Sequence record: NC_014792.1 | Direction: 5' to 3' (one strand) | Length of the DNA stretch: 64,000 nt | Source of the DNA: Escherichia phage vB_EcoM_VR7 | Shown: positions 1 to 64,000 of the stretch, one piece after another | How the letters are laid out: the number at the start of each line of letters is the position of its first letter | Numbering within the stretch: the stretch's first letter is position 1 | Notes under the pieces: generated by a model | The model's database searches: none | Seen by the model: the letters and a program-made list of their open reading frames with translations, nothing else | What the model was told of the DNA's origin: nothing | Translations under genes and position numbers: made by a program

Positions 1-189
1 AGCCGGAGCGATTATCATAAAGAAACCCATCTCAATGGGCATCACTCCCTCGATTGCAGCCATAACCGTGGTCATTACCAGACCAACCAAGCCGCCAAGC
101 ATGGCGGTGACAATCCCTAATAATAAATTGGCACCAATATCATATTCAGCCAATTGATAAACATGTGATGCAAGACTAGGCCGTTCCAT
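1..189 (-). CDS. Hypothetical small hydrophobic (membrane) protein, partial (C-terminus beyond window edge)
   Basis: ATG at 189 on minus strand; translation MERPSLASHVYQLAEYDIGANLLLGIVTAMLGGLVGLVMTTVMAAIEG... is strongly hydrophobic; overlaps the stop of the upstream ORF; not in the ORF track because it is truncated. Confidence 0.35.
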   Translation of the reverse strand, partial: MERPSLASHVYQLAEYDIGANLLLGIVTAMLGGLVGLVMTTVMAAIEGVMPIEMGFFMIIAPA

Positions 190-466
190 TACGAATCTCC
201 TTAATAAATTCTTTGGCACATTTAATTTTGTGCTCTTCTTGCAGGGAAACACATTTTTGTTCCCACTCTTTAACTCGCCCACGATATCCTTTATTCATAT
301 GATTTTGATGCCACACATTTATCAATATCATACTCAGGACTGTAATAAAAGGAGCTGCGATTATTAGCGCCCAGGCAACTCCAACACTAATGATATCCAT
401 ATCTCCACAAACAACCATCATTATAACTCCAACGATGCACATGGACAGAGCTCCAAACGCAGGCAT
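176..466 (-). CDS. Hypothetical small membrane protein (start uncertain; alternative ATG at 442 has a GGAG RBS)
   Basis: ORF track 176..550; hydrophobic core CIVGVIMMVVCGDMDIISVGVAWALIIAAPFITVLSMILI; the N-terminal extension overlaps the preceding ORF so an internal start was chosen. Confidence 0.4.
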   Translation of the reverse strand: MPAFGALSMCIVGVIMMVVCGDMDIISVGVAWALIIAAPFITVLSMILINVWHQNHMNKGYRGRVKEWEQKCVSLQEEHKIKCAKEFIKEIRNGTA

Positions 467-476
467 AAGGTCTTTA

Positions 477-683
477 TCAATCTTGTCTGCATATACAAAT
501 TTTACCTGCCAGAGTTGCCAGTTTAGCAGCTTCGCCACGAGTGATACCAAATACTGCCGGGTTAAATGAAATACCTTCAGCTGTCAGACGTTTGAAGAAC
601 ATACGCGCTGCTGATTGCGCTTCAGCTTCAGAAGAGTTGTTTAATGCCAGTTTAACATACTTAACCAGTTTTGAAGTTTTCAT
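477..683 (-). CDS. Hypothetical small early protein (68 aa)
   Basis: ORF track; preceded on the minus strand by an early-promoter cassette (-35 GTGTAC, -10 CATAAT) at 726-755. Confidence 0.5.
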   Translation of the reverse strand: MKTSKLVKYVKLALNNSSEAEAQSAARMFFKRLTAEGISFNPAVFGITRGEAAKLATLAGKICICRQD

Positions 684-725
684 TTTATTATCCCGTTTGT
701 TTATTTGGTAACTCAGTATGGAATC

Positions 726-755
726 ATTATGCCTTAGTTAAATTCCAAAGTACAC
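726..755 (-). promoter_or_regulatory. T4 early-type promoter (-35 GTGTAC, 18-nt spacer, -10 CATAAT) inside a repeated cassette
   Basis: Minus strand reads GTGTAC-N18-CATAAT; cassette ggtaactcagtatggaatcattatg recurs at 1591-1620 and 39411-39440. Confidence 0.5.
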
Positions 756-756
756 A

Positions 757-1053
757 TTAATTTTCAGAAGTTGGGAAATAAACTTCAAAGTCATACATGT
801 TTACTACTGCAGATGCAATTGCTTGATACTGCATACCCAAGAAAGTTTTCTTGTTCTTGCGCCATAAGTTAACCATTTCTGTTTTGATGCATGCCAGAGA
901 ATAGTTGGATGCAGGATACTGTTTGATGATTGCAACAACTTCTTCAGAAGCAGTTTCGCACAATTCATTCAGTTGAGCTTCAATTTTAGCAGAAATGATT
1001 GCTTTGTTTTCTTCTTGAGCTTGGGTAGCGTGCCATGCAGGTGCGTTAAACAT
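757..1053 (-). CDS. Hypothetical small early protein (98 aa)
   Basis: ORF track; own upstream promoter cassette at 1095-1124. Confidence 0.5.
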   Translation of the reverse strand: MFNAPAWHATQAQEENKAIISAKIEAQLNELCETASEEVVAIIKQYPASNYSLACIKTEMVNLWRKNKKTFLGMQYQAIASAVVNMYDFEVYFPTSEN

Positions 1054-1094
1054 TTTATTCTCCAGTGTTTTATTTGGTAACTCAGTATGGGATA

Positions 1095-1124
1095 ATTATA
1101 CACTATCCCACCTGGAAGTAAAAC
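1095..1124 (-). promoter_or_regulatory. T4 early-type promoter (-35 GTTTTAC, -10 TATAAT) with the -10 in the loop of inverted repeat GGGATA/TATCCC
   Basis: Minus strand GTTTTAC-N17-TATAAT; inverted repeat gggata(1089-1094)/tatccc(1104-1109). Confidence 0.5.
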
Positions 1125-1135
1125 ACTTTTCTCAA

Positions 1136-1561
1136 TTATTTTTGAGCTTTGCGGAAGTTAGAAGCATAAGACTGAACAACAGTCTTTTTGATATCATGGG
1201 TAGTAACCAGGACATCAATCAGAGCGCGGCGAGCTGCATTATCATTCATATCAATTTCTGCAAATGCCTGGAAGCAAATGTCACGGGCGTTACCAGATTT
1301 GGACTGGATTTTTTCTTCTTTAACTTCTTCAATTGGGAATTCAATCATTTCAGCTTGGATTAATTCAATGATGGATTCTTTTGACTGTTTGGTGTTTACC
1401 TTCAGTTCAGAATTAAGGGACTTAGCGATGGCAACAATCTGGGTTGAAGTCAGATGGATAAGTGCATCTTCACGAATGCAGATTTCACATACTTCGTCAG
1501 CAACCATTTTGTTAGTGATGCGGGTAACAGAAAATGCAGAGGTCAGGGTCAGAAAGTTCAT
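1136..1561 (-). CDS. Hypothetical early protein (142 aa)
   Basis: ORF track 1136..1642 trimmed to the ATG at 1561 (GGAG RBS); the longer N-terminus would run through the promoter cassette at 1613-1642. Confidence 0.5.
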   Translation of the reverse strand: MNFLTLTSAFSVTRITNKMVADEVCEICIREDALIHLTSTQIVAIAKSLNSELKVNTKQSKESIIELIQAEMIEFPIEEVKEEKIQSKSGNARDICFQAFAEIDMNDNAARRALIDVLVTTHDIKKTVVQSYASNFRKAQK

Positions 1562-1612
1562 TTTATTTCTCCAAAGTTTTGTTTGATTCAGTGTGTAACT
1601 CAGTATGGAATC

Positions 1613-1642
1613 ATTATGCACCCGGTCAATCCGGATGTACAC
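1613..1642 (-). promoter_or_regulatory. T4 early-type promoter (-35 GTGTAC, -10 CATAAT)
   Basis: Minus strand GTGTAC-N18-CATAAT; same cassette family as 726-755. Confidence 0.5.
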
Positions 1643-1679
1643 TACTTTTTGAAGAAAATTTCAAATTTATTCGGGGTAT

Positions 1680-1708
1680 AAAAAAGCCCCAACCTTTCGG
1701 AAGGGGCT
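1680..1708 (-). terminator. Rho-independent terminator (minus strand)
   Basis: Minus strand AGCCCC-loop-GGGGCT followed by TTTTT. Confidence 0.6.
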
Positions 1709-1710
1709 AA

Positions 1711-1990
1711 GCCTTGCGGCAACCTTGTCGGGGTTCCACCTGCTAGGCAAGTGTTTGTACGAAACGCCGGGATTCGAACCAGGTTATTAAGTAGTTGACG
1801 CTACTAAATATTTTTAAAAGGCCATATCTCGACCATATCCGAACGTTCCGTCAAAAACGCTACTCGGCTTACGGCAAAGATATTTCCTCGAATCGTTAAT
1901 TAGGTGCGCCGTTTCAGCTGTGATATAAGGGGTCATTAACAAAACATAAAGATTTATTAATGCCGGTCCTTAAACAGGGAACATCAGTCC
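1711..1990 (-). ncRNA. Candidate small stable RNA region downstream of the tRNAs (possible counterpart of T4 species 1/2 RNAs)
   Basis: About 280 nt with no ORF between a protein gene and a terminator, in a tRNA operon; minus strand has a T-loop-like GGTTCGAATCC motif and a possible 7-bp acceptor-like pairing (CGGAACG/CGTTTCG), but no canonical cloverleaf could be folded by eye. Confidence 0.3.
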
Positions 1991-1996
1991 GACGAC

Positions 1997-2551
1997 TTAC
2001 CGGTAGCGACCCGGTTTCTTGTTTGGTATTTCAAATTGCGTAGATTTAGTATCTAATTTTTTAACTATGGAACTTATGTCATGAAAGAAAAACCATTCAC
2101 CATTTATATGGTCCTGATTATAAATGGTGTGCATATATTTTTCAAGTTCTACTGCATCCTGGGAATATCTAAATGATACTATTTTAAAACTTTTAAAAGG
2201 TGAAAATGTATTTGCTGCTATAGCTCTAACATCGGGTTCTATACTTCTTCCTATTTTATAATAATTAGGATTTGTAGTGTCTACCATTATGTATACAAAA
2301 GCTTGTCGATAACTTTTTTCTATATCGAATTCATCTTTAAATTTCAATAGATTTAGAGCAGCCGTTCTACAAAATATTCCCCATATCGACGAGCGTTTAG
2401 CTTCGGTCATCGAAAAGAATTTTTTCTTATCTATGATTTTAAGAAAAGCCACCTTTTCAATTAGTTCTTGTGTTATTTCAAAATTACCATGGTATATTAA
2501 TCCAGCTTTTATAGCCAAATTAATTTGGTCCCAGTCTACATCACTTCTCAT
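1997..2551 (-). CDS. T5orf172 / GIY-YIG-superfamily domain protein (184 aa) in the tRNA island; possible homing-endonuclease-like nuclease
   Basis: C-terminal half carries FVYIMV...NYYKIGRS...R...E...NGEWFFF, resembling the GIY-YIG/T5orf172 signature; occupies the position where T4 has segB in its tRNA cluster. Confidence 0.5.
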   Translation of the reverse strand: MRSDVDWDQINLAIKAGLIYHGNFEITQELIEKVAFLKIIDKKKFFSMTEAKRSSIWGIFCRTAALNLLKFKDEFDIEKSYRQAFVYIMVDTTNPNYYKIGRSIEPDVRAIAANTFSPFKSFKIVSFRYSQDAVELEKYMHTIYNQDHINGEWFFFHDISSIVKKLDTKSTQFEIPNKKPGRYR

Positions 2552-2570
2552 AATATTATTCTCATTAATT

Positions 2571-2647
2571 TGGTCGGGGTGAAAGGATTCTAACCTTTAA
2601 CCTGCGGTTTAGAGGACCGCTACTCTATACAATTGAGTTACACCCCG
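2571..2647 (-). tRNA. tRNA-Arg (anticodon UCU)
   Basis: Minus strand folds as a cloverleaf: acceptor CGGGGTG/CACCCCG, D-stem ACTC/GAGT, anticodon stem GCGGT/ACCGC with loop CCTCTAA (TCT), T-stem AAAGG/CCTTT, encoded 3' CCA. Confidence 0.8.
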
Positions 2648-2651
2648 TGTT

Positions 2652-2726
2652 TGGTGGCCCTTGCTGGTTTCGATCCAGCTACCTATCAGTTATGAGCTGA
2701 CAGCTCTCCCATTGAGCTAAAGGGCC
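2652..2726 (-). tRNA. tRNA with CAU anticodon (Met, or Ile if lysidine-modified)
   Basis: Minus strand cloverleaf: acceptor GGCCCTT/AAGGGCC, D-stem GCTC/GAGC, anticodon stem GTCAG/CTGAT with loop CTCATAA, T-stem GCTGG/CCAGC, encoded CCA. Confidence 0.85.
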
Positions 2727-2733
2727 TTAATTA

Positions 2734-3153
2734 TTAACTTGACCATCCCCAACCTTCGGAAGGACCATCGTAGTGTACACAAATATCAGGTGAAATATTA
2801 AAATTGGCTTCGTCCGAAGAAAAAACACCCAACTTTTTACCAAACTCACTGAAGCAGAATTGTTCGCCGCCCGGAGCCCAAACATCTTCAAATAAAACAG
2901 TGAATAGCCAGCCAGCAATTAAATCTGCATCAAATTCTGTTACACCTGAACACATTTCATATAACTCGTCATCACAGACTGTAGCCACGATATGGGCCAA
3001 ATGACTTTCAGATTTTAACCAGATGCGAATTAAATTACCATCAAAACAATTGTAGTTAATTTCGGATGGCTGGCAGTTATAAAATACTTCTGTAGCGATT
3101 TCTGGATTTTCCCAAGTTTCGTCGTTAAAATTGATAAGAATAGGAGTAATCAT
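2734..3153 (-). CDS. Hypothetical acidic protein (139 aa)
   Basis: ORF track; GAGGA RBS; D/E-rich with few K/R. Confidence 0.5.
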   Translation of the reverse strand: MITPILINFNDETWENPEIATEVFYNCQPSEINYNCFDGNLIRIWLKSESHLAHIVATVCDDELYEMCSGVTEFDADLIAGWLFTVLFEDVWAPGGEQFCFSEFGKKLGVFSSDEANFNISPDICVHYDGPSEGWGWSS

Positions 3154-3265
3154 ATTTTCCTCATTAGTTGATTATTCTATTATGAAAGGCTCTTTGAGGG
3201 AAGAACCTTTGGTAATAGAGGGTACTTATTAATAATAACACACAACTCTTAAAGCATATTACTTG

Positions 3266-3649
3266 TTAACCTTCATCAACAATAGTGTGGGTGTTGGCAT
3301 TAACAATCTGCCACCAGTCAAAACGGGTTAGAACCATAACATGGTTGTTTTCATTTTCTTTAATAATATCACGCAGTTCATCTTCAGTCGCAGCTTTTGC
3401 AATTAAATCTGCATAACCGCCCCGGGGATAATAGCTATCGCCAGCAAAGAGTAAAAAGTTTGTTTTGATATTCTTGAATTCTTCAAGAGTAATAACCGTT
3501 CCAGATGGTTGTTGAACAATATCTACGTAACTATATCCTAATTTCTGGGCATTATCTACCGCTTCAAGCAGGGTGTCATGTGCCCACCCAATTTGACATT
3601 CTGGTTTGTCAGATGGGTTTGCCTGATAATCCGCATACACTTTATACAT
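3266..3649 (-). CDS. Hypothetical protein (128 aa)
   Basis: ORF track 3266..3697 trimmed to the ATG at 3649 with RBS; start abuts the stop of the upstream small ORF. Confidence 0.45.
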   Translation of the reverse strand: MYKVYADYQANPSDKPECQIGWAHDTLLEAVDNAQKLGYSYVDIVQQPSGTVITLEEFKNIKTNFLLFAGDSYYPRGGYADLIAKAATEDELRDIIKENENNHVMVLTRFDWWQIVNANTHTIVDEG

Positions 3650-3650
3650 T

Positions 3651-3836
3651 TTACTCACCTTTAGACATTTTATCCATAACGAAAGAGATTGAACCAATTA
3701 AGAATGCAACTACTAAAGAGATTATATTCTCAGAAGTTGAAAGCATATTCAACATAAAGCCAGCAAACATGCTAAAACCAAAAGCGGTAACAGCAACAAG
3801 GGCAGTAACATTTCTAATTAATTCGCAACGTTTCAT
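3651..3836 (-). CDS. Hypothetical small membrane protein (61 aa)
   Basis: ORF track; hydrophobic segments; own promoter cassette upstream. Confidence 0.4.
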   Translation of the reverse strand: MKRCELIRNVTALVAVTAFGFSMFAGFMLNMLSTSENIISLVVAFLIGSISFVMDKMSKGE

Positions 3837-3864
3837 TTTATTCTCCTCATTAGTTGATGGGATA

Positions 3865-3895
3865 ATTATACACTATCCCATATCTAAAAGTACAC
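3865..3895 (-). promoter_or_regulatory. T4 early-type promoter with the GGGATA/TATCCC stem-loop
   Basis: Minus strand GTGTAC-N19-TATAAT; same cassette as at 1095-1124. Confidence 0.45.
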
Positions 3896-4129
3896 TTATT
3901 TTTTACGGAAAATTGATTTATACTGTTTAGCCCATTTCTCGATAACTTCTGCTGGACCCTGGATAACAAAATAGTCCCCAAACTCTTCACCGCCGAGCTG
4001 ACCGTAATTATCTAAGGCGTCGCGGAGAGTTCCATAAGGCATTTCGCCCATTTTATCTTTCTTGCCGGTGTAAATGAATTGCACTTTAACATCAGCAGTT
4101 TCATTAATAAATTCTTGATAAGTTTTCAT
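3896..4129 (-). CDS. Internal-protein-like protein with capsid-targeting N-terminus MKTYQEFINE (77 aa)
   Basis: N-terminus MKTYQEFINE matches the T4 internal-protein targeting sequence MKTYQEFIAE (gp21 cleavage after I/L-x-E); body is unique. Confidence 0.7.
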   Translation of the reverse strand: MKTYQEFINETADVKVQFIYTGKKDKMGEMPYGTLRDALDNYGQLGGEEFGDYFVIQGPAEVIEKWAKQYKSIFRKK

Positions 4130-4185
4130 GTTGTCTCCAGTAGTTGATGGGATAATTATACTGCAGTTATCCCATCACGTACACT
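4103..4185. repeat. Direct repeat copy A (~80 bp: promoter/stem-loop, RBS and first codons of an internal-protein gene)
   Basis: Near-identical to 4436..4518 by eye. Confidence 0.8.
4155..4184 (-). promoter_or_regulatory. T4 early-type promoter within the GGGATAA/TTATCCC stem-loop cassette
   Basis: Minus strand GTGTAC-N18-TATAAT; inverted repeat gggataa(4149-4155)/ttatccc(4167-4173). Confidence 0.5.
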
Positions 4186-4462
4186 AAATTTTTGTATATT
4201 GTCCAGCTTTAACTTTTTTCAGTTCACGAGGGCTTACCGCGTAAGTGAATGGAGCATTCCAGGAAGAACTGACTTTGTAACCTTTAGTCAACATCATTGC
4301 TGAAACTTTCTTGTTATCAGGACCGTTTTCGCCTTTAACAAGAAACAACTCAAATGCGCCACCATCAACCGGTTTGGCCTTAACCATCAGATGTCCTTTC
4401 AGGTCTTCCAGCATATCCGGGTGACTAATTGATTCGTTAATAAATTCTTGATAAGTTTTCAT
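4184..4462 (-). CDS. Internal-protein-like protein with capsid-targeting N-terminus MKTYQEFINE (92 aa)
   Basis: Same N-terminal decapeptide; unrelated body. Confidence 0.7.
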   Translation of the reverse strand: MKTYQEFINESISHPDMLEDLKGHLMVKAKPVDGGAFELFLVKGENGPDNKKVSAMMLTKGYKVSSSWNAPFTYAVSPRELKKVKAGQYTKI

Positions 4463-4518
4463 GTTGTCTCCAGTAGTTGATGGGATAATTATACTGCAGT
4501 TATCCCATCGTGTACATT
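4436..4518. repeat. Direct repeat copy B (~80 bp promoter/stem-loop/RBS/first-codons cassette)
   Basis: Near-identical to 4103..4185. Confidence 0.8.
4488..4517 (-). promoter_or_regulatory. T4 early-type promoter within the stem-loop cassette
   Basis: Minus strand -10 TATAAT with -35-like ATGTAC 18 nt upstream. Confidence 0.45.
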
Positions 4519-4816
4519 ACATTTTTGAACCGCGAATCACGCCATAAGCTGCGAAGTCGTCAGTGATGTTCTTAGGGGTGTTTTTACCAGTTTCAATATA
4601 TGCGATGCTGGATTTCTGACCAAATGAGGTAATTTTATTATAGTTAGAGTCAAGGAAAGTATAACCATTTTTACGCAGCTGGTCAAAGTCTTCAGCGTCG
4701 CCTTTACCTTTGAAGTCAACCCATTTGTATGTGTTTTTCTTCTGAAGGCCCAGAGGCCAGGTTTTTGCTTCTGCCAGGTAATTATTTTCTACCAAAAATT
4801 CGTGGAGCGTTTGCAT
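4517..4816 (-). CDS. Internal-protein-like protein with N-terminus MQTLHEFLVE (99 aa)
   Basis: Divergent version of the targeting motif ending in L-x-E; unique body. Confidence 0.6.
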   Translation of the reverse strand: MQTLHEFLVENNYLAEAKTWPLGLQKKNTYKWVDFKGKGDAEDFDQLRKNGYTFLDSNYNKITSFGQKSSIAYIETGKNTPKNITDDFAAYGVIRGSKM

Positions 4817-4824
4817 TTGAAATC

Positions 4825-5097
4825 CTATTTTAGATAAATTGCATATTTTTTATAACCAGCTGTCTCATGGCGGAGACCCTTGTCATTGGCAAAACGCTCA
4901 ATGTTATTAATTTGGTTCTGGTCAAGTTCAGAGATGTCAAACGCGAAAAAGTTGCGTTTGTTACCAATTGTTATATGGTCAGTCAAGTCAATGCTATACA
5001 AGTGATTGATATTGTCAATCATAGCTTTGACTGCTTTACTAATTTTTACTTCTTCATTCAGTTGGGACTCGTTGAAAAGTTCATTAAAAGTTTTCAT
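4825..5097 (-). CDS. Internal-protein-like protein with N-terminus MKTFNELFNE (90 aa)
   Basis: Targeting-like N-terminus; 8-bp spacing to the next gene suggests operon expression. Confidence 0.6.
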   Translation of the reverse strand: MKTFNELFNESQLNEEVKISKAVKAMIDNINHLYSIDLTDHITIGNKRNFFAFDISELDQNQINNIERFANDKGLRHETAGYKKYAIYLK

Positions 5098-5105
5098 AAG
5101 AAACC

Positions 5106-5438
5106 TTATTTATACAGTTTAGCCAGTTCTTTACGTCCGCGAGCAGACATAATGAATTGTTCATCACCAATTTTGAAATAAGCCATACCACCGTCAACAG
5201 CGATGCCAATTTCTTTAGTACCTTCTTTGCCTTTCCACTTGCCACCAGATTTTAGGACAGCTTCAACCGCAGCTTTGGAATATTTGGACGTTTGAAAACG
5301 TTCATTACCAATCTGAAAGAAAACACCATCTGCATTTTTGGATAAACCAAATTTCAGAGAGCCTTCACTATCATCAATTGATTTGGTCTCATTGATGGCG
5401 GATTCGGCTAAAAACTCGTTATAAGTCTTGATGTTCAT
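5106..5438 (-). CDS. Internal-protein-like protein with N-terminus MNIKTYNEFLAE (110 aa)
   Basis: ORF track 5106..5471 trimmed to the ATG at 5438 (GGAG RBS); the extension would overlap the promoter; body has two internal repeats (FFQIGNERF / YFKIGDEQF). Confidence 0.6.
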   Translation of the reverse strand: MNIKTYNEFLAESAINETKSIDDSEGSLKFGLSKNADGVFFQIGNERFQTSKYSKAAVEAVLKSGGKWKGKEGTKEIGIAVDGGMAYFKIGDEQFIMSARGRKELAKLYK

Positions 5439-5469
5439 TTTAACTCCGTTTGTTCGTTGGTGTAGGAAC

Positions 5470-5498
5470 ATAATACTGCACCTACACTCATTTGTACA

Positions 5499-5499
<1 letters not shown>
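5470..5499 (-). promoter_or_regulatory. T4 early-type promoter (-35 GTGTAC, -10 TATTAT) within hairpin GTAGG/CCTAC
   Basis: Minus strand GTGTAC-N18-TATTAT; inverted repeat 5462-5466/5481-5485. Confidence 0.45.
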
Positions 5500-6189
<690 letters not shown>

Positions 6190-6190
<1 letters not shown>

Positions 6191-6867
6191 TATATTACCT
6201 TATTAATTTTATCAAAAAGTTCTTCGAGTGTGCCATCGTTTTTAATAACAATGTCACTAGCTAGTGGTGGAAGTCCAGCTTCCGTAATGTGTGTATCAGT
6301 AGAATGATTTGCTTCATCGCGTTCTACAAAGATTATTGTAGCACCCATCGCCCGAAGCGAATCAAGTTCGTTCTTTTGGCGAACATCTGGGACAACGTAA
6401 TATTTATATCCAGAATAGAGGTTGTCAAGATAATCGCATGCAAAAGTTTTAATCCAAAACATGCTGTCGAACTCTGTACAAACGATATCAGTTCCAAGGG
6501 TCTGCATGAAACGTCTAACTGTCCAGGGCTCAACATTATTTAGTGTGTGAAATTCAATGATTTTACGAACCATATCTGGATTCGGAAGGTCAAGATTATA
6601 TTGTTGTTTCAACCATTCAAGAGCGTCAACCAGAAGAATATGAGCTTCAGTGTTGTTCATTATCAAGGTTTTTTCACGGTCATAACCTTGTCCATCAAAA
6701 TTTTCCAGGGTCAAATTGTGTGGCAGGTCTTGACGAACCCACGCTTTATAAAGCGCTTCTTTAATTGGACCAGCAAGTTGCCACTTTGTTCCGTTTTGAC
6801 TAATAACATAATCAGCGGTCGTATCTTTACCACTGCGTTTTTTACCCACAATCGCAATTAATTTCAT
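6190..6867 (-). CDS. 1: Deoxynucleoside monophosphate kinase (gene 1)
   Basis: P-loop GKKRSGKDT near the N-terminus; 225 aa; synteny with T4 gene 1. Confidence 0.85.
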
Positions 6868-7463
6868 ACGTTTCTCATAGATGGATGCATTGACTTAGAC
6901 CTGATTTCCTGTTGCATTGCTGCATTACTATCAATCTGTGGTCTACCTTCTATTATTATACCATCAATTTCTACAGCAAAAGACTTAAAGTTAAAAGTTG
7001 CTGTTGCATTGATAGCAGGGTCAGAATCTTCTTTATATGAATACTGAATCTCTGACAGGTCGGACGGCCATGCTCCATAGTAATGGATTGACATGACAAT
7101 TTTGTCCTTGTTGTTATCTAAGATATGAAGCGTGACCGCTTCGGGACGACCCTTTGGATGCCATGCTTTTGATTCGTGTGTGATGTAGTTATTAAGCGAG
7201 AGCATCCATTTATAGATATCAAGCCATGCCCTTAGGTCTTTGTCACACAGAAAGTTAACAATCAGCGGGTCGAATTCTATTGTACTACCAGGAAGACTGG
7301 AGCGATTTATACCTTGCGTTCCGCCGGGGACATCCGTCACAGGAATGTGAACCCCTGGGAGGGTAACGTCTTGAACGTTGAGTTTAAAAGTCTGTGTGAG
7401 GTTTGAATCGCTTACCTCTAATATAAAGTTAGTCGTGTTAGTTTGATTATATAAACCTGACAT
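6864..7463 (-). CDS. 3: gp3 tail completion / tail tube terminator protein
   Basis: Size and position between gene 1 and gene 2 as in T4. Confidence 0.75.
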   Translation of the reverse strand: MSGLYNQTNTTNFILEVSDSNLTQTFKLNVQDVTLPGVHIPVTDVPGGTQGINRSSLPGSTIEFDPLIVNFLCDKDLRAWLDIYKWMLSLNNYITHESKAWHPKGRPEAVTLHILDNNKDKIVMSIHYYGAWPSDLSEIQYSYKEDSDPAINATATFNFKSFAVEIDGIIIEGRPQIDSNAAMQQEIRSKSMHPSMRNV

Positions 7464-7475
7464 AGTGCACCTTGT

Positions 7476-7501
7476 TTGCTTAAACCAATCAGTGTTATAA
7501 T
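7476..7501 (+). promoter_or_regulatory. T4 middle-type promoter (MotA box TTGCTTA + 13 nt + TATAAT) on the plus strand, antisense to the HNH gene
   Basis: ttgctta 7476-7482, 13-nt spacer, tataat 7496-7501; inverted copy of the ggtctagaaccattata element at 43173 and 50473. Confidence 0.4.
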
Positions 7502-7547
7502 GGTTCTAGACCTTTTGTCCTTACCAATAACACTGACCGATAATAGA

Positions 7548-8219
7548 TTATTTTATTAATGTGTTAAGTCTTAGCTTAGTCATAAACGGATAACGTTCCA
7601 ACATTGGCTTTACCCAGTATCGAGGATGCAATTCCTTTTTATATGCTAGGACCAACTCTCGAGCTTGCTCGACGGTATCAACTCCGAAGTTTTTACACAT
7701 TTCTTGCCTATCTTTTTCCCACCGGCGCTTTGATAATTCTGCGTTGACTTTCGTAAATGTATCATTCTTTCGGTTGTGTTTTTTGCCCGTTGTTGGGCTG
7801 TAATGTCTTCCTTTAACGAATCCTTCTGGAACGTCTTCCCACGGAAATAATTTTATCGATTTGACACCATTATTAAAATAAACTTTTCCCGTTTGACTTT
7901 TCGAAATGTTGTTGGCATGTTTACGTCTTAACCAACCAAATAATTTATTGTTATGCCGTTTATGATTTTTTGAATTTTGTGCCATTGTTGTTGCGGCAAA
8001 ACTTAACCCAGGATGTGTGGGATATATTTTAACCAGTAATTGATGCGCGACATAATGTTCTTCGGGTGTTAAATTAACCAGATTATCTGGGTCATTGGAA
8101 CCGCCCATACATTTTGGAATGATGTGATGAGATTCTTTATATGAAATCAGGACCCTGTTACGGGCCCTTTCAATTAACGATGAATATATAAACTGATAAT
8201 TCAAAGTGAATTTCTCCAA
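7548..8219 (-). CDS. HNH homing endonuclease (freestanding), inserted between genes 3 and 2
   Basis: HNH core [30 protein letters not shown]; non-ATG (TTG) start with weak RBS; not present between T4 genes 2 and 3. Confidence 0.75.
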
Positions 8220-9037
8220 ACTTTTTGTGCAGAGAATTTTTTGCCTTTGCTGTAAAAAGCTTGCAATGGAAGCATAACAACGTTTGCCCAGTCGCTGGGC
8301 TTGATTTCAGTGATAGTACCTTTTATATTACCAGGTATATATGCTTTAATCATCTGGTCAGCCCCTTTAAATCCCTTCACCTTTGACCAATCAATCTTCA
8401 GATGAGTCTTGTTCGTAATCGTAGGAGTATTAGCATATTGCTTAAGCAGTTCCTCAAGGAACTCTTGACGTGCCTTCGGTGGAATATAGTGCAAGTTCAA
8501 ACCATACATCAAATTGTGCTTACCTAACCCAAGATAAATGATTAACGGATATTTGTCCCAGTACGGAAGAGTATCCTTATGCTTTGCATCATAGATATAA
8601 GCATAAATCTTACCTGGTTGAGGTTTAGCCGTTACGTGTCCTCTGACAGCTTTCTTAATTGTCTCTGCGAACCATCTGGCAGATTTGGTGTTGCTTGCAG
8701 CGCCTTCGTTAGCAATCTTATCTCTTATGCTCTTTCTAAAGCTATTCACCATTATTAGCTGGCGTTCAGCCTTCGTAAGTTTACCAGCAGGTTTCTTTTT
8801 GAGTTTGGATACTTTATAAGCAGTCTGAATTCTCGAATGATATCTTGACATGCTTTTGGTAAAGGTTGAATAGTTGATTCCTTTCTCTTCAGCAAACTTT
8901 TTCGAGGTCATTCCCTTTTCTTTTGCTGTATAAAATTCAACCCCTATCTCAACCCATTGTTGTTCGGATTTACTGGGTTTCGGACCCGGTTTATCTGCAG
9001 ATTCATTGATAAATGTAAAAATACTCATCCTTTCCAT
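8201..9037 (-). CDS. 2: gp2 DNA end-protector / head completion protein
   Basis: 278 aa; synteny between 3 and 4. Confidence 0.8.
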
Positions 9038-9474
9038 CCTAATTTTTTCAGTGAGTTTTCAGTGATTATCCTGAACGTTATACCCATTTTATCTGCCGTA
9101 GATTGTGCAGCTTTCCATTTGTCCGAGTTAACAGCCCAGGTATACATCTCGTTAATAAATCTCTTTTTGCTCGCAGCGGTATTATTAACAGGTTTGGTTG
9201 GTGGTCTTGTTTCTTTTAATGGCTTAACTTCGAAAAAGAACTGTTGTCCTGTATCAAACTTAACCCAGAAATCCATATAATACCTGCGCTTTTTACCATC
9301 GGCATTGCTAAAGTAAGGGATGATAACAGTCTCAGAACCCCATTGAACAACGTTCGGATGGTTGTCGAGCCATCTCATCAACCAAGCCTCCCAGCTCGAC
9401 CTGTATTGTATTTTCTTCCAGTCACCCTTATATTTTTCTATATTAGTGGGCTTAAATTTCCCGGAGTATGCCAT
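9025..9474 (-). CDS. 4: gp4 head completion protein
   Basis: 149 aa; MAYSGK... N-terminus and overall match to remembered T4 gp4. Confidence 0.9.
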
Positions 9475-9502
9475 ATAGCCTCCTAATAAATATTGATATA
9501 CT

Positions 9503-9510
9503 TATTTATA
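9503..9510 (-). promoter_or_regulatory. T4 late promoter TATAAATA (minus strand) for genes 4-2-3
   Basis: Plus tatttata is TATAAATA on the minus strand, ~29 nt upstream of the gp4 start; overlaps a near-consensus plus-strand TATAAATG for gene 53. Confidence 0.55.
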
Positions 9511-9522
9511 AATGGAGGCTTT

Positions 9523-10125
9523 ATGCTTTTTTCATTTTTTAACCCAATTGATTATGATGCTAAAACAATCAGAAAAAACCCTGCATCATTGACGAAAGAA
9601 GATGTCTTAAGCATTCCAATGACAGACATCTTCAGAAATTATCGTGCTTACTTTGATAAGGTCGCGGTCAATTATACACCAAAAACCTATTACATCGCCG
9701 GAGCTCCGCGTCCGGAAGAATTATCATATCAGCTTTACGGTAACACGCAGCTATATTGGGTTCTCCTTATGCTCAATGATATCTATGACCCTTATTATGG
9801 TTGGCTTTGTACCCAAGAAGCATCGTATCAAGCATCAATTCAGAAATATTCGAATGTCGGGGGTAATCAGGTCCTTTATCATGTGAATGAAGATGGTGAA
9901 AAGTTCTGGAACCTTGTTTCTTATCCTGATAATCCATACACATGGTACGATAAAGGTGACAAGAACAAATTATATCCACAATACGAAGGTCCATTAGCTG
10001 CAGTGGATATCTATGAAGATGCTATCCGTAAAAATGAATACAAACGCGAAATAAAAATAATCGACCCGGAAGATATTGAGTCATTTATTTCCGCACTTAT
10101 CCGTGAAATGGAGAAGGCGCTATGA
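9523..10125 (+). CDS. 53: gp53 baseplate wedge protein
   Basis: ORF track 9493..10125 trimmed to the ATG at 9523 (GGAGG RBS); MLFSFFNPIDY... matches T4 gp53. Confidence 0.9.
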   Translation: MLFSFFNPIDYDAKTIRKNPASLTKEDVLSIPMTDIFRNYRAYFDKVAVNYTPKTYYIAGAPRPEELSYQLYGNTQLYWVLLMLNDIYDPYYGWLCTQEASYQASIQKYSNVGGNQVLYHVNEDGEKFWNLVSYPDNPYTWYDKGDKNKLYPQYEGPLAAVDIYEDAIRKNEYKREIKIIDPEDIESFISALIREMEKAL

Positions 10126-11852
10126 TTAATATGTCAGATAGTGTAAGTTGGTTCGTCGGTGTAGTTGAAGACCGAATGGACCCGCTTCAGCAAGGCCGTG
10201 TGCGCGTTCGCGTGTGGGGTATGCATCCATATGAGAAAGCACAAGGTCCTGTGAAAGGTATCAGAACCGAAGACCTCCCTTGGATGTCTGTATTGATGCC
10301 AACATCATCTGCGTCGGTTTCTGGAATTCAAACCGCAATGACTGGTATGGTACCAGGGACTCAGGTATATGGTCACTTTTTGGACAAGTGGAAGCTCAAC
10401 GGTCTTGTCATTGGTACATATGGTTCAGCCTCAAGACAAAAAGCAAATCCTAACGAAGGCTTCTCTGACCCCACGGGACAATATCCACTTTATGTCGGTA
10501 ATGATGCTGCAGCGCTTAACCGTGGGGGTGAAGTTGGTTATGATGCTACTTCGAACGTAATCCAGGATGCAAACCTTGACCTTGGTATTAACCCTGATGG
10601 CCTTGATTTAAGCCAGGTTAAGCCAGATGATAATCCCAATTTCACAATTGAAAATATGCTTCACCGCGATGAAGGTCTTCGTTTGAAAGTATATTGGGAC
10701 TCCGAAGGATATCCGACTGTCGGGATTGGTCACCTTATTACCCCGCAAAAAATTCGTAATATGGAACAAATCAACTTGATATTATCAAAGCAAGTTGACC
10801 GTGAAGTTAAAGGAAACCCAGGCACAATATCCATGGATGAAGCTTCGAAGTTATTCCAGGAAGACCTTAAGAAAGTACAAAAAGATATTGGCAGTACAAA
10901 TGCGCTTTTATCCCAGGTTTATAACCAAGAAAACAGGTCAAGACAAATGGCCCTGGAAAACATGGCATTCCAAATGGGTGTAGGTGGACTGGCTAAGTTT
11001 CGTAGCATGCTAGGCAATATGCTTGTTAAAGATTATAAAGCCGCTTTCGATAACGCAAGGGATTCGGTTTGGTTCCAACAGACAAAAGGCCGGGCATCAA
11101 GGGTATCGATGATTATCTTGACTGGCAACATGGAGTCATATGGCATCATGGCTCCAAAAGAAGGTGGACGTGCTCGCATGGCTACTTTTGCCGAACCAAG
11201 AGAAGCCGTCCCGGCTGACCCGTGGACTCCAGAAGATACAAGGATTCTGTTTAAAGAACCAGAATCAAGTTACAAAGGCGAATATCCTTACATACAGACA
11301 ATGCAAACCGAAGGCGGTCACATTCAGGAATTCGATAACACTCCTGGACAAGAACGTTATCGACTGATTCACCCGACTGGCTCCTATGAGGAAGTTGCTC
11401 CGGATGGTCGTAAGACTTCAAAGACAGTAGCCGATGGTTATTATATGACCCAGGGCGATTCGAGCACTTATGTCGGCGGTAATAATAAAGTCAACGTCGG
11501 CGGCGATGAAACCTATTACAATATGGCTAACGTTCGCAGACAAACCGATGGAAACGAAAGCATTCATATCAGAGGGAATGAAACCAAAACTATCGAAGGT
11601 GACGGTACAATTATTGTCAAAGGTAATGTAAGTATTCTGGTCGAAGGTAATGCTGAAATAACTGTTAAAGGTGATGCAAAAACTCTTGTCGAAGGTAACC
11701 ATGATTATACAGTAAATGGTAATGTCAAATGGTCCGTTAATGGAAACGTTGATATGACTGTAGCTGGCAACTGGTCCGAGACTATGGCTTCAATGAGTTC
11801 TATTGCATCTGGACAATATACTATTGATGGTTCGAGGATTGACATTGGCTAA
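10122..11852 (+). CDS. 5: gp5 baseplate hub / cell-puncturing device with tail lysozyme domain
   Basis: 576 aa; OB-fold N-terminus, lysozyme domain, C-terminal VxGNxxV beta-helix repeats. Confidence 0.95.
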   Translation: MINMSDSVSWFVGVVEDRMDPLQQGRVRVRVWGMHPYEKAQGPVKGIRTEDLPWMSVLMPTSSASVSGIQTAMTGMVPGTQVYGHFLDKWKLNGLVIGTYGSASRQKANPNEGFSDPTGQYPLYVGNDAAALNRGGEVGYDATSNVIQDANLDLGINPDGLDLSQVKPDDNPNFTIENMLHRDEGLRLKVYWDSEGYPTVGIGHLITPQKIRNMEQINLILSKQVDREVKGNPGTISMDEASKLFQEDLKKVQKDIGSTNALLSQVYNQENRSRQMALENMAFQMGVGGLAKFRSMLGNMLVKDYKAAFDNARDSVWFQQTKGRASRVSMIILTGNMESYGIMAPKEGGRARMATFAEPREAVPADPWTPEDTRILFKEPESSYKGEYPYIQTMQTEGGHIQEFDNTPGQERYRLIHPTGSYEEVAPDGRKTSKTVADGYYMTQGDSSTYVGGNNKVNVGGDETYYNMANVRRQTDGNESIHIRGNETKTIEGDGTIIVKGNVSILVEGNAEITVKGDAKTLVEGNHDYTVNGNVKWSVNGNVDMTVAGNWSETMASMSSIASGQYTIDGSRIDIG

Positions 11853-11886
11853 TATCCTACCAATGAGCGCTGATTTAGGAGACTCC

Positions 11887-12384
11887 ATGGAAGGAGCCTC
11901 AATCGATGTTACGTTTACAGCTCAATTAGAAACAAACGAAACATTAGTCGAAATAAATATAACTGAATATGAGGCCACCCCTGGCGTTAATGTTGAGGGC
12001 AATCATCTTTATGGTGTTTATGAATCCGTGTTCGGATTTGCAGATGATGCGCTTAAATATCGGCTTAACGATGAATTTAAAACTGCTGGTTCATGGGAAG
12101 ACCTTCCTGCGGATAAGAGTACTCAATTGTATCTCTGGAGGGCCCCAGCGAGCCTCCAGAAGGTCTTTTCATACACAGTAACCCTAACCTATGACTTTCA
12201 AGAAGAGAGCTCTGGTGGAGACACAGGGAACTCTGGTGGCAGTAATAGTCGTGCAGGTAATGAGACTGACCCACCACCAGCTCCAGTAAGGAAGACAATG
12301 ACAAAAGTTTACACAAAAACTATCGTCGGTAACTGGTCAAGATGGGCAGATAAATTGCGTTCATACGTATACGCGAGGGATTAA
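11887..12384 (+). CDS. gp5.1-like hypothetical protein
   Basis: ORF between 5 and 5.4; start set at the ATG at 11887 with AGGAG RBS. Confidence 0.55.
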
Positions 12385-12677
12385 TGGCTGGATTAAGTTT
12401 TAATCAATGTGTTACAGCAGGTCACGAAGCATGGCCGCCGACTGTAATCAATGCAACTCAAGGTAAAGTATTCACCGGGGGAATTCCTGTGTTAGTTGCC
12501 GGGGACCCTATTACCGAGCATACCGAAATTAAAAAACCATATGAAACCCACGGTGGAGTAACACAACCAAGAACTCCGAAGGTATTTGTTACCGGTAAGA
12601 AAGCTGTTCAAATGGCGGACCCGATTTCATGTGGTGATACTGTGGCTCAAGCCTCATCAAAAGTCTTTATAAAATAG
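12384..12677 (+). CDS. 5.4: gp5.4 PAAR-repeat spike tip protein
   Basis: 97 aa, directly after 5/5.1 as in T4. Confidence 0.8.
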
Positions 12678-12685
12678 GAAATAAA

Positions 12686-14644
12686 ATGGCTACTCCTACG
12701 AATTACCAATTAACAAGAACCGTTAACGCTATCCCAAAAGTATTTGTGGGAGCTACGTTTGAAGAAATTAAAAAGAACATCATCGACTGGTTATCAAGCC
12801 AGGATGAATTTAAGGATTATGATTTCGTAGGTTCGCGAATGAACATCCTGATTGATATGCTTGCATATAATACATTGTATATGCAGCAATTTGCTAATAC
12901 AGCGGTTTATGAAACATTCATCGGAACTGCAAACTTAAGGTCTTCTGTTGTTCAGGCCGCACAGGATAATGGTTATCTTCCATCTTCACGTTCGGCTGCA
13001 AAGACTTCGGTTATGTTGACATGTTCTCACGCTCTGCAACCATCGAATATTGAAATCCCGCGCGGGACTAAGTTCCTGGCTTATGCTCGTGATACATCAG
13101 CTGACCCTTATATGTTTGTCACAACGGATAATGTAATCGCGGTAAAAGACATTAACAACCAATATCTGCCGATTGTGTCCCTTGCACAAGGTCGTATTAT
13201 TCGTACTGAACTTTTGTATGACCCGAAACAACCGATTCTTATTCGTGACCCAGATATTGACCGAAAAGAAGTTAAGCTTTTCGTGAACGGTATCGAGTGG
13301 ACCGACTGGACAAACAAATCAATGGTTCATGCTGGCTCAACGTCCACTATTTTCTATATGCGCGAAACTGTTGATGGTAATACCGAATTCTTCTTTGGTG
13401 AAGGTGAAGCATCGAAATCGGTTGCCGGGGGTGTCATGGAAGCCAACTATATTGGTGGTCTGAAACCTGTACAGGACTCGACCATTGTTATCGAATATCT
13501 TCGCACTTCAGGGGCCGATGCAAATGGCGCAGTTGATTTCAGCTATGCAGACTCCTTGACTTATATCACAGTTGACAAGATTACCGAAAACTACAATAAT
13601 GACCCAGATTATGTAGGCGCTGATGGCGGCGGTGACCCGGAAGATATTGAACGAATCCGTGAACTGGCTGTAGTTAAACGTGAAGCACAAATGCGTGCAG
13701 TCACCGGGACCGATTATGATACCTTCGTATCAGAAAGATTTGGCTCAATCGTGCAAGCCGTGCAGACGTTTACGGACGCGAATAAACCTGGATATGCGTT
13801 TATATCAGTTAAACCTAAATCGGGCTTGTATCTCACCGCAGTGCAGCGTGAGGACATCAAAAACTACCTTAGTGAGTTCAACGTATCGACAATTACACCA
13901 TCGGTAATTTCTCCCGATTATTTGTTCCTTAAACACAATATCAAAGTGTCTTATGCGCTGAATAAATTACAGGAATCTGAACAGTGGTTACAAGCACAAA
14001 TCATTAACCAGATTGACCGTTATTATATTGATGAAGTTGAATTGTTTAACCACAGCTTTGCCAAATCGAAAATGCTCACTTATGTGGATAATACTGACCA
14101 TAGTATTTTGGGTTCGTCTGCAACAGTGACAATGGTTCGTGAAGTCTTGAATTTCTTTAAGACTCCAGAATCCGGCATTAAATATTATAATCAATATACT
14201 AATAGGTCTGTGGAATCAAGCGAATTCGAATTTGTTCCAACTAACCAAAGTGATACCGTTACCTCCTATAATGTTCGTATTGTAGCGACTGACCGTAACT
14301 CATCTGGTGATGGTAAAATGGTCATTGGCCCATTCCGTGTGGGTGATGTGCAGCTTAATGCGAATATTCAACCTTATACAGGTACTGACTTTAATAAGAT
14401 GGCTGCTCCGGCTGACCAGACTCAATACTTTGTAATCGGTGAAATCGATTATTGGTCTGATTATATTTTCTGGGACATTGCTGCAATTGGTTTATCTTCT
14501 GAACGTTTTGAAGTGCAATCAATCGAATTGTATGCAGGCCCCGACCAGGACAACATCTATACAAAAGACGGTTCGCTTATCGTATTCGAAAATGACCTTC
14601 GTCCACAGTATACGACTATTAATTTAGAACCAATTACATTATAA
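12686..14644 (+). CDS. 6: gp6 baseplate wedge protein
   Basis: 652 aa; synteny and size. Confidence 0.9.
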   Translation: MATPTNYQLTRTVNAIPKVFVGATFEEIKKNIIDWLSSQDEFKDYDFVGSRMNILIDMLAYNTLYMQQFANTAVYETFIGTANLRSSVVQAAQDNGYLPSSRSAAKTSVMLTCSHALQPSNIEIPRGTKFLAYARDTSADPYMFVTTDNVIAVKDINNQYLPIVSLAQGRIIRTELLYDPKQPILIRDPDIDRKEVKLFVNGIEWTDWTNKSMVHAGSTSTIFYMRETVDGNTEFFFGEGEASKSVAGGVMEANYIGGLKPVQDSTIVIEYLRTSGADANGAVDFSYADSLTYITVDKITENYNNDPDYVGADGGGDPEDIERIRELAVVKREAQMRAVTGTDYDTFVSERFGSIVQAVQTFTDANKPGYAFISVKPKSGLYLTAVQREDIKNYLSEFNVSTITPSVISPDYLFLKHNIKVSYALNKLQESEQWLQAQIINQIDRYYIDEVELFNHSFAKSKMLTYVDNTDHSILGSSATVTMVREVLNFFKTPESGIKYYNQYTNRSVESSEFEFVPTNQSDTVTSYNVRIVATDRNSSGDGKMVIGPFRVGDVQLNANIQPYTGTDFNKMAAPADQTQYFVIGEIDYWSDYIFWDIAAIGLSSERFEVQSIELYAGPDQDNIYTKDGSLIVFENDLRPQYTTINLEPITL

Positions 14645-14672
14645 GCCTCTCCGGAGGCTTTAAGGAATCTTA

Positions 14673-17600
14673 ATGACCGTTAAAGCCCCTTCTGTTACTA
14701 GCTTGCGGATTGATAAACTATCTGCCAACCAGGTTAGTATTAAATGGGATGATGTAGGCTCCAACTTTTACTATTTTGTGGAGATTGCGCAAATCACAGA
14801 AAATGGAGTACACATCCCAACTAGAGATTTAATTTGGCGTGACCTTGGTTATACCGCAGACAATGAATGGTTCGAGCAGGAATATATTCGTCCGTTAACA
14901 AGTTATCAGATGCGTGTGTCTGTTGCGGCAATGGGCTTCGAACAGTCTGATTGGGAATACACCGAAGAATTTGAAACCTTTGCAACAAACGCATATACTT
15001 TTGAACATATGCGCGAATTTAGTTTGGCCAATAAATTCATTGAAGAAAAATTCACCAATAACAATCAGAGATATATCAACTTTAACAATGATGCTATTAT
15101 GGCCTCATTGATGTCCGAAGACTTTACATGGACCTCTGCATATTCTCATTTGTCTTCAATCTCGAACTATGTTTTACAAGAAGACCAATATCACGAAATC
15201 CAGGGACCGATTCAAGCAGTTTGTGTTGACCAAAACCGCACGATGCTTGCTGAACTCGGTGGAGTTCTTTATTTGTTCGAACGCTTCCAGCCGATGGTTA
15301 AAGTCTCCAATGACAAAGGTCAGAACTGGTATTACATAAGACTCTTTAACGAGCGTATCGGTAACCCTGTATCAAGAACTGTGTATTACCAGACTGATAC
15401 CACAACTTACGTTTTGGGGTATGACCGTATATTCTATGGTCGCCAATCAAGTGACATAAGATGGTCTGCAGATGATGTTCGATTCAGTTCCGAAGATATT
15501 ACATTTGCTAAAGTCGGTTCGGATATTAACCTTGGATTTGATATTGAAATCTTCGGTAACTATGCAAGACTTCCGGCCTATATTTCGCAAATAGCAGAAG
15601 CTATTACGGTTTCGGATGAGTTCATTTATGTCGCGGCTCGTGGTCGTGTATATAAAGCAAAAACCTCTGATGCGCCGATTGATACAACCCCAGGGTCTCC
15701 GACCTTTGGTGAAAAACTATTTGAAACTGGTTACAGTACAATTACGGCGAACCCTAAAGCAGTTTGCTATAAAATGGATTCAGTTCAAGGTCATACGTTT
15801 GCATTAATTACGGGTGAAGTTAAAGAAGAAAGACAAGACCCAACTAAACCTGAAAACGTTGTTGACTCTCTGGATAAAGGTGTTTATAAATTAGACCCGG
15901 ATACTGATACATGGACGAGAGTTTTCGGTAATACAGAAGAAGAACGACGCCGAATCGAACATGGTTATGCGAGCATGTCAACTGATGGCATCGAAGTGTT
16001 CTTTAGCTCCAGCAACTTCAAATATTCGGTTGAGCCTGATACTGAACTCCCTCTTAAATATCCTGATGAAGTTAACGAAGCAGTCAAATACGTTTACGAT
16101 GAACAATGGATACATGATAAGCATTACCTGATGATGAGCTTCAGAGCTGGTGAAGATTCTGGCTTCGAAGAGTTCAAACCTGGGCGTATGACTTACTATG
16201 CAGAGCCGTTCTTTAACTGGTCAAGACGTGACGATACTCGTTGTTGGATTACAACTTCTGACCGAGCAATGGTCGTATATAACGATGTCCTTTATCAGTA
16301 CATCATCGATACATTTGGTGGAACTTCCCCAGAACGTATTGTACATGAATACTGGAACAAAGGTCAAGTAACGATTACTGCACCTAACATCGAATTCAAT
16401 AGCTTTAAAAAATATGCCTCCGGGATTATGCTTCATAAAAATACCGGGGAATTAATTGGCTATTTTGAGTTTGACTATCGCGTGCGTGATGAAGTGCGTA
16501 TCATCTGGAAGCCAAAAGAAATTATGCTTATGGCTGAACTGCAAAACCAGGAACACGATATTCCATGGACTCCGGAAAATGAGAACAAGGAAAAAGACCC
16601 TGACTTGCAGCCACTGTTAACGAAGATGGTCCCGGATAGTTATCTTTTACAGGATAGCAAATTTGAAAAATTCTGTGAATACTATTTGCAGTTCATCAGT
16701 GATGGCTCCGGTACATACTATAACAACCTGTTGAATCTTATTCGCAACCAATATCCGCGAGAGGAAGATGCATGGGAATATCTCTGGAGCGAAATGTACA
16801 AACGCAACATTTATCTCTCCAAGGAAAAACGTGACGAAGCTGTTCGATTCTTCCAAGCCAGACAGTCTGATTTTTGGGCAACAAAAGGTACAGAAGCGTC
16901 TTATAAGTTCCTGTTCAAATTGTTATATAATGAAGATGTTGAAATTGACATCGAATCCAAAAACGGAACCGAGTATGATATTGTAGTTGAATCTGATAAT
17001 ATCAGTGAAGACATTGTAGGCCAAACCATTTATACCGCTACCGGGCGCAGTAATGTGACTTATATGGAGCGCGATTATAAAGATGGTAAATTAAGATGGC
17101 GCATCACGATTCATAATCTCCTGGGCCGTTTTATTGCTGGACAAGAAATTAAATCAGAAAGAACCTCATTCGAGGGGATGATTGTACAAGGTGTTCGTGG
17201 TAAAGAGTTGTTGAGTAACAACATCGATTATATTAACCGTAATCGCTCTTATTACGTAATGACAATTAAGTCAAACCTTCCGACCTCCCGTTATCGTAAT
17301 GACGTTTTAAGATTCGTTCACCCGGTTGGATTTGGATTCATCGGTATTACGTTGCTGACAATGTTTGTTAACGTTGGTTTGACTCTTAAACACACCGAGA
17401 CAATCATTAATAAATTAAGTAACTATAGATGGTCTTCTGGTATTCCGTCCGAATGGAATGACCGAGTTGCGGTGATTGGTGTTGATGGTACTATTGAGAA
17501 AAACCCTACCACAGGCGAAGCAATATATAACATCGCTCCTAATGCTGGTCAACCTTTCCCGTTACCTGCGGATTATGATGCCGAGAATGATTTCTCAATG

Positions 17601-17768
17601 TTCTATGGGTTGTTACCGTCACAACGTCGTGGAAAATATAGTCCACTGTTTGACCAGTCTGCTGTTACATTCTCGAATTGGAGAGCATTAGTTGACCAAC
17701 GTCTTAAAGATGATATTGGTAATCCAAGAGACCCGGTTAATCCTACACAGGTAAATGTAAATGAATAA
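14673..17768 (+). CDS. 7: gp7 baseplate wedge initiator
   Basis: 1031 aa; synteny and size. Confidence 0.9.
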   Translation: MTVKAPSVTSLRIDKLSANQVSIKWDDVGSNFYYFVEIAQITENGVHIPTRDLIWRDLGYTADNEWFEQEYIRPLTSYQMRVSVAAMGFEQSDWEYTEEFETFATNAYTFEHMREFSLANKFIEEKFTNNNQRYINFNNDAIMASLMSEDFTWTSAYSHLSSISNYVLQEDQYHEIQGPIQAVCVDQNRTMLAELGGVLYLFERFQPMVKVSNDKGQNWYYIRLFNERIGNPVSRTVYYQTDTTTYVLGYDRIFYGRQSSDIRWSADDVRFSSEDITFAKVGSDINLGFDIEIFGNYARLPAYISQIAEAITVSDEFIYVAARGRVYKAKTSDAPIDTTPGSPTFGEKLFETGYSTITANPKAVCYKMDSVQGHTFALITGEVKEERQDPTKPENVVDSLDKGVYKLDPDTDTWTRVFGNTEEERRRIEHGYASMSTDGIEVFFSSSNFKYSVEPDTELPLKYPDEVNEAVKYVYDEQWIHDKHYLMMSFRAGEDSGFEEFKPGRMTYYAEPFFNWSRRDDTRCWITTSDRAMVVYNDVLYQYIIDTFGGTSPERIVHEYWNKGQVTITAPNIEFNSFKKYASGIMLHKNTGELIGYFEFDYRVRDEVRIIWKPKEIMLMAELQNQEHDIPWTPENENKEKDPDLQPLLTKMVPDSYLLQDSKFEKFCEYYLQFISDGSGTYYNNLLNLIRNQYPREEDAWEYLWSEMYKRNIYLSKEKRDEAVRFFQARQSDFWATKGTEASYKFLFKLLYNEDVEIDIESKNGTEYDIVVESDNISEDIVGQTIYTATGRSNVTYMERDYKDGKLRWRITIHNLLGRFIAGQEIKSERTSFEGMIVQGVRGKELLSNNIDYINRNRSYYVMTIKSNLPTSRYRNDVLRFVHPVGFGFIGITLLTMFVNVGLTLKHTETIINKLSNYRWSSGIPSEWNDRVAVIGVDGTIEKNPTTGEAIYNIAPNAGQPFPLPADYDAENDFSMFYGLLPSQRRGKYSPLFDQSAVTFSNWRALVDQRLKDDIGNPRDPVNPTQVNVNE

Positions 17769-18765
17769 CTCTACCGTAGTTTACCGTTCGATTGTTACAT
17801 CAAAATTCAGAACGGAAAAAATGTATAACTTTTATGGCGCTATCGGGGATAGCGCCACTGAAAATACAATGTATGTCACGTTCGGTCGTGCAGAACCATG
17901 GGCTGCAAACGAGAACGACCCGGGGTTTGCTCCACCTTATCCGGTTGATGATGCTCAAGGCGTTGAAGATGTTTGGACTAATATGATGGGGGCAGTCAAG
18001 GTGTATAAATCTATGCTTGACTGTGTAGTTCCTCGTAAAGATTGGGGCGATGTTCGTTATCCTAACCCGTTGAACTTCCAGATTGGTGAAATTGTTGTAA
18101 GTAATACCGCGCCATATAACCGAACTGATGTTGGTAAAGGTTGGATGGTTTATCGTTGTGTGGATGTTCCTGAATCTGGTACATGTTCGATTTATTCCAT
18201 CACCAATAAGCAAGAATGTCTTAAGCTTGGTGGCAAATGGACATCAGACTATGCTTCCAGCCGTGCTCCATCTGGGACCGGTGACACCGAAGGTCGTGTT
18301 GATATGGGTGATGGCTATCTCTGGGAATATCTCTATGAGATTCCGCCTGACGTATCCATTAACCGCTGTACAAACGAATATATCGTTGTTCCATGGCCAG
18401 AAGAAATTGCAGAAGACCCAGAACGTTGGGGGTACAAAGATAACCTGACATGGCAGCAAGATGATTATGGTTTAATCTATCGTATCAAGGGTAATACAAT
18501 TCGATTCAAGGCTTTCATGGATTCGATTTATTTCCCTCAGTTCAGTCTTCCAGGTAACAAAGGATTTAGACAGATTTCAATTGTCGCCAACCCTCTGGAA
18601 ATTAAAGCTGCGCCTAATGACCCGAACATCAAAGCAACAAAAGAATATTACGATGCTATTGATTTGAGTCGACATTCTGGTGAAATGATTTACATGGAAA
18701 ACAGGCCACCTGTTTATCGTGCAATGGACCAAACCGAAGAAGTAAATATTATTTTTGAATTCTAA
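17761..18765 (+). CDS. 8: gp8 baseplate wedge protein
   Basis: 334 aa; synteny. Confidence 0.9.
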   Translation: MNNSTVVYRSIVTSKFRTEKMYNFYGAIGDSATENTMYVTFGRAEPWAANENDPGFAPPYPVDDAQGVEDVWTNMMGAVKVYKSMLDCVVPRKDWGDVRYPNPLNFQIGEIVVSNTAPYNRTDVGKGWMVYRCVDVPESGTCSIYSITNKQECLKLGGKWTSDYASSRAPSGTGDTEGRVDMGDGYLWEYLYEIPPDVSINRCTNEYIVVPWPEEIAEDPERWGYKDNLTWQQDDYGLIYRIKGNTIRFKAFMDSIYFPQFSLPGNKGFRQISIVANPLEIKAAPNDPNIKATKEYYDAIDLSRHSGEMIYMENRPPVYRAMDQTEEVNIIFEF

Positions 18766-18767
18766 CT

Positions 18768-18790
18768 AGGGACCTTCGGGTCCCTTTTTT
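18768..18790 (+). terminator. Rho-independent terminator after gene 8
   Basis: AGGGACC-ttcg-GGTCCCT followed by TTTTTT. Confidence 0.7.
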
Positions 18791-18794
18791 ATTT

Positions 18795-18802
18795 TATAAA
18801 TA
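18795..18802 (+). promoter_or_regulatory. T4 late promoter TATAAATA (gene 9)
   Basis: Exact TATAAATA ~28 nt upstream of the gp9 ATG. Confidence 0.7.
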
Positions 18803-18829
18803 TAGCTATATCAATAATGAGGCTTACCT

Positions 18830-19699
18830 ATGATTAATCAAACCCCAAAACTTTTAATAGATGTCGGCGAAATTGGTAACGCCAGCACCGGCGATATCTT
18901 ATATGATGGTGGTCGTAAAATTAACGAAGATTTTGATAACGTCTACAATACCTTCGGTGACCAACGTCTTTATTCAATCGATAACGGTCAGAACTCCCAA
19001 GTCTTGCATGCTACCGGTTATTATCAAAAAGCAACAAACATAATTGAATGGAACACTCCTGTTGCGCTTGGTTCTCTCCGTGACGTTGATACCTCCAAGG
19101 GTGTTGTTACTGCCAGGATTGCCCGCGGTAAAATGGGTGAAGGTATTATCTTCATTAACTCTAACGGGACTTTATCGCCGACTCAATCTCTGGAAATCGA
19201 ACTACAAGGCACAGATACTTTCGTTCGGCTCCGACCAAACAAAATTCGCTTCACTAGCCCTTATACAAAGATTACTCTTTGGTGTATCGATGATGCAAAC
19301 GGCGTCGGTACCTGGGATTATTCAATCGAAAATATGTTTGGTGTAAAACACATTCCGTTGGACCGAACTTATAATATTGGCCTGAACGCAAGAGATATTC
19401 CGATTGCATTGCGCGGTGATTTCAAAACAATGAAACTTTTGTTAACCGCTATATCTACTGATGAAACTAAATACAAAGCATCAGAGGTCATGCTCTTTGT
19501 AGACACTCAAGCTAACCAAGTGTATAGCACAGAATACGGTGTATTGCGTCGTGGTCACGTGAATGACGATGATGAGTTATATACCATTAACTTTAAAATA
19601 GGCGCTGACAACTTCGTTACGGCGACCGTAAGCGCACCAGTCTCCATGAAGCTCGCCTTTAAGGTAGCCGAGACACAAACCATTGGGGTAGCAATCTAA
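18830..19699 (+). CDS. 9: gp9 baseplate wedge / long tail fiber connector
   Basis: 289 aa; synteny. Confidence 0.85.
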   Translation: MINQTPKLLIDVGEIGNASTGDILYDGGRKINEDFDNVYNTFGDQRLYSIDNGQNSQVLHATGYYQKATNIIEWNTPVALGSLRDVDTSKGVVTARIARGKMGEGIIFINSNGTLSPTQSLEIELQGTDTFVRLRPNKIRFTSPYTKITLWCIDDANGVGTWDYSIENMFGVKHIPLDRTYNIGLNARDIPIALRGDFKTMKLLLTAISTDETKYKASEVMLFVDTQANQVYSTEYGVLRRGHVNDDDELYTINFKIGADNFVTATVSAPVSMKLAFKVAETQTIGVAI

Positions 19700-21510
19700 T
19701 GAAACAAAATTTAAAAATAGGCGTGATGGTCGATGATGGCACCGGCGATTATCTTCGTCTCGGCGGCCAAAAAATTAATAATAACTTTGATGACCTTTAC
19801 TACCAGCTCGGTGATGGGGAAAATCCTCATGCTGCTGGCGCATGGAAAACATGGTCAGTAGCTGATGGTACAACCCTGGAAGCTGTTATGGGTCGTAGCT
19901 ATGCAGTGAATACCTCAAATGGTATGATTACTGTTAAACTCCCTAAAGGAACTCCAGCCGAATATAATTACGTTATTCGTTTGCGTGATGTATTTGCAAC
20001 ATGGCAAGTCTCCCCGGTGACGATTGTTCCGGCTGTCGGTGACACAATGAAAGGTTCTCCTGACCCTGTTGTTATCCGTCGCAACCTGGCAGATATCGAA
20101 CTGGTTTACTGCTCTCCGGGTCGTTGGGAATATATTGACAACAAACAAATTGACAAGATTTCGAATAACGATGTAGCAACCGTTGAGACCCAGCAATTCA
20201 TTGCAACAGAAGGCCAAACGGACTTCCTGGATGTGTTTAATGGTCGCCCTTATAACATTGCTAGCCTCGAAGTTAAACATCGTGGTAACGACCTGTTTTA
20301 TGGTAAAGATGATATTTTCGACCCGGTTAATGCTGAATTCGGTTCCCCCGGGGCAGCACCTGGTGAAATTGTAACCCTTGATGGCCGCAATATTCGTCTG
20401 CGCATGCCTTGTGCTGCTGGTGATACAGTCATTGTTAGAACATTCAACGATGGTATTGCCCAGTATCGTAGTTCTTATAACCGTCGAGATGTTCAAATTC
20501 GTGATTCGAAATTTACTCTTGAAACCCCGGTTGAAGGTTCTTTGGTTGTAGCTGATTTATCTACTAAACATCTTTTTATGGTTACTGAACTGGCGGTATC
20601 TCCGAGCAGTCCGATTAACCCGAATGCATGCGAAGTTTATATCAACAGCATATTGCAACACGAAGCCGGGACTGCAAACTATCCAGCTTATACATGCGAA
20701 GGTGCTGATGGTGAAACTGCAGAAGAGTGTACAGATAATGGTGGTCAATGGTCTAAATCAAAAGAAGACTATATAACAGCCTTTGATGAAGACAACCGTA
20801 TTGAATCTTTTGAGTTTGCTCGCACATTTGAAGATGGTGATATTCTGTCTATCGTTTGGTATAATAACGATATCGGCACCACAATGACTCTTGATGAAAT
20901 TACAGATGAAACAAATAACATCTATGTTTCCCAGGGTCCAGAAGTTTCAATCACCGGCGATATAAGAATTACGGATTACGATAATCCATTTGCTCCTAAC
21001 CTGGAACCGGTTGACCCGAGCGAAATTAAACCATCTGCTGTTTCGATTCTCTTTAATATGTTCCATCCAATTGGCACAATTTACGAGAACACGACTAACC
21101 CAAATAACCCTGCAACATATATGGGTATGGGAACATGGAAGCGCCTTGAAGAGCGTGTTTTGATTGGTTGGTCTGCTGACCCTGCCTCGAACTTCCATAC
21201 GAACAATAACGACCTAGATTCTTCTGGTGTTCCACAGGCAACTGCAGGCGGAACTGGTGGTGATGTACAGATTCATATTAAACCGGTCAATATTCCTAAA
21301 ATTCAGACCGATGAAAAAGTATTGGTAGCTGATGCAACTGGCCCAATTATTGTTGGTGGTTGTCAGATTGACCCGGATGCGCAAGGTCCTGCGTATACAA
21401 ACTATCGTGAAGACAAAGCAACCATTAACGAAGCTCTTGACCCACTGGCCCAGCCAATAGCTACGCTTCCTCCATATTTGATTGTTTACCGTTGGGTAAG
21501 GATTGCATAA
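19699..21510 (+). CDS. 10: gp10 baseplate wedge / short tail fiber attachment
   Basis: 603 aa; synteny. Confidence 0.9.
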   Translation: MKQNLKIGVMVDDGTGDYLRLGGQKINNNFDDLYYQLGDGENPHAAGAWKTWSVADGTTLEAVMGRSYAVNTSNGMITVKLPKGTPAEYNYVIRLRDVFATWQVSPVTIVPAVGDTMKGSPDPVVIRRNLADIELVYCSPGRWEYIDNKQIDKISNNDVATVETQQFIATEGQTDFLDVFNGRPYNIASLEVKHRGNDLFYGKDDIFDPVNAEFGSPGAAPGEIVTLDGRNIRLRMPCAAGDTVIVRTFNDGIAQYRSSYNRRDVQIRDSKFTLETPVEGSLVVADLSTKHLFMVTELAVSPSSPINPNACEVYINSILQHEAGTANYPAYTCEGADGETAEECTDNGGQWSKSKEDYITAFDEDNRIESFEFARTFEDGDILSIVWYNNDIGTTMTLDEITDETNNIYVSQGPEVSITGDIRITDYDNPFAPNLEPVDPSEIKPSAVSILFNMFHPIGTIYENTTNPNNPATYMGMGTWKRLEERVLIGWSADPASNFHTNNNDLDSSGVPQATAGGTGGDVQIHIKPVNIPKIQTDEKVLVADATGPIIVGGCQIDPDAQGPAYTNYREDKATINEALDPLAQPIATLPPYLIVYRWVRIA

Positions 21511-22175
21511 TGACTACGTTGACAAATAAAAAGGCGAGTGTAATATCTCGCCATGCTGGTTACCTCCAGTTTGATTATACAACTACTGATTCCACTGCTG
21601 TAGCGGGTAACCGCTATATCGGTGGCCCGTCTGCTAACCAGACAAATGATGGTGTATTCTATCCAACAGTCCAAAGTGCAATTGATGATATTGCATTTCG
21701 TGCAGAACTTCCTGTTGGTTCGATAATTACTCGTCATGAGAATACCGCCCCTGGATTTATTAGTCAGTCTGATAAAATTAAGTTCACTGGGTCTATTTCC
21801 GGTGAAACTCTTGGCGCAACTGTGCTTATTAAAGTATTCGGTTTCCCAGTAGAAGTTATTGTTGGTGACTCAAGCGTGCTTGTTGCATCTAAGGTCAATG
21901 ATGTTCTTTTGACTGCAATTTCACAAGGTCTTATTCTTGCGGAAACAGCAATTGATGCACTGGACCAGTCTATATTAAATATTACATATAACGACTATCA
22001 GAATCATATCTTTGAATCCAAATCCCAATATGGCTGCGTTATGGAACAAACTATTGTTCAACAACCACGTGCCGGGTATGGACAATGGGAATATCTTGGT
22101 GCACAAGATGTAACCTTGCAAGGTGGTTCGGTTAATGGTCCAACATCTCTTTACTACTATAAGCGAGTCTACTAA
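21510..22175 (+). CDS. 11: gp11 baseplate wedge / short tail fiber connector
   Basis: ORF track 21492.. trimmed to the ATG at 21510 overlapping the gp10 stop; 221 aa. Confidence 0.85.
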   Translation: MTTLTNKKASVISRHAGYLQFDYTTTDSTAVAGNRYIGGPSANQTNDGVFYPTVQSAIDDIAFRAELPVGSIITRHENTAPGFISQSDKIKFTGSISGETLGATVLIKVFGFPVEVIVGDSSVLVASKVNDVLLTAISQGLILAETAIDALDQSILNITYNDYQNHIFESKSQYGCVMEQTIVQQPRAGYGQWEYLGAQDVTLQGGSVNGPTSLYYYKRVY

Positions 22176-23710
22176 TGACAACGACTAACACGCTAAAACA
22201 TATTAGCGATAAATCCGAATATAAAACATTTGACCCGACGGGAACTTCATTTCCTCCGTCAGTAACAAATGTTCAGGAAGCATTGGGGGCTTTGGCTCCT
22301 ATTGCTATTGATGGATTTATCCCAGAATCTACGGTTGCGGTACCAGGTATTATTCGCCTGGCGACTGAACAAGAAGTTATTGATGGCATAGGCAATAACA
22401 CAGCAGTAACCCCCGAAACTCTTAAAGCTCGTTTGAATATTCCAACCCAGGCCACAGAGACTGTTGTCGGAATTACCCGTTACGCAACCAATGCAGAAGC
22501 TATTGATGGCACAGTAGCCGATGCAGCTATTGTCCCATCAAGCCTTAAAGCTTCTATTGATAATACATTTAATACCCGCACTTCTACAGAAGACCGTAAT
22601 GGTGTAATTAAGATTTCGACCCAAGCCGCTGCTCTGGCAGGAACGGATGATACAACGGCCATGACTCCTTTGAAGGTTTCATTGGCCATCGGTGCAGCAA
22701 CTGCAGCTCTTCCAACTTATAGCACAGCAACAACCACTGTACAAGGGATTGTTAAAATTGCAACTCCAGCCGAGGTTCAAGCTGGTGCAATGAATAACGG
22801 TGTGGCAGTTTCTCCACTTGGGCTTATTTCATTGACTGCAAATGCCTCCCGCAGAGGGTTGGTCCAATTGGCTTCCAGTGCTGAAGCAATTACAGGTACG
22901 GATGCAACAAAAGCAATTACTCCACAAGCTCTACATGCAAAAACTGGTAATACCGGGCGACTCGGCATTGTCAAACTGACAACTACCGTTGGTTCAGGGG
23001 ATGGTAACACTGCTCTTGCATATAATGCAAACGTAATTTCAACCACTGGCGGTACAATTAATGGAACTCTTAACGTTAATGGAACTTTACGCAGAAATGG
23101 TCAGGATGTTGTAACCCGTAACGAACTAAAAGATAGTGTGCCAATCGGAACTATTATTATGTGGGGTGGTCAAACTGGTAATATTCCTTCTGGTTGGGAA
23201 ATTTGTGACGGCGGTAATGTCGGTGATGCTGGTTTCCGAAATGTCGTTGGTAGTAAATGGGGCGCAACTGGTAATAAGCCAGATTTTCGTGGATTGTTTC
23301 CTCGTGGTTCCAACAGCTCTAACGATGGTGCTATGAAGGAATGGGAAACAAACATTAATATAAGAAACGCCAAGGGAAATGATTCCAAACAAAAACCTAA
23401 ATTGGGTCAAGGTGTTGGTTCATATGGTCACGGTACAGTACAGGCACAACAACTCCGTTTCCACAAGCACGCCGGTGGTTTTGGTGAACATGATAATTCG
23501 GGTGCATTTGGTAACACAGTTCGTTCAAACTATGCAGGCACCCGTAAAGGTTTGGACTGGGATAACCGTTCTTATTTTACGAACGAAGGTTATGAAATCG
23601 ATGGCGCTGGTAGCCGTGATTCTCGAACTACATTAAACAGCGAAGGTCTGATAGGTAATGAAAGCCGCCCATGGTCCATGTCCATTCTTTTTATTATTAA
23701 GGTCAGATAA
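22175..23710 (+). CDS. 12: gp12 short tail fiber
   Basis: 511 aa; motifs LATEQEVIDG and HKHAGGFGEHDNSGAFGNT match remembered T4 gp12. Confidence 0.95.
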   Translation: MTTTNTLKHISDKSEYKTFDPTGTSFPPSVTNVQEALGALAPIAIDGFIPESTVAVPGIIRLATEQEVIDGIGNNTAVTPETLKARLNIPTQATETVVGITRYATNAEAIDGTVADAAIVPSSLKASIDNTFNTRTSTEDRNGVIKISTQAAALAGTDDTTAMTPLKVSLAIGAATAALPTYSTATTTVQGIVKIATPAEVQAGAMNNGVAVSPLGLISLTANASRRGLVQLASSAEAITGTDATKAITPQALHAKTGNTGRLGIVKLTTTVGSGDGNTALAYNANVISTTGGTINGTLNVNGTLRRNGQDVVTRNELKDSVPIGTIIMWGGQTGNIPSGWEICDGGNVGDAGFRNVVGSKWGATGNKPDFRGLFPRGSNSSNDGAMKEWETNINIRNAKGNDSKQKPKLGQGVGSYGHGTVQAQQLRFHKHAGGFGEHDNSGAFGNTVRSNYAGTRKGLDWDNRSYFTNEGYEIDGAGSRDSRTTLNSEGLIGNESRPWSMSILFIIKVR

Positions 23711-23719
23711 GGAATAAAA

Positions 23720-25306
23720 ATGATTAACAAATTAGAATTAGCGAATCTTCCGTTTGTCGATGGTGTACCAGAACCTGACCAGAAACGAATTGAATGGATT
23801 CGCAACGGTGATTGCTTAACTGCAGCCACTACCAAATACGGGCACGATGGTGCCCTTAATGCTGCAGCTTTGGGTGTGCAGACCAACGTTGAAACTCTGG
23901 AAAAGAATGACGCGACCACTAAAGACAAAGTAAACGAAATTGTCGATAGCGTTAACCAGATTAAAGAAGCTCTGGATATTTCTACAGATGCAAGCGTTAT
24001 TCAACAGATTGAAACCAACCGTATTAATATTGTAAGCCTCCAGACAGGATTAGCTGAAACTGATATTGCTTTACTTGATACCAGTACAAATCTCGGTGAA
24101 TTACAGGAAGATGTTGGTTATTATAACCCACTGGAAGATGGACCATATTTGACCGTACGCGCCAATATTAATCGCATTAAGCGCGAAATGGGCCATTATG
24201 CGAACCAAGATATCAACGGTGACCCATTGCCTGAAGGTGAAACTAATGATGCCACCGGGATGAAACGTATTATCATCGATAACAGTACAGCAATTGCAAC
24301 CACGCAACATCGTCTTACTGTTCTCGAAGATAATTATAATGATTCGGATGTTGGTGGCCTCACGATTAAATTAAATGAGATGCGCGAAGAACTTGGTCCT
24401 CGCACTGAAGGTATTGGTAAATCTCCTGTTTATACTCGTTTAACTGCAGTCGAAGCTAAAGCGGAAACTAATGAAACTGATGTAAGCAATATCAAAGCCG
24501 CAATTGGTTTTGACCAAGGACAAAGTATTGCAAACCGTGTTGGGACTCTGGAAACCAAGGCAACAAATTTAGAAAATACCACATCTGCTATGAATACAAG
24601 ATTGTCAACGGTTGAAACTGATATTGGCACTGATGCCGAACCTACTTCAATTAATGGTCGTCTAAAAACGTTGCGTGACGATATGACAGGTGTTCGTGTT
24701 GTTATCGGGGAAAATACAAGCAGTGGTTTGCAAGGACAAGTTGTTGCCCTTAACGTTGCAGTAGGTATTAGCGATAGCCCGGCGCCAACTTCCTTGATTC
24801 CGCGTATGCGTGAAGTCGAAACTTCTAGTCGCGCAAATGCCGCGGCTATTCAGGATATTCAGGCCGAAATTGGTAACAATCAGTCAGGCATCAAAGGTTC
24901 TATCCTGACGATTAAATCACAAATCGACGGGACCAACCCGAACGGTTCTACGGTTGTTGAAAAAGGTATTCTTCCGACTGTTGAAACTCTTAACAACGAA
25001 ATGCCTACCAAAATTAGTGATGCTCCATCTGATACGAAGATATATGGTCGCCGTGATGCAGCATGGGTAGAAATCGCTACAGGCGGTGATGTATCTGCTC
25101 TGACATTGCGTGTGGATGGTATCGAAACGCGCACCGGTGAAGCCGAGACGAAGATAACTGAACTAGAAGGTAAAGTATCAGCCCTAGAAACAGAGCTCTC
25201 CAAAAGGCCTCCTGTCGCTCCTGCGGCTGATGGTCTTCCTTATGTACTTGTTGATAATGCATGGGTTCTTTTGTCTACATTTGTGACATTAAATCCAGTG
25301 CCATAA
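23720..25306 (+). CDS. wac: Fibritin (whisker antigen control) with foldon-like C-terminus
   Basis: 528 aa coiled-coil-type sequence; C-terminus DGLPYVLVDNAWVLLSTF resembles the T4 fibritin foldon. Confidence 0.9.
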   Translation: MINKLELANLPFVDGVPEPDQKRIEWIRNGDCLTAATTKYGHDGALNAAALGVQTNVETLEKNDATTKDKVNEIVDSVNQIKEALDISTDASVIQQIETNRINIVSLQTGLAETDIALLDTSTNLGELQEDVGYYNPLEDGPYLTVRANINRIKREMGHYANQDINGDPLPEGETNDATGMKRIIIDNSTAIATTQHRLTVLEDNYNDSDVGGLTIKLNEMREELGPRTEGIGKSPVYTRLTAVEAKAETNETDVSNIKAAIGFDQGQSIANRVGTLETKATNLENTTSAMNTRLSTVETDIGTDAEPTSINGRLKTLRDDMTGVRVVIGENTSSGLQGQVVALNVAVGISDSPAPTSLIPRMREVETSSRANAAAIQDIQAEIGNNQSGIKGSILTIKSQIDGTNPNGSTVVEKGILPTVETLNNEMPTKISDAPSDTKIYGRRDAAWVEIATGGDVSALTLRVDGIETRTGEAETKITELEGKVSALETELSKRPPVAPAADGLPYVLVDNAWVLLSTFVTLNPVP

Positions 25307-25310
25307 CAAA

Positions 25311-25330
25311 AAGGGCTTCGGCCCTTTTTT
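25311..25330 (+). terminator. Rho-independent terminator after wac
   Basis: AAGGGC-ttcg-GCCCTT followed by TTTT. Confidence 0.7.
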
Positions 25331-25332
25331 CG

Positions 25333-25340
25333 TATAAATA
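25333..25340 (+). promoter_or_regulatory. T4 late promoter TATAAATA (gene 13)
   Basis: Exact TATAAATA 19 nt upstream of the gp13 ATG. Confidence 0.7.
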
Positions 25341-25358
25341 CAGTAAAGAGGAAAACAT

Positions 25359-26297
25359 ATGGCAACTGAATCATACAACCCGAAACAATTAAAAGATGCA
25401 ATCCTTCGTCGTCTTGGTGCACCAATCACGAATATCGAAGTTACGACCGAACAGGTTTATGATTGTATCCAGCGTGCATTAGAATTATATGGCGAATATC
25501 ATTATAATGGTTACAACAAAGGCTATCAGGCTTTTTATATTGGTCATGATGAAGTTTCACAACAGAAATTCCGTGATGGTGTTTTCGATTTAAAAGGTCG
25601 TAATATTTTTGCAGTAACACAAATTATTCGTACTAACGTCGGTTCATTAACTTCAATGGATGGCCAGGCAACATATCCATGGTTTACAGATTTCGTTCTG
25701 GGACTTGCCGGGATTAACGGTGGAATGGGAAGTTCTTGTAATAGCTTTGGTCCAAATGCCTTTGGCGCAGACCTTGGTTATTTTACACAGCTTATGCAAT
25801 ATCGTTCGATGATGCAAGACCTGATGGTTCCGCTTCCGGATTACTGGTATAATGACGATACTGAACAACTTAAAATTATGGGCAACTTCCGCCAGGGAGA
25901 TGTGATTGTAATTGAAGTTTACACCAAATCCTTTAATGGTGTTGATGCAATGGCCAGCAATACGGCAGGTAATGGTTATGCTTCTGGTGATTGTGATAAT
26001 CCGTGGAATGCCGGTGCACAGTGGGATAACCCGGCACGCAGAATAGGCGGCATGAGAGCTGGTGAGGACCTTGGACTTCAAGATGGTGCATACAACAACC
26101 GTTGGGTGAAAGACTATGCCACGGCGCTTGTTAAGGAAGTTAACGGCAACGTATTGGCAAAGCACCAGGGAATGATGATGCCGGGTGGTGTCACAGTTGA
26201 TGGTGTTCGTTTAATCGAAGAAGCTCGCATGGAAAAAGAACGTCTCCGCGAAGAACTTGACCTGCTGGATGCACCGACTCCTATATTGGTGGGCTAA
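25359..26297 (+). CDS. 13: gp13 neck protein
   Basis: 312 aa; synteny. Confidence 0.85.
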
Positions 26298-27082
26298 TGG
26301 CTACATATGACGCGAACTTATTCGCCCGGCTCGAAGACGGGACCGGGTATGACAATACCAATGCTACAGAGATATTGAACCCTTATGTAAACTTTATGCA
26401 TCATGAAAATACCCAGACTTTAGCCGATGCTATTGTTGCTGAAAGTATTCAGATGCGCGGAATGTCTCTCTATTACATCCCAAGACAATTCGTTAAACCA
26501 GATTTGTTATTCGGTGAAGACCTCCAGAGTAAATTTGATAAAGCATGGAAATTTGCTGGTTATCTGGATACGTTCGATGCATATCAGGGTGATGGTTCTA
26601 TCTTCAGTAAATTTGGCATGACTGTGAACGATGAAATCACAGTGTCGATTAACCCTAATCTGTTTAAACATCAATGCAACGGCACCGAACCTATTGCAGG
26701 GGATTTGATTTATTTCCCTCTCGATAACAGTCTGTTCGAAATAACCTGGGTACAGCCTTATGACCCGTTCTATCAGGTAGGTCAAAACGCCATCCGTAAA
26801 ATCACCGCGAGCAAATACATTTACTCCGGAGAAGAGCTTAAACCTGAATTGCAACGAAATGAAGGTATTAATATTCCAGAATTCAGTGAGCTCGATTTGC
26901 AACCAATCCACAATATCGATGGCCTTACAGATATCAGTGATATCCCTTATGCTGAATCCGATGAGATTAACGCAGAAGCAGCTGAATATGTTAAACCATA
27001 TTTTGTGCAGAATGGCCGTGGACTTGAGTCACCGCCTAAGGCAAAACAGGATAGCTTTGACGATAGTTTCTTTGATGAATAA
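26297..27082 (+). CDS. 14: gp14 neck protein
   Basis: 261 aa; synteny. Confidence 0.85.
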
Positions 27083-27125
27083 ATACATTTATTAATGCGC
27101 CCGAACTGGGCGCCTGGAGGTTACT

Positions 27126-27997
27126 TTGTTTGGGCATTTTTATAATTCGTCTCTGCGTCGCTATATCGTTTTAATGGGCGATTTATTTTCCCATGTACAA
27201 GTGGCCAGAACCAGAGAAGACACTGGACTTAAATATATTAAGGTCCCTATTTCTTATGCATCAAAAGAAAAATTCATGATGCAGCTTGGAAAATGGACAG
27301 CAATTCAGAATACACCGACTCCTGACATGTCACCACAAGAACGTGCTGCTCAGAAGGCTAAAATCGAGACCGTACTGCCCCGTATGAACTTACATCTTGT
27401 TGACTTGATGTATAACGGGCAATATAAAACGGCTCTCCAGAATCACACACAGGCGCGATTTGCTAATAACGACCCTCGCAAGCAGATATCTCAATATTCT
27501 CCGGTGCCGGTCAAAATGATTTTTGAGCTTGGAATATATACAAGGCATCAAGATGATATGTTCCAGATTATCGAACAAATCATGCCTTACTTCCAGCCAC
27601 ATTTTAATACAACTATCACCGAACTTTACACGAATGAAATTACATTCGAACGTGATATACGAATCGTGCTTCAGTCCATTGCTATGGATGAGCAAATTGA
27701 AGGTGATGCAATGACTCGTCGTAGACTTGAATGGTCCATTATGTTCGAAGTCAACGGTTGGTTATATCCACCGGTTAAAGAAGTGGCCGGAGAAATCCGT
27801 ACTATCTATCTTGACTTCTTTGCAAATTCCAGAGAGCTTGCGCCGGAAGGTAATTTCGAATCTGTTGACTCGGAAGCCGTTCCGCGAGATGTCGACCAAG
27901 AAGACTGGCAAGGTGAATCCATTCAAACATACTCGCAGGATATTCCTGTACCGGTCGACCCAGCACCTCCAGCACCAAGAAAAAATAGGGTACCATT

Positions 27998-28001
<4 letters not shown>
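27126..28001 (+). CDS. 15: gp15 tail sheath stabilizer / tail completion protein
   Basis: 291 aa; TTG start with GGAGG RBS; [10 protein letters not shown]-terminus T4-like. Confidence 0.8.
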
Positions 28002-30308
<2,307 letters not shown>

Positions 30309-30337
30309 AAGTAAAGCAAACTATTAGAGGACTCAAA

Positions 30338-32317
30338 ATGGCTTTATTATCCCCGGGCATTGAGCTCAAAGAAACAACGGTCCAAAGCACTGTTGTTCGT
30401 AACGCGACGGGTCGTGCGGCGCTGGTTGGTAAATTCCAGTGGGGCCCAGCTTTCCAGGTAACTCAGATTACAAACGAAGTGGAACTTGTTGATTTGTTTG
30501 GTGGTCCGAACAATATCACAGCTGACTACTTTATGAGTGGAATGAACTTCCTTCAATATGGTAATGACCTGCGCACAGTTCGTGTAGTTAACCGCGACCA
30601 CGCTAAAAACGCATCCCCGGTAGCAGGGAACATCGAAAGTACAATCGCTACTGCAGGTTCTAACTATGCAGTCGGTGACGTTATCCAGGTTAAACACAAC
30701 CAGACTGTTGTTGAAACTTCTGGCCGTATTACCAAGGTTGACGTTGACGGGAAAATCCTCGCGGTCTTCATTCCGTCTGACAAAATTATTGCCTTTGCAA
30801 AATCTGTAAACCAGTATCCGGACCTTGGTCCAGCGTGGACTGCTGAAATCCTGACCACTTCTTCAGGTGTGTCTGGTACGATTACCCTTGGGAAAATTGT
30901 CACCGATTCTGGTATCCTGTTGACCGAAGCAGAAAATAGCGAAGAAGCTATTACCTCTTTGGAATTCCAGGCTTCCCTGCAGAAATATGCAATGCCGGGT
31001 GTTGTTGCTCTTTATCCTGGTGAAATCGGCTCGACTCTCGAAGTTGAAATCGTTTCCAAAGCTGCATATGATGTTGGCGCTTCGAAGATGCTTGACATTT
31101 ATCCGAATGGTGGTTCCCGTGCTTCTGTTGCTCGTGCGGTGTTTAACTATGGTCCGCAGACTGACGACCAGTATGCAATCATCGTTCGTCGTGATGGTGC
31201 TATCGTTGAAAACGTTGTTCTGTCAACCAAAGAAGGCGATAAAGACGTTTACGGCAACAACATTTATCTGGACGACTACTTTGCAAAAGGTACTTCCAAT
31301 TACATCTATGCAACTTCTCTGAACTGGCCAAAAGGCTTTGCAGGCATCATCAATCTGATGGGCGGTATTTCTGCAAACGACCAGGTTACTGCTGGTGATT
31401 TGATGCAAGGTTGGGACCTGTTTGCTGACCGTGAAGCACTGCATATTAACCTGCTTATCGCTGGTGCAGTAGCTGGTGAAGGTGATGCAACCGCTTCAAC
31501 TGTTCAGAAGCACGTGGTTTCTATCGCTGACGAACGTCAGGATTGCCTGGCATTTATCTCTCCACCAAAAGGCCTTCTGGTTAACGTTCCTCTGACCCGT
31601 GCAGTGGATAACCTGATTGACTGGCGTACAGGTGGCGGCTCATTCGATACTGATAACATGAATATCAGCACGACTTATGCAGCGATTGATGGCAACTATA
31701 AATATCAGTATGATAAATATAACGACGTTAACCGTTGGGTTCCTCTGGCAGCTGATATGGCTGGTCTGTGTGCTCGTACTGATGATGTTTCTCAGCCTTG
31801 GATGTCTCCGCCCGGTTATAACCGTGGTCAGATTCTGAACGTACTGAAATTGGCTATCGAACCTCGTCAGACCCAACGTGACCGCATGTATCAAGAAGCT
31901 ATCAACCCGGTTGTTGGTTTCGCAGGTGGTGATGGTTTTGTTCTTTACGGTGATAAGACTGCAACTAAAGTTCCATCTCCGATGGACCATATCAACGTTC
32001 GTCGTCTTACGAATATGCTGAAGAAAAATATCGGTGACGCATCCAAATATAAACTGTTTGAGCTTAACGATAACTTCACTCGTGCATCATTCCGTATGGA
32101 AACTTCTCAATACTTGGATGGTATTCGTGCGCTCGGTGGCATTTATGAAGGTCGTGTAGTTTGTGATACTACCAACAACACCCCATCGGTTATTGACCGA
32201 AATGAATTTGTTGCTAGCATATATTATAAACCGGCAAGGTCGATAAATTATATCGTGCTTAATTTCGTAGCAACAAGTACGGGCGCTGATTTTGATGAGT
32301 TGATTGGGGTGCAATAA
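30338..32317 (+). CDS. 18: gp18 tail sheath protein
   Basis: 659 aa; synteny. Confidence 0.92.
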   Translation: MALLSPGIELKETTVQSTVVRNATGRAALVGKFQWGPAFQVTQITNEVELVDLFGGPNNITADYFMSGMNFLQYGNDLRTVRVVNRDHAKNASPVAGNIESTIATAGSNYAVGDVIQVKHNQTVVETSGRITKVDVDGKILAVFIPSDKIIAFAKSVNQYPDLGPAWTAEILTTSSGVSGTITLGKIVTDSGILLTEAENSEEAITSLEFQASLQKYAMPGVVALYPGEIGSTLEVEIVSKAAYDVGASKMLDIYPNGGSRASVARAVFNYGPQTDDQYAIIVRRDGAIVENVVLSTKEGDKDVYGNNIYLDDYFAKGTSNYIYATSLNWPKGFAGIINLMGGISANDQVTAGDLMQGWDLFADREALHINLLIAGAVAGEGDATASTVQKHVVSIADERQDCLAFISPPKGLLVNVPLTRAVDNLIDWRTGGGSFDTDNMNISTTYAAIDGNYKYQYDKYNDVNRWVPLAADMAGLCARTDDVSQPWMSPPGYNRGQILNVLKLAIEPRQTQRDRMYQEAINPVVGFAGGDGFVLYGDKTATKVPSPMDHINVRRLTNMLKKNIGDASKYKLFELNDNFTRASFRMETSQYLDGIRALGGIYEGRVVCDTTNNTPSVIDRNEFVASIYYKPARSINYIVLNFVATSTGADFDELIGVQ

Positions 32318-32359
32318 GACTTTACTTCTGATTTAACTTGGGTTATAATGCGCGTATGA

Positions 32360-32367
32360 TATAAATA
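32360..32367 (+). promoter_or_regulatory. T4 late promoter TATAAATA embedded in hairpin GCGCGTA/TACGCGC, upstream of the HNH gene
   Basis: Inverted repeat 32350-32356 / 32366-32372 with TATAAATA at 32360-32367. Confidence 0.55.
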
Positions 32368-32384
32368 CGCGCAAGGATTTACAA

Positions 32385-32990
32385 GTGATTATTTCTAAAT
32401 TTGTTGAAGTTCAAATACGAAATCATGCAAAGTGGTGGAGCGAATACTTAGGTAAACCTCTAACATACCATGATGTGATTTCTGTTCCAGTTGAACAAAT
32501 GCCAGATAATAGTAATAAAAAGATTGAGTGTTCCTGTGATGAATGTGGGATACATTTTGAGCGAGGGATTCAGTTGCTTCGTCGCGTTGATAAACATTTA
32601 TGTAAGGCATGTTCAAGAAAAGATATTGGACAAAAGAATGTTATTGCACAAGGCGGTGTGCCAAGACCATGGCAACGTGGTGAAAAACATCATAGCTGGA
32701 AAGGCAATAAGCGTGAATTCTATTTGTACGCTCAACGTGTTCATGCATTGACAAGAGCAAAACATCTAAAGAATATTTGGTCAACATGGGAAAATGCAGA
32801 TAAGATAGGAAAATGTGGGGAAGAAGGTGCATACCAACTTGACCATAAAGTTTCTATTGCGTATGGATTTTATAATCATATACCAGAGACTGTTATCGCT
32901 TCGCTCAACAATTTAGAAATAGTCACTTGGGAATCTAATAGGTCCAAAGGAAAATCAAATAGTATTGACTTATGGGATATATTATCCTGA
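32385..32990 (+). CDS. HNH homing endonuclease (freestanding) inserted between genes 18 and 19
   Basis: 201 aa; GTG start with AAGGA RBS; Cys pairs CSCDEC / CKAC and HNH core QLDHKVS...NLEIVTWESN; genes 18 and 19 are adjacent in T4. Confidence 0.85.
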   Translation: MIISKFVEVQIRNHAKWWSEYLGKPLTYHDVISVPVEQMPDNSNKKIECSCDECGIHFERGIQLLRRVDKHLCKACSRKDIGQKNVIAQGGVPRPWQRGEKHHSWKGNKREFYLYAQRVHALTRAKHLKNIWSTWENADKIGKCGEEGAYQLDHKVSIAYGFYNHIPETVIASLNNLEIVTWESNRSKGKSNSIDLWDILS

Positions 32991-33014
32991 CAGTAAATGT
33001 AATTAAGCAGTAAA

Positions 33015-33067
33015 CCGTAGAACCATTATACAATGCTATAAATAAAAGCATATCATCGGTTCTACGG
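33015..33067 (+). promoter_or_regulatory. Long hairpin (10-bp stem CCGTAGAACC/GGTTCTACGG, 33-nt loop) containing a TATAAATA motif
   Basis: Perfect inverted repeat 33015-33024 / 33058-33067; loop has tataaata at 33037-33044; lies just downstream of the HNH gene. Confidence 0.55.
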
Positions 33068-33125
33068 ACTCCTCAGAGCTTCCCCAGCGACCTAAATACA
33101 TTTATTGATGAATCATATTACCTAG

Positions 33126-33133
33126 TATAAATA
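33126..33133 (+). promoter_or_regulatory. T4 late promoter TATAAATA (gene 19)
   Basis: Exact TATAAATA upstream of the gp19 ATG at 33186. Confidence 0.65.
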
Positions 33134-33185
33134 CATGCATCAGGGACGCGTTCGCGCGACCTGTGTCTATAAAGAGGATTCCTTA

Positions 33186-33677
33186 ATGGAGTTGACCGAT
33201 ATCACACGCGCTTTCGAATCCGGTGACTTTGCTCGCCCTAACCTGTTCGAAGTCGAAATCCCATTCCTGGGTAAAAACTTTGCTTTCCATTGTAAAGCAG
33301 CCCCGATGCCAGCAGGCATTGTAGAAAAAGTACCAGTTGGTTACATGAACCGTAAAATCAACGTCGCGGGAGACCGTACATTTGATGACTGGACTATTAC
33401 GATTTATAACGACGATGCTCATAAAGTTCGTCAAGCAATTGTTGATTGGCAAAATATGTGTCACGGTATGACCAACGAAATTACCGGTGCAGCTCCTGCT
33501 GATTATAAGAAAACCGCTACTGTCCGCCAGTTCCATCGTGATGGCAAGACCATTACTAAAGAAGTTGTTATCACCGGTATGTGGCCAACTAACGTTGGGG
33601 AAGTCCAGATGGATTGGGATTCGAATAATGAGATTGAGACATTCGAAACTACGTTTGCAATTGACTGGTGGGAATAA
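33186..33677 (+). CDS. 19: gp19 tail tube protein
   Basis: ORF track 33135.. trimmed to the ATG at 33186 (AAAGAGGA RBS); MELTDITRAFESGDFARPNLFEVE matches the T4 gp19 N-terminus. Confidence 0.9.
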   Translation: MELTDITRAFESGDFARPNLFEVEIPFLGKNFAFHCKAAPMPAGIVEKVPVGYMNRKINVAGDRTFDDWTITIYNDDAHKVRQAIVDWQNMCHGMTNEITGAAPADYKKTATVRQFHRDGKTITKEVVITGMWPTNVGEVQMDWDSNNEIETFETTFAIDWWE

Positions 33678-33678
33678 G

Positions 33679-33686
33679 TATAAATA
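33679..33686 (+). promoter_or_regulatory. T4 late promoter TATAAATA (gene 20)
   Basis: Exact motif between 19 and 20. Confidence 0.65.
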
Positions 33687-33734
33687 AAGTTATTATGAGG
33701 CTTCGGCCTCATTTCCCAAACTTCGGAGACTCTA

Positions 33735-35309
33735 ATGGCAGGTTTTAATACAATACTAAATTTTCTTAAGCCTTGGGCTAAAGAAGATGAACAAGAATAT
33801 AAGCAACAAGAAAAAAATAATTTAGAGTCAATGACCGGGCCGAAGTTTGATGATGGGGCTCGCGAAATTGAGTCACAAGAACAAAACGTCCCGTATAATG
33901 CATTGATGCAACAGATGTTCGGGAGCAACGAACCTGAAGTAAAAAACACCAGGGAATTAATTGACACATACCGCAACCTACTAAATAATTATGAAGTTGA
34001 TAACGCGGTGCAAGAAATTGTGTCTGATGCTATCGTTTTTGAAGATGGTAAAGATGTCGTAGCTCTTAACCTTGATGCTACTGAATTTAGTCAGAAAATT
34101 AAAGACCGAATTCTCGAAGAATTCTCGGAAGTTAATAACCTCCTTAATTTCGAGCGTAAAGGTTCTGACCACTTTAAACGTTGGTATGTGGATTCTCGAA
34201 TTTTCTTCCACAAAATTATCAACCCTTCAAAACTTAAAGAAGGCGTTCAAGAACTTCGTCGCCTTGACCCAAGACAAATCCAGTTCATCCGTGAAATCGT
34301 TACACGCATGGAAAATGGTACGAAAATTGTTGACGGTTACAGAGAATATTTTGTATACGATACAGGTCATGAAAGTTATTGTGCCGATGGTCGTATATAT
34401 GAAGCGGGTACTAAAATAAAAATTCCTCGTGCGGCAATTGTATATGCACATTCCGGATTACTTGATTGTTGTGGTAAGAATATCATCGGATACCTGCAAC
34501 GAGCAATCAAACCTGCAAACCAATTAAAACTATTAGAAGATGCTTTAGTCATTTATCGTATAACTCGTGCGCCAGACCGCCGAGTCTTTTATATCGATAC
34601 TGGGAATATGCCGTCTCGCAAAGCAGCAGCACATATGCAACATATTATGAACACGATGAAAAACCGTGTCGTATATGATGCAACTACGGGTAAAATCAAA
34701 AACCAACAGCATAATATGTCAATGACAGAAGACTATTGGTTGCAACGTCGCGACGGTAAAGCAGTCACCGAAGTTGATACTCTCCCAGGTGCACAAGGCA
34801 TGTCGGATATGGATGATGTTCGCTGGTTTAAGAACAACCTATATCAGGCTCTCAGAATTCCATTATCTCGTATCCCTAATGACCAGAACAGTGGCGTTAT
34901 GTTTGATGCGGGGGCGACAATTACTCGCGATGAATTGAATTTCTCTAAATGGATTAGACAACTACAGAATAAATTTGAAGAAGTTTTCCTCGACCCGCTT
35001 AAAACCAACCTTATCCTGAAAAAAGTTATTTCAGAAGAGGAATGGGACAAGGAACTAAATAATATTAAAGTTACGTTCAACCGTGATAGCTATTTCACCG
35101 AAATGAAAGATGCAGAAATCATGGAACGCAGAATCAATATGCTAACGATGGCTGAACCGTTTATCGGTAAATATATTTCGCATCAAACTGCAATGAAGGA
35201 TTTCCTCCAGATGTCTGATGAAGAAATTAATCAAGAAGCTAAGCAAATTGAATTGGAGTCCAAAGAGGCTCGTTTCCAAAACCCTGAAGAAGAAGAAGAG
35301 GATTTCTAA
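33735..35309 (+). CDS. 20: gp20 portal vertex protein
   Basis: 524 aa; synteny. Confidence 0.92.
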
Positions 35310-35566
35310 TGGATGATTTATTTGAAGCCATTAAATCAAACGACCTCGTAGCCGTTCGCAAATATTTTGCTGAAAACATTGGCCCAGTATGCGGTAGTTT
35401 GATTCAAGAACGTAAGATTGAAATTGCACGTTCCATCATGATTGAAGGCGAAGAGCCTAAAGAAGATGATGAAGACAAGGACGACGACAAAGCAGAAAAG
35501 AAAGACAAAAAAGAATCTGACGACGCTGACGAAGGTGACGACGATGAAGATGAGGACGATGAATAA
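35309..35566 (+). CDS. 67: gp67 prohead core protein (acidic C-terminus)
   Basis: 85 aa with poly-D/E tail; position after portal. Confidence 0.75.
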
Positions 35567-35994
35567 TGTTTATTATCCCTGATGATTACGAATTAACTCT
35601 TGAAAACATCGAAAGTGTTTCCGAAGAAGCTCAGGGACAATTTGATTCATTATCCGAAGCCTTAGAAAAAGACGATATAAATATTATTGTAGAAAACATG
35701 TTTGCAGCCGGTGAATATGAAAAAGCAACGGTTATCGGCGCACTGAATGAAGGTGTTCAGCTTAACGAATTTATCGTTAAACATGTATCGTCTCGCGGTG
35801 AGTTAACCCGCACAAAAGACCGAGCTACTCGTAAGCGTAATGCTTTCCAAACAACTGGTCTTTCTAAAGCTAAACGTCGTCAAATTGCCCGACTGGCTAC
35901 TAAAACGAAAAGAGCAAACCCATCTACGCAAATCAGAGCAGAGCGCAAGCGCAAAAAAGCTCGAGCTAAGCGTAAAGCATTCGGACTTGATTAA
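35566..35994 (+). CDS. 68: gp68 prohead core protein
   Basis: 142 aa; synteny. Confidence 0.75.
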
Positions 35995-36632
35995 TGGAAC
36001 AGAAACCAGAGTTACTAATCGAACACTGGGGTCAACCGGGCGAAATTAAAGATGGTGTACCGATGTTGGAATCTCATGATGGTTCCAGCAGCGGTTTAAA
36101 GCCAGGACTTTATATTGAAGGTATTTTCCTACAAGCTGAAGTTGTTAACCGTAATAAACGACTTTATCCTAAACGTATTTTGGAAAAAGCCGTTGCGGAC
36201 TATATCGCCGAACAGGTTGAAACCAAGCAGTCTCTTGGAGAATTAAACCATCCACCTCGTGCAAACGTTGACCCTATGCAGGCAGCAATTATTATCGAGG
36301 AAATGTGGTGGAAAGGGAATGATGTATATGGCCGTGCGCGTATTATCGAAGGCGACCATGGTCCAGGTGATAAACTTGCTGCGAATATAAGAGCGGGTTG
36401 GATTCCTGGTGTATCTAGTCGTGGGCTCGGTTCCCTGACTAAATCAGCAAAAGGTTATAACATCGTCAATGAAGGTTTTAAATTGACGGTTGGAGTAGAT
36501 GCAGTATGGGGGCCAAGTGCTCCGGACGCTTGGGTCAAACCAAAGCAGATTACAGAATCACAAACGGCGGAAGCCGATACAAGTGCCGACGACGCCTTTA
36601 TGGCTCTCGCAGAGGCTTTAAAGACGTTATAA
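35994..36632 (+). CDS. 21: gp21 prohead core protease
   Basis: 212 aa; GLKPGLYIEGIF...AEVVNRNKRLYPKRILEKAV matches remembered T4 gp21. Confidence 0.92.
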   Translation: MEQKPELLIEHWGQPGEIKDGVPMLESHDGSSSGLKPGLYIEGIFLQAEVVNRNKRLYPKRILEKAVADYIAEQVETKQSLGELNHPPRANVDPMQAAIIIEEMWWKGNDVYGRARIIEGDHGPGDKLAANIRAGWIPGVSSRGLGSLTKSAKGYNIVNEGFKLTVGVDAVWGPSAPDAWVKPKQITESQTAEADTSADDAFMALAEALKTL

Positions 36633-36635
36633 ATA
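36628..36635 (+). promoter_or_regulatory. T4 late promoter TATAAATA (gene 22)
   Basis: Exact motif overlapping the gp21 stop. Confidence 0.6.
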
Positions 36636-36664
36636 AATGTATATCTTAACAACAGGACTACAAA

Positions 36665-37483
36665 ATGCTTAAAGAACAACTCATTTCTGAAGCTCAAAAC
36701 ATCGATGCTTCCGTTGCTCTCGATAGTATTTTCGAATCAGTTAATTTGTCCCCGGAAGCGAAAGCTACCTTCGGCACTGTATTCGAAGCTACCGTCAAGC
36801 AACACGCCATCAAACTGGCAGAATCTCACATTCACGCCATCGCTGAAAAAGCTGAAGAAGAAGTCGAAAAGAATAAAGAAGAATCCGACGAAAAAGCAGA
36901 GAAAAAACTGAAAGAATCTGCAGCTAAATTCCTGGACCACGTTGCTAAAGAATGGCTTGCTGAAAACAAACTGGCTGTCGACCGTGGCATTAAAGCTGAC
37001 CTGTTCGAATCCATGTTTACCGGCATGAAAGAACTGTTCGTTGAGCACAACGTTGTTGTTCCAGAAGAATCTGTTGATGTTGTTGCAGAAATGCAGGAAG
37101 AACTGGCTGAACAGAAAGAAGAAACCGCTAGTCTATTCGAAGAAGTTTCTAAGCGTGATGCTTATATCAATTATGTCCAACGTGAAGTTGCGTTGACTGA
37201 AGCGACCAAAGACCTGACCGAATCTCAGAAAGAAAAAGTTGGTTCTCTGGTAGAAGGTATGGATTATTCCGATGCGTTCGGTACCAAAATTGGCGCTATC
37301 GTTGAAATGGTTAAAGGTCAGGTAGACACCACCGAAAAACCTATCACCGAAGCAGCTATAAATAATTCTGTAGACGATGCTGCGGCACTGAATTACATTT
37401 CAGAAGCAGTTGAAGAAAAAGGCGCCAAGCCTACCCTGTCCTTCGCGGACTTGTCTGCTCTCGCAGCATCACGAATTTCTTAA
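36665..37483 (+). CDS. 22: gp22 prohead scaffold core protein
   Basis: 272 aa, E/K-rich; synteny. Confidence 0.85.
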   Translation: MLKEQLISEAQNIDASVALDSIFESVNLSPEAKATFGTVFEATVKQHAIKLAESHIHAIAEKAEEEVEKNKEESDEKAEKKLKESAAKFLDHVAKEWLAENKLAVDRGIKADLFESMFTGMKELFVEHNVVVPEESVDVVAEMQEELAEQKEETASLFEEVSKRDAYINYVQREVALTEATKDLTESQKEKVGSLVEGMDYSDAFGTKIGAIVEMVKGQVDTTEKPITEAAINNSVDDAAALNYISEAVEEKGAKPTLSFADLSALAASRIS

Positions 37484-37504
37484 TTTAATAAGGTTATACA
37501 ACAC

Positions 37505-39064
37505 ATGAAAAAGAATGCATTAGTTCAAAAATGGTCCGCTCTGCTGGAAAACGAAGCTCTTCCTGAAATCGTTGGTGCTTCTAAACAAGCTATCATCGCT
37601 AAAATCTTTGAAAACCAGGAACAAGATATCCTGACCGCTCCAGAATACCGTGACGAAAAAATCTCCGAAGCATTTGGTTCTTTCCTGACCGAAGCTGAAA
37701 TCGGTGGTGACCATGGTTATGATGCTACCAATATCGCCGCTGGCCAGACCTCTGGTGCAGTAACTCAGATTGGGCCGGCAGTTATGGGTATGGTTCGTCG
37801 TGCTATCCCGCATCTGATTGCGTTTGATATTTGTGGCGTACAGCCTCTGAACAACCCGACTGGCCAGGTATTTGCCCTGCGTGCAGTTTACGGTAAAGAC
37901 CCTGTAGCTGCTGGTGCTAAAGAAGCTTTCCACCCGATGTATGCTCCGAACGCTATGTTCTCCGGTCAGGGTGCTGCTGAAGCTTTCGAACCTCTGGCTG
38001 CAAGCAAAGTTCTTACCGTTGGTAAAATTTATTCTCACTTCTTCGAAGCAACCGGTTCCGCACACTACCAGGCCGTTGAAGCTGTAACCGTTGATGCCGC
38101 CGCTACTGATGCTGCTAAACTTGACGCTGAAGTTACCAAACTGCTCGAAGCTGGTAAACTGGCAGAAATCGCTGAAGGTATGGCTACCTCTATCGCCGAA
38201 CTGCAGGAAGGTTTCAACGGTTCTCAGGATAACCCGTGGAACGAAATGGGCTTCCGCATCGATAAACAAGTTATCGAAGCTAAATCCCGTCAGCTGAAAG
38301 CAAGCTACTCTATCGAACTGGCACAGGACCTGCGCGCTGTTCACGGTATGGACGCTGATGCCGAATTGAGTGGTATTCTGGCTACTGAAATTATGCTGGA
38401 AATCAACCGCGAAGTTATCGATTGGATTAACTACTCCGCACAGGTTGGTAAATCTGGTATGACCAACACCGTTGGCGCTAAAGCTGGTGTGTTCGACTTC
38501 CAGGACCCGATTGATATCCGTGGTGCTCGTTGGGCTGGTGAAAGCTTCAAAGCTTTACTGTTCCAGATTGATAAAGAAGCCGCTGAAATCGCTCGTCAGA
38601 CCGGTCGTGGTGCAGGTAACTTCATCATCGCTTCCCGTAACGTAGTTAACGTACTGGCTGCAGTTGATACCTCTGTATCTTATGCTGCTCAGGGTCTGGG
38701 TAAAGGTTTCAACGTTGACACCACTAAAGCCGTGTTCGCTGGTGTTCTGGGTGGCAAATACCGTGTCTACATCGACCAGTATGCTCGCGCAGATTACTTC
38801 ACCATCGGTTACAAAGGCGCTAACGAAATGGATGCTGGTATCTACTACGCACCATATGTTGCACTGACCCCGCTGCGTGGCTCTGACCCGAAAAACTTCC
38901 AGCCAGTTATGGGCTTCAAAACCCGTTACGGTATCGGTATTAACCCGTTCGCTGACCCGGCAGCTCAGGCTCCGACCAAGCGTATTCAAAACGGCATGCC
39001 GGACATCGTTAACAGCCTCGGCTTGAACGGTTACTTCCGTCGCGTATATGTTAAAGGAATTTAA
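37505..39064 (+). CDS. 23: gp23 major capsid protein
   Basis: 519 aa; synteny. Confidence 0.95.
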   Translation: MKKNALVQKWSALLENEALPEIVGASKQAIIAKIFENQEQDILTAPEYRDEKISEAFGSFLTEAEIGGDHGYDATNIAAGQTSGAVTQIGPAVMGMVRRAIPHLIAFDICGVQPLNNPTGQVFALRAVYGKDPVAAGAKEAFHPMYAPNAMFSGQGAAEAFEPLAASKVLTVGKIYSHFFEATGSAHYQAVEAVTVDAAATDAAKLDAEVTKLLEAGKLAEIAEGMATSIAELQEGFNGSQDNPWNEMGFRIDKQVIEAKSRQLKASYSIELAQDLRAVHGMDADAELSGILATEIMLEINREVIDWINYSAQVGKSGMTNTVGAKAGVFDFQDPIDIRGARWAGESFKALLFQIDKEAAEIARQTGRGAGNFIIASRNVVNVLAAVDTSVSYAAQGLGKGFNVDTTKAVFAGVLGGKYRVYIDQYARADYFTIGYKGANEMDAGIYYAPYVALTPLRGSDPKNFQPVMGFKTRYGIGINPFADPAAQAPTKRIQNGMPDIVNSLGLNGYFRRVYVKGI

Positions 39065-39087
39065 TCTTAGATTAAGTTAAATAAAAA

Positions 39088-39110
39088 GGGACCCTTGAGG
39101 TCCCTTTCTT
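39088..39110. terminator. Bidirectional rho-independent terminator between gene 23 and a convergent small ORF
   Basis: GGGACC-cttga-GGTCCC with T-runs on both strands. Confidence 0.7.
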
Positions 39111-39114
39111 GTTT

Positions 39115-39396
39115 TCATACCATACCATTTAAATGAACTTCTACCCGGCGCTTGATGAGGTCTCTGAAATTAACACTGTTCTCTTGAAGTTTCAACCAGT
39201 TACCTGATTTGTCTTTGGTGTGTGTAGAATAATTACCATTCCACCAAAAATCAGTATCATATGCTAAGTTTTCATATTTTTTAACTAGTTTGTTCAGAGC
39301 ATTACCATTAACACCATTTGGGTATTTGTTGACCAATGCAACAACTTCAATTTCCAGATTTTTAAAGGTATTCCGAAGGAAAGATACTTTGTTCAT
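39115..39396 (-). CDS. Hypothetical small protein (93 aa) on the opposite strand between genes 23 and 24
   Basis: ORF track 39115..39408; start placed at the second ATG (39396) with GGAG RBS; own early-type promoter cassette upstream. Confidence 0.45.
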   Translation of the reverse strand: MNKVSFLRNTFKNLEIEVVALVNKYPNGVNGNALNKLVKKYENLAYDTDFWWNGNYSTHTKDKSGNWLKLQENSVNFRDLIKRRVEVHLNGMV

Positions 39397-39432
39397 TTTA
39401 GACTCCATTGTTTGGTAACTCAGTATGAAATC

Positions 39433-39462
39433 ATTATGTCTTATCTTAATCGGGTTGTAAAC
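39433..39462 (-). promoter_or_regulatory. T4 early-type promoter (-35 GTTTAC, -10 CATAAT)
   Basis: Minus strand GTTTAC-N18-CATAAT; cassette ggtaactcagtatgaaatcattatg. Confidence 0.5.
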
Positions 39463-39468
39463 AACTTT

Positions 39469-39476
39469 TATAAATA
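39469..39476 (+). promoter_or_regulatory. T4 late promoter TATAAATA (gene 24)
   Basis: Exact motif 26 nt upstream of the gp24 ATG. Confidence 0.65.
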
Positions 39477-39501
39477 AAGTATATCACAAAAGGAAAGCGC
39501 A

Positions 39502-40782
39502 ATGGCAAAGATTAACGAACTGCTGCGCGAGTCAACTACTACATCCAGCAACTCATTAGGCCGCCCGAATCTTGTTGCTTTGACCCGCGCTACAACTAAA
39601 TTGATTTACCGCGATATCATCGCTGAACAACGTACTAACCAGCCTGTTGCTGCGCTGTACGGTGTTAAATATATTACTCCTGATAATGAATTCAGTTTCC
39701 AGACTGGTGCTACTTATGGTGGTGAAGTCGGTTCTAAAGACCGTACAACTATTCCAGAATTAGCCACAGCTACTCAGCCTGTTGCTAAAGGCGAATATGT
39801 AAAATATCAAAATATCGTTTACAAAGCTCTGGTGGATAATCCATTTGCAACGACTACAGAAACAGTATTATCTGATGTTCTACAGGAAGGTCTTATTGCA
39901 TCGACTATTCGTTTAGTTCCTGATGCAGCGCATACCGAGAAATTTGAAGCCGGTGATGTTGAAATTAGCAACGCCGTGTTCCAGGTTAATAAATGGAATG
40001 CTCCTGTTAAATCCCGTAAATTGAAAACTGCACTGACTGTTGAACTTGCTCAGGATATGGAAGCAAACGGTTTTAATGCTCCTGCTTTCCTGGAAGACCT
40101 GCTTGCAACTACCATGGCAGACGAAATTAACAAAGATGTTCTGCAGTCTCTGATTACCGTTTCCAAGCGTTATAAAGTCGCTGGCATTTCTGATAAAGGT
40201 TTCATCGATTTGACATATGATTCAGCTCCAGAAGGCGCACGTAAACTGTACGAACTGGTTTGCGAAATGAACTCTGAAATTCAGAAAACTACATCTTACT
40301 CTGGTACATTCGTTGTTGCCTCAAGTCGTGTGGCCGCGATGCTCGCCGGTTCCGGCTGGTTGAAACATAAACCTGAAGATGAACAATGGCTCCCGGAAAC
40401 CGCGTACGGCTATTTGATTAATGGTCTTCCTGTATTCTGTGATGTTAACAGTCCATTGGATTATGTAACCGTTGGCGTTAAAGAAAATTACGGTGGAAAC
40501 GAAGTCGTAGGCTCAATCTTCTATGCTCCTTATACCGAAGGCCTGGACTTAGATGATGAAGAACACGTAGGTGCGTTTAAGGTCATTGTGGACCCAGACA
40601 GCTTGCAGCCATCTATCTCCCTGATGGTTCGTTATGCACTTTCAGCCAACCCTTATACCGTTGCTAAAGACGACAAAGAAGCTCGTATTATCGATGCAAC
40701 TAATATGGATTTAATGGCCGGCCAGAGCAACATGTCTTATCTGCTCGGTGTTAAACTTCCACCAATCATTTATGAGGCGTAA
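39502..40782 (+). CDS. 24: gp24 capsid vertex protein
   Basis: 426 aa; MAKINELLRESTTT...GRPNLVALTRATTKLIY matches remembered T4 gp24. Confidence 0.95.
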   Translation: MAKINELLRESTTTSSNSLGRPNLVALTRATTKLIYRDIIAEQRTNQPVAALYGVKYITPDNEFSFQTGATYGGEVGSKDRTTIPELATATQPVAKGEYVKYQNIVYKALVDNPFATTTETVLSDVLQEGLIASTIRLVPDAAHTEKFEAGDVEISNAVFQVNKWNAPVKSRKLKTALTVELAQDMEANGFNAPAFLEDLLATTMADEINKDVLQSLITVSKRYKVAGISDKGFIDLTYDSAPEGARKLYELVCEMNSEIQKTTSYSGTFVVASSRVAAMLAGSGWLKHKPEDEQWLPETAYGYLINGLPVFCDVNSPLDYVTVGVKENYGGNEVVGSIFYAPYTEGLDLDDEEHVGAFKVIVDPDSLQPSISLMVRYALSANPYTVAKDDKEARIIDATNMDLMAGQSNMSYLLGVKLPPIIYEA

Positions 40783-42066
40783 ATGCAAAAGATTAACGCA
40801 CTAATTCACGAATCAACATTAACGGCGGCCAACCAGGTCGCCCGTCCTAATTTGCTTTCTTATACTCGGGCTACGAATAAACGAATTTTTAAAGCTCTTG
40901 TGGCCGAACAGAAAACTACTCAGCCAGTCGCAGCGCTGTATGGCGTTCGTGTTCTGAACCCAGATGATAAAATGACTTATCTTGGTGGAGCAACATTTGC
41001 AGGCCAGATTGGTATGTTCGAGCGTAAGAATATTCCAGAATTTACGAACAAAGACGAAGCTTATGCAGTCGGCGACATGTTCCAGTTTGAAAGCATTGTA
41101 TTCAAAGCTTTGGAAGCTTCTCCTTTTGCCGGGACCCTCGAAACTGATTTGGGTGAAGTTATTTCTGAAGCCATTGCGGCTGGCCATATAAGAATGATGT
41201 CAGATGCGGCTTTCACTGATAAATTTGAACAAGGACATCCTGAAATTGCTGAAGCCGGTTTCCGTATCGATAAATGGCAGACTGAAGTTAAATCTAGAAA
41301 ACTGAAAACCTCTTTAACTGTTGAGCTTGCGCAGGACCTGGAAGCAAATGGTTTCGATGCAACAGACTTCATTGATAATATCCTCGGTATTCAAATGGCA
41401 GAGGAAATTAATAAGGACGTACTGCAATCTTTAATTACCGTAAGTTCACGTTTTAAAGTCCAGGGTGTTTCCGAAAAAGGTGTACTTAATCTTACTGATG
41501 CCGCTTATGATAATGCTCAGGACCGTGCTCGAACTCTGTATTATTATATGTGCGAAATGAATTCCGCAGTTCAACGTCAGACTTCGTTCGCTGGTACATA
41601 TGCAGTCGCTTCTTCCCGTTGTGCAGCTATTTTAGCCGCTTCTGGCTGGGTTGAGAAAAAGGAAGACCAAGATGAATTGGCCTATGGTGTTCTGAAGAAC
41701 GGTTTGCCACTTTATGCAGATATGAATAGCCCGTGCGATTATGTTATTGTTGGTGTAAATGCTGATATGGGTGAAGGTCAGACGGTCGCATCTTTGTATT
41801 ATGCGCCTTATACGGAAGGTCTTAGTGAAGTTGATGATGAAGGTGACACCTCGGTTGGGGAATTCAAGGTTATTGTTGACCCTGAAAGTTTACAGCCTAC
41901 AGTTGCACTGTTAGCTCGTTATGCACTGACTGCGAACCCTTATACCGTTGCTAAAGACGATAAAGAAGCTCGCATTATTGATGGAGCTGATATGGATAAG
42001 ATGGCTAACCAAAGCCAATTGAGTTCTTATCTTGGTGTTAAACTTCCACCACTGGAAAAAGAATAA
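40783..42066 (+). CDS. gp24 paralog (second capsid vertex-like protein, tandem duplicate)
   Basis: 427 aa; collinear with the preceding gp24 but divergent (MQKINALIHESTLT..., shared QSLITVS and YALSANPYTVAKDDKEARIIDG blocks). Confidence 0.85.
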   Translation: MQKINALIHESTLTAANQVARPNLLSYTRATNKRIFKALVAEQKTTQPVAALYGVRVLNPDDKMTYLGGATFAGQIGMFERKNIPEFTNKDEAYAVGDMFQFESIVFKALEASPFAGTLETDLGEVISEAIAAGHIRMMSDAAFTDKFEQGHPEIAEAGFRIDKWQTEVKSRKLKTSLTVELAQDLEANGFDATDFIDNILGIQMAEEINKDVLQSLITVSSRFKVQGVSEKGVLNLTDAAYDNAQDRARTLYYYMCEMNSAVQRQTSFAGTYAVASSRCAAILAASGWVEKKEDQDELAYGVLKNGLPLYADMNSPCDYVIVGVNADMGEGQTVASLYYAPYTEGLSEVDDEGDTSVGEFKVIVDPESLQPTVALLARYALTANPYTVAKDDKEARIIDGADMDKMANQSQLSSYLGVKLPPLEKE

Positions 42067-42086
42067 GGGCCTTGCGGCCCTTTTTC
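42066..42086 (+). terminator. Rho-independent terminator after the gp24 paralog
   Basis: AGGGCC-ttgc-GGCCCT followed by TTTTCTT. Confidence 0.65.
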
Positions 42087-43091
42087 TTATGATACTAATT
42101 CAACCCATACTGGTCGCAATACTTCTTTGACCATTTCAATTAATTCTTTCTTAACTTCTGATGGGTTATCGGTTTGTTCTAGTGTAATTCCTTCACGAGC
42201 CGATTCTTCCAGAATATCCTGGACAGTCAAACCCATTACCTTACCAAAATCTTTAGTAGTTACTTTACCAATCTTACTGATAACGTTATTAACGCGATTT
42301 AATGTAACATAACAAGCCAGAATACTAAGCAAATTATTGTCGATTTCAGACAGTTCTACTTTAGCTTTAATAGGTTTATCAGACTTTTTCTTTTCACTGA
42401 ACTTAGAGTTCTTACATTTAATCGCTACGCGATTACCGTTTGGGGCCCATTTAGGATAACATGGCTTTAGAACATAACCTTCGGCGGTAAATGTCTCGCC
42501 TTTAGCTTCAGCTTTCCAAACATGGCTGTTGGCTTCAGTCAATCCGACATTATCAACCATGAAATTATAATCAGGAACAACTGAATCTAAGTCATTTGGC
42601 AATTGAATAAGGTCTTCAAATTTACCACGCCCTAATAACGGGGCAATTTTAAAACCGAATGATTTACAGAATGAATGCATCATGTAATCATCGACATAAG
42701 TCTCATCACCACTTTCGGTCGTAACGATAATATCGAACACATAAAAGTCTTTTGTGCCATAATCAACGCCTTTCTGGATTCCGCCGCCCGCAAACTCACC
42801 AAATACCTGATAAGATACGGCAGCCGCAGTTTCCATGATTTCTTGTACAGCTTTAATAGAATCAGCGTAATTCTTCAATACAATTTCATAACCATAAAAG
42901 TCTTCAGCTGGAAGAATGGGCCCGGTGCGCTTAGCGCACGTTACTGCATCACGTTCTATGATTAAACTAAAGTTGGTTCCATGAATCTTCTCACGTGCTA
43001 CCCATTCACCATCGGTCATACCATGGGTACGGAGTTTTTCAATGAACTTATTGTTGTAGTGGTTTTCAAGACTCGAATATTTCTTAAACAT
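42087..43091 (-). CDS. rnlB: RNA ligase 2
   Basis: 334 aa; [20 protein letters not shown] and nucleotidyltransferase motif I KIHGTN match remembered T4 Rnl2. Confidence 0.95.
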
Positions 43092-43182
43092 AATTAATTA
43101 ACCTTATAAATATCATTATAAATTATACCCTCTATACTTTCTTTCTCTGAAAGGAATTAATCGTATCGGAAGGTCTAGAACC

Positions 43183-43209
43183 ATTATACCACAATTTTAT
43201 TTGAAGCAA
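43183..43209 (-). promoter_or_regulatory. T4 middle-type promoter (MotA box TTGCTTCA + 13 nt + TATAAT) for rnlB
   Basis: Minus strand TTGCTTCA-N13-TATAAT; -10 lies in the ggtctagaaccattata element. Confidence 0.5.
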
Positions 43210-43214
43210 AAAGG

Positions 43215-43478
43215 TCAGAATTTTACATACAATGTTGGCTTGTTTTCTTGCCAATTATAATTCCAGGTAAATGATGTAAATTTTTCTGCCCGCAGAAAAT
43301 CAGATATCTTTGCGCGATTTCCTTCTTCATACTCTTTTTCAGAAACTGCCATATTAACAGCATCTTTGCCATTCTCGGCAGCGGCAATAGCCACTTTGCG
43401 AAATATAACAATAAAGTCATTTGCAACTTTATCTTGTGATTCTTTAGCCATTTGGCGTAGTTCTTCTGCGAATGTCAT
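43215..43478 (-). CDS. Hypothetical small protein (87 aa)
   Basis: ORF track; compact coding between rnlB and the collagen-like gene. Confidence 0.45.
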   Translation of the reverse strand: MTFAEELRQMAKESQDKVANDFIVIFRKVAIAAAENGKDAVNMAVSEKEYEEGNRAKISDFLRAEKFTSFTWNYNWQENKPTLYVKF

Positions 43479-43678
43479 TTCTTCACCTTTTTGTTAAACA
43501 ACCGCTTGCGGTATACGATTTTCTCTCGTGACTTGAACTTTTCTTTAGCTTGTTCAACATCAACCCAGGCCTTTGCCATTTCTTTAGCGGTCCCGCCTAA
43601 TACCTTGGCGATTTCAATAAATGTCATACCAGTTTCATGCAGGAAATGTACTTTAACCTTATCCATAATGATTCCCAT
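43475..43678 (-). CDS. Hypothetical small protein, possibly helix-turn-helix (67 aa; start may be the internal ATG at 43666)
   Basis: ORF track; segment MTFIEIAKVLGGTAKEMAKAW looks HTH-like; stop overlaps the downstream start. Confidence 0.4.
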   Translation of the reverse strand: MGIIMDKVKVHFLHETGMTFIEIAKVLGGTAKEMAKAWVDVEQAKEKFKSREKIVYRKRLFNKKVKK

Positions 43679-43815
43679 GGTGAGTTAGGGAAGCTATCTT
43701 AACATGGAATTTTTAACTTGTAAACAGGAGTTTTATGCCAGATATTCTTGAACGTAAAGATTTACTTTACAACCGCCACTACCTTAATAAATATTAAATT
43801 AATAACGGAGGATTT

Positions 43816-45099
<1,284 letters not shown>

Positions 45100-45226
45100 T
45101 GCTACTGGGACTACACAACACGCCCACGAAGTAAAATATTTTATAATAGGACGCGACGGTTATACGGAAAATACTTCTGTTGGTGCTACTGTTACTATTG
45201 AAAAACTCTATAACTAAGGACTACAA

Positions 45227-46045
45227 ATGGCTATTACATTAAGTCCATCTTCAATAGACGTAGAATACGGTGACTCTTATACAGTCACTGCTAATATTCC
45301 AGATATTAGCCCTGGTTCATCTATTGTGTATAACTGGACTAAGAATAAAAAATTTATTAGTTCCGGAACTAATGTATTCACTGAAATAGCATCATCGGTA
45401 GAAACATTCAGTATTGCGTGCCGAATTGAAATTATATCACCGGATAAAAACACTGAATATATTTTATCGGATTCTTGCTTGGTTAATGTTAGTAAAAACA
45501 CAAAAGCGGACGGTATAAATTCTCAGCTAGTTTATTCACCAGATGTTCATAAAATAGGTGACCAAGTTATTCTTTCTGTAGAATCCCATCATGTAGACCC
45601 TGGCTATATTAAAGGAGTTATTTGGAAAGATCCATCGGGTAATGTCGTGTCAATTGGTAAAGAATATACGCATAAGATTAAGACGACAGAAGATGTTGTA
45701 GATGTAAAAATAGATTTGGCTTCTGAAAATTATGCCTATTACAATAAAACACTTCAAATTGTTCTTAAAGCTGTTGAAGAAGATAATTCGGAGTGTAGTG
45801 TAAGATATATTCATCCTTTAGACCACAGGGATTCAGGATACATCTGGATGGGTTGGTGGGTTATGGACGAAATTGAAAGGGCGACGGTAGAAGGATTAAA
45901 TTGGAAAGCGCCGGACGGTACTGACCTGAAGTATAAGTGTGACTTGAAAACTCTTTCTATAATGCTTGACTTATATAATAATGTTGAAGTACAAGAATCA
46001 AGGAATGGTTATATTCTAAACAGGGCAGATTTACTTCCAAAATAA
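45227..46045 (+). CDS. Hoc-like paralog: Ig-like domain plus Hoc-type C-terminal capsid-binding domain
   Basis: 272 aa; C-terminus YIHPLDHRDSGYIWMGWWVMDEI...VEVQESRNGYILNRADL closely parallels the Hoc C-terminus encoded convergently at 46071-47174. Confidence 0.7.
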   Translation: MAITLSPSSIDVEYGDSYTVTANIPDISPGSSIVYNWTKNKKFISSGTNVFTEIASSVETFSIACRIEIISPDKNTEYILSDSCLVNVSKNTKADGINSQLVYSPDVHKIGDQVILSVESHHVDPGYIKGVIWKDPSGNVVSIGKEYTHKIKTTEDVVDVKIDLASENYAYYNKTLQIVLKAVEEDNSECSVRYIHPLDHRDSGYIWMGWWVMDEIERATVEGLNWKAPDGTDLKYKCDLKTLSIMLDLYNNVEVQESRNGYILNRADLLPK

Positions 46046-46066
46046 AAAAGGGCCGCAAGGCCCTTT
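46046..46066. terminator. Bidirectional terminator between the convergent hoc paralog and hoc
   Basis: GGGCC-gcaa-GGCCC with flanking A/T runs on both strands. Confidence 0.65.
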
Positions 46067-46070
46067 ATCA

Positions 46071-47174
46071 TTAATAGACGTAATCGTATATAATACCAGC
46101 TTCCAATGCCGAACGGTGGACGATACGACCGTTACGAGATTCCTGTACATCAACTTCCGGGTAATCACTAAGCATTTTGGCTAATACCGCCAGATGACAA
46201 TAATATGGTGTATCCTCTTTAGTGGCTTTTTTCCAATCTGTACTTTCAGATGTTAATTTCTGAATAGCGTCCATAACCCACCAGCCACACCAAATATACG
46301 CAGTATTACGGACAGGAAGTGGATGTACATAAATTAAAGGGCATTCTTCTGGAATAACAGGCTCTGCTTCTTCCACCGTAACAGACTTATTACCTGATTT
46401 AACTGAATTTGTAAAGCCTGTTTGCGATGCGGTAACTTCACAAGTATATGACTTCAAGCCTTCAGTGGATTCCGTTATTGCTCTTGTTGCTTCTGTTGAG
46501 TTGTCGTCCCATTTATATGCAAGAGTAGCACCAGGGATAGCAGGAGACACAGAAGCTGTCAAATTGAATGGAACATCAACCGTCGCAGTAGACGGGCCTG
46601 AAATCTCAACAGTGAACTCAGGAAATGTATTGTTTTCGACCGTAACAACTACTGCCTCAGGATTAATAACTTGATTGTCATAATCTGCAGCAGAAACGGT
46701 AATTTGACAAGTTAAAGAAACTGGTCCTGCGACAGTAGCAGTACGAGTAATATCTTTAGTAATTTCACCGGTAGACCACAAATATGCTATTGTAGCTCCA
46801 CCAGGTTCACCTGTTACGTCGGCCGAAGCGTTATATTCCTCGCCAACTTTAACGGTTGGAGTGGAAGTTGTTAATGTTGCAGTTGCAGACATAGTCTTGT
46901 TATTAACTGTAATAGTTGTTTGAGCCTCTGCCGTTTCAGGCTCTCCTTCTTCCGGCGTTGTGGTGGCAACAACTTTAATTACTTTTGAACCTGCTGGGCC
47001 AGCTGCAATATAATCCATAGTAGCAATAACAGAAGCTTGTGGAACATCATCAACGGTCCATACAAAAGATTCGGTACCAGCGACAGCGGCTCCAGCTCCA
47101 GTGGCAGTAAAATTAGTTGTTGCACCTATAACCGCTGTAGGTGTTAAAGGGGCAATTGATACAGTATAAGCCAT
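46071..47174 (-). CDS. hoc: Hoc (highly immunogenic outer capsid protein; Ig-like domains plus capsid-binding domain)
   Basis: ORF track 46071..47186 trimmed to the ATG at 47174 (GGAG RBS); collinear with remembered T4 Hoc, including KVVATTTPEEGEPETAEA and C-terminal YVHPLP...YIWCGWWVMD...YPEVDVQESRNG. Confidence 0.9.
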   Translation of the reverse strand: MAYTVSIAPLTPTAVIGATTNFTATGAGAAVAGTESFVWTVDDVPQASVIATMDYIAAGPAGSKVIKVVATTTPEEGEPETAEAQTTITVNNKTMSATATLTTSTPTVKVGEEYNASADVTGEPGGATIAYLWSTGEITKDITRTATVAGPVSLTCQITVSAADYDNQVINPEAVVVTVENNTFPEFTVEISGPSTATVDVPFNLTASVSPAIPGATLAYKWDDNSTEATRAITESTEGLKSYTCEVTASQTGFTNSVKSGNKSVTVEEAEPVIPEECPLIYVHPLPVRNTAYIWCGWWVMDAIQKLTSESTDWKKATKEDTPYYCHLAVLAKMLSDYPEVDVQESRNGRIVHRSALEAGIIYDYVY

Positions 47175-47201
47175 AAAAATCTCCAAAAGGCCATAGTGGC
47201 C

Positions 47202-47882
47202 TTAGTTTAAACGAATAAAAGATGAGTTACGTGTTTCACGAATAAGAATGGAACCGTCACGATTGATATAGTAAATCAAACTAAACAATGTTTGGTGTGC
47301 GCTTGCATGAGTAAAAGAAGTAGGGCGTTCTTTCCAGTCCGGGGTCTCTTTAATCCACTGGTAAATCCACCAAGGGAGAGTACAATATCCAGGAGCTTTG
47401 CCCAGCATAAGCAGATTGGGGCTAAAATTTTTAGGCAGTGTAAATTTAGGAGTTTCAGCTTCGATGATTTGAGCGACAGCTTCTTCAAAGTCTTCGGAAA
47501 CAAACGGCACTTCAATTTCAACGAGTTTAACTTCTGATTCAGGAACAACTGCCTGGGTAACTTCGACTACTTCAACGGGTGCTTCTGGAGCATCAAACAA
47601 AAGAACAGCTTCAGGTTTAGCTGATTCTTCACCTTCAAACTTACTACCTGATAATTCATCATCAGCATTAATAAGGTCGGTGATGCTTAAGCCTTCGTTA
47701 TCGTCCGGCATAGGCATGTCAGCAAATGCTTTAAGTCCTGCTTCCAGGTCAATCAACATATTATTGAAAGTTTTTGTTTTCTTAACATCAACACCAAGCG
47801 ATGATGCATATTCAGCTAATTTTTCTTTGGCTTCTTTTTTCTCGAGGACACGAATTTCCTCAATATAGTTCTTATCAATCAT
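47202..47882 (-). CDS. inh: Inh-like protein (prohead protease inhibitor family), with a Hoc-like C-terminal domain
   Basis: 226 aa at the T4 inh position between hoc and uvsW; C-terminus PWWIYQWIKETPDWK...RETRN resembles the Hoc capsid-binding domain. Confidence 0.65.
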   Translation of the reverse strand: MIDKNYIEEIRVLEKKEAKEKLAEYASSLGVDVKKTKTFNNMLIDLEAGLKAFADMPMPDDNEGLSITDLINADDELSGSKFEGEESAKPEAVLLFDAPEAPVEVVEVTQAVVPESEVKLVEIEVPFVSEDFEEAVAQIIEAETPKFTLPKNFSPNLLMLGKAPGYCTLPWWIYQWIKETPDWKERPTSFTHASAHQTLFSLIYYINRDGSILIRETRNSSFIRLN

Positions 47883-47900
47883 AATGAACCTCGGTTATTG

Positions 47901-47908
47901 TATAAATA
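47901..47908 (+). promoter_or_regulatory. T4 late promoter TATAAATA (uvsW)
   Basis: Exact motif 29 nt upstream of the uvsW ATG. Confidence 0.6.
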
Positions 47909-47936
47909 TAGATATATTTATTACCTTGGAATCATC

Positions 47937-49436
47937 ATGGATATCAAAATCAACTTTTTAAATTTTAGTCATGTACATGTTGAATGTGAAGATAGTATCT
48001 TCTATGAACTCCGTGACTATTTCAGTTTTGAAGCCGAAAACTATCGGTTTAACCCTAAATTCAAAGCGGGAGTTTGGGACGGACGTATCCGTCTCCTGGA
48101 TTATAACCGTAAATTACCATACGGCTTAGTTAACCAGATTAAAAAATTCGCTGACCAGTTTGGTTATTCATTTTGGATTGACCCTCAAATCACCGAGAAA
48201 GAGGAAATCTCTCGTGCGGATTTCGATAAATGGGTCGAGTCAAAAGAAATCTATTCAGGCCATACCAAGATTACTCCCCATTGGTACCAAACAGACGCCG
48301 TATACGACGGTCTGGTCAACAGAAGAAAGATATTGAACTTACCTACGTCTGCAGGTAAAAGCCTCATCCAGGCGCTTCTGGCGCGATATTATCTCGAGAA
48401 CTATGAAGGCAAGGTTCTTATCCTTGTACCTACAACCGCGCTTGTTGACCAGATGATTAACGATTTCGTCGATTACAGATTGTTCCCTCGAGAAGCTTGT
48501 CTCGGTATCCGTTCCGGAACTAAACGTGATTCAGATGCAATGATTTATGTGTCTACTTATCAGACGGCAGTAAAACAACCTAAAGAATGGTTTTCACAGT
48601 TCGGTCAGTTTATGAATGATGAATGCCATATGGCTACTGGTAAATCCATTTCGACTGTTATCGAAGGCCTGACTAATTGTATGTTTAAATTTGGTCTCTC
48701 TGGTTCTCTCCGTGACGGCAAAGCAAACCTTATGCAATATATGGGTCTGTTTGGTGATATCTTTAAACCAGTATCCACATCCCAATTAATGGATGAAGGC
48801 CAAGTTACTGACCTTAAGATAAATAGTATTTTCCTTCGTTACCCTGATGAATTCACCGTTAAAATGAAAGGCAAATCTTATCAAGATGAAATCAAGGTAA
48901 TTACAAAAGCTACACGTAGAAATAAATGGGTAACAAACCTCGCACTCAAGCTTGCTAAAAAAGATGAAAACGTCTTTTTGATGTTTAAGAATATCGAGCA
49001 TGGTAAATCGATGTTTGAAATGCTTAAGGAAGCAGGTCATGAGAACGTGTATTATGTTTCTGGGGAAGTTGATACAGAAACACGTAACGCATTAAAGGTC
49101 ATGGCAGAGAATGGAAAGGGAATTATCGTTGTAGCTTCATATGGTGTATTCTCGACGGGGATTTCCGTTAAAAACCTCCATCATATTATTTTCGCTCACC
49201 CGGTCAAGTCAAAGGTAATTGTACTCCAGACAATTGGTCGTGTACTTCGAAAACATGAATCCAAATCGCAAGCAAACGTTTTTGATATCGTGGATGATAT
49301 GGGTGTTAAACCTAAATCGGCAAATGCTAAAAAGAAATATGTTCATTTGAACTTCGCCCTAAAACATGGCCTTGAACGTATACAACGATATGCTGATGAA
49401 CGTTTTAACTATGTAATTAAACAGGTGGAAATATAA
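47937..49436 (+). CDS. uvsW: UvsW DNA/RNA helicase (SF2)
   Basis: ORF track 47898.. trimmed to MDIKINF; Walker A LPTSAGKS, DECH box; about 500 aa. Confidence 0.9.
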   Translation: MDIKINFLNFSHVHVECEDSIFYELRDYFSFEAENYRFNPKFKAGVWDGRIRLLDYNRKLPYGLVNQIKKFADQFGYSFWIDPQITEKEEISRADFDKWVESKEIYSGHTKITPHWYQTDAVYDGLVNRRKILNLPTSAGKSLIQALLARYYLENYEGKVLILVPTTALVDQMINDFVDYRLFPREACLGIRSGTKRDSDAMIYVSTYQTAVKQPKEWFSQFGQFMNDECHMATGKSISTVIEGLTNCMFKFGLSGSLRDGKANLMQYMGLFGDIFKPVSTSQLMDEGQVTDLKINSIFLRYPDEFTVKMKGKSYQDEIKVITKATRRNKWVTNLALKLAKKDENVFLMFKNIEHGKSMFEMLKEAGHENVYYVSGEVDTETRNALKVMAENGKGIIVVASYGVFSTGISVKNLHHIIFAHPVKSKVIVLQTIGRVLRKHESKSQANVFDIVDDMGVKPKSANAKKKYVHLNFALKHGLERIQRYADERFNYVIKQVEI

Positions 49437-49663
49437 TGAAGTCATTTGAAGAAATTATGTATGAAGCGGCAATTGAAAGCTTCATGTCTAAGATAGGTTC
49501 TTGTCAGACCATGGACGGTCTGAAGGAGCTGGAAGGTTATTATAAAAAGCGCAGCAAAGAAGCTGAATTGAAAGATTCCGATGATATCAGTGTTCGCGAT
49601 GCTCTAGCAGGTAAACGTGCCGAGCTTGAGGATATGGACGACGAAGAAGACGAAGATTTCTAA
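49436..49663 (+). CDS. uvsW.1: UvsW.1-like small acidic protein
   Basis: 75 aa directly after uvsW with overlapping stop/start; acidic C-terminus. Confidence 0.65.
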   Translation: MKSFEEIMYEAAIESFMSKIGSCQTMDGLKELEGYYKKRSKEAELKDSDDISVRDALAGKRAELEDMDDEEDEDF

Positions 49664-49665
49664 AT

Positions 49666-49694
49666 AAAAAGGCCCCAACCAAAAAGGAAGGGGC
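49666..49694 (-). terminator. Putative terminator (minus strand)
   Basis: GCCCC / GGGGC stem with a T-run on the minus strand. Confidence 0.4.
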
Positions 49695-49720
49695 AAAACC
49701 AAAATGGTTAACAACACTAG

Positions 49721-49888
49721 CTAAATTAAAAGTTGGGTCTCGTTCAGTTGCTCTTGAGTATTTTCCGTAACTGGCAAACTCTGAACATAATTATAACAGG
49801 CGCCCGGATGCACCGGACCTTGGTCTGTATCCACAACCAATGCAGAATCGATTGGAGTTTTACAGACAACACAAATCTTATCTGACAT
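49721..49888 (-). CDS. Hypothetical small protein (55 aa, Cys-containing)
   Basis: Not in the ORF track (below cutoff); ATG at 49888 with strong GAGGAG RBS; MSDKICVVCKTPID... Confidence 0.4.
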   Translation of the reverse strand: MSDKICVVCKTPIDSALVVDTDQGPVHPGACYNYVQSLPVTENTQEQLNETQLLI

Positions 49889-49917
49889 GATTGTCTCCTC
49901 AGTTAAACTTACATATC

Positions 49918-50022
49918 TATTTAGTGCTTCTTTAATGCGGCATTAATAAACTGTTGAAATTCACGCATCTTCTCTTCAGAAGGTTTTAATGGTTTTCTAA
50001 TATTTGCTTTACGACAACCCAT
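49918..50022 (-). CDS. Hypothetical very small basic protein (34 aa) translationally coupled to uvsY
   Basis: ATG overlaps the uvsY stop (TGATG); MGCRKANIRKPLKPSEEK... Confidence 0.3.
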
Positions 50023-50456
50023 CATTTACCTGCCTCAAATTGTCTTATTTCTAACATATGTTTAAGTGCGAAACTTCGTGACTTAACACCATCTAATGCA
50101 GCGCTACAGAAGTCCTGGAGCAGTGCCCAATATTGAATTGAAGTATCAATCTTAAGCACGCTTGAATCTGCAGCCATGACTGTTTTCAATTCTGACTTCT
50201 CGTACACATCCATGCATACTTCTTCCCCTGGGTCACCCCTTCCTGTATAATGGTCTAGTCGTTTTTTCAGTGCAGTCTTCTTCTGAATCTCAAGACGCAT
50301 TATTTCTTTCTTGCAGTTAGTATACAATCTCAACCATTTGCTATGCAACAAAACGTTGTTTTGTGTTTCATATTGAATTTGTGTACCATCAATTTTTAAA
50401 TCTGCATCCAACTCATCCTGAAATACTTCCAACTTATATTCAATCTCTGTTTTCAT
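50022..50456 (-). CDS. uvsY: UvsY recombination mediator protein
   Basis: ORF track 50022..50486 trimmed to the ATG at 50456 because the extension lies in the promoter; LHSKWLRL...EIMRLEIQKK...DFCSAALD...FEAGK collinear with remembered T4 UvsY. Confidence 0.9.
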   Translation of the reverse strand: MKTEIEYKLEVFQDELDADLKIDGTQIQYETQNNVLLHSKWLRLYTNCKKEIMRLEIQKKTALKKRLDHYTGRGDPGEEVCMDVYEKSELKTVMAADSSVLKIDTSIQYWALLQDFCSAALDGVKSRSFALKHMLEIRQFEAGK

Positions 50457-50484
50457 AATGTATCCAATGTAAGGGTCTAGAACC

Positions 50485-50510
50485 ATTATACAGCCATAAA
50501 ATTAAAGCAT
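50485..50510 (-). promoter_or_regulatory. T4 middle-type promoter (MotA box ATGCTTTA + 12 nt + TATAAT) for uvsY
   Basis: Minus strand TGCTTTA-N12-TATAAT within the ggtctagaaccattata element. Confidence 0.5.
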
Positions 50511-50899
50511 TAACCGTTTTGACTTAACTGAATCCTGATTTGTTCGAGGGTGTCAGGGTCATCAACAATGCTGAACTGAACCGTTACGATGATGGAGTTA
50601 TCATCATACATAGGGACAACCGCAACCTGTAGATTGCTTATCCTTGGTTCGAAGTTCCGCACCGCGGAGACGATGTTGCGTTTAATAGTATCTGTGATTA
50701 ATGGAGTGATATTCTCAAAAAGCTGATTACTTATATCACATCCAAATTCAGGCATAAAAGGCCTTGACCCTTTTCTTGTGGTGATTATTCCCAGAAGACT
50801 GTTCTTAACAGACCTTGCACCAGTTACTTTAGCAACGTCTTTATCCCAACTCATTGACAAGTCGGGAGGCACATCGCTATACATTTTGTTTATATTCAT
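50510..50899 (-). CDS. 25: gp25 baseplate wedge protein
   Basis: 129 aa; NSLLGIITTRKGSRPF..PEFGCD matches remembered T4 gp25. Confidence 0.92.
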   Translation of the reverse strand: MNINKMYSDVPPDLSMSWDKDVAKVTGARSVKNSLLGIITTRKGSRPFMPEFGCDISNQLFENITPLITDTIKRNIVSAVRNFEPRISNLQVAVVPMYDDNSIIVTVQFSIVDDPDTLEQIRIQLSQNG

Positions 50900-51529
50900 T
50901 TACATAAACTTAAACTTAAAGAATTCTTTAAGCCCCTTAATTACATGGACAGAATGCGCTCCACACTCACAAGAGATAGGAATAGCCATTTGGACCTGTG
51001 GCTTGAGAAGTTCTTCCGTTAGTGCATTGATATCATCGAGGGTAATTGCATTGTACAGGTCCTCGATTTCGGCCTCATTTAAGTCATCAACAACGATGCG
51101 CTCGCCGCCTTCGGTGATAATATATTCAATGCAACAAGCAATCATTTTTCCTTTATCACCGTCTTCAAACAGTCCAGGATAACGGAATTTGATTTTAAAC
51201 GACCCAAAATCACGAATAACTTCAGACTCGTCCACGATGCTCGCACGGCTAATCGTTACCGGAATATCTTGTTCCTTTCCACACTCACATACCCATGTAT
51301 GCTCGACGTTGACAGCTCCGAGACTATTTGCCCAGAGATTAATAAGAAGCAGCTCGGCTTCCTGTTTGTTTAACCCTTTAGCATCAGTGCATTTATTAAG
51401 CAGTTCAATTATTGCAGGTTCCATACGCTTTTCTAATTTTGCCTGAAGCAAATCTTTATATTCGCGCAAGGTAAAAGCCCTACAATTTATAGTTTTATTT
51501 TTAATTTGGACAATAAATTCATAAGTCAT
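50900..51529 (-). CDS. 26: gp26 baseplate hub protein
   Basis: ORF track 50900..51562 trimmed to the ATG at 51529 with AAGGAG RBS; synteny. Confidence 0.8.
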   Translation of the reverse strand: MTYEFIVQIKNKTINCRAFTLREYKDLLQAKLEKRMEPAIIELLNKCTDAKGLNKQEAELLLINLWANSLGAVNVEHTWVCECGKEQDIPVTISRASIVDESEVIRDFGSFKIKFRYPGLFEDGDKGKMIACCIEYIITEGGERIVVDDLNEAEIEDLYNAITLDDINALTEELLKPQVQMAIPISCECGAHSVHVIKGLKEFFKFKFM

Positions 51530-51546
51530 AATTTGCTCCTTTACTG

Positions 51547-51558
51547 TATTTATAAATA
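51547..51558. promoter_or_regulatory. Overlapping divergent T4 late promoters (TATTTATAAATA): minus for 26-25, plus for 51-27
   Basis: Plus tataaata 51551-51558; minus TATAAATA 51554..51547. Confidence 0.6.
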
Positions 51559-51582
51559 TCAATAAAGATAAAAGGGGATTCT

Positions 51583-52335
51583 ATGGCCAATATCGTAAGA
51601 TGTGAAATGCCAGACGGAGTTCATCGTTTCAAACCGTTTACAGTCGCTGATTACCGTGATTTACTGCTTGTGCGAAACGACATGAACAACAAACCCGTCG
51701 AAGAACAAAAACAATTATTAGACGAACTGTTAGAAGATTATTTTGGAGAGTATCCGAAAGCATGGAGACCTTACATATTCCTGAAGGTATTCACTTCCTC
51801 TATCGGCAAGACGAAAGTCCCGGTAGCGTTCGAATGTCAAAAATGTAAAAAGACAAAGCAGACTTTGTTTAACATGAGCCAAGGTCCATTGATAAATCCA
51901 ACGATGGAAACCGCAGGGATAAAAATACAATTTAAGTTCCCTGAAGTGGAATATAAAGATAAGTCGGAGCTTGTTCTAAACACCATCCAGACTGTCGAAG
52001 ACTCGGAACAAAAGTACAATTGGGAAGACCTTCCTGAAGAAACGAAGATGCAGGTTATTGATGCCATTGATATAGAGAGCCTCGAAGAGCTCCTTAAGAA
52101 AATGCACTCGATTTATCTTCCATTTACATATGGTTGTTGCGAAAAGCACAAAACCGAATACACTGACCTGCTTGATGTCTTTAAGCTCATCCTTAACCCG
52201 GATGAAGTCTTTGTATTTTATCAAATTAACCACTTGCTGGTAAAGAATCAATATTCGCTGGATAGCATCATGCAAATGATTCCTATCGAACGAGGTATCG
52301 CTTTATCGTTAGTTGAGAAGGACTTGAAGAAATGA
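51583..52335 (+). CDS. 51: gp51 baseplate hub assembly catalyst
   Basis: 250 aa; synteny between 26 and 27. Confidence 0.8.
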
Positions 52336-53501
52336 CAGCTAAATCTATGCAGCGCGAAGGCTTTCCTAATATCAGCATACGCCTTTATGAAGATTATGAT
52401 GCCTGGCTTGAACACCGTTTTGTAGAACTGGCTGCAACATTTACAACGTTAACCATGCGTGATTCCCTTTATGGAAGAAACGAGGGGCTGTTGCAATTCT
52501 ATGACACAAAGAACTTACATACAAAAATGAATGGCGAACAAATTATTCAGGTCTCCGTTAAGAATGCCAACTCAGACCGAACCCAATCCAGGATATATGG
52601 AAGCAAGCACTTTGCTGTTTCTGTGGATGCAAAGGGTGATAACATAATTACAATTCAACTGGCGCCCATTCACGAAATTGAAGACCTGAAATTTAGTCGT
52701 ATGTTTTACCCGAGTGTACAAGAAACATTAGTCGAAATGACCGGGGTAATTTATCAGGACCGACCATTACTTGCTCCTCCGATAAACGGCATAAACGTTT
52801 ATGCTCCTAATGTTCCATGGTGTGATTCGATGAACCAATATATGGAATTCATAAGGGAAGTAGGTCTTGCAGTTGAGTCTGATAAATTTGTATTTGTATG
52901 GGAAGATATCGATGGCATAAGTATTCAGGATTATGAATGGTTAACTACACAAGAGCCGATTAATTTTGTGGTGGGTGAACCTCGATTGGTTGGTCAGTTT
53001 GTACAAAACCTCGAGACTCCGTTAGCCTTCGATTTTGAATGGTTAACAAAGGCAAACCAACATACAAGAAAACCATATGAAAACGCAACCGTGTACGCAC
53101 ATTCATTCCTTGACAAGAATGCAACCAGAATAACTTTTGGGGAAGGACAAAACAGCATTCTGGTATCTCGTTCCGGGGGATATTCGGATTACACATACCG
53201 AAATGGTTTCGAGGAAGCACAACGATTAATAACCATGTCTCAATATGATGGTTACGCGCACTGCAAAACATACGGGAACTTTGAATTAACCCCGGGTGAT
53301 AAGATTAACTTCTATGACCCGAAGAACCAATTCAAATATGATTTTTACGTAGACGAAGTTATTCATGAAGTGAGTAACAATACATCAATTACAAACCTCT
53401 ATATGTTTACCAATGGTAAGCCTATCGAAGTTGAAGAACCACCGAAGGTTAAAAATGAACTTAAAACTGATTCTGCCGACGAAGAAAATACAGCTGGGTG
53501 A
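52332..53501 (+). CDS. 27: gp27 baseplate hub protein
   Basis: 389 aa; synteny. Confidence 0.9.
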
Positions 53502-53973
53502 TAAAGAGATTCATGTACCTAAGCTTGGACTTAAGCATCACAATCTGATTAAAAACGAACCTAATCCTTATGCTGCATTAAGAAAGATTATGCAATCGGT
53601 ATTCCCTAATCTTACAGCAGCCGAATCCGACTTTGTATCTTTACATCTTCTGGAATTCAATGGTAAGCTAAAAGACAAACGCGAGATTAATGGATTTACA
53701 TATAAGCTGGATGATGTTTATATCTGTCAGCGCCTTGAATTCTCTTATCAAGGAAAGACATTTAAATTCCGCTCTAATAAACCGTATGAAGAATTCGGAC
53801 CAGTTGACAATCTCCTGGAGACCCTTTATCTCGGGGAAGATGTTCCAGACTTTCTGGATATGCCTGCTTTTGTTGCTAAGTGGGCAGACGATATCACAAG
53901 CACATTAGCAATCCCGGGTCCAAATGGTCCTGTTAAGGGGTTACTGAAAATAATGGAACTCCTAAATGAATAA
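53455..53973 (+). CDS. 28: gp28 baseplate hub distal protein
   Basis: ORF track 53413.. trimmed to the ATG at 53455 (RBS); overlaps the gp27 end. Confidence 0.75.
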
Positions 53974-55711
53974 GAACTCCGAACAAACGAGCTTCAGACG
54001 CGGTGGACCTAATAAAAAGCTTATCGAAGAATTAGCACCACAAAGGAGGGCGGAAGCCCTCTCTGCTGAACAGAATGATGAATTATCGAATCTGAATACA
54101 ACTCTTACAAATACTCAGGCTGCAACCGAACTTGTATCGGAAGCTATTGAGGATAAGGGTAATCAGATTATTGAGAATATCCAGACCAACAATGGAGTCC
54201 TCCAGGACATCAGTGCTGGGGTTGAACTGACGGCCGAAGCCACCGAGAAGACTCAACAAGGGATTAAAAACCTCACGGATATTCTCTCGGATAAGCTCGA
54301 CAAACTCAGTGCAATGATAAGCGGTAAAATAGGCGTCACGTCTCCTGTGGCTGGTTCTGAAAGCCTTAAACCTGTGGAGGACGCACTACCAGAGCCTGAA
54401 GAGAATAAGCCCACAGCGAGCGTTCCAGCGCTCATACCGCCAGAAGAACAAAAGCCCGACGCTGACTTCATTCCGGAACCAGAGCAACCAAAAACCGATG
54501 CAGAAGGTAAAGAGACTAATACCTGGTCACTTGGCGATAAGCTTGACACACTTTCGAAGATAACCGAAAAAGGATTTAAGGCATCGATTTCTGTTGCCGA
54601 CCGAATCTCCGGGATGCTGTTCAAATATACAATTACGGCAGCAGCCGAAGCGGCCAAGCTTATTGGTGGATTATTGTTGTTGGTATTCGGTATCGATGCA
54701 ATACGAGTTTACTTCCAATATTTCATGAAGCAATTCGAAAAAGGATGGGCCGAATTTAATGACAAGTTCAAAGAATGGGGACCGTTGCTCGAAGGACTAA
54801 TGACTTGGGCTAAGAATGCTGAAGCAATGTTTAGTGAAAGAAATTGGCTTGGGCTGGCAGAAGCTATTATCCGTGGAATGGTTAACTTAACGAAGAATAT
54901 GGCTCAACTTCTTATGCTTGGCATTTCAAAATTAATCTCGGCTATCTTAAGTAAAATCCCCGGGATGGGTGATTTGGCAGATAATGTGGAAGCCTCTGCG
55001 TTGATGTCTTATCAGCAAAACACGGGCGCAACCCTTGATGATGAAGACCAAACGAAGATAGCTAAGTATCACGATAAACGTTCGGCCGAAGCAATGAAAA
55101 CTGCGGAGAAGATGAATAAGAAGTATAAGGATAAACCTGAACTGATTAATCAAGCCGAAAAATATGGCAACCTTACCAAGGAACAAGCTGACCAGCTTCG
55201 TGCGGGTGGTATTGACACAAGCTTCAGAGACCTTCCAGAAGAAGAACGTCTGGACTATTTCAAGAAGCGTGATAAAACCCAAGCCGATATTATTCGTTTA
55301 ACCCAGACTGCAGATAACTTAATGAAGCCAGATGCAACCGATAAAAAGAATGCTGAAGCCTCATATAAAGCAATCCAGGAACAGTTGGCTGACCCTGTTA
55401 TGGCAAAAGGTGGAGCCCCGAAAGACCTTAATATGCATGCCCTCCTGGAAAAACTCGATAAGTCTCTTGAGAAGTTCAAAGACGAACCGAAAGTTAAACC
55501 ACCTGATGTTAAGGCTTCTCCGGATGCACAACAAGCTGCGAAGGTTGACGAAGGCATGAAGGCCAAAGAAAATAAATACAAGGATGCACCAGCTAATGCG
55601 CAAATTAACACGGTCAATAATATTCAGAAGACTTCCAGGACGCAATACAATATGCCTCCTCAAAGTTCAACCCCTGCCCCTGGTATGAGACAAGCCACGA
55701 GAATTAACTAA
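53966..55711 (+). CDS. 29: gp29 tail length tape-measure / baseplate hub protein
   Basis: 581 aa; synteny. Confidence 0.85.
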   Translation: MNKNSEQTSFRRGGPNKKLIEELAPQRRAEALSAEQNDELSNLNTTLTNTQAATELVSEAIEDKGNQIIENIQTNNGVLQDISAGVELTAEATEKTQQGIKNLTDILSDKLDKLSAMISGKIGVTSPVAGSESLKPVEDALPEPEENKPTASVPALIPPEEQKPDADFIPEPEQPKTDAEGKETNTWSLGDKLDTLSKITEKGFKASISVADRISGMLFKYTITAAAEAAKLIGGLLLLVFGIDAIRVYFQYFMKQFEKGWAEFNDKFKEWGPLLEGLMTWAKNAEAMFSERNWLGLAEAIIRGMVNLTKNMAQLLMLGISKLISAILSKIPGMGDLADNVEASALMSYQQNTGATLDDEDQTKIAKYHDKRSAEAMKTAEKMNKKYKDKPELINQAEKYGNLTKEQADQLRAGGIDTSFRDLPEEERLDYFKKRDKTQADIIRLTQTADNLMKPDATDKKNAEASYKAIQEQLADPVMAKGGAPKDLNMHALLEKLDKSLEKFKDEPKVKPPDVKASPDAQQAAKVDEGMKAKENKYKDAPANAQINTVNNIQKTSRTQYNMPPQSSTPAPGMRQATRIN

Positions 55712-55719
55712 GGAATAAC

Positions 55720-56826
55720 ATGAAAGTAAAAGAACTCGATTTCGATTTCGATATTGCGGGTTTATTTAACGGAGGTTCTAAGACCTCCGCTGGGCAGTCA
55801 AAAGCTGCCCAGACTCAAGCTACTATTGTGGCGCAATATCCAGCAGAACGAGCTTCCGGTAATGATTCTTCAGATGATATGCGAGTTAATGACCTTTATA
55901 AAAATGGTCTGTTATTCACGGCATACAATTTCAGTTCAAGAACATCTCCGGAATTACGCTCAGACAGGTCAAGCCAATTGACTTCATTAAAGAAAGTTTC
56001 CAATGGTGCTTCATTTAACCCGGTTAAAAGTTTAACATCTTTTGCTAAATCAAAATTAACCGGCTCCGGTTCAACAGGTAAAAGTTTTGATTCAAACGCT
56101 GTTGCAAATATCCTGTTGCCTCGTTCGAAGTCTGATGTAGAATCCGTATCGCATCGATTCAACGATGTTGGCGAATCTCTTATTACGAAAGGTGGCGGCT
56201 CAGCTACTGGTATTCTTAGTAACATCGCATCGACTGCAGTTTTTGGCGCGCTCGAATCAGTTACAAACGGTGTAATGGCCGACCATGGTGAACAGATTTA
56301 CACAACGGCAAGAAGCATGTATGCTGGTCCGGATAACAGGACAAAAGTTTACACATGGGAAATGACTCCACGTAGCGCGCAAGACTTAATCCAGATAGTG
56401 AAGATATACGAGATTTTCAACTATTATTCTTATGGTGAAACTGGTAAAAGCTCCTTTGCTTCCGAGCTGAAAGATAAAATCGATACGTGGTATAAATCCA
56501 CCTTCCCTTCAAAAAGGAAAGCAATCGATAACTTTGACGGTAAGTTGCTCGGTGAAGAGATAACAAGCTTCTTAACGAACGTTCTGGTGGTCTCTAACCC
56601 TACTATCTGGTATATCCGCAACTTCGGTGATACAAGCTCATACGATGGCCGTGGGGAGCTATTTGGGCCATGTCAGATTCAGAGCATAAGATTCGATAAA
56701 TCTCCGGATGGTCATTTCGGTGGATTAGCTATTGCTCCTAACCTGCCATCGACTTTTGTACTTGAAATCACTTTCCGTGAAATCATTACGCTTAACCGTG
56801 GCTCACTATATGCGGAAGGTTTCTAA
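55720..56826 (+). CDS. 48: gp48 baseplate tail tube cap
   Basis: 368 aa; synteny. Confidence 0.88.
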   Translation: MKVKELDFDFDIAGLFNGGSKTSAGQSKAAQTQATIVAQYPAERASGNDSSDDMRVNDLYKNGLLFTAYNFSSRTSPELRSDRSSQLTSLKKVSNGASFNPVKSLTSFAKSKLTGSGSTGKSFDSNAVANILLPRSKSDVESVSHRFNDVGESLITKGGGSATGILSNIASTAVFGALESVTNGVMADHGEQIYTTARSMYAGPDNRTKVYTWEMTPRSAQDLIQIVKIYEIFNYYSYGETGKSSFASELKDKIDTWYKSTFPSKRKAIDNFDGKLLGEEITSFLTNVLVVSNPTIWYIRNFGDTSSYDGRGELFGPCQIQSIRFDKSPDGHFGGLAIAPNLPSTFVLEITFREIITLNRGSLYAEGF

Positions 56827-57785
56827 TGTTTACTTTACAAGAATTTCAAACACAAGCGATTAATATCGACTTGCAGAGGAATAACCTTTTTAGCGTGGTC
56901 TTCGCGACCGCGCCTTCCTCTAAATCTCAGAATCTTCTGGACCAGTTCGGTGGTGCGTTATTCAGCAACCTTCCTGTTAACTCGGATTGGTTTGGTTTAA
57001 CGCAAGGCGACTTAACCCAGGGAATAACAACTCTTGTTACTGCAGGAACTCAAAAGCTTATTCGTAAATCAGGGATAAGCAAATATCTTATCGGGGCAAT
57101 GAGTAACCGTGTTGTGCAATCATTATTAGGGGAATTTGAGGTTGGTACTTACCTGCTTGATTTCTTTAATATGGCTTATCCAACGGCCGGGCTATTAGTT
57201 CACTCCGTTAAGCTTCCGGACAACACATTGAACTACGAAATGGACCTTAACCATAACGCGCCAAATATCAAGATAACAGGGAGAGAATATTCTCCGTTGG
57301 TATTAAGCTTTAGAATGGATTCAGAGGCAGGGAACTTCAGAGCATTTAACGATTGGGTCAACTCTGTACAGGACCCAGTTACCCAGCTAAGGGCTTTGCC
57401 TGAAGATGTTGAAGCAGATATTCAGGTTAACCTTCACTCACGTAATGGATTGCCACACACGGTTGTTATGTTAACTGGTTGTGTTCCTGTAAGTGTATCT
57501 GCACCTGAATTGAGTTATGAAGGGGATAATCAGATAGCTACATTTGATGTGACTTTTGCTTATCGCGTTATGTCAACTGGGGCGGTGGGAAGAAATGCTG
57601 CATTAGAATGGTTGGAAGATAAGGTTATTAAGGGTGTATCTGGTATTAGTTCAGATAACAACTTGAACGCAGAAGTTGCCAAATTGAGTCGCTTGTCTGG
57701 TGCCCAATCTGGATTAACAAGTCTGTACAATACGTTCACTGGTTCTGGAAGAGCCGTCTCTGGTGGAAGTCAACGTATATTATAA
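56826..57785 (+). CDS. 54: gp54 baseplate tail tube initiator
   Basis: 319 aa; synteny. Confidence 0.88.
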   Translation: MFTLQEFQTQAINIDLQRNNLFSVVFATAPSSKSQNLLDQFGGALFSNLPVNSDWFGLTQGDLTQGITTLVTAGTQKLIRKSGISKYLIGAMSNRVVQSLLGEFEVGTYLLDFFNMAYPTAGLLVHSVKLPDNTLNYEMDLNHNAPNIKITGREYSPLVLSFRMDSEAGNFRAFNDWVNSVQDPVTQLRALPEDVEADIQVNLHSRNGLPHTVVMLTGCVPVSVSAPELSYEGDNQIATFDVTFAYRVMSTGAVGRNAALEWLEDKVIKGVSGISSDNNLNAEVAKLSRLSGAQSGLTSLYNTFTGSGRAVSGGSQRIL

Positions 57786-57791
57786 AAAGAA

Positions 57792-57815
57792 AGGGACCCG
57801 AAGGTCCCTTTTTTA
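57792..57815. terminator. Bidirectional rho-independent terminator after gene 54
   Basis: AGGGACC-cgaa-GGTCCCT followed by TTTTTT. Confidence 0.75.
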
Positions 57816-58103
57816 TTTGCGGAATGAAATGAAACCTGCTACAGTCATTACAGCTTCTTTCTTAACAAAGACTGTAATCGCAATTGGTGCTTCAGATTCA
57901 AGCTGTCCAGTTACTATACCATTAAAAATATTTTCTGTTTGTTCAGAATTTACAAAGTTTTCAACAGGGCGAAGGTCGAATTTCTTATCTTCACCAAATA
58001 CACGTCGTAATTCATTACCCACTGCGCTGTCAAACTCTTCTGAAGCTGGGATAACATTCTCAACTACCAGTTCCTGACCATTAAAGCGAAAAGATGATTT
58101 CAT
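57813..58103 (-). CDS. Hypothetical protein downstream of alt (96 aa)
   Basis: ORF track 57813..58226 trimmed to the ATG at 58103 with GAGGA RBS. Confidence 0.45.
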   Translation of the reverse strand: MKSSFRFNGQELVVENVIPASEEFDSAVGNELRRVFGEDKKFDLRPVENFVNSEQTENIFNGIVTGQLESEAPIAITVFVKKEAVMTVAGFISFRK

Positions 58104-58167
58104 TTTGTTTTCCTCATGTGCAATTGATATGAACATTGTATCGCACTTCCTTGTGCTTGTAAACCCC

Positions 58168-60219
58168 CTATGAAAGGAATTTAGGAGGAATACTTTCCAA
58201 ATTAATACAACTAGCAAGAATACCAAGGCCTTGGTTGACTTTCTTCGTCACCCTGGAGGATGCAAACGATGCGAAGTCAACAGATTCTTCTGGTTCCTCG
58301 CCTTTATAAACGACAAGCTCGCCAGTTTCCATCAACACATCACCATCATAGATAACTGCATTTTCATCCAGTTGGTCAGTGGTCTGAATGTCAGGTTCCA
58401 GCATTTTGACGTTCGCATTTCCTTGATACGACGCATCCGTAATTTTTGTAATCTTAACTATAGTTCCACGAGGAAGAATAACTTCTTGCTCGGTCGGGTT
58501 TCCTGACAATTCACCAGGAACAATTACGTTAATTAAGTCCGCTCCAGAAATTTTCCAACCGACATGCATCATTACGTGGTCGCGGCGGGCATCCGGCATA
58601 TCTGGTAAAACAATTTCGTCATCAGCCTGGAAAGATGTCCCATCACGATAGTCCTGATGAACTGCGGCCATAGCAACGTTCGCCACCCAGCCACCAAAGA
58701 TAATCGGTTTAAACGACGTTGATACATAGTTCCTGAAATAAAATAATTTAGATTTCTTAATTTTATCAAATGTAGGAACGTTTAAATATTGACCACGCCA
58801 AAGAGTTGTATTAGGCGGCAACTTATGTCCAATTTCAAAGGCCGAATCCAATTCCTTAATTGTTTCGACAACTCTGTCTAGATTTAGGAATTCAGCTTCT
58901 TCTTCATAATATTTGCCCATCAAATAATTATTAATATCGGCATAGTTTGCTCCACAATAATCTGCAATTGCTTCTCGCTGGCCATAATGGAAACGGTTGT
59001 CAGTATACCCTGCTGTGAAATTAAGAGTATTTTCTGATGCTTCTTCGGCAAAGTCTTTAACTGCAACACGAATGGCGCTTGTGTATTCTTTTTCCCAGAG
59101 CGAGGCTGCATAAGTGGCTGCATCTAGGTTAGGAGGAGCATCATTCATTTTTCTTTCGATAAATGCGGCTTTGCGAAGGTTAAGAATCTCTGCGCATGAT
59201 TCGGCAAAAATCTGCATCTGCTTCATGCTACCAACTGGGGCACGTTTAAGTTCACGATGCATACGGTTAAAAATTGGGTCAGAGTCTTCAACACGAATTT
59301 CTTCTTTCCAAACACCATTTGCGCGCATAGCCGTATCCGCGGCGCGCATACGAGCCATAGTATTCGTTTCGGAAGGTCGAACAAAAATTTCCAGTTCTTC
59401 GGCATCATCAATTAATTCAGCAGTTGCAGGTCGACTAAACTTAGCAGCTTCTGCATCAATTTCGTCCCAACCTTCTGGCACGGAATCACTTGGTGCGTAC
59501 TGGGCTTGTGCAATAGCTCGGCGACTGATTTTAGTTTTCTGGGCAACAGCAGCGTCGGTCTTTTTGTTTGCTGCGTCAATCAGAACTTCGGCTGCGATTT
59601 CTTGTTTGGAGACTTGCGCACCGTTATCTTTATTAGTGAATACGTCGCCAACTTTTGTTGTGACTTTTTGATATTTCTCAGGGACAGGTGGCATACCATC
59701 AACCGACAGCAGGTCAACGCCCTTTTTGTACATAATTACATAAGCGTTCTTTTTACCGAGACCAGAAGCATTCGGAAGAACATGATAACGCCCGGAAGTT
59801 TTCATTTGAATCAGTCGATTCATAATACGAATAACAGCTTGCTCTTGACCTTTCATCTTTTTGGAAGGGAAACGGAACAAGACTACATCAGGTTTGCCTA
59901 GTTTGATACTTTCCCAGACTGTGGTAAAAATCAGGTTAATCGCATCAAGAGGTTTTTCACCTAGGCCACCCTTCAGAGGAACAGCATGGCCGTGTGAAGT
60001 CCCAGAGAGCAGGAATACCTCGGCAATTGCATCACCACGTTTATATTGTTTAACAGTTTCTTTGCCCGTGAATTGCATTAAACGGGCCATAAGAGAATTG
60101 GTCCCAGGAACACCGAATTGCCAAACCTGCGGGACCTTGTATTTTGGATTCATATTAATGACAGGATAACCGAAGGCTTCGATATATTTGTCAAAGAGTT
60201 CATTTAATTGTTCAGACAT
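58168..60219 (-). CDS. alt: Alt-like ADP-ribosyltransferase (head-packaged)
   Basis: 683 aa at the T4 alt position between 54 and DNA ligase. Confidence 0.8.
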   Translation of the reverse strand: MSEQLNELFDKYIEAFGYPVINMNPKYKVPQVWQFGVPGTNSLMARLMQFTGKETVKQYKRGDAIAEVFLLSGTSHGHAVPLKGGLGEKPLDAINLIFTTVWESIKLGKPDVVLFRFPSKKMKGQEQAVIRIMNRLIQMKTSGRYHVLPNASGLGKKNAYVIMYKKGVDLLSVDGMPPVPEKYQKVTTKVGDVFTNKDNGAQVSKQEIAAEVLIDAANKKTDAAVAQKTKISRRAIAQAQYAPSDSVPEGWDEIDAEAAKFSRPATAELIDDAEELEIFVRPSETNTMARMRAADTAMRANGVWKEEIRVEDSDPIFNRMHRELKRAPVGSMKQMQIFAESCAEILNLRKAAFIERKMNDAPPNLDAATYAASLWEKEYTSAIRVAVKDFAEEASENTLNFTAGYTDNRFHYGQREAIADYCGANYADINNYLMGKYYEEEAEFLNLDRVVETIKELDSAFEIGHKLPPNTTLWRGQYLNVPTFDKIKKSKLFYFRNYVSTSFKPIIFGGWVANVAMAAVHQDYRDGTSFQADDEIVLPDMPDARRDHVMMHVGWKISGADLINVIVPGELSGNPTEQEVILPRGTIVKITKITDASYQGNANVKMLEPDIQTTDQLDENAVIYDGDVLMETGELVVYKGEEPEESVDFASFASSRVTKKVNQGLGILASCINLESIPPKFLS

Positions 60220-60247
60220 AATAGGTTCCTTATAAAATATGATGTAT

Positions 60248-60270
60248 TTATACTAAAAAAGGGCCGAAGC
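60248..60270. terminator. Bidirectional terminator between DNA ligase and alt
   Basis: AAGGGC-cgaa-GCCCTT with T-runs. Confidence 0.65.
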
Positions 60271-60277
60271 CCTTTTG

Positions 60278-61810
60278 TTATTTTAACCCCGTCTGTGACC
60301 AGTCGCCAAATACTTCTTCGAAAGTATCTGCCTTATCTTTATCGAATCTGAACCCTTTGATAATCGGAAGGAACAGTTTAACAGTATTATCTTTACGAGT
60401 TTCAGAAGTCAACCAACCATTACATTCACAGTCAGCAATCATTCCAACCAATTCACCTTTACGAGCCTTAATCATAAGAGCTTCGCGGTCCATTTCATGA
60501 CGCTCATCAATTGGGATAATAGCCCATTTCTTAGTCTTCGGGTCTTTGACTTGTGTTGTATCTTTGAAGCCTGACCCACAATTGGTAACAATTTTACCGC
60601 AAGAAGATTGAAGCACAACACCACCAATTTTATTTGGGTCTTTCTCGTGCTCATAGAATCCGATAATTTCCAAAGCGATGTCAATAACTTCTTTGAACTT
60701 GTACATATTCTTAGAACGCTTGTTTTCCCAAGGAGCTGCAGTGTTTTTAAGAATAATACCTTCGAGCTTTAAAGCAATATATTTCTTATAGATGGCTTTG
60801 GCTTCTTCGAGGTTATTAACCACGTGGTTTTCAATCAGAATCATGCGGTCGTAGCCATGAAGCACCACGTTATCTGCAATCATCTTCTCTAATACCGCGA
60901 ACCGCACATCATATTTCAGAGGGTTAAGAATTTTAACATCTGAATACACTTCAATCAACGGAACATAATCCCAGACCTGGAATTTCATGCCAGCTGCTTC
61001 AACCGCAGTGATAGTTCCTTTTAATGATTTGTTCGCTAGACCGTTTGACTTAGTACGAGATTCCGCAGATTCAATTTGAGTCTCGGCTTGCTCTGTATCA
61101 TCAAAAAGGAAGGCCAACCCATCATCCTGGACAACTGTTTTCTGTTCATGGTATACTAACTCACCATCAATCAAAACGCCCTCAGGATGTCTCTCACGCG
61201 CTTCACGGGTGGCTTCAATCAATTCCTTTTTAAGAAGGTCAAGCTTAAGATACTCATTTCCAGCGCGGGATAACAATCGAACATCATCCAACTCATCGCC
61301 ACGAACTTCTGCAAAACACCGGGCGCCATCGGCTTTCAATTGTGCAAAGGCCGGGAACTTAATGTTTTTAGCAATACCTGCTTCATCGTAAGAAGAAGCA
61401 AGCATCTGTGGCTGTTCAGGAATTAAACCTTTCCAAACTTTATTCGCAATCGATACGGATGCCCCACATTCCAGGTCACGCATCATCACACGACGCAGGA
61501 CTTCAACATCATCTTTTTTACCATCAGCAATATAGCCAGATAATTCCTCGATTGCCGCATTACCTGTTAATTTACGAGGGGCTAATGTAAATTCGATAAA
61601 GTCAAGCATATCACTTATATTCAACATGCCAAAGCTTTGAGTCGTTGTCCCAGGTTTTGGCCATTTCTTGATATAGAACTGAATGCCTTTGGAATATGTC
61701 AAACGATACACACGTTTAAGCGTTTCATTTTCAGAATACGATTCCAGGATAGCTTGTTTCTCTTTCGTAGAATCGGTTGCAGCAATTTCATTTAAAATAT
61801 CTAAAATCAT
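60278..61810 (-). CDS. 30: ATP-dependent DNA ligase (gene 30)
   Basis: 510 aa; adenylation motif QLKADGARCF (KxDG); synteny. Confidence 0.92.
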   Translation of the reverse strand: MILDILNEIAATDSTKEKQAILESYSENETLKRVYRLTYSKGIQFYIKKWPKPGTTTQSFGMLNISDMLDFIEFTLAPRKLTGNAAIEELSGYIADGKKDDVEVLRRVMMRDLECGASVSIANKVWKGLIPEQPQMLASSYDEAGIAKNIKFPAFAQLKADGARCFAEVRGDELDDVRLLSRAGNEYLKLDLLKKELIEATREARERHPEGVLIDGELVYHEQKTVVQDDGLAFLFDDTEQAETQIESAESRTKSNGLANKSLKGTITAVEAAGMKFQVWDYVPLIEVYSDVKILNPLKYDVRFAVLEKMIADNVVLHGYDRMILIENHVVNNLEEAKAIYKKYIALKLEGIILKNTAAPWENKRSKNMYKFKEVIDIALEIIGFYEHEKDPNKIGGVVLQSSCGKIVTNCGSGFKDTTQVKDPKTKKWAIIPIDERHEMDREALMIKARKGELVGMIADCECNGWLTSETRKDNTVKLFLPIIKGFRFDKDKADTFEEVFGDWSQTGLK

Positions 61811-61820
61811 TAATCACCTC

Positions 61821-62099
61821 TTAGTCGTTGGCTCTATTATATGCCACGTCTTCCAAAAGCAAATCCAGACGCTTATGATAAGTGAACACAAATTTCGTGG
61901 CACCGTCTGGTTTCATTTTAGTCATGAAGTGAACATAAATGAATCCTTGCTCAACACATTCACGCCAAACGGGATTATCTTTAGCCGGATTAATATCAAA
62001 CGAGTAATCATGATTCACATGACGAATAAACTGGTTAACATGACCATAATCCATCGTGGTGGTTGGACCACGGTCAGAAATAGTATGAACGACAAACAT
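61821..62099 (-). CDS. Hypothetical protein (92 aa)
   Basis: ORF track 61821..62141 trimmed to the ATG at 62099, 2 nt after the upstream stop. Confidence 0.4.
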   Translation of the reverse strand: MFVVHTISDRGPTTTMDYGHVNQFIRHVNHDYSFDINPAKDNPVWRECVEQGFIYVHFMTKMKPDGATKFVFTYHKRLDLLLEDVAYNRAND

Positions 62100-62100
62100 A

Positions 62101-62913
62101 TTAACCCCTTCCACAGGTCGGTTGATTATACCAGTATTCAATACCAGTACCTACGCCATATTGGTATGGATATGCTGGATTATATCCAGGAGTCCATGGC
62201 TGACCTGGCTGCCAGCCTTGTTGCATTTGTTGCTGAAGACGTCGAGTTTCACGAAACAGTTCTTCCAGTTTACGGAGTTCATCTGGTGTGAATTCTGGTT
62301 TGGTCGGTTCATCTTTGTGTTTCAGTTTAAGCTGTCCAGCAACATCGTCCCAATTAAAAACTTTGGAAGCTGTTTTAGGAATAGCATCACGTTCACCACG
62401 AGCCATCCAATAAACCGGAACTGCAAGGATTTCACTCGCATGGTCGCAATGGTGAGCAAGGTCATCAATATAACAAATGACATTATATTTGTCTTTTGCC
62501 TTCTGGAACAACTCCTCTTTAGAGGCTGTATGACCACACATCATAACTTCTTTAAACGCACCAGGGAACAAAGCATTCAGGTTGAATTGACGATTCAGGC
62601 GGGCGTCAATGGAATCACCCAGGGCTGTAACGGCCACAAAATCATATTGTTCTTTGAGGTTATTAATAACCCTTAACGCATCTGCATAAGGAGACAAATA
62701 ACGAATAAAATCCGAACAGTTATATTTCTCAATCAACTGTGCGCCCAACTCTTCATCACAATTGAACAGTTTGCCCGGGGTCACAAATTTTTCATCCTGA
62801 ATCATCTTAAGGATATGTTCCAGGGGTAAATTGTATTTTTGAGCGAAATAAGGCAAGCCAGATTGCCATGACAAACATACGCCATCAATGTCTGTTAAAA
62901 TAACGGGTTTCAT
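62101..62913 (-). CDS. HAD-superfamily hydrolase-like protein with Q/P-rich C-terminal tail
   Basis: N-terminal MKPVILTDIDGV (DxDG HAD motif I); 270 aa. Confidence 0.55.
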   Translation of the reverse strand: MKPVILTDIDGVCLSWQSGLPYFAQKYNLPLEHILKMIQDEKFVTPGKLFNCDEELGAQLIEKYNCSDFIRYLSPYADALRVINNLKEQYDFVAVTALGDSIDARLNRQFNLNALFPGAFKEVMMCGHTASKEELFQKAKDKYNVICYIDDLAHHCDHASEILAVPVYWMARGERDAIPKTASKVFNWDDVAGQLKLKHKDEPTKPEFTPDELRKLEELFRETRRLQQQMQQGWQPGQPWTPGYNPAYPYQYGVGTGIEYWYNQPTCGRG

Positions 62914-63377
62914 AATGCATCTCTCAATTGGTTAAGTATGTCAATAAATTCTTGTTCAGTCAATATTGTATCATGAACAGTAAGGTGGCTCGCCATCGAA
63001 TGCTTTAAAACTTTGCCCTTTGTAGCTTGTAATGCGTCGCGGAATCCTTTGTTTTGGAGAGCTGCTTCAAAATATGCACTTGTATACAACTCTTTCCATG
63101 CTGCAGAGTATCTTGAAAAGGGAATTCCAAGCCAGAAAAGCGTCCCACGGTCCGCAGCTCTTGCATAAGCTCTTCCAGTTTGTTGTGCGACCAGCCCGGA
63201 CATCCCAAATATACGTTTTTGTTGTTCATAATTTCTCACCTTGCACCCTTGTAGGAAGCCTTCAAGACCTCCAAACTGGATACCATCCATAACAAAAGGC
63301 CATTTGGCAAAGTTACTTAATGCGCATGATGGCCACGGGAAATTGCTTCTGATTTCTAACTCAGACATCTTTGACAC
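62910..63377 (-). CDS. NADAR (YbiA-like, DUF1768) domain protein
   Basis: 155 aa; LSNFAKWPFVMDGIQFGGLEGFLQ resembles the YbiA/NADAR core (SNFA.WP...DG.....EH.FQ). Confidence 0.55.
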   Translation of the reverse strand: MSKMSELEIRSNFPWPSCALSNFAKWPFVMDGIQFGGLEGFLQGCKVRNYEQQKRIFGMSGLVAQQTGRAYARAADRGTLFWLGIPFSRYSAAWKELYTSAYFEAALQNKGFRDALQATKGKVLKHSMASHLTVHDTILTEQEFIDILNQLRDAL

Positions 63378-63573
63378 TTATAATTTCGACATCAGCCCAA
63401 TGGCCATAACCCGGTAGACGGTCCGCAATGGATAATCCGCCGTCAGTTTTGAGCATTTTAATTGTCTTAGTATATGGTTCAATATTTCGGGCCCATGGAC
63501 TTACGTCAGTCACGCGATAAGTCACTTCAACCATTTCTGTGCCCAAAATTTTCTGAATCAATTTCTTAAACAT
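63361..63573 (-). CDS. Hypothetical small protein (70 aa)
   Basis: ORF track; overlaps neighbouring genes by a few nt. Confidence 0.4.
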   Translation of the reverse strand: MFKKLIQKILGTEMVEVTYRVTDVSPWARNIEPYTKTIKMLKTDGGLSIADRLPGYGHWADVEIISVKDV

Positions 63574-63574
63574 A

Positions 63575-63769
63575 TTATCCTCGCTTTAAACATTTGATTA
63601 CAGACAATTCTTGCCCCATGCGGACGTCTTCAGTTCCATCAACCCACAGGACTGCATAGGCTTCTTTAATGGAAATATTACTCAATTTGAAAGCAGGCAG
63701 GACCTTGGAAATCATTCCAGGAATACCCACACCTTTTAACTGAACAGTTTGTGATAAGAATAGTTGCAT
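63575..63769 (-). CDS. Hypothetical small protein (64 aa)
   Basis: ORF track; start overlaps the upstream stop (TAATG). Confidence 0.4.
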   Translation of the reverse strand: MQLFLSQTVQLKGVGIPGMISKVLPAFKLSNISIKEAYAVLWVDGTEDVRMGQELSVIKCLKRG

Positions 63770-64000
63770 TAGAACCTCATCTGGAAACCATGTGATTTGA
63801 CATTCTTGCCATTAATATCAGATGAATTAATTTCACGTGCCGCGATTGGGTCAATATCAATGTCACGACTAAGCTTGGTGATTGCCAGAGTATCGCGCCC
63901 ATTAACAGTCCTGAATTCAACTGGGCAAACTATATCCACATAGTTTTTAATGGATTCTTTAGTTGGTTGCTTATCAGCAGGTACACCTGGACCAGCTTTG
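63770..64000 (-). CDS. Hypothetical protein, partial (N-terminus beyond window edge)
   Basis: Open minus-strand frame to the window edge ending ...NGKNVKSHGFQMRF. Confidence 0.35.

What the first reader, a model, noticed from the sequence alone, without database searches (positions are those of the whole stretch)
1711..1990. 280-nt ORF-free segment downstream of the tRNAs with tRNA-like motifs: candidate stable small RNAs
Seen in sequence: no ORF between the T5orf172 gene and the terminator at 1680-1708; the minus strand contains a T-loop-like GGTTCGAATCC and an acceptor-like 7-bp pairing, but no canonical cloverleaf could be folded by eye. Established knowledge: the T4 tRNA cluster ends with two stable RNAs of unknown function (species 1 and 2). 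Inference: counterparts may be encoded here, or non-canonical tRNAs.
Basis: inference. Interest (0 to 1): 0.45.

Follow-up and report, generated by a model that had tools for sequence, protein, structure and literature searches.

The report
T4 rnaC and rnaD stable RNAs
The ORF-free stretch after the phage tRNA genes holds this phage's copies of two small stable RNAs, "species 1" and "species 2", known in phage T4 since the 1970s; one is a heavily remodelled tRNA look-alike, and what either does is still unknown.

Summary
On the minus strand, 1903-2022 is the ortholog of T4 rnaD (species 2 RNA, 85% identical) and 1758-1896 is the ortholog of T4 rnaC (species 1 RNA, 97% identical). A conserved three-hairpin trailer (1709-1757) and the terminator (1680-1708) follow. 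Neither RNA is a tRNA: ARAGORN and Rfam find nothing there.

I compared 30 distinct rnaC sequences from at least nine T-even-like genera. They support a tRNA-derived fold:
- The 5' and 3' ends pair in an acceptor-like stem with two invariant U.U mismatches.
- A canonical T arm follows directly.
- A 10-bp hairpin carries a 6-nt loop.
- A 61-nt arm sits where the D loop would be, and its tip pairs with that 6-nt loop (UUGACG/CGUCAA; UUGGCG/CGCCAA in Klebsiella phages).

In total 89.7% of cells pair, against 49.4% or less in slid controls, and 25 of 48 pairs change on both sides.

rnaC and rnaD occur independently of each other. Function is unknown in the literature I could read. My best guess is that both are matured by tRNA-processing enzymes and that rnaC acts as a non-decoding tRNA mimic. 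The genes are already known, so interest is modest.

The parts
1903..2022 (-). rnaD ortholog (T4 species 2 RNA), about 120 nt
   Evidence: Colinear alignment to the T4 misc_RNA rnaD; 102 identical positions. The first 26 nt overlap the 3' end of ORF 1997-2551.
1999..2015 (-). rnaD hairpin H1: ACCGG / 7-nt loop GUCGCUA / CCGGU
   Evidence: 100% paired in 15 sequences, with two pairs changed on both sides. A further compensatory form, GUCGG/CCGAU, occurs in phage LTH01.
1925..1973 (-). rnaD helix UUAAGG/CCUUAU enclosing a replaceable variable hairpin
   Evidence: RNAalifold pairs at columns 51-55/97-101 covary: G-C, A-U, U-A and other types. LTH01 has CUACG/CGUAG instead. The inner hairpin differs completely between lineages.
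1903..1922 (-). rnaD conserved 3' core CACAGCUGAAACGGCGCACC
   Evidence: Nearly invariant in 15 sequences. It pairs either locally (GCUG-AAA-CGGC) or long-range with GUCGUCG at 1996-1990; the counts do not decide between the two.
1897..1902 (-). 6-nt spacer UAAUUA between rnaD and rnaC
   Evidence: Corresponds to the T4 spacer AAAUUA.
1758..1896 (-). rnaC ortholog (T4 species 1 RNA), 139 nt
   Evidence: 135/139 identical to T4 rnaC. My covariance model R1 scores it at 154 bits.
1889..1896 (-). rnaC acceptor-like stem, 5' strand (A)CGAUUCG
   Evidence: Pairs with 1760-1766. The third pair is A-U in 12 and G-C in 18 sequences, and the two central U.U are invariant. A1896 can also pair with U1759, as in the MFE fold; this T-to-A change is shared with VR25.
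1760..1766 (-). rnaC acceptor-like stem, 3' strand CGUUUCG, followed by U-A (mature end by T4 homology) and CAA
   Evidence: The 3' flank reads U-ACA-A in most sequences and U-CCA-A in the Klebsiella phages.
1824..1884 (-). rnaC long arm (P2a-d), inserted where a D loop would be
   Evidence: 17 pairs in helices 3-5, 13 of them changed on both sides. Sequence differs strongly between genera, yet total rnaC length (with the 3-nt CAA flank) stays at 141-145 nt.
1849..1854 (-). UUGACG in the apical loop of the long arm: one half of the kissing loop
   Evidence: Exact complement of the CGUCAA loop. 6 pairs, 100% paired in 30 sequences, with A-U changed to G-C in 5 Klebsiella-phage sequences.
1785..1810 (-). 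rnaC 10-bp hairpin P3 with 6-nt loop CGUCAA (1800-1795)
   Evidence: 9 of 10 pairs changed on both sides and 94% of cells paired. The window has a private U.U at 1806.
1767..1783 (-). rnaC T arm: CCUGG-UUCGAAU-CCCGG
   Evidence: The third pair is U-A (15), G-C (12), A-U (1) or U.G (1) across phages. The window alone has U.C at 1781/1769.
1819..1823 (-). Nearly invariant GGCCU: CCU pairs with AGG (1888-1886) as a 3-bp D-like stem; the GG is unpaired
   Evidence: 97.8% paired but almost invariant, so covariation cannot test it. The MFE fold predicts the stem independently.
1709..1757 (-). Conserved structured 3' trailer: hairpins at 1753-1737, 1735-1721 and 1720-1711
   Evidence: Fold has z = -2.5. 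The third hairpin GCC-GCAA-GGC is replaced by ACC-CUA-GGU in other phages. The trailer is kept in Dhakavirus, where rnaC is absent.
1679..1708 (-). Intrinsic terminator of the tRNA/rnaD/rnaC transcription unit
   Evidence: Hairpin plus U-run. Homologous to the T4 terminator after rnaC. PMC2330249 states that T4 transcription terminates after the species I gene.
1997..2551 (-). Context: MUG113/T5orf172-domain ORF inserted between tRNA-Arg and rnaD
   Evidence: Pfam PF13455 at 2.7e-8 and PF10544 at 8.5e-6. The ORF is absent at this position in VR25 and fPSFA.
2571..2726 (-). Context: tRNA-Met (2652-2726) and tRNA-Arg (2571-2647), upstream in the same orientation
   Evidence: ARAGORN and Rfam.

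Best explanation
**Identity (shown).** The interval carries the orthologs of T4 rnaD (species 2 RNA; 1903-2022, minus) and rnaC (species 1 RNA; 1758-1896, minus). A structured trailer and the operon terminator follow.

**rnaC structure (shown by comparison).** rnaC is a tRNA-derived four-way-junction RNA.
- Its 5' and 3' ends form a 7-bp acceptor-like stem with two invariant U.U mismatches.
- That stem continues directly into a canonical T arm (G53, U54 U55 C56 R57 A58, C61).
- A 10-bp hairpin carries a 6-nt loop.
- A 3-bp D-like stem carries a 61-nt arm. The apical loop of this arm pairs over 6 bp with the 6-nt loop, like a built-in codon on an anticodon: GAC/GUC in most phages, GGC/GCC in Klebsiella phages.

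**Biogenesis (inferred).** Both RNAs are cut out of the tRNA-operon transcript by the host tRNA-maturation machinery. RNase P would act at the acceptor/T-arm minihelix of rnaC, and 3' trimming would finish the ends. The compact fold would explain why the RNAs are stable.

**Function (inferred, low confidence, about 0.3).** rnaC acts in trans as a non-decoding tRNA mimic. It would present only the acceptor/T-arm "elbow" face to a tRNA-binding host or phage factor, as a decoy, titrator or RNP scaffold, while its anticodon-like loop stays masked. rnaD is a separate, independently mobile structured RNA.
For: **Identity**
- T4 annotates rnaC and rnaD at the homologous place. The window aligns colinearly at 97%, 85% and 91% identity for rnaC, rnaD and trailer plus terminator.
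- RB-phage records annotate rnaC and rnaD under the same match.

**rnaC structure**
- 30 distinct sequences give 89.7% paired cells, against 35-49% for slid controls. 25 of 48 pairs change on both sides, and no shuffle of 500 reaches the observed values (first pass).
- The kissing loop is 100% paired, with one compensatory change.
- The MFE fold of the window copy independently returns the same helices, with z = -2.5.
- Length stays at 141-145 nt although the arm sequence turns over.

**tRNA relationship**
- Apart from rnaC copies, the rnaC model's weak hits are mostly ordinary tRNAs matched end to end.
- In Karamvirus, Gelderlandvirus and an unclassified Erwinia phage, rnaC sits between tRNA-Trp and tRNA-Gly. 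In Citrobacter phage Moon it sits between tRNA-Met and tRNA-Gly. Flanking spacers are only a few nt.

**Co-transcription and accumulation in T4**
- PMC2330249 describes a 1.75-kb precursor of the 8 tRNAs plus species I and II.
- PMC9697503 detected RNAC and RNAD in its transcriptome data and reports Northern-blot validation (an RNAC probe is described in its methods).

**Trans function rather than cis punctuation**
- rnaC occurs without rnaD in the Karam, Moon, Gelderland, Kanagawa and Marfa groups. rnaD occurs without rnaC in Dhakavirus.
- Unpaired nucleotides are invariant.
Against: - No experiment on this phage exists. Expression and end positions are transferred from T4.
- Function is stated as unknown in 2010, 2022 and 2025 papers.
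- That the T4 tRNA region is dispensable in laboratory hosts is my own recollection, not checked here. rnaC is missing in Dhakavirus, so any function is conditional.
- The D-like stem and most of the kissing loop are invariant. Covariation for the kissing loop therefore rests on one evolutionary event.
- The window copy carries two private stem mismatches, U.C in the T stem and U.U in P3. These could signal relaxed constraint.
- RNase P involvement is inferred from the minihelix geometry and from my memory of the 1970s-80s literature. I could not retrieve those papers.
- The fold of the rnaD core is unresolved.
Confidence: 0.8

Rival explanations
1. They are non-canonical but functional decoding tRNAs.
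For: - rnaC has a canonical T arm directly stacked on a 7-bp end-to-end stem.
- ARAGORN, and the GenBank record, call a 95-nt tRNA-Met inside the PG7 rnaC.
- Klebsiella phages encode U-CCA after the stem.
Against: - ARAGORN and Rfam tRNA-clan models give nothing on the window copy, or on three other rnaC copies and two rnaD copies, at E<=5-10.
- The PG7 call relies on the internal CGGAACG pairing, which breaks to A.C in related phages.
- The only anticodon-like loop has 6 nt and is fully paired with the long arm. Its GUC changes to GCC together with its partner, so pairing is conserved, not codon identity.
- All 14 tRNAs called at the PG7 locus encode NCCA (for one of them I inferred this from the ARAGORN coordinates), whereas rnaC ends GUACAA.
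Confidence: 0.03
2. They are purely cis-acting processing or stability elements of the tRNA operon. They would serve as tRNA-like punctuation and a 3' protective structure, and the released RNAs would be by-products with no role in trans.
For: - They sit at the 3' end of the operon, just upstream of the terminator, in T4-type phages.
- A tRNA-like minihelix would direct RNase P to make the rnaD 3' end.
- rnaC is cleanly absent in Dhakavirus.
Against: - In four or more other genera rnaC lies between two ordinary tRNAs, where no punctuation is needed.
- Strict length conservation, an invariant loop-loop pairing and invariant unpaired nucleotides across genera exceed what a cleavage signal needs.
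- rnaD-like elements have spread to Vequintavirinae phages as a self-contained unit next to a tRNA.
Confidence: 0.15
3. They are base-pairing regulatory sRNAs that target host or phage mRNAs.
For: - PMC9697503 refers to them as small regulatory RNAs.
- rnaC has a conserved A/U-rich single-stranded linker, UUUUAAAAAU.
- A convergent SNP in rnaD arose in a T4-like phage evolved on host ECOR34 (PMC12685909).
Against: - The most conserved loop sequences of rnaC are engaged with each other, not free.
- Neither mature RNA would end in its own terminator U-tail, which is the usual Hfq-binding feature.
- No T4 trans-acting sRNA had been functionally characterised as of the 2010 review PMC3014915.
- blastn found no similarity, on either strand, in 5,426 E. 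coli genomes. That search would miss short seed matches.
Confidence: 0.07
4. The interval encodes small proteins, as many GenBank records annotate.
For: - A 42-aa ORF (1814-1942, minus) exists.
- Many records place 'hypothetical protein' CDSs under the match.
Against: - No frame is open in all 31 rnaC homologs, and their lengths differ by 1-2 nt.
- Substitutions are compensatory across helices.
- The ORF spans the rnaD/rnaC boundary.
Confidence: 0.01

Closest known systems
Bacteriophage T4 rnaC (species 1 RNA; NC_000866 70908-71046)
   Same: Direct ortholog. 135/139 identical and the same length. It holds the same place between rnaD and the trailer/terminator and shares all helices.
   Different: There are four substitutions. 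U1 to A is shared with VR25 and can add an A-U pair to the end stem. One falls in an internal loop. Two are private G-to-U changes that create U.C in the T stem and U.U in P3.
Bacteriophage T4 rnaD (species 2 RNA; NC_000866 71053-71171)
   Same: Ortholog. The 5' core (AGAAACCGGGUCGCUACCGGUAAGUCGUCGGACUGAUG) and the 3' core (ACAGC-N-GAAACGGCGCACC, one variable position) match T4, and the position upstream of rnaC is the same.
   Different: - Overall identity is 85%, because the middle hairpin is of the RB51/VR5 type rather than the T4 type.
- In T4, rnaD starts 2 nt after tRNA-Arg. Here a 555-nt MUG113/T5orf172 ORF lies between them and overlaps the first 26 nt of rnaD.
Canonical tRNA (Rfam RF00005)
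   Same: - rnaC shares an end-to-end 7-bp stem continuous with a 5-bp T stem.
- It shares a 7-nt T loop with U54 U55 C56 R57 A58 and G53-C61.
- It shares a four-way junction and its location inside tRNA clusters.
   Different: - There is no 7-nt anticodon loop and no D arm.
- A 61-nt arm is inserted, the hairpin has 10 bp, and the acceptor stem has two U.U.
- Most lineages encode no CCA.
- ARAGORN and RF00005 do not detect it.
tRNA-like domains of tmRNA and of bacterial Y-RNA-like YrlA (RF02553)
   Same: These are non-decoding RNAs that keep an acceptor/T-arm module, and so engage tRNA-processing and tRNA-modifying enzymes. This rests on established knowledge of those families, my recollection.
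   Different: - rnaC has no tag reading frame.
- ARAGORN makes no tmRNA call, and Rfam gives no tmRNA or YrlA match on rnaC.
- As I recall it, the tRNA-like module of YrlA sits within a longer RNA whose own ends form a separate stem; rnaC's ends form the acceptor-like stem directly.
T-box Stem I specifier-anticodon pairing (analogy only)
   Same: An RNA arm runs alongside a tRNA-shaped body and pairs with its anticodon loop through a codon-like triplet. Here that is GAC/GUC or GGC/GCC within a 6-bp loop-loop helix.
   Different: The pairing is intramolecular. There is no riboswitch context and no sequence similarity. This is a resemblance in geometry, not membership.

Membership tests
T4 rnaC (species 1 RNA) family | Sequence homology to the T4 rnaC gene over its full length | tested here: met
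   135/139 identical with no indels; 154 bits with family model R1.
T4 rnaC (species 1 RNA) family | Location inside or at the end of the phage tRNA gene cluster, on the same strand | tested here: met
   It lies downstream of tRNA-Met and tRNA-Arg on the minus strand and upstream of the terminator. The arrangement matches T4.
T4 rnaC (species 1 RNA) family | Shared secondary structure supported by covariation | tested here: met
   89.7% of cells paired and 25 pairs changed on both sides. The window copy keeps all helices apart from two single mismatches.
T4 rnaC (species 1 RNA) family | Accumulates as a stable RNA of about 140 nt in infected cells | not testable with these tools
   Known for T4 only: GenBank note 'small, stable RNA' and Northern validation in PMC9697503.
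T4 rnaD (species 2 RNA) family | Sequence homology to the T4 rnaD gene, located immediately upstream of rnaC | tested here: met
   Colinear alignment with 102 identical positions; the conserved 5' and 3' cores match T4.
T4 rnaD (species 2 RNA) family | Accumulates as a stable RNA of about 120 nt | not testable with these tools
   T4 annotation only.
tRNA (RF00005 / ARAGORN cloverleaf) | Cloverleaf with D arm, 5-bp anticodon stem and 7-nt anticodon loop, detectable by tRNA models | tested here: not met
   No ARAGORN or Rfam tRNA-clan hit in 1700-2022, even at E<=10. None on other rnaC or rnaD copies. The loop has 6 nt and is paired.
tRNA (RF00005 / ARAGORN cloverleaf) | Acceptor stem plus T arm forming a 12-bp coaxial minihelix with a canonical T loop | tested here: met
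   rnaC only: 7 + 5 pairs with no intervening nucleotide, and a UUCGAAU loop. rnaD has no T arm.
tRNA (RF00005 / ARAGORN cloverleaf) | 3'-terminal NCCA, encoded or added, and aminoacylation | tested here: inconclusive
   The encoded flank is U-ACA-A here and U-CCA-A in Klebsiella phages. The T4 annotation ends the RNA at ...GUA. Post-transcriptional addition cannot be tested.
tmRNA | tRNA-like domain plus a tag-peptide reading frame | tested here: not met
   ARAGORN reports no tmRNA. There is no Rfam tmRNA match on the element.
YrlA / bacterial Y RNA-like (RF02553) | Match to the family covariance model | tested here: not met
   No match on rnaC or rnaD. The only weak YrlA hit (24.6 bits against a gathering score of 69) overlaps two ordinary tRNAs, Gly and Pro, in L147.

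The most novel reading that the evidence does not exclude
rnaC is a "self-plugged" tRNA mimic. It would be a tRNA-derived RNA whose D-loop insertion folds back and occupies its own anticodon-like loop through a codon-anticodon-like 6-bp kiss. Only the acceptor/T-arm elbow would stay exposed. rnaC would then act as a decoy or titrator for a host factor that reads that face of tRNAs, for example an acceptor-stem-directed defence toxin or a processing or modification enzyme. rnaD would be a second, horizontally mobile RNA that influences host range, as the convergent rnaD SNP on host ECOR34 hints (PMC12685909).
Probability: 0.15. Interest if true: 0.7.

Novelty: already known. Interest (0 to 1): 0.3.

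Why it matters
The genes themselves are not new. Species 1 and 2 RNAs have been part of the T4 map for about fifty years, and T4 and RB-phage records annotate them. Their function, however, is one of the oldest open questions about T4 non-coding RNA.

The comparison made here adds several points:
- rnaC is conserved well beyond T4, in Karamvirus, Moonvirus, Gelderlandvirus, Kanagawavirus, Marfavirus and others, and has a defined tRNA-derived fold.
- That fold contains a covarying loop-loop pairing that can be tested by mutation.
- rnaC and rnaD are independent modules.
- No Rfam 15 family matched either RNA, and many genome records mis-annotate the region as hypothetical proteins or as a 95-nt tRNA-Met.

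This gives concrete handles for experiments and for fixing annotation.

Tried and rejected
- **tRNA and RNA-family detection.** ARAGORN and Rfam, at gathering threshold and at E<=10, found nothing in the interval beyond one chance-level sub-threshold hit. The same held for other rnaC and rnaD copies.
- **Internal acceptor pairing.** CGGAACG/CGUUUCG looks perfect in this window but becomes A.C in Moon and Karam phages. I rejected it in favour of the end-to-end stem.
- **PG7 95-nt tRNA-Met.** This call depends on that same internal pairing. It is not reproduced in sister phages (AS6, Moon), so I treat it as an artefact.
- **Loose IMG/VR pattern.** TTCGAGGA-N(95-125)-GGTTCGARTCC returned about 90 mostly chance loci. 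The rnaC model found no convincing new relative among them. L054, L061 and L031 are weak hits and look like ordinary or tandem tRNAs.
- **Metagenome scan.** It added only 2 new variants, so the family appears narrow.
- **E. coli genomes.** No match.
- **rnaD closing helix.** My first idea, GAUG/CAUC, is broken in AnYang, VR5 and CUA3. My first register for the UAAGG helix was off by one.
- **rnaD core fold.** Local hairpins and a long-range stem score about the same, so this stays undecided.
- **Parent tRNA.** A search among PG7 tRNAs was uninformative.
- **Literature.** Searches for a function or a published structure found only statements that the function is unknown. The Miller 2003 T4 genome review is not held in the library, and keyword searches retrieved none of the 1970s-80s processing papers.
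Full report
**What is in the window**

The first 6 kb of the window are closest to Gaprivervirus-type T-even phages (VR26, VR20, VR25, SP18). All genes here read on the minus strand.

In that orientation the order is:
- tRNA-Met (2652-2726) and tRNA-Arg (2571-2647)
- a 184-aa ORF (1997-2551) with MUG113/T5orf172 domains
- the interval under study
- a hairpin plus U-run terminator at about 1708-1679

**Checking the observation**

- GGTTCGAATCC is on the minus strand at 1780-1770.
- Only trivial ORFs of 42 and 34 aa fall in the interval.
- ARAGORN finds no tRNA. Rfam finds nothing at gathering threshold, and at E<=10 only one chance-level non-tRNA hit at the 3' edge.

The description is accurate.

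**Identity**

A blastn search of the interval hits 836 phage records, 678 of them over at least 80% of the query. Some RB-phage records label the features under the match as rnaC and rnaD.

The T4 reference record annotates misc_RNA rnaD ("species 2 RNA") and rnaC ("species 1 RNA") directly after tRNA-Arg. The window aligns to them colinearly:

| Element | Window coordinates (minus strand) | Identity to T4 |
|---|---|---|
| rnaD | 1903-2022 | 102 identical positions of 119-120 (85%) |
| spacer | 1897-1902 | not scored |
| rnaC | 1758-1896 | 135/139 (97%) |
| trailer + terminator | 1680-1757 | 72/79 (91%) |

**Structure of rnaC**

Homologs extend beyond T4-type phages. I found them in:
- Moonvirus (Citrobacter phage Moon, NM4.3)
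- Karamvirus (PG7, AS6, KaAlpha, myPSH1140)
- Gelderlandvirus (Melville, Proteus phage ABTNLPp2)
- Kanagawavirus (Kosakonia phage 305, PEi20, IME523)
- Marfavirus-type Klebsiella phages
- Mosigvirus (RB69, p000v)

Across these, rnaC with its 3-nt CAA flank stays at 141-145 nt, although the central part is rewritten.

The alignment yields the following model, numbered as in T4 (window coordinate = 1897 - n):
- **P1:** nt 2-8 pair with 131-137.
- **D-like stem:** nt 9-11 pair with 76-78 (3 bp).
- **Long arm, P2a-d:** nt 13-73.
- **P3:** nt 87-96 pair with 103-112 (10 bp), closing a 6-nt loop at 97-102.
- **T arm:** nt 114-118 pair with 126-130.
- **Loop-loop helix:** nt 43-48 (UUGACG) pair with 97-102 (CGUCAA).

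I counted pairs on 30 distinct sequences (first pass on 21 sequences):
- 89.7% of cells form standard pairs, against 35-49% when partners are slid by 1-3 columns.
- 25 of 48 pairs show changes on both sides.
- None of 500 shuffles reaches the observed values.

Individual features:
- P1 keeps A-U in the T4 group and G-C elsewhere at its third pair. It has two U.U mismatches in every sequence.
- The third pair of the T stem is G-C, U-A, A-U or U.G.
- 9 of 10 P3 pairs covary.
- The loop-loop helix is paired in every sequence. It switches from A-U to G-C in the five Klebsiella-phage sequences, which is a single evolutionary event.
- The T loop follows the tRNA consensus (UUCRANU, flanked by G53-C61).
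- The T stem runs into P1 without a gap. This gives the 12-bp minihelix typical of tRNAs.

The MFE fold of the window copy alone returns the same helices, including the 3-bp D-like stem and an extra A1896-U1759 pair (z = -2.5).

The alternative internal acceptor pairing (CGGAACG) is not conserved. It also explains the spurious 95-nt tRNA-Met called in PG7.

A covariance model built from the alignment scores the window copy at 154 bits. Beyond rnaC copies, its weak hits are mostly ordinary tRNAs matched end to end. This fits a tRNA origin.

No reading frame is conserved.

**The window copy in particular**

It differs from T4 at four positions.
- The first nucleotide is A instead of U. VR25 shares this change, and it allows an eighth pair in the end stem.
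- Two G-to-U changes are private to the window. One creates U.C in the T stem (1781/1769). The other creates U.U in P3 (1806).

I cannot tell whether the private changes are drift, tolerated variation or sequencing error.

**rnaD**

Fifteen sequences were compared, plus a shorter form in phage LTH01.

Supported features:
- Hairpin H1 (ACCGG / loop GUCGCUA / CCGGU; window 2015-1999) has compensatory pairs.
- A UAAGG/CCUUA helix encloses a freely replaceable hairpin.

The nearly invariant cores are GUCGUCGGACUGAUGUUCCCUG and CACAGC-N-GAAACGGCGCACC. They can fold either as two local hairpins or as a 7-bp long-range stem. The counts do not decide between these. The single-sequence fold is not exceptional (z = -1.4). 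rnaD has no T arm.

**Distribution and context**

rnaC and rnaD are separable.
- Dhakavirus phages (VR5, AnYang, CUA3) join rnaD directly to the trailer, with rnaC absent.
- The Karam, Moon, Gelderland, Kanagawa and Marfa groups have rnaC but no rnaD.
- In Karamvirus, Gelderlandvirus and an unclassified Erwinia phage, rnaC lies between tRNA-Trp and tRNA-Gly. In Moon it lies between tRNA-Met and tRNA-Gly.
- rnaD-like elements also sit right after a tRNA in two Vequintavirinae phages.

Searches elsewhere:
- blastn found nothing similar in 5,426 E. coli genomes.
- IMG/VR and metagenome scans added few variants.
- Rfam 15 matched neither RNA.

**What is known**

- PMC2330249, citing Broida and Abelson, describes a 1.75-kb T4 primary transcript. 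It is the precursor of eight tRNAs plus species I and II, and it ends after species I.
- PMC9697503 classifies RNAC and RNAD as late-accumulating and reports Northern validation.
- PMC3014915 (2010) and PMC12685909 (2025) state that the roles are unknown.
- PMC12685909 also reports a convergent SNP in rnaD when a T4-like phage was evolved on host ECOR34.
- That species 1 was sequenced in 1975, and that RNase P, RNase E and a dimeric species 2-species 1 precursor were studied, is my recollection. I could not retrieve those papers.

**How it most likely works**

*Shown:* orthology, the rnaC fold, and the independence of the two modules.

*Inferred:*
- Both RNAs are excised from the tRNA-operon transcript by host tRNA-processing enzymes. 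rnaC offers a textbook RNase P minihelix, and its compact, pseudoknotted fold would explain its stability.
- rnaC does not decode. Its loop has 6 nt, the loop is occupied, and its triplet changes together with its partner. Most lineages encode no CCA, while neighbouring true tRNAs do.
- My best functional guess (about 0.3) is a tRNA mimic that exposes only the acceptor/T-arm face to some tRNA-binding factor.
- A purely cis role as punctuation is less likely (about 0.15), because rnaC is conserved between ordinary tRNAs in other genera.

**Verdict**

The finding is real and correctly interpreted, but it concerns genes that are already known and annotated in T4. The structural model and the distribution may be useful additions. 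They do not change the classification.

Noticed in passing
window 1997-2551 (-): A MUG113/T5orf172-domain ORF (184 aa) lies between tRNA-Arg and rnaD. Close relatives VR25 and fPSFA join these two directly. The ORF's last codons and stop codon lie inside rnaD hairpin H1. An ORF of the same length sits downstream of the terminator in phage RZ (L129 1234-1788). It looks like a mobile cassette.
   Followed up: partly
window 2117-2145 (-): A near-consensus sigma-70-type promoter (TTGAAA-17-TATAAT, 11 of 12 matches) lies inside the inserted ORF and points towards rnaD and rnaC. It could drive them independently of the tRNA promoter.
   Followed up: no
L008 about 1499-1620 (phage A5-4); L122 about 500-600 (phage LTH01): rnaD-like elements sit immediately 3' of tRNA-Tyr and tRNA-Met in two Vequintavirinae phages. 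This places them outside the T-even family and suggests horizontal transfer of rnaD as a unit attached to a tRNA 3' end.
   Followed up: partly
L124 (VR5), L121 (AnYang), L125 (CUA3): Dhakavirus phages keep rnaD, the structured trailer and the terminator, but lack the 139-nt rnaC and its spacer.
   Followed up: yes
L004 1554-1648 (Enterobacter phage PG7): The GenBank record and ARAGORN call a 95-nt tRNA-Met that is really the 3' two-thirds of rnaC. Many other records place 'hypothetical protein' CDSs over rnaC and rnaD.
   Followed up: yes
window 1709-1757 (-): The trailer between rnaC and the terminator is itself conserved and folds into three hairpins. The third shows a compensatory replacement (GCC-GCAA-GGC against ACC-CUA-GGU) and is deleted in phage RZ. 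Its role is unknown; it could be a processing site or a further small RNA.
   Followed up: partly
window about 707-733, 1078-1104 and 1596-1620 (+ strand coordinates): A repeat of about 30 nt (GTAACTCAGTATGG[AG]AT[CA]ATTAT on the + strand) recurs in the leaders of three consecutive minus-strand genes, next to promoter-like hexamers. A sub-threshold Rfam 'freshwater-2' match covers 1559-1656 (-).
   Followed up: no
window 1781/1769 and 1806: The window's rnaC has two private G-to-T changes that put a U.C mismatch in the T stem and a U.U mismatch in the 10-bp hairpin. None of the other 29 distinct sequences compared has either change.
   Followed up: partly

Follow-up and report, generated by a model that had tools for sequence, protein, structure and literature searches.

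A T5orf172-type ORF in the tRNA region of Escherichia phage vB_EcoM_VR7, a putative homing-type endonuclease of tRNA arrays

The tRNA region of Escherichia phage vB_EcoM_VR7 (NC_014792.1) contains an ORF of 184 aa, located between a tRNA-Arg gene and a homologue of the T4 RNA gene rnaD, that is best explained as a putative free-standing homing-type endonuclease specialised for tRNA arrays, an analogue but not a homologue of T4 SegB. A probability of about 0.6 is assigned to this reading. The encoded protein would be a two-domain, site-specific DNA endonuclease from the T5orf172 branch of the GIY-YIG superfamily. The analysis covered a window of 64,000 nt, the first 6 kb of which are 97% identical to phage VR26 across 81% of their length (T4-like, Gaprivervirus group). 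An initial annotation had offered two readings of the ORF, a distinct mobile nuclease in the niche of segB or a tRNA-associated nuclease. The former is now the best-supported one, given the lack of similarity to SegB, the precise presence or absence of the ORF in related phages, and its exchange between genera.

Coding status and domain architecture of the ORF

The ORF covers positions 1997..2551 on the minus strand of the window (ORF list, Pfam, PHROG) and starts with an ATG codon 19 nt past the CCA end of tRNA-Arg(UCU). The 19-nt leader in between (2552..2570, minus strand; AATTAATGAGAATAATATT) carries a Shine-Dalgarno-like GAGA and is kept among homologues of T4-like and T5-like phages, as seen from the junction sequences. 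The initial annotation had described a 184-aa frame adjoining tRNA-Arg with three short motifs, and all three were located within it: FVYIMV (aa 85-90), NYYKIGRS (aa 96-103), and NGEWFFF (aa 150-156). Judged by its sequence, the ORF represents a genuine gene subject to purifying selection and not a chance frame, because a 555-nt open frame is found in DNA of 31% GC (41% for the window), full-length homologues are present in other T4-like phages (53-95% identity) and in T5-like phages (28-40%), and dN/dS amounts to 0.11-0.13 (~0.12) for three orthologues (teqskov, ESCO10, and ESh27).

A near-consensus sigma-70-like promoter match (TTGAAA-17 nt-TATAAT, 11/12) is located within the ORF at 2117-2145 on the minus strand, where it overlaps the codons of the E137-H141 motif and is oriented towards rnaD and rnaC. 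It might allow the RNAs downstream to be expressed again after insertion, or the match might have arisen by chance in AT-rich coding sequence. A second tblastn match in the window (26484-26846; 25% identity, E = 9e-4) lies within a 261-aa ORF among structural genes and was rejected as spurious.

The relationship to T5orf172 and GIY-YIG proteins, proposed in the initial annotation with profile searches named beforehand as the refuting test, was borne out by a Pfam search. Both MUG113 (PF13455; 34.7 bits, gathering cut-off 22.3) and T5orf172 (PF10544; 26.7 bits, gathering cut-off 20) match aa 85-155, and the precomputed domains of all close homologues are the same two. MUG113 and T5orf172 belong to the GIY-YIG superfamily (PMC8263062). 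In PHROGs, the protein matches phrog_5032 (function unknown) over its full length (E = 5.5e-59); NCBIfam contains no match for it. In an AlphaFold2 model (pLDDT 90.8, based on a 13-sequence alignment), aa 7-73 form an N-terminal domain of four helices and aa 84-169 a C-terminal domain with the arrangement beta-beta-alpha-beta-alpha. The core of the latter has the alpha/beta topology of the GIY-YIG type, and the structural neighbours of the model are GIY-YIG nucleases. A Foldseek search against the PDB returned nothing below E = 0.3, with GIY-YIG proteins as the best-ranked entries. A profile search of all PDB sequences yielded nothing at E <= 10, and hhalign found no relationship between the family profile and the I-TevI catalytic domain (probability 0.3%).

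The predicted GIY-YIG-like catalytic domain comprises codons 84-170 (2042..2302, minus strand), starts with the elements beta-beta-alpha-beta-alpha, and contains Y87, K99-I100-G101, R109, E137, H141, and E152. Apart from Met1, the residues Y87, K99, G101, R109, P118, E137, and E152 are invariant in 35 full-length relatives with 20-57% identity. All of them except P118 lie in signature motifs, i.e., the GIY-like strand, the K-I-G strand, the helix-1 Arg, the helix-2 Glu, and the Glu of EWF. The catalytic motif set of T5orf172/MUG113 domains (Tyr in strand 1, (Y/K)-I-G in strand 2, Arg in helix 1, and Glu in helix 2) is thus present. The helix-1 His/Tyr that is usual in GIY-YIG enzymes (PMC8263062) is absent from the 184-aa protein and likewise from Odn (ICP1 Gp88). 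Among T5orf172 enzymes, DNA cleavage has been demonstrated for Odn alone, and its E180A variant loses cleavage in vitro and in vivo (PMC8263062). E180 of Odn, in 'TEQRIH', aligns with E137 in 'LEKYMH', in an Odn-to-profile alignment that is weak (4 bits).

The N-terminal domain (codons 1-78; 2318..2551, minus strand) consists of four helices (7-15, 28-37, 42-47, and 50-73) and is presumed to serve target recognition. Modeled in isolation, it adopts a confident, all-helical fold (pLDDT 92). Its conserved motifs are F-x-I-T-x-x-L and (R/K)xAALNLLK(F/Y)K. The N-terminal ~90 residues had initially been called unassigned. This holds insofar as ~80 residues have no significant structural or profile neighbour and match no known DNA-binding fold, but they form a conserved four-helix domain that is common to T5p067 of phage T5 (see below). 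A Pfam match of this domain to Castor1_N (16 bits, cut-off 26.5) was dismissed as noise. CxxC...CxC zinc-finger or CapR repeats were not found; the whole protein contains a single Cys and the N-terminal domain is all-helical. Among the PADLOC defence models, PD-Lambda-1 and PDC-S57 gave 21 and 13.7 bits, respectively, for aa 82-173, without a full-length match to these models of 212-496 positions. As these matches are at the domain level only, the protein is not considered a member of a defence system.

T5p067 and the position of the family within tRNA arrays

A word-indexed protein search returned 16 relatives of the ORF; an exhaustive HMMER search was required for the wider family. A scan of IMG/VR yielded three loci, all of which are already known from GenBank phages. 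One relative is of particular relevance for the name of the family. In the record of the T5 tRNA region (AY734508), T5p067 is a 172-aa ORF between tRNA-Cys and tRNA-Asn that matches the Pfam model T5orf172 along its full length, and very probably it is the 'ORF172' behind the name of that model. T5p067 is homologous to the ORF of the window over the full length (29% identity over 160 aa, E = 3e-15) and to the profile of its family (E = 1.5e-22, N-terminal domain included), and its two domains are arranged in the same way, with the AAL..(I/L)KFK helix also present at the N-terminus. Since the homology spans the N-terminal domain as well, the ORF of the window is a relative of the probable eponymous ORF172 and not a mere carrier of the domain. 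The niche is the same as well, with T5p067 beginning 21 nt downstream of tRNA-Cys and extending 24 nt into tRNA-Asn. The two differ in their flanking tRNAs and in the phage family (Demerecviridae for T5p067, Straboviridae for the window ORF).

To characterize the niche, ARAGORN was run on 17 distinct public phage records with a homologue. In 16 of them, the homologue is located in a tRNA array and on the tRNA strand; only Vibrio phage 1.063.O differs, with no tRNA within 2.5 kb of the homologue. At least ten tRNA contexts were found (Arg|rnaD, Met|ORF150c, Arg|Thr, Arg|CDS, Tyr|Lys, Cys|Asn, x|Lys, x|Arg, Tyr|Asn, and Asn|Asp), and two further homologues from metagenomes start 17-18 nt after a tRNA-Arg. 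Where a tRNA is located directly upstream, the ORF starts 15-23 nt past its CCA, and most of these loci share the leader ccaA(A)TTTA..ATGAGA(A/G), in T4-like and T5-like phages alike. The association with tRNAs is not universal, as indicated by Vibrio phage 1.063.O and by P0015, a more distant aquatic relative that adjoins an HNH gene and has no tRNA on its short contigs.

The 3' end of the ORF usually falls within the RNA gene that follows. Of ten loci where a tRNA follows closely, nine have a frame that lacks its own stop codon and reads 10-39 nt into that tRNA; in four loci, the stop is the TAG of tRNA positions 8-10. Translations of tRNA D-arms were found as C-terminal peptides in three further database relatives (0/1129 in control windows), in a scan of 165 C-terminal tails that cannot see the common class of 10-nt overlaps.

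In the window, the ORF ends in the homologue of rnaD (T4 species 2 RNA; 1903..2022, minus strand), its final eight codons and TAA stop corresponding to the first 26 nt of that gene. The homologue of rnaC (T4 species 1 RNA; 1758..1896, minus strand) follows, with a hairpin and a T-run after it. Both were assigned from the T4 annotation by coordinate mapping and are ~91% identical to T4; the rnaC homologue has no match to an Rfam family. What had been labelled a downstream non-coding region is therefore correctly located after the ORF, but it is not anonymous and is overlapped by the end of the ORF. On the other side, tRNA-Arg(UCU) (2571..2647) and tRNA-Met(CAU) (2652..2726), the upstream neighbour transcribed in the same direction, are both encoded on the minus strand (ARAGORN and Rfam). 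They are the only two tRNA genes in the window, so the earlier term 'tRNA island' is generous, but the locus is nonetheless the T-even tRNA region.

The tRNA-Arg(UCU) is atypical in several respects. Position 33 of tRNAs is near-universally U. Here, the anticodon loop reads CCUCUAA with C at position 33, the T-loop (GGTTAGAATCC) has A at the expected C56, and the D-loop (AATTGTATA) lacks the GG18/19 pair. The oddities of the D-loop and T-loop may represent a U19:A56 covariation. The same allele is found in VR26, ESCO10, and teqskov, while ATK47 combines the same T-loop with U33. The motif GGTTCRANTCC has been reported as essential for SegB recognition (PMC2330249). Both tRNA genes of the window depart from it (tRNA-Met, GGATCGAAACC; tRNA-Arg, GGTTAGAATCC), and these T-loop deviations could constitute an escape from SegB-like nucleases.

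Further variation was observed in the surrounding genes. VR26 lacks the equivalent of positions 1756-2018 of the window, a stretch that nearly coincides with rnaC plus rnaD, by which its ORF is extended by a junk tail to a product of 219 aa. In ESCO10, the missing stretch is 1756-1899 and nearly coincides with rnaC. Relatives have therefore lost these small stable RNA genes cleanly and independently. An ORF of 139 aa without Pfam family (2734-3153, minus strand) is located directly upstream of tRNA-Met in the same block; it is missing from VR25 and 95% identical in the Dhakavirus ESCO10. In the ESCO10 record (OM386655.1), the T5orf172 ORF is annotated as 'head vertex protein' and its small neighbours as prohead, portal, and terminase proteins, an annotation that looks frame-shifted or mis-transferred at this locus.

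Empty sites, exchange between genera, and alternative explanations

Among ~770 T-even records that share the tRNA-Arg/rnaC flanks, ~17 (~2%) carry the ORF. The carriers belong to the genera Gaprivervirus, Dhakavirus, Tequatrovirus, and Mosigvirus. A comparison of the locus in related phages, suggested in the initial annotation, revealed both empty and filled sites: the ORF is present at the precise tRNA-Arg|rnaD junction in the window, VR26, ESCO10, and teqskov, and absent from VR25 and T4. The empty site of T4 (...GGGATACCA-A-ATGAGAAACCGGG) passes from tRNA-Arg to rnaD, and in VR25, a phage of the same genus, tRNA-Arg ending in ...ACCA is directly followed by rnaD (...CTCGACCAAACAAGAAGCCGGG). 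In the window, the filled left junction is tRNA-Arg...ACCAAATTAATGAGAATAATATT-ATG and the filled right junction is ...GAAATACCAAACAAGAAACCGGG. From these sequences it follows that the cassette is bracketed by the repeat ACCAAA(T/C)...GA(G)AA, with its right edge at the position of the tRNA 3' ACCA. This right boundary is the ACCA at 2024..2027 (minus strand), within the codons of I175-P176, which aligns with the tRNA-Arg 3' ACCA of the empty sites in T4 and VR25.

The segment without a counterpart in VR25 is larger (2028..3267). It includes the ORF, tRNA-Arg, tRNA-Met, and the 139-aa ORF, approximates the exchanged module, and is flanked by sequences with 97-98% identity between the two phages. 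ESCO10 (Dhakavirus) is 95% identical to the window at 1900-3846, compared to 68-76% in structural genes. In teqskov (Tequatrovirus), positions 1681-2648 are matched at 93.8%, compared to 65-71% in structural genes and <=81% in other nearby segments; the informative part of this match is the ORF with tRNA-Arg, because rnaC and rnaD are ~91% conserved even in T4. The tRNA-Arg allele adjoining the ORF is 99-100% identical in VR26, ESCO10, and teqskov, but only 41% identical to the T4 tRNA-Arg. Taken together, these alignments show that the segment has crossed genus boundaries, by lateral spread with co-conversion of flanking DNA. A stricter version, in which tRNA-Arg and the ORF always form one mobile unit, was rejected: the homologues in KpV477 and PS2 follow a T4-type tRNA-Arg and that of ESh27 a tRNA-Met. 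The linkage is limited to copies with at least 94% identity.

The same tRNA-Arg|rnaD slot is occupied by unrelated ORFs in other phages, namely gp150 of SP18 (79 aa; 3565-3804) and ORF150c of RB69 and ATK47 (114 aa; 2839-3183 in ATK47). Each starts a few nt past the tRNA ACCA and abuts the 5' end of rnaD, and neither has a Pfam match or a nuclease signature. In ESh27, ORF150c (2340-2684) is found in tandem with the T5orf172 ORF. With two unrelated ORFs in this slot, the junction is a general insertion hot spot. Presence and absence alone are therefore no proof that the ORF mobilises itself, as the pattern could reflect the general plasticity of a hyperplastic region.

This plasticity is the basis of a rather unlikely alternative, in which the ORF is passive accessory cargo with an active or inactive nuclease fold, shuffled by ordinary recombination at the short repeats of tRNA 3' ends rather than by its own cleavage, and perhaps of benefit to the phage, e.g., by attack on host or competitor DNA. 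The occurrence of three unrelated ORFs at the very same junction in different phages fits such a scenario, as does the rarity of the ORF in T-even records (~2%). The direct repeat ACCAAAT..GAGAA around the cassette could support homologous exchange, and it is the whole block 2028-3267 that differs from VR25, not the ORF alone. However, homing is precisely a process in which flanking DNA is transferred along with the gene, and passive cargo explains neither the invariant catalytic residues nor why the subfamily is restricted to tRNA arrays across at least ten contexts and two phage families.

The invariant residues likewise bear on a domesticated DNA-binding or regulatory protein, e.g., one that controls expression of the tRNA region and has kept the T5orf172 fold for binding, in the manner of CapR-type derivatives. 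UniProt and InterPro label the domain 'Orf172 DNA-binding', and there is a documented case in which a relative of T5orf172 homing genes was domesticated (bioRxiv 10.1101/2020.11.28.402263). In that case, however, CapR retained the DNA-binding module and lost the T5orf172 domain (bioRxiv 10.1101/2020.11.28.402263), whereas the ORF of the window retains this domain with all motif residues invariant, including the equivalent of Odn E180, which makes domestication improbable. An RNA-directed enzyme acting on tRNAs or their precursors in processing, repair, or attack on host tRNAs, to which the second reading of the initial annotation would amount, is highly improbable. The observation in its favor is location, i.e., the fixed place in tRNA operons, but most T-even phages process the same tRNAs without the ORF, and every characterised enzyme among the structural neighbours and relatives acts as a DNA nuclease (SLX1, I-TevI, UvrC, EndoII, PD-T4-3, and Odn).

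Under the preferred reading as a homing-type endonuclease, the ORF would be part of the tRNA precursor transcript, with translation starting from the conserved GAGA leader. Its helical N-terminal domain would bind DNA at some feature of tRNA genes or of the junctions in tRNA arrays, and the C-terminal domain would cut the cassette-less alleles of co-infecting relatives. Repair would then copy the ORF together with the adjacent tRNA-Arg allele. By analogy, this would be the mechanism shown for SegB, reached by a non-homologous protein.

A wider and more speculative proposal, which probably goes too far, is that the subfamily with helical N-terminal domain and T5orf172 domain forms a dedicated lineage of tRNA-array endonucleases in T4-like and T5-like phages, recognising the DNA of tRNA genes or junctions and driving the exchange, replacement, or amplification of tRNA cassettes as a convergent counterpart of SegB, and that it is combined with a stop-codon throttle. 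Maturation of the downstream tRNA or rnaD by RNase P would remove the stop codon of the ORF. As the stop is located inside the downstream RNA, each transcript would yield either the mature RNA or the full-length nuclease, which is proposed to act as a throttle on a potentially toxic enzyme.

Comparison with known systems

If the reading as a homing-type endonuclease is true, SegB and the T5-ORF172 type, as unrelated nuclease lineages, compete for the T-even tRNA region, and the founding member of T5orf172 falls in a subfamily with a clear target niche, tRNA arrays. A second family of tRNA-array nucleases would be a plausible driver of the turnover of tRNA repertoires in T4-like and T5-like phages, because phage tRNA genes counter tRNA-cleaving host defences and SegB-driven amplification has been demonstrated (PMC13096335). 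In addition, genes labelled 'hypothetical protein' (or, in ESCO10, 'head vertex protein') could be renamed as putative homing endonucleases of the T5orf172 family.

The closest functional parallel is SegB of T4, also a free-standing nuclease-type gene among tRNA genes, at the same locus and with the fold of the same superfamily. SegB cuts the tRNA genes of relatives via a T-loop motif and thereby causes the tRNA region to be preferentially inherited (PMC2330249). It is statistically associated with tRNAs and amplifies tRNA genes, which leads to escape from tRNA-cleaving defences (PMC13096335). There is no detectable sequence similarity between the two proteins (BLASTP E = 0.72). SegB matches PF01541/SegE-type Pfam models, whereas the ORF of the window has no match to PF01541 and hence does not belong to the Seg family. 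The slots differ as well, SegB being located between tRNA-Ile and tRNA-Arg and the ORF between tRNA-Arg and rnaD, and the segB frame is closed by a stop codon of its own before the following tRNA, in contrast to the ORF that ends within rnaD.

Odn shares the T5orf172 motif set with the ORF. In contrast, its N-terminal domain is derived from RepA_N, its target is the replication origin of a satellite, and it is an anti-parasite weapon rather than a resident of tRNA arrays.

The status of homing endonuclease genes has been assigned to T5orf172 genes of ICP1 and T5-like phages (PMC10448857). These putative homing genes resemble the ORF in the family of the catalytic domain, the patchy distribution, and the location at boundaries of genetic exchange. 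According to Barth et al. (2023, PMC10448857), they mostly carry CapR, DUF723, or DUF4397 zinc-finger repeats and are clustered around the genes for terminase, RNR, and capsid proteins. The protein of the window, in contrast to the ICP1-type genes, has a Cys-poor helical domain and occupies a tRNA-array niche. T4 has been stated to have no T5orf172 gene (PMC10448857). As the published T5orf172 work thus describes none in T4 and mostly genes in the vicinity of terminase, RNR, and capsid genes, a subfamily confined to tRNA arrays of T-even relatives extends present knowledge modestly and is not a new kind of system.

Follow-up and report, generated by a model that had tools for sequence, protein, structure and literature searches.

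Small acidic immunity proteins such as ImmD and ImmE5, which act against colicins D and E5, mimic tRNA and block a tRNA-directed nuclease. The hyperplastic regions of T4-type phages carry early promoter/stem-loop elements, i.e. PeSLs (PMC2839356, PMC4122927), and T5orf172 genes are homing endonuclease genes, with nuclease genes being found at the boundaries of genetic exchange (PMC10448857). The T4 internal proteins Ip1-Ip3 are injected inhibitors of GmrSD (PMC12373910), and two T4 proteins, one of them Trna.2, were enriched with DRT1, a defence system (PMC13275509). T4 trna.3 is classed as early both as RNA and as protein, the protein having been quantified, and trna.4 is classed as early at the RNA level (PMC9697503 supplement). 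A literature search found no account of the function of trna.3 or trna.4.

A related locus was examined in the T4-like coliphage VR7 (genus Gaprivervirus) using a window of 64,000 nucleotides, i.e. the whole stretch of sequence record NC_014792.1 that was analysed. The locus contains three small ORFs, referred to by their lengths as ORF61, ORF127 and ORF139. ORF61 and ORF127 resemble T4 Trna.4 and Trna.3 in length, in gene order (i.e. ip genes, trna.4, trna.3, tRNAs) and in the coupling of the two genes; the N-terminal half of ORF127 has diverged from that of T4 Trna.3 and otherwise nothing essential differs. Genes akin to those of the counter-defence proteins Ip1-Ip3 adjoin the three ORFs, have a repeated promoter/stem-loop in common with them and are equally variable between relatives. 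The three ORFs, however, lack the N-terminal capsid-targeting sequence of T4-type internal proteins, which the prohead protease cleaves, so that their products would be made post-infection and not injected. ORF139 is comparable to the described PeSL and homing-endonuclease modules (PMC2839356, PMC4122927, PMC10448857) in being an indel with a stem-loop at one boundary and a nuclease gene at the other, but no convincing -35/-10 pair accompanies the hairpin that precedes ORF139, which is hence PeSL-like only.

Three selected protein genes beside the phage tRNAs

The first-pass annotation had placed three ORFs between the tRNAs and an internal-protein cassette without giving a strand. All three were present where it had put them (Table 1), the second encoding 127 and not 128 aa as its 384 nt include the stop codon. 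The minus strand carries these ORFs and every other gene of the region, the transcription order being gp3, gp1, 57A, 57B (Acb1 family, as judged from the Pfam Acb1 match on a homologue), five internal-protein-like genes with MKTYQEF-type leaders, ORF61, ORF127, ORF139, tRNA-Met, tRNA-Arg and orf184. A GAGG-type ribosome-binding site (Shine-Dalgarno) precedes each of the three ORFs. Each also matched a PHROG family from end to end (E = 5e-84, 4e-53 and 5e-33 for ORF139, ORF127 and ORF61, respectively), and pN/pS values of 0.07-0.19 in unsaturated comparisons indicated purifying selection. Because of these ribosome-binding sites, end-to-end matches and low pN/pS values, the ORFs are real genes and not chance ORFs; they are genuine, encode proteins under selection and occupy the 5' end of the phage tRNA transcription unit.

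Table 1. Positions of the genes and elements of the locus within the 64,000-nt window
Feature	Position	Strand	Description
orf184	1997-2551	-	T5orf172/MUG113 (GIY-YIG superfamily) putative homing endonuclease
Exchange module	2027-3171	-	ORF139 + tRNA-Met + tRNA-Arg + orf184; ~1.15 kb; from alignments with VR25
tRNA-Arg(TCT)	2571-2647	-	ARAGORN; Rfam tRNA match, tRNA pair 61-64 bits
tRNA-Met(CAT)	2652-2726	-	ARAGORN; Rfam tRNA match, tRNA pair 61-64 bits
ORF139	2734-3153	-	139 aa; pI 4.05; net charge -20 (24 D/E vs 4 K/R)
Strong hairpin	3176-3219	-	ORF127-ORF139 spacer; -17.6 kcal/mol, z -7.1, 0/200 shuffles as good
ORF127	3266-3649	-	127 aa (384 nt including stop codon); pI 4.5; net charge -10
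Phage_T4_Y07C domain	3269-3463	-	ORF127 residues 63-127; located by profile and alignment
ORF61	3651-3836	-	61 aa; two hydrophobic maxima
Stem-loop	3857-3881	-	Encloses the -10 box; -12.4 kcal/mol, z -3.3
Early-type promoter candidate	3865-3894	-	TGTACT, 18-nt spacer, TATAAT, upstream of ORF61; predicted activity
First internal-protein gene	3896-4129	-	Bounds the three-ORF block opposite tRNA-Arg/tRNA-Met (2571-2726)

At the DNA level, VR26 matched best among the collected phages (97%). No match to any of the three ORFs was obtained in sequence searches of Pfam, NCBIfam, PADLOC or the PDB; the Pfam copy searched was an older release lacking the PF26894 model, and the Y07C and Y07D names were read from the annotation of homologues. 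Nor did the ORFs resemble other ORFs of the window, head genes included, and an Rfam scan of positions 1-6000 returned nothing besides tRNA-Met and tRNA-Arg. Homology to housekeeping proteins was looked for and not found, nothing pointed to a lack of expression, and the homology searches linked none of ORF61, ORF127 or ORF139 to a function.

A promoter of early type and a stem-loop enclosing its -10 box are predicted upstream of ORF61. The core of this element, the 21-mer GTATAATTATCCCATCAACTA, has three copies in the window (3851-3871, 4141-4161 and 4474-4494) as against 0 expected, and precedes ORF61 and two neighbouring internal-protein genes. The element before ORF61 is a candidate PeSL-like early promoter/stem-loop. 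Given this upstream element and the early class of the T4 orthologues of ORF61 and ORF127, the three ORFs are probably expressed early, in keeping with an earlier description of the proteins of this block as early.

T4 Trna.4 and Trna.3 counterparts and the Y07C domain

Sequence comparison identified ORF61 as the orthologue of T4 Trna.4 (P13322; Pfam PF26870 Phage_T4_Y07D) and ORF127 as the orthologue of T4 Trna.3 (Y07C_BPT4, P13323; Pfam PF26894 Phage_T4_Y07C). ORF61 matched phrog_1692 over its full length (E 4.7e-33), is ~66% identical to Trna.4 of RB14/RB32 and has a counterpart labelled Trna.4 in the VR26 and IME341 records; its pN/pS in comparison with IME341 was 0.07. Hydropathy peaks at residues ~10-30 and 36-56 correspond to two predicted transmembrane helices, which agrees with its original designation as a 61-aa membrane peptide. 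ORF127 matched phrog_1411 over residues 1-127 (E 4e-53) and is ~50% identical to Trna.3 of T4 and RB14, and a precomputed PF26894 match is present on VR7 Trna.3, to which ORF127 is 100% identical, and on all ORF127 homologues. Homologues of Trna.4 and Trna.3 were found in 978 and 761, respectively, of 50,697 phage records and are widespread in enterobacterial T-even-type phages. The first-pass annotation had called all three proteins uncharacterised products of a hyperplastic region. The first term holds in so far as the Pfam, NCBIfam, PADLOC and PDB sequence searches were empty, but ORF127 and ORF61 have named counterparts in T4, trna.3 and trna.4; the second is supported by a clean indel relative to VR25, but two of the three ORFs are widely conserved T4 genes.

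The start codon of ORF127 lies 1 nt past the ORF61 stop codon (TAAAATG), and this stop-start junction indicates that the two genes are translationally coupled. The same tight junction between trna.4 and trna.3 recurs in VR25, RB14 and IME341. Likewise, trna.3 directly follows trna.4, between the internal-protein genes and the tRNA cluster, in VR26, VR25, RB14 and IME341. T4-type phages have the gene for Trna.2 between trna.3 and the tRNAs; VR7 lacks it. ORF127 encodes a soluble and mildly acidic protein in two parts, of which the N-terminal half varies and the C-terminal domain is nearly invariant; its AF2 model has a pLDDT of 84.4. The model contains two beta-beta-alpha-beta-beta halves; an internal duplication was considered and rejected, as hhalign of the half-profiles gave a probability of 0.06%.

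A segment of ORF127 that had been singled out as unusual (i.e. LFAGD...GG) turned out to be characteristic of a domain listed in Pfam, PF26894 Phage_T4_Y07C. The stretch LFAGDSYYPRGGYADL, residues 67-82 of ORF127, is the signature loop of this C-terminal domain of ~60 aa. The signature reads F-x-G-x2-Y-Y-P-x-G-G-x2-D ... (D/E)WWQIV, and ORF127 has both this signature and the C-terminal WW(Q/H)IV strand. Ten residues (F68, G70, Y73, Y74, P75, G77, G78, D81, W112 and W113) were invariant or nearly so in alignments of 19 and 41 sequences; in the Y07C alignment the F, G, GG, D and W positions are invariant and YYP is conserved too. At E<=1e-3, a profile search among 1.84 billion representatives yielded 493 cluster representatives, nearly all of them stand-alone proteins of 55-100 aa aligned to profile positions ~63-126. 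The matches are all assigned to PF26894, and the sampled contexts of these proteins were phage early or replication modules. Judged by these profiles, Y07C is a large phage domain family and the odd motif of ORF127 is its signature. In a single case Y07C was fused to another domain, an XRE helix-turn-helix, too little to base a reading on. One 2031-aa repeat protein (P0085) recovered by the profile search was discarded as a low-complexity false positive. A sequence search found no solved structure for Y07C and no meaningful fold match was obtained.

ORF139 and its exchange module

ORF139 matched PHROG 25544 (i.e. the VR7 gp149 family) over positions 1-139 of 139 (E 4.8e-84). The family occurs in 13 of 50,697 phage records and forms 7 clusters among 5.8 billion proteins. 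Its members come from T4-like phages of Escherichia, Klebsiella, Enterobacter and Serratia and from Caulobacter phage Cr30 (34% identity), whose gp120 matches PHROG 25544 with an E of 1.4e-66. The strong acidity attributed to the 139-aa protein was borne out (Table 1): ORF139 ranks third in acidity per residue among 75 non-overlapping ORFs of the window, two of the 75 being more acidic. Acidity was further examined as the linear distribution and the conservation of acidic residues. Net charge in the family ranges from -12 to -22 and is kept down to 34% identity, the range leaving out one homologue (P0031, -7) that probably has a mis-called N-terminal extension, and 13 of the 24 acidic positions of ORF139 were kept acidic in >=80% of 11 homologues. 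The top conservation falls on a loop, LFEDVWxPG(G)EQFxFxxFG (residues 87-105), of non-acidic aromatic/glycine character, in which E89 and D90 are invariant. Further conserved residues are N33, R43, Q98, S121 and D123.

Structure prediction, which had been proposed as a check on the acidic protein, gave a confident AF2 model of ORF139 (pLDDT 86.7, pTM 0.83) with a predicted alpha/beta fold. A comparison of this model with the PDB matched no solved structure, whether of a mimic of DNA or RNA, of an immunity protein or of a protein active in anti-defence; a BFVD search returned one weak neighbour, an uncharacterised Klebsiella-phage protein. None of the sequence motifs searched for was found in the supplements of the T-even accessory-gene screen.

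Comparison with close relatives placed ORF139 in a module that is present in VR7 and VR26 and absent from VR25 and VR20. VR25 and VR20 share the flanks at 96-97% identity, with query positions 1-674 unmatched. Homology to VR25 stops at the hairpin between ORF127 and ORF139 and is picked up again only in the final ~30 nt at the 3' end of orf184, which VR25 keeps, indicating that ORF139, tRNA-Met, tRNA-Arg and the T5orf172 gene are exchanged as a block. The VR25 counterpart of the module is ~0.3 kb long and holds a different tRNA-Met/tRNA-Arg pair. The hairpin is kept base for base in VR25 and is there joined directly to tRNA-Met. The window and VR26 carry ORF139 at this hairpin junction with a ribosome-binding site of its own, and tRNA-Met starts 8 nt past the ORF139 stop codon. 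Between Trna.3 and the hairpin, VR25 has an unrelated 159-aa protein that also has a net charge of -20.

The nuclease gene at the other end of the module, orf184, scored 34.7 bits with Pfam MUG113 (cut-off 22.3) and 26.7 bits with T5orf172 (cut-off 20). ORF139 lies inside a tRNA cluster in 10/10 enterobacterial T4-like contexts inspected, and a nuclease-like gene was near the ORF139 homologue in 9/11 contexts inspected. A T5orf172 gene was its neighbour in seven contexts (i.e. the window, VR26, two Klebsiella phages, Enterobacter phage EnC07, where the gene is unannotated, Serratia phage 92A1 and L009). The other nuclease neighbours were an Endo-I-like 'endonuclease' in IME341 and an HNH-like ORF in L010; no recognisable nuclease was found near the homologues of L011 and Cr30. 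ORF139 is a rare cassette inserted between a conserved hairpin and tRNA-Met, in a module ending in a T5orf172 nuclease gene. Overall, the three ORFs are ordinary accessory genes of a hyperplastic region, ORF139 being the sole mildly novel item.

Possible roles of the three proteins

A tentative explanation, to which we give somewhat less than an even chance as a whole, is that the three ORFs encode dispensable early accessory proteins that bind host or defence components, with ORF139 as the best inhibitor candidate. All three proteins would be made within the first minutes of infection and would act by binding and not by catalysis. ORF139 would be a compact acidic alpha/beta protein whose loop (LFEDVWxPGGEQFxFxxFG) and presumed conserved negative surface might fill the nucleic-acid-binding site of a host protein, most likely a nuclease directed against phage DNA or tRNA. 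Its gene would be carried along, as a passenger, when nucleases drive recombination within the tRNA cluster. Trna.3 would use the YYPxGG/WW loop as a binding site and would partner the membrane peptide Trna.4 in T-even phages, a cooperation that we infer from gene order alone.

An inhibitor role for ORF139 would fit its fixed place among tRNA genes and a locus that holds Acb1/57B and internal proteins of the GmrSD-inhibiting type; the enrichment of T4 Trna.2, encoded at this place in T4-type phages, with DRT1 likewise speaks for a counter-defence neighbourhood. ORF139 would be the strongest inhibitor candidate of the three because its acidity is conserved, its predicted fold is compact, its loop is conserved and its locus is one of counter-defence, although arguing counter-defence from the neighbours amounts to guilt by association within one syntenic lineage. 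As an inhibitor of host defence it is a reasonable but unproven candidate. The first-pass annotation had gone further and listed acidic proteins of this kind as DNA-mimic or anti-restriction candidates. Acidity is conserved in the family as if selected, but it is common among the ORFs of this phage, known mimic folds were unmatched and the most conserved feature of ORF139 is the non-acidic aromatic/glycine loop; a specific DNA-mimic or anti-restriction role is a hypothesis that no similarity supports. Like T7 Ocr, ArdA and T4 Arn, ORF139 is small, cytoplasmic, presumably early, extremely acidic (pI ~4) and encoded in a variable accessory region, but it has no sequence or fold relation to a known mimic family. 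By analogy, ORF139 could also be likened to ImmD and ImmE5, being acidic and genomically tied to tRNA genes. It has, however, no structural or sequence resemblance to these proteins and is unpaired with a tRNase toxin, and the analogy is functional speculation. The strongest form of this reading, in which ORF139 would represent a new fold family of nucleic-acid-mimicking inhibitors and serve as an acidic decoy, packaged with replacement tRNAs, against a host nuclease aimed at tRNA or modified phage DNA, is considered quite unlikely. Less likely than a mimic role of ORF139 is the possibility that the ~60-aa Y07C domain, with its invariant YYPxGG...D...WW, would be a small-ligand or immune-signal binding module.

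The value of these assignments is at present mainly one of annotation, in that trna.3 and trna.4 are named, the Y07C signature is placed and ORF139 is mapped as the cargo of an exchange module; the upside lies in the unmatched ORF139 fold and the unexplored Y07C domain. Should ORF139 or Y07C prove to inhibit defence, the anti-defence repertoire would gain new folds, and there would be a reason for the persistence of protein genes inside phage tRNA clusters.

Other explanations of the locus were weighed against this binding and inhibition role. ORF139 might serve as an acidic inhibitor, immunity or timing partner that masks the DNA-binding surface of the neighbouring homing-type nuclease and spares phage DNA, in the manner of barstar or colicin immunity proteins. 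Such a partnership is suggested by the adjoining nuclease-like gene in 9 of 11 contexts, by the overlap of the two genes in Klebsiella and Enterobacter phages, and by the presence of both in VR7 and VR26 and the absence of both from VR25. Nevertheless, nucleases of the orf184 type were found in 270 phage records, most of them T5-like, as against 13 with ORF139, so the nuclease does not need ORF139; the order and spacing of the pair vary, from downstream with an overlap or with two tRNAs in between to upstream, and neither in L011 nor in Cr30 could a nuclease be recognised nearby. Moreover, tRNA clusters are general hot spots for homing endonucleases and adjacency is therefore expected by location, and free-standing homing endonucleases normally need no immunity protein, all of which makes this partnership distinctly unlikely. 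A role as a tRNA or translation factor, e.g. in processing, modifying, charging or protecting the co-transcribed phage tRNAs, is very unlikely. ORF139 is invariably embedded in the tRNA clusters of enterobacterial T4-like phages, usually with a tRNA ~10-60 nt away on one or both sides (in the window the distance is 8 nt) and in four contexts next to tRNA-Met(CAT), and its invariant polar residues R43, E89, D90, Q98, S121 and D123 are compatible with an active site; indeed, the conserved loop together with R43, N33, Q98, S121 and D123 could equally well form one. Most T4-like phages that have tRNA clusters, however, do without the gene, among them VR25, whose two tRNA species are the same, and no tRNA lies within 3 kb of the Cr30 homologue. 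With its net charge of -20, ORF139 is poorly suited to direct RNA binding, and no similarity of ORF139 to RNA-modifying folds was found.

The three proteins could alternatively be virion or prohead components that extend the internal-protein cassette, a reading we regard as extremely improbable. Their genes adjoin the ip genes, their acidity resembles that of scaffold or core proteins, and the ORF139 homologues of ESCO10 and ValerieMcCarty03 are labelled 'prohead core scaffold protein'. This label was rejected for ORF139, which has no capsid-targeting sequence of the MKTYQEFI.E / MKTFNELF.E type and no similarity to ORFs of the window. The ip ORFs start with MKTYQEFINE, MQTLHEFLVE or MKTFNELFNE, but the three ORFs start with MITPILINF, MYKVYADYQ or MKRCELIRN and are dissimilar to the head genes of the window; PHROG lists the ORF139 family as of unknown function, and trna.3 and trna.4 of T4 are classed as early and not late. 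Action of Trna.4 and Trna.3 at the cell envelope (e.g. in superinfection exclusion, or in membrane or lysis timing like T4 Imm and RI), with Trna.3 as the soluble partner, is unlikely. It would account for a conserved two-helix membrane peptide, for the conserved translational coupling and for the early class of both genes in T4, but no homology to Imm, Sp or RI was found in the libraries searched and Y07C is widespread in phages without a membrane partner, none having been found beside the stand-alone Y07C proteins in the unrelated phage contigs sampled. For the preferred role of ORF139 as a binding inhibitor, as for any other function of the module, VR7 and VR26, which carry the module, and VR25 and VR20, which lack it, constitute a clean natural pair.

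The conserved hairpin and the acidic proteins on either side

The hairpin between ORF127, the T4 Trna.3 orthologue, and the rare acidic ORF139 is exactly conserved in the close relatives VR25 and VR26, which lack and carry the ORF139 module, respectively, and is positioned at the indel junction. Candidate roles for this element are a terminator or attenuator, an RNA processing site or a recombination site. In VR25, gp293 is encoded between Trna.3 and the conserved hairpin; the ORF139 insertion point lies across the hairpin from this gene. The gp293 protein is strongly acidic (net -20, pI 4.18) and is not related to ORF139, indicating that sister phages encode different proteins, both very acidic, at two hairpin-flanking sites. 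An extra single-domain, degenerate paralogue of Y07C (i.e. the Trna.3 C-terminal domain) is present in some T4-like phages and is located between trna.4 and the two-domain trna.3.

Coordinates and properties of the features described in this section
Feature	Location	Strand	Properties
orf184	window 1997-2551	minus	T5orf172/MUG113 GIY-YIG-type putative homing endonuclease; adjoins tRNAs
Unannotated 180-aa ORF	L006 (Enterobacter phage EnC07) 2899-3441		putative T5orf172-like, by eye
Hairpin	window 3176-3219	minus	very stable: -17.6 kcal/mol (z -7.1)
VR25 gp293	L012 (VR25 locus) 3576-4055		159 aa; PHROG 2290 (listed function: unknown)
Degenerate Y07C paralogue	L009 1590-1781; L002 2392-2577 (T4-like phage loci)		motif MYAL..W..YYP.
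Internal-protein cassette	window 3896-5471	minus	five small genes; leader motifs
Gene 57B homologue	window 5499-5954	minus	Acb1 family via related copies
Free-standing HNH endonuclease ORF	window 7548-8219	minus	Pfam HNH 21.4 bits, exactly the cut-off
Non-coding stretch	window about 1700-1990	minus	~98% identity to VR25

The putative orf184 nuclease and the adjacent non-coding stretch

Relatives of orf184, the nuclease gene at the other end of the ORF139 module, were found in 270 phage records, mostly from the tRNA regions of T5-like phages. VR25 lacks this gene and retains ~30 nt of its 3' end (L012 about 3190-3220) directly after the VR25 tRNA-Arg. In EnC07, the ORF139 homologue is overlapped at its end by the unannotated ORF, whose predicted product looks similar on visual inspection to the Klebsiella-phage T5orf172 nuclease. 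ORF139 homologues in GenBank records OM386655 (ESCO10) and OR106137 (ValerieMcCarty03) are annotated as 'prohead core scaffold protein' and the orf184 of ESCO10 as 'head vertex protein'; these labels appear to be annotation errors.

The high identity of the non-coding stretch to VR25 is maintained despite the swapped neighbouring sequence. Within this stretch are a tRNA-like T-arm (GGTTCGAATCCCGG) and a hairpin resembling a terminator (GCCCCTTCCGAAAGGTTGGGGCTTTTTT); an Rfam scan produced no match. The stretch may be the counterpart of RNA C and RNA D, two stable RNAs located after tRNA-Arg in T4.

Repeated stem-loops, internal proteins and neighbouring genes

Three identical copies of the 21-mer GTATAATTATCCCATCAACTA are present in the window (3851-3871, 4141-4161 and 4474-4494, minus strand), each within a stem-loop immediately upstream of ORF61, the T4 Trna.4 orthologue, or of one of two internal-protein genes. 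These stem-loops are PeSL-like, putative early promoter/stem-loop cassettes and probably mediate module shuffling. Proteins of the internal-protein cassette either start with MKTYQEFINE, MQTLHEFLVE or MKTFNELFNE or contain MNIKTYNEFLAE internally; these motifs are the capsid-targeting leaders of internal (injected) proteins. Each T4 internal protein inhibits one specific GmrSD type IV restriction enzyme (PMC12373910).

Related copies of the 57B homologue are assigned to Pfam PF23474 (Acb1, an anti-CBASS phosphodiesterase family); an 'RNA ligase' label for 57B persists in GenBank records. The HNH endonuclease ORF is inserted between gp3 and gp2, and its VR25 counterpart is annotated as MobB-like.

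Follow-up and report, generated by a model that had tools for sequence, protein, structure and literature searches.

The polymorphic ip loci of T-even phages, with their conserved leader, were reportedly described by Repoila, Tetart, Bouet and Krisch (EMBO J 1994), a study which, in outline, is said to have found leader-bearing open reading frames (ORFs) that vary in number, order and identity and are flanked by an element of ~70 bp containing an early promoter and an inverted repeat. In T4 itself, IPII and IPIII carry the leader MKTYQEFIAE, and IPI starts with MKTFKEFTST and loses 19 residues (PDB 2JUB spans IPI residues 20-95). The original prediction for the DNA analysed here, made from its letters alone, had all three proteins sharing MKTYQEFIAE, which holds for IPII and IPIII and fails for IPI. 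The first 10 residues of IPIII are enough for packaging, with targeting depending on positions 4 and 7 and processing on positions 8 and 10, and the prohead protease gp21 cleaves after L/I-x-E (PMC9026906). Tyr4 and Phe7 are named as the targeting determinants of IPIII in the summary of Mullaney and Black (1996) given in the same source (PMC9026906).

Each of the T4 proteins Ip1, Ip2 and Ip3 inhibits a different GmrSD type IV restriction enzyme (Silas 2025, PMC12373910), in line with the inhibition of GmrSD by IPI on which the prediction drew, and a diversified, injected anti-defence arsenal is the published view of the ip locus (PMC3012670; Silas 2025, PMC12373910). Ip4-Ip10 gave no reproducible inhibition across 15 GmrSD groups (PMC12373910), and the ip6 and ip9 of that study may correspond to genes A and D of the present locus, whose names they share. 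IPIII also aids head assembly (PMC9026906), so that anti-defence need not be the sole task of each Ip. Two further systems bear comparison. Promoter-early stem-loop (PeSL) elements are mobile regulatory cassettes of T4-type phages (Arbiol 2010, PMC2839356; Comeau 2014, PMC4122927). T4 Alt, P1 DarA/DarB and the ejection proteins of the phiKZ and SPN3US type are likewise preloaded into the head, where the prohead protease often cuts them after Glu, and enter the host together with the DNA, but they use other targeting signals, are much larger and do not form exchangeable mini-cassettes.

The cassette and its setting

The stretch of DNA analysed (64 kb of Escherichia phage vB_EcoM_VR7, NC_014792.1, hereafter the window) belongs to Gaprivervirus and is 98.7% identical to vB_EcoM_VR20, whose annotation includes an alt homologue with a position that maps into it. 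On the minus strand, five consecutive small ORFs carry a T4-type capsid-targeting sequence (CTS) at the N-terminus: gene A (3896-4129, 77 aa) and gene B (4184-4462, 92 aa), both with the leader MKTYQEFINE, gene C (4517-4816, 99 aa) with MQTLHEFLVE, gene D (4825-5097, 90 aa) with MKTFNELFNE, and gene E (5106-5438, 110 aa, MNIKTYNEFLAE) with MN-IKTYNEFLAE. A CTS regular expression applied to all six frames of the window matched exactly these five genes, and no match was obtained in 50 shuffles of the window. Past the leader the five small bodies have pI values of 7.0-9.6, most of them being basic, and in BLASTP under sensitive settings against a nine-sequence database we detected no similarity among them (best E ~0.1) or to T4 IPI, IPII and IPIII; paralogues of the five bodies elsewhere in the window were not found either. 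The ORF list, the six-frame scan and BLASTP therefore agree with the original prediction that five consecutive minus-strand ORFs share a CTS start and are then unrelated. Its upper limit of 5471 has to be corrected: this is the longest-ORF ATG of E, which lies inside the upstream promoter hairpin, and the likely start is the ATG at 5438, which is preceded by GGAG and is also the annotated start in VR20.

The cassette is bordered downstream by a trna.4 homologue (3651-3836, minus strand) encoding a 61-aa membrane protein and upstream by 57B/Acb1, an anti-CBASS phosphodiesterase (5499-5954, minus strand; Pfam PF23474, E 1.2e-59), both conserved borders of the ip locus, and thus occupies the position of T4 ipI (gene order trna.4-ipI-57B). 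The Acb1-like neighbour had been highlighted in the prediction; the adjacency is borne out by the PF23474 match, but any special association is not, as this is ancestral synteny common to T4. Besides the slot, the locus has in common with T4 IPI (IPI*, PDB 2JUB, the inhibitor of GmrSD from E. coli CT596) what looks like a targeting propeptide ending in L/I-x-E, a small basic mature protein and an early promoter with an overlapping hairpin, and differs from it in having five genes instead of one. IPII and IPIII, the inhibitors of GmrSD-ECOR21/BrxU and GmrSD-ECOR17 (PMC12373910), resemble A and B in their leader (MKTYQEFIAE versus MKTYQEFINE) and the cassette as a whole in having mutually unrelated bodies, with one inhibitor per defence variant as the working model; they differ in belonging to a second ip locus, the equivalent of which lies outside the window.

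The cassette is an instance of the same phenomenon as the polymorphic T-even Ip genes (Ip4-Ip10 and later), and two of its genes carry internal-protein names in VR20. A, annotated as ip6, matches phrog_8111 ('internal virion protein', E 2.5e-51) and its body is present in 229 phage records; it is an Ip6-family internal protein with a predicted cut after INE10 that would leave a mature body of 67 aa. D, annotated as ip9, matches phrog_7673 (E 3.3e-56), like the families of A and C a PHROG of internal head or virion proteins, with its body in 197 phage records, and is an Ip9-family protein whose predicted cut at LNE15 would leave ~75 aa. C (the VR7_gp154 family) matches phrog_2667 ('internal head protein', E 2.5e-20) and occurs in 192 phage records, of which 39 cover its full length. 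B and E differ from the named Ip genes in belonging to PHROG families without a function. B (VR7_gp153 family; phrog_15565, 'unknown function', E 7.8e-47) is a lineage-restricted near-ORFan, present in 16 phage records that are all at least 95% identical and forming a single cluster among 5.8 billion proteins; three giant repeat proteins that matched it in an exhaustive HMMER search, each over 4-10 weak stretches, were rejected as repeat-inflated artefacts. E (VR7_gp156 family; phrog_3966, 'unknown function', E 1.2e-33) occurs in 54 phage records, and its homologues have an MKTY leader in all 11 clusters. Both are CTS families that lack an Ip annotation in the databases checked, and B, C and E are 'hypothetical' in VR20. 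The names 'profilin' and 'homing endonuclease' given in EAWsc9 to the orthologues of E and C, respectively, were rejected since they have no Pfam or PHROG support.

The five proteins gave only sub-threshold noise in Pfam and no match in NCBIfam, and sequence and profile searches of the PDB with the payloads returned no match and nothing resembling IPI* or another solved structure. Within the body of E a beta-beta-beta-alpha unit is duplicated, and the two halves align at E 6e-5; the duplicated secondary-structure pattern is visible in a single-sequence model of low confidence (pLDDT 48.5) that was too poor for a fold search. The single-sequence AF2 model of D (pLDDT 78.6) has the topology alpha-beta-beta-alpha-beta-beta; its best Foldseek hit in the PDB had E 0.11 and its matches in BFVD were uncharacterised proteins only, and we drew no functional inference from either. 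That the function of the payloads cannot be read from their sequence, as stated in the prediction, was thus also the outcome of family, structure and fold searches.

The window also encodes the processing and core machinery expected for T4-type internal proteins: the gp21 prohead protease (35994-36632, plus strand; Pfam Peptidase_S77, E 2.4e-102), the predicted leader-removing enzyme, which has the core proteins gp67 (35309-35566; Pfam GP67, E 1.4e-20), gp68 (35566-35994) and gp22 (36665-37483) on either side, the latter two identified as ORFs. A gp23 ORF near gp21 retains the L-T-E/AEIGGDHGY site. The original prediction cited cleavage after I/L-x-E for the T4 internal proteins, and between residues 10 and 17 each of the five products shows a site of this kind, in keeping with the published gp21 rule (PMC9026906). 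The predicted cut sites are INE10 in A and B, LVE10 and LAE16 in C, the canonical LNE15 next to a non-canonical FNE10 in D, and LAE12 and INE17 in E. In families C and D, sequence conservation starts directly past the second of these sites; in C, LAE16 immediately precedes the conserved body KTWPLGL. Only one further L/I-x-E occurs inside the bodies in total (ISE57 of D); the idea that the bodies avoid the protease through depletion of such sites was dropped, as one observed against ~4 expected is not significant.

PeSL-type elements and turnover of the payloads

Four elements on the minus strand are of the PeSL type as defined by Arbiol 2010 (PMC2839356). The one between A and trna.4 (3837-3895), which closes the cassette, consists of GTGTAC and a hairpin (ATGGGATA/TATCCCAT) around TATAAT. 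The element upstream of A (4130-4183) has GTGTAC, a hairpin (TGATGGGATAA/TTATCCCATCA) around TATAAT, GGAG and the ATG; it folds as RNA at -18.1 kcal/mol (z -3.4) and belongs to the 95-nt direct repeat D1. Upstream of B (4463-4516) we find ATGTAC, a hairpin identical to that of A and TATAAT, where a promoter scan recorded TGTACA-17-TATAAT (10/12). Finally, the element upstream of E (5439-5498) has GTGTAC, the hairpin GTGTAGG/CCTACAC around TATTAT, and GGAG, and shares the architecture of the other three with an unlike stem sequence. The pattern [G/A]TGTAC-N-TAYWAT with a 7-11-bp stem around the -10 box occurs four times in the 64 kb, always in the cassette, and hairpin folding was found for all four elements (z -2.3 to -3.4). 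Upstream of ipI and trna.4, T4 shows this architecture too, with different stems.

The cassette is organised by these elements into three modules, [E-D-C], [B] and [A]. Close relatives differ in these modules: VR25 corresponds to the window minus B, through an exact 333-nt indel between the 95-nt repeats, and its C/A junction is a chimera of the C/B and B/A junctions of the window, with the switch inside the 95-nt repeat; in VR26, Ip5 occupies the slot of C. As in described PeSL cassettes, a sigma70-like promoter with a stem-loop over its -10 box appears to flank ORFs that are indel-polymorphic, with the crossover placed inside the repeat. The difference is that the homology tract here, the 95-nt repeat, runs ~30 nt into the coding sequence, over the leader codons. 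The comparison of the locus across related T4-like genomes that the original prediction had proposed, run on 29 loci, returned 0-5 CTS genes per locus, most often one, with at least 14 body families. Five genes in this slot are the maximum among the 29 loci.

The predicted promoters of the PeSL elements are early-type, whereas prohead assembly is late, which speaks against packaging of the products. The sole late-promoter core of the cassette, TATAAATA (5107-5114, minus strand), is made up by the final codons of E, precedes the start codon of D by 10 nt, and might serve as a putative late promoter for D and C; this is a weak assignment, because the octamer occurs five times on the minus strand of the 64 kb, about as often as expected by chance. 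The ip genes are not mentioned in a time-resolved omics paper on T4.

Probable anti-defence role, and the Ip9 body in other phages

The cassette is most probably a hyperplastic, ipI-equivalent locus of Gaprivervirus, with five internal-protein genes compared to one in T4, whose payloads would be packaged, injected and directed against host defence. In such a pathway the N-terminal CTS would bind the gp22-based scaffolding core, by which the protein is built into the prohead; gp21 would then strip the leader after Glu10 in A and B, Glu10 or Glu16 in C, Glu15 in D and Glu12 or Glu17 in E; and mature bodies of 67-98 aa would remain in the DNA-filled head and enter the host with the genome, hence being present ahead of any phage gene expression. 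Going by Ip1, Ip2 and Ip3 of T4, each body would most likely inhibit a single host defence protein, specifically and in a stoichiometric manner. Recombination at the PeSL elements and the conserved leader codons would add, delete and swap payloads among related phages. The original prediction of a diversified, co-injected anti-defence arsenal thus finds support in silico from the leaders, the L/I-x-E sites, the gp21 and core genes and the ipI slot. Gene structure, leaders, cleavage motifs, protease and core genes, synteny, module limits and the indel or replacement polymorphism are what the sequences show; packaging, processing, injection and anti-defence activity of A-E are what we infer. A literature search for virion proteomics or N-terminal mapping of VR7, VR20 or other Gaprivervirus yielded nothing usable.

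The alternative that survives best accepts injected anti-defence payloads and differs in their targets, proposing that at least some act on something besides modification-dependent GmrSD nucleases, against the view that all Ip-locus genes target GmrSD variants. It draws on the distribution of the body of D. A leaderless Ip9 body with 50-58% identity is found in about a dozen 44-kb siphophages of Kagunavirus, where the protein starts at alignment column 19, three residues past the predicted cut of D, and covers positions 20-90 of phrog_7673 only; its gene heads a cluster of small ORFs of unknown function that is divergent from the replication genes. The Ip9 body is also the C-terminal domain of a 660-aa protein of Agtrevirus (Ackermannviridae). 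The one match in the plasmid database is a non-mobilisable record of 44 kb, probably the genome of a Kagunavirus. High sensitivity to restriction-modification (R-M) systems has been reported for such Kagunavirus phages (PMC11990801), which suggests that their DNA has no protective modification, and for Gaprivervirus no known base-modification enzyme has been identified (PMC8056088). The negative results for Ip4-Ip10 against 15 GmrSD groups (PMC12373910) point in the same direction. However, all three Ips with known targets act on GmrSD enzymes (PMC12373910), the diversity of GmrSD is vast and has been sampled in part, and BrxU-type enzymes have a broad substrate range (PMC13390438). We therefore regard a target outside the GmrSD group as a tentative proposal, with the odds somewhat against it.

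The same distribution invites the speculation, which we would back only with reservation, that the mature Ip9 body is a portable anti-host module that unrelated enterobacterial phages use in three delivery modes: preloaded into the capsid by means of a leader in T4-like phages, free-standing in Kagunavirus, and as a C-terminal domain in Agtrevirus. If so, Ip9, at least, would target something besides a modification-dependent, GmrSD-type nuclease, and the CTS would be a graftable delivery tag that turns cytoplasmic counter-defence proteins into injected ones. D and its Kagunavirus homologue are a natural pair for comparison, one form of the body predicted to be delivered in the capsid and the other not, which lets one ask why preloading is needed; the BASEL collection contains one Kagunavirus with a leaderless Ip9 homologue, Bas70.

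Leader divergence and the meaning of the locus

The reading of all five products as injected internal proteins has to accommodate the degenerate leaders of C, D and E, which depart from the tested CTS and have diverged more from their orthologues than the respective bodies. A, B and E keep Tyr at position 4 of the leader and Phe at position 7, the leader of E being displaced by a two-residue N-terminal extension, since its original ATG is now ATC and the start has moved two codons upstream; C has Leu4 (Phe4 in VR25), and D has Phe4 and Leu7, followed by Phe8. One could thus suppose that only A and B, with their canonical leaders, are still packaged, and that the leaders of C, D and E are decaying, their products now being cytoplasmic early proteins or on the way to being lost. 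The contrast of MQTLHEFLVE and MKTFNELFNE with MKTYQEFI(A/T)E in orthologues (those of C have the canonical MKTYQEF), the shifted start of E, the early type of all promoters found and the stand-alone existence of the D body in Kagunavirus would fit such a scenario. Yet C, D and E retain Thr3, Glu6, the equivalent of Glu10 and aromatic or hydrophobic residues at positions 4 and 7, each keeps a canonical L/I-x-E within 17 residues, and in their leader-bearing form they are 95-100% conserved over dozens of Gaprivervirus records. Moreover, the leader of T4 IPI (MKTFKEFTST) is divergent too and the protein is nevertheless packaged and processed, and we consider decay of the three leaders unlikely.

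Less likely still is a mainly structural or physical role of packaged A-E, in which these basic proteins would associate with the DNA in the core or neutralise charge and would assist head assembly and DNA ejection: the small, mostly basic bodies, the slower head assembly and smaller bursts of T4 IPIII mutants (PMC9026906) and the ~1000 IP molecules embedded in T4 DNA (PMC3012670) would agree with it, but it explains neither the presence/absence and replacement polymorphism of near-identical phages nor why a single slot hosts at least 14 unrelated families of bodies, while T4 IPs are dispensable on laboratory hosts (PMC9026906) and defence targets are now known for all three of the T4 Ips (PMC12373910).

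The injected counter-defence locus favoured here is of a type that is real but ordinary, described since 1994, and as the locus type, the leader, the recombination elements and the anti-restriction logic are all established, the finding changes nothing conceptually. What is new are the three-module PeSL structure, the precise indel of B, the five-gene maximum, the addition of B and E as CTS families and the occurrence of the Ip9 body beyond T4-like phages. Its practical value is that of a catalogue entry of five candidate injected inhibitors, two of which (B and E) come from families unrecognised as internal proteins in the databases checked. In phage therapy, what the cassette contains could plausibly help to determine host range at the level of strains.

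Leader-bearing genes at the ipI locus

Five consecutive genes on the minus strand, within 3896-5471, encode small proteins opening with a T4-type capsid-targeting sequence (CTS, or leader): gene A (3896-4129, 77 aa, MKTYQEFINE), gene B (4184-4462, 92 aa, likewise MKTYQEFINE), gene C (4517-4816, 99 aa, MQTLHEFLVE), gene D (4825-5097, 90 aa, MKTFNELFNE) and gene E (5106-5438, 110 aa, MNIKTYNEFLAE). Run over all six frames of the 64-kb window, a permissive leader pattern matched these five genes only, and gave no match in 50 shuffles of the window. Past the leader, the protein bodies lack detectable pairwise similarity, also to T4 IPI, IPII and IPIII (BLASTP, tiny database, best E ~0.1). ORFs, leader pattern, shuffles and BLASTP thus confirm the original prediction of five minus-strand leader-bearing ORFs with mutually unrelated bodies. 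Its further statement that MKTYQEFIAE is common to the three T4 internal proteins (Ips) holds for IPII and IPIII but not for IPI, which starts MKTFKEFTST and loses 19 residues (PDB 2JUB comprises residues 20-95). The end at 5471 given there has to be revised as well: it is the ATG of the longest gene E ORF (121 aa) and lies inside the upstream hairpin with its -10 box, while the likely start is 5438, since this ATG is preceded by GGAG and is the annotated start in the related phage VR20. Gene E begins MN-IKTY where all other family members begin MKTY (5430-5471, minus strand); its ancestral start codon has changed from ATG to ATC, and an ATG that arose two codons upstream adds two N-terminal residues.

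The window belongs to Gaprivervirus (Straboviridae, Tevenvirinae), and over this region shares 98.7% identity with Escherichia phage vB_EcoM_VR20, which has the same five genes between a trna.4 homologue and gp57B, with A annotated as ip6, D as ip9 and B, C and E as "hypothetical". The order in the window (trna.4 - A/B/C/D/E - 57B - 57A - 1 - 3) agrees with that of T4 (trna.4 - ipI - 57B - 57A - 1 - 3 - 2), so that the cassette is assigned by gene order to the classical ipI locus. The neighboring 57B is indeed a strong Acb1 match, as had been noted (PF23474, E 1.2e-59), but the adjacency is ancestral synteny rather than a special pairing. In PHROGs, A, C and D fall into families named internal head or virion protein, and B (phrog_15565) and E (phrog_3966) into families labelled "unknown function". 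In phage EAWsc9 (PQ341120.1, our locus L002), the orthologues of C (2394-2693) and E (2983-3315) are annotated as "homing endonuclease" and "profilin"; neither name is supported by Pfam or PHROG and both are likely annotation artefacts.

Two further ORFs were noted in the surroundings. A 223-aa HNH endonuclease ORF (7548-8219, minus strand; Pfam HNH, at threshold) lies between gene 3 and gene 2. As VR20 lacks an ORF here, it probably represents the insertion of a free-standing homing endonuclease. A 184-aa MUG113/T5orf172 (GIY-YIG-like) ORF (1997-2551, minus strand) adjoins the genes for tRNA-Arg(tct) (2571-2647) and tRNA-Met/Ile2(cat) (2652-2726), an arrangement that recalls segB within the tRNA cluster of T4; the ORF found there in VR20 is a different and shorter one.

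Predicted packaging and processing

According to a review of Black's work, residues 1-10 of IPIII are enough for packaging, targeting depends mainly on CTS positions 4 and 7, positions 8 and 10 bear on processing, and the prohead protease gp21 cleaves after L/I-x-E (PMC9026906). The leaders of A and B agree with all of these points. Position 4 is Leu in gene C, and gene D has Leu7 and Phe8, which places its Glu10 outside the canonical L/I-x-E. A canonical site is nevertheless found within the first 17 residues of all five proteins, with predicted gp21 cuts at INE10 (A and B), LVE10 and LAE16 (C), LNE15 (D), and LAE12 and INE17 (E). Orthologue conservation in families C and D starts directly past the second site. 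The window itself encodes gp21 (35994-36632; Peptidase_S77, E 2.4e-102) and the scaffolding core proteins gp67, gp68 and gp22, as well as gp23, which retains its LTE/AEIGGDHGY site. Virion proteomics for this group of phages did not turn up in our literature search; following the standard reading of Ip loci, A-E are predicted to be packaged and injected.

Putative promoter elements and module turnover

Four intergenic elements of one common design (3837-3895, 4130-4183, 4463-4516 and 5439-5498) run from the upstream stop codon through a -35-like [G/A]TGTAC, a hairpin with a 7-11-bp stem around a TATAAT or TATTAT -10 box and a Shine-Dalgarno sequence to the ATG. The pattern occurs four times in 64 kb, every time in the cassette, and all four elements fold stably (z -2.3 to -3.4). 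They agree with the ~70-bp element, in which an inverted repeat overlaps an early promoter, that Repoila et al. reportedly described around Ip genes in 1994. They also fit the published definition of promoter-early stem-loops (PeSL), including a stem-loop "overlapping the -10 box" (PMC2839356). T4 carries the same design ahead of ipI and of trna.4 with other stem sequences, and hence structure rather than sequence is conserved. By the placement of these elements the cassette consists of three modules, [E-D-C], [B] and [A], the first with 8-nt gaps between its genes and no promoter of its own within. The last codons of E form a T4 late-promoter core, TATAAATA (5107-5114, minus strand), 10 nt ahead of the start of D, the sole late-type signal in a cassette of early-type promoters; such octamers occur on the minus strand at chance level.

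Gene B is flanked by a 95-nt direct repeat (95% identical) made up of a PeSL and the first 32 coding nt. The related phage VR25 is colinear with the window apart from an exact 333-nt deletion of gene B, and its chimeric C/A junction combines sequence from the C/B and B/A junctions of the window. In VR26 the slot of C is exactly filled by an unrelated 80-aa Ip5 (MKTYQTFMTE). The comparison of the locus across relatives proposed in the original prediction, covering 28 57B-anchored IMG/VR loci and the window, yielded 0-5 leader-bearing genes per slot, with a single one at 17 loci and five only in the window and VR20; the leader-bearing proteins comprise at least 14 unrelated body families, not counting the three of T4.

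Leader DNA is identical at 29/30 positions between A and B, which also share near-identical PeSL DNA and of which B is the indel-polymorphic gene; when C, D and E are compared with one another or with A/B, the identity is only 18-23/30. Repeat identity may drive the indels, and divergence may stabilize the co-transcribed trio E-D-C. In C, D and E, the leaders (4787-4816, 5068-5097 and 5403-5438) diverge far more from MKTYQEFIxE than the bodies do from their orthologues; that of D matches at 5/10 residues, although overall D is 79-87% identical to orthologues that carry the leader. This divergence may reflect selection that keeps tandem leaders from recombining.

Payload bodies and their possible targets

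Searched by tblastn against 50,697 phage records, body A was found in 229 records, B in 16 (all ≥95% identical and Gaprivervirus-type), C in 192 (39 full-length, the remainder ~40% identical), D in 197 and E in 54. All detectable homologues of C and E carry the leader. Gene B forms one cluster in a library of 5.8 billion proteins; the extra matches from exhaustive HMMER (1.84 billion representatives) were repeat-protein artefacts and added nothing else. For the body of C, VR20 (KP007360.1) holds a second matching place outside the window, which probably represents an Ip paralogue at the other, ipII/ipIII-type locus; within the window this body has no paralogue.

The body of D (Ip9) extends beyond T4-like phages, with 50-58% identical homologues in about 12 siphophages of the genus Kagunavirus (Guernseyvirinae) with 44-kb genomes, among them Bas70 of the BASEL collection. 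The homologue in Escherichia phage vB_EcoS_UTEC10 (PP291582.1, locus L032, 2504-2722; compare window 4825-5097) has 72 aa, no capsid-targeting leader and in-frame stops upstream, and is the first in a string of small ORFs of unknown function divergent from the replication genes. It aligns from Ip9 column 19, three residues past the predicted LNE15 cut, and covers only positions 20-90 of phrog_7673. A weaker yet significant match (tblastn E 7e-5; PHROG E 1.7e-8, residues 584-642) is C-terminal in the 660-aa gp077 of Salmonella phage SKML-39 (locus L035, 5883-7865), an Agtrevirus (Ackermannviridae). Given these leaderless and fused relatives, the mature Ip9 body reads as an autonomous module, with the leader an add-on. 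The N-terminus of gp077, MATPSFLNFLEESKQLDEA, resembles a targeting leader with an L-x-E site after it.

That no payload function can be read from sequence was borne out: searches of Pfam, NCBIfam and PDB by sequence or profile returned no matches for A-E, and predicted folds were equally uninformative. Single-sequence AF2 gave an acceptable model for D (pLDDT 78.6; a long N-terminal helix, then beta-beta-alpha-beta-beta) and a poor one for E (pLDDT 48.5), whose duplicated beta-beta-beta-alpha unit is matched by a repeat within its sequence (E 6e-5). Each of T4 Ip1, Ip2 and Ip3 (IPI, IPII and IPIII) inhibits a distinct GmrSD type IV enzyme; ip4-ip10 gave no reproducible hits against 15 GmrSD groups, and GmrSD variants were proposed as targets of all genes in both Ip loci (Silas et al., 2025; PMC12373910), which makes the anti-defence interpretation of the original prediction the standard published one. 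Known modification enzymes were not found in Gaprivervirus in a survey of Tevenvirinae, and its homologues of Alc, DenB, DenA and dCTPase suggest an unidentified modification (PMC8056088). BASEL describes Kagunavirus phages as highly sensitive to R-M systems (PMC11990801), which by inference argues against heavily modified DNA in these phages and against a modification-dependent nuclease as the sole possible target of the Ip9 body.

The feature is real, and the reading given in the original prediction is supported; this kind of locus was already described three decades ago and is annotated in the nearest GenBank record. What is added here is incremental: the cassette divides into three PeSL-bounded modules, B is an exact indel, five leader-bearing genes are the maximum among the loci compared, B and E are recognized as families that carry the leader, and the Ip9 body has relatives that are leaderless or fused.
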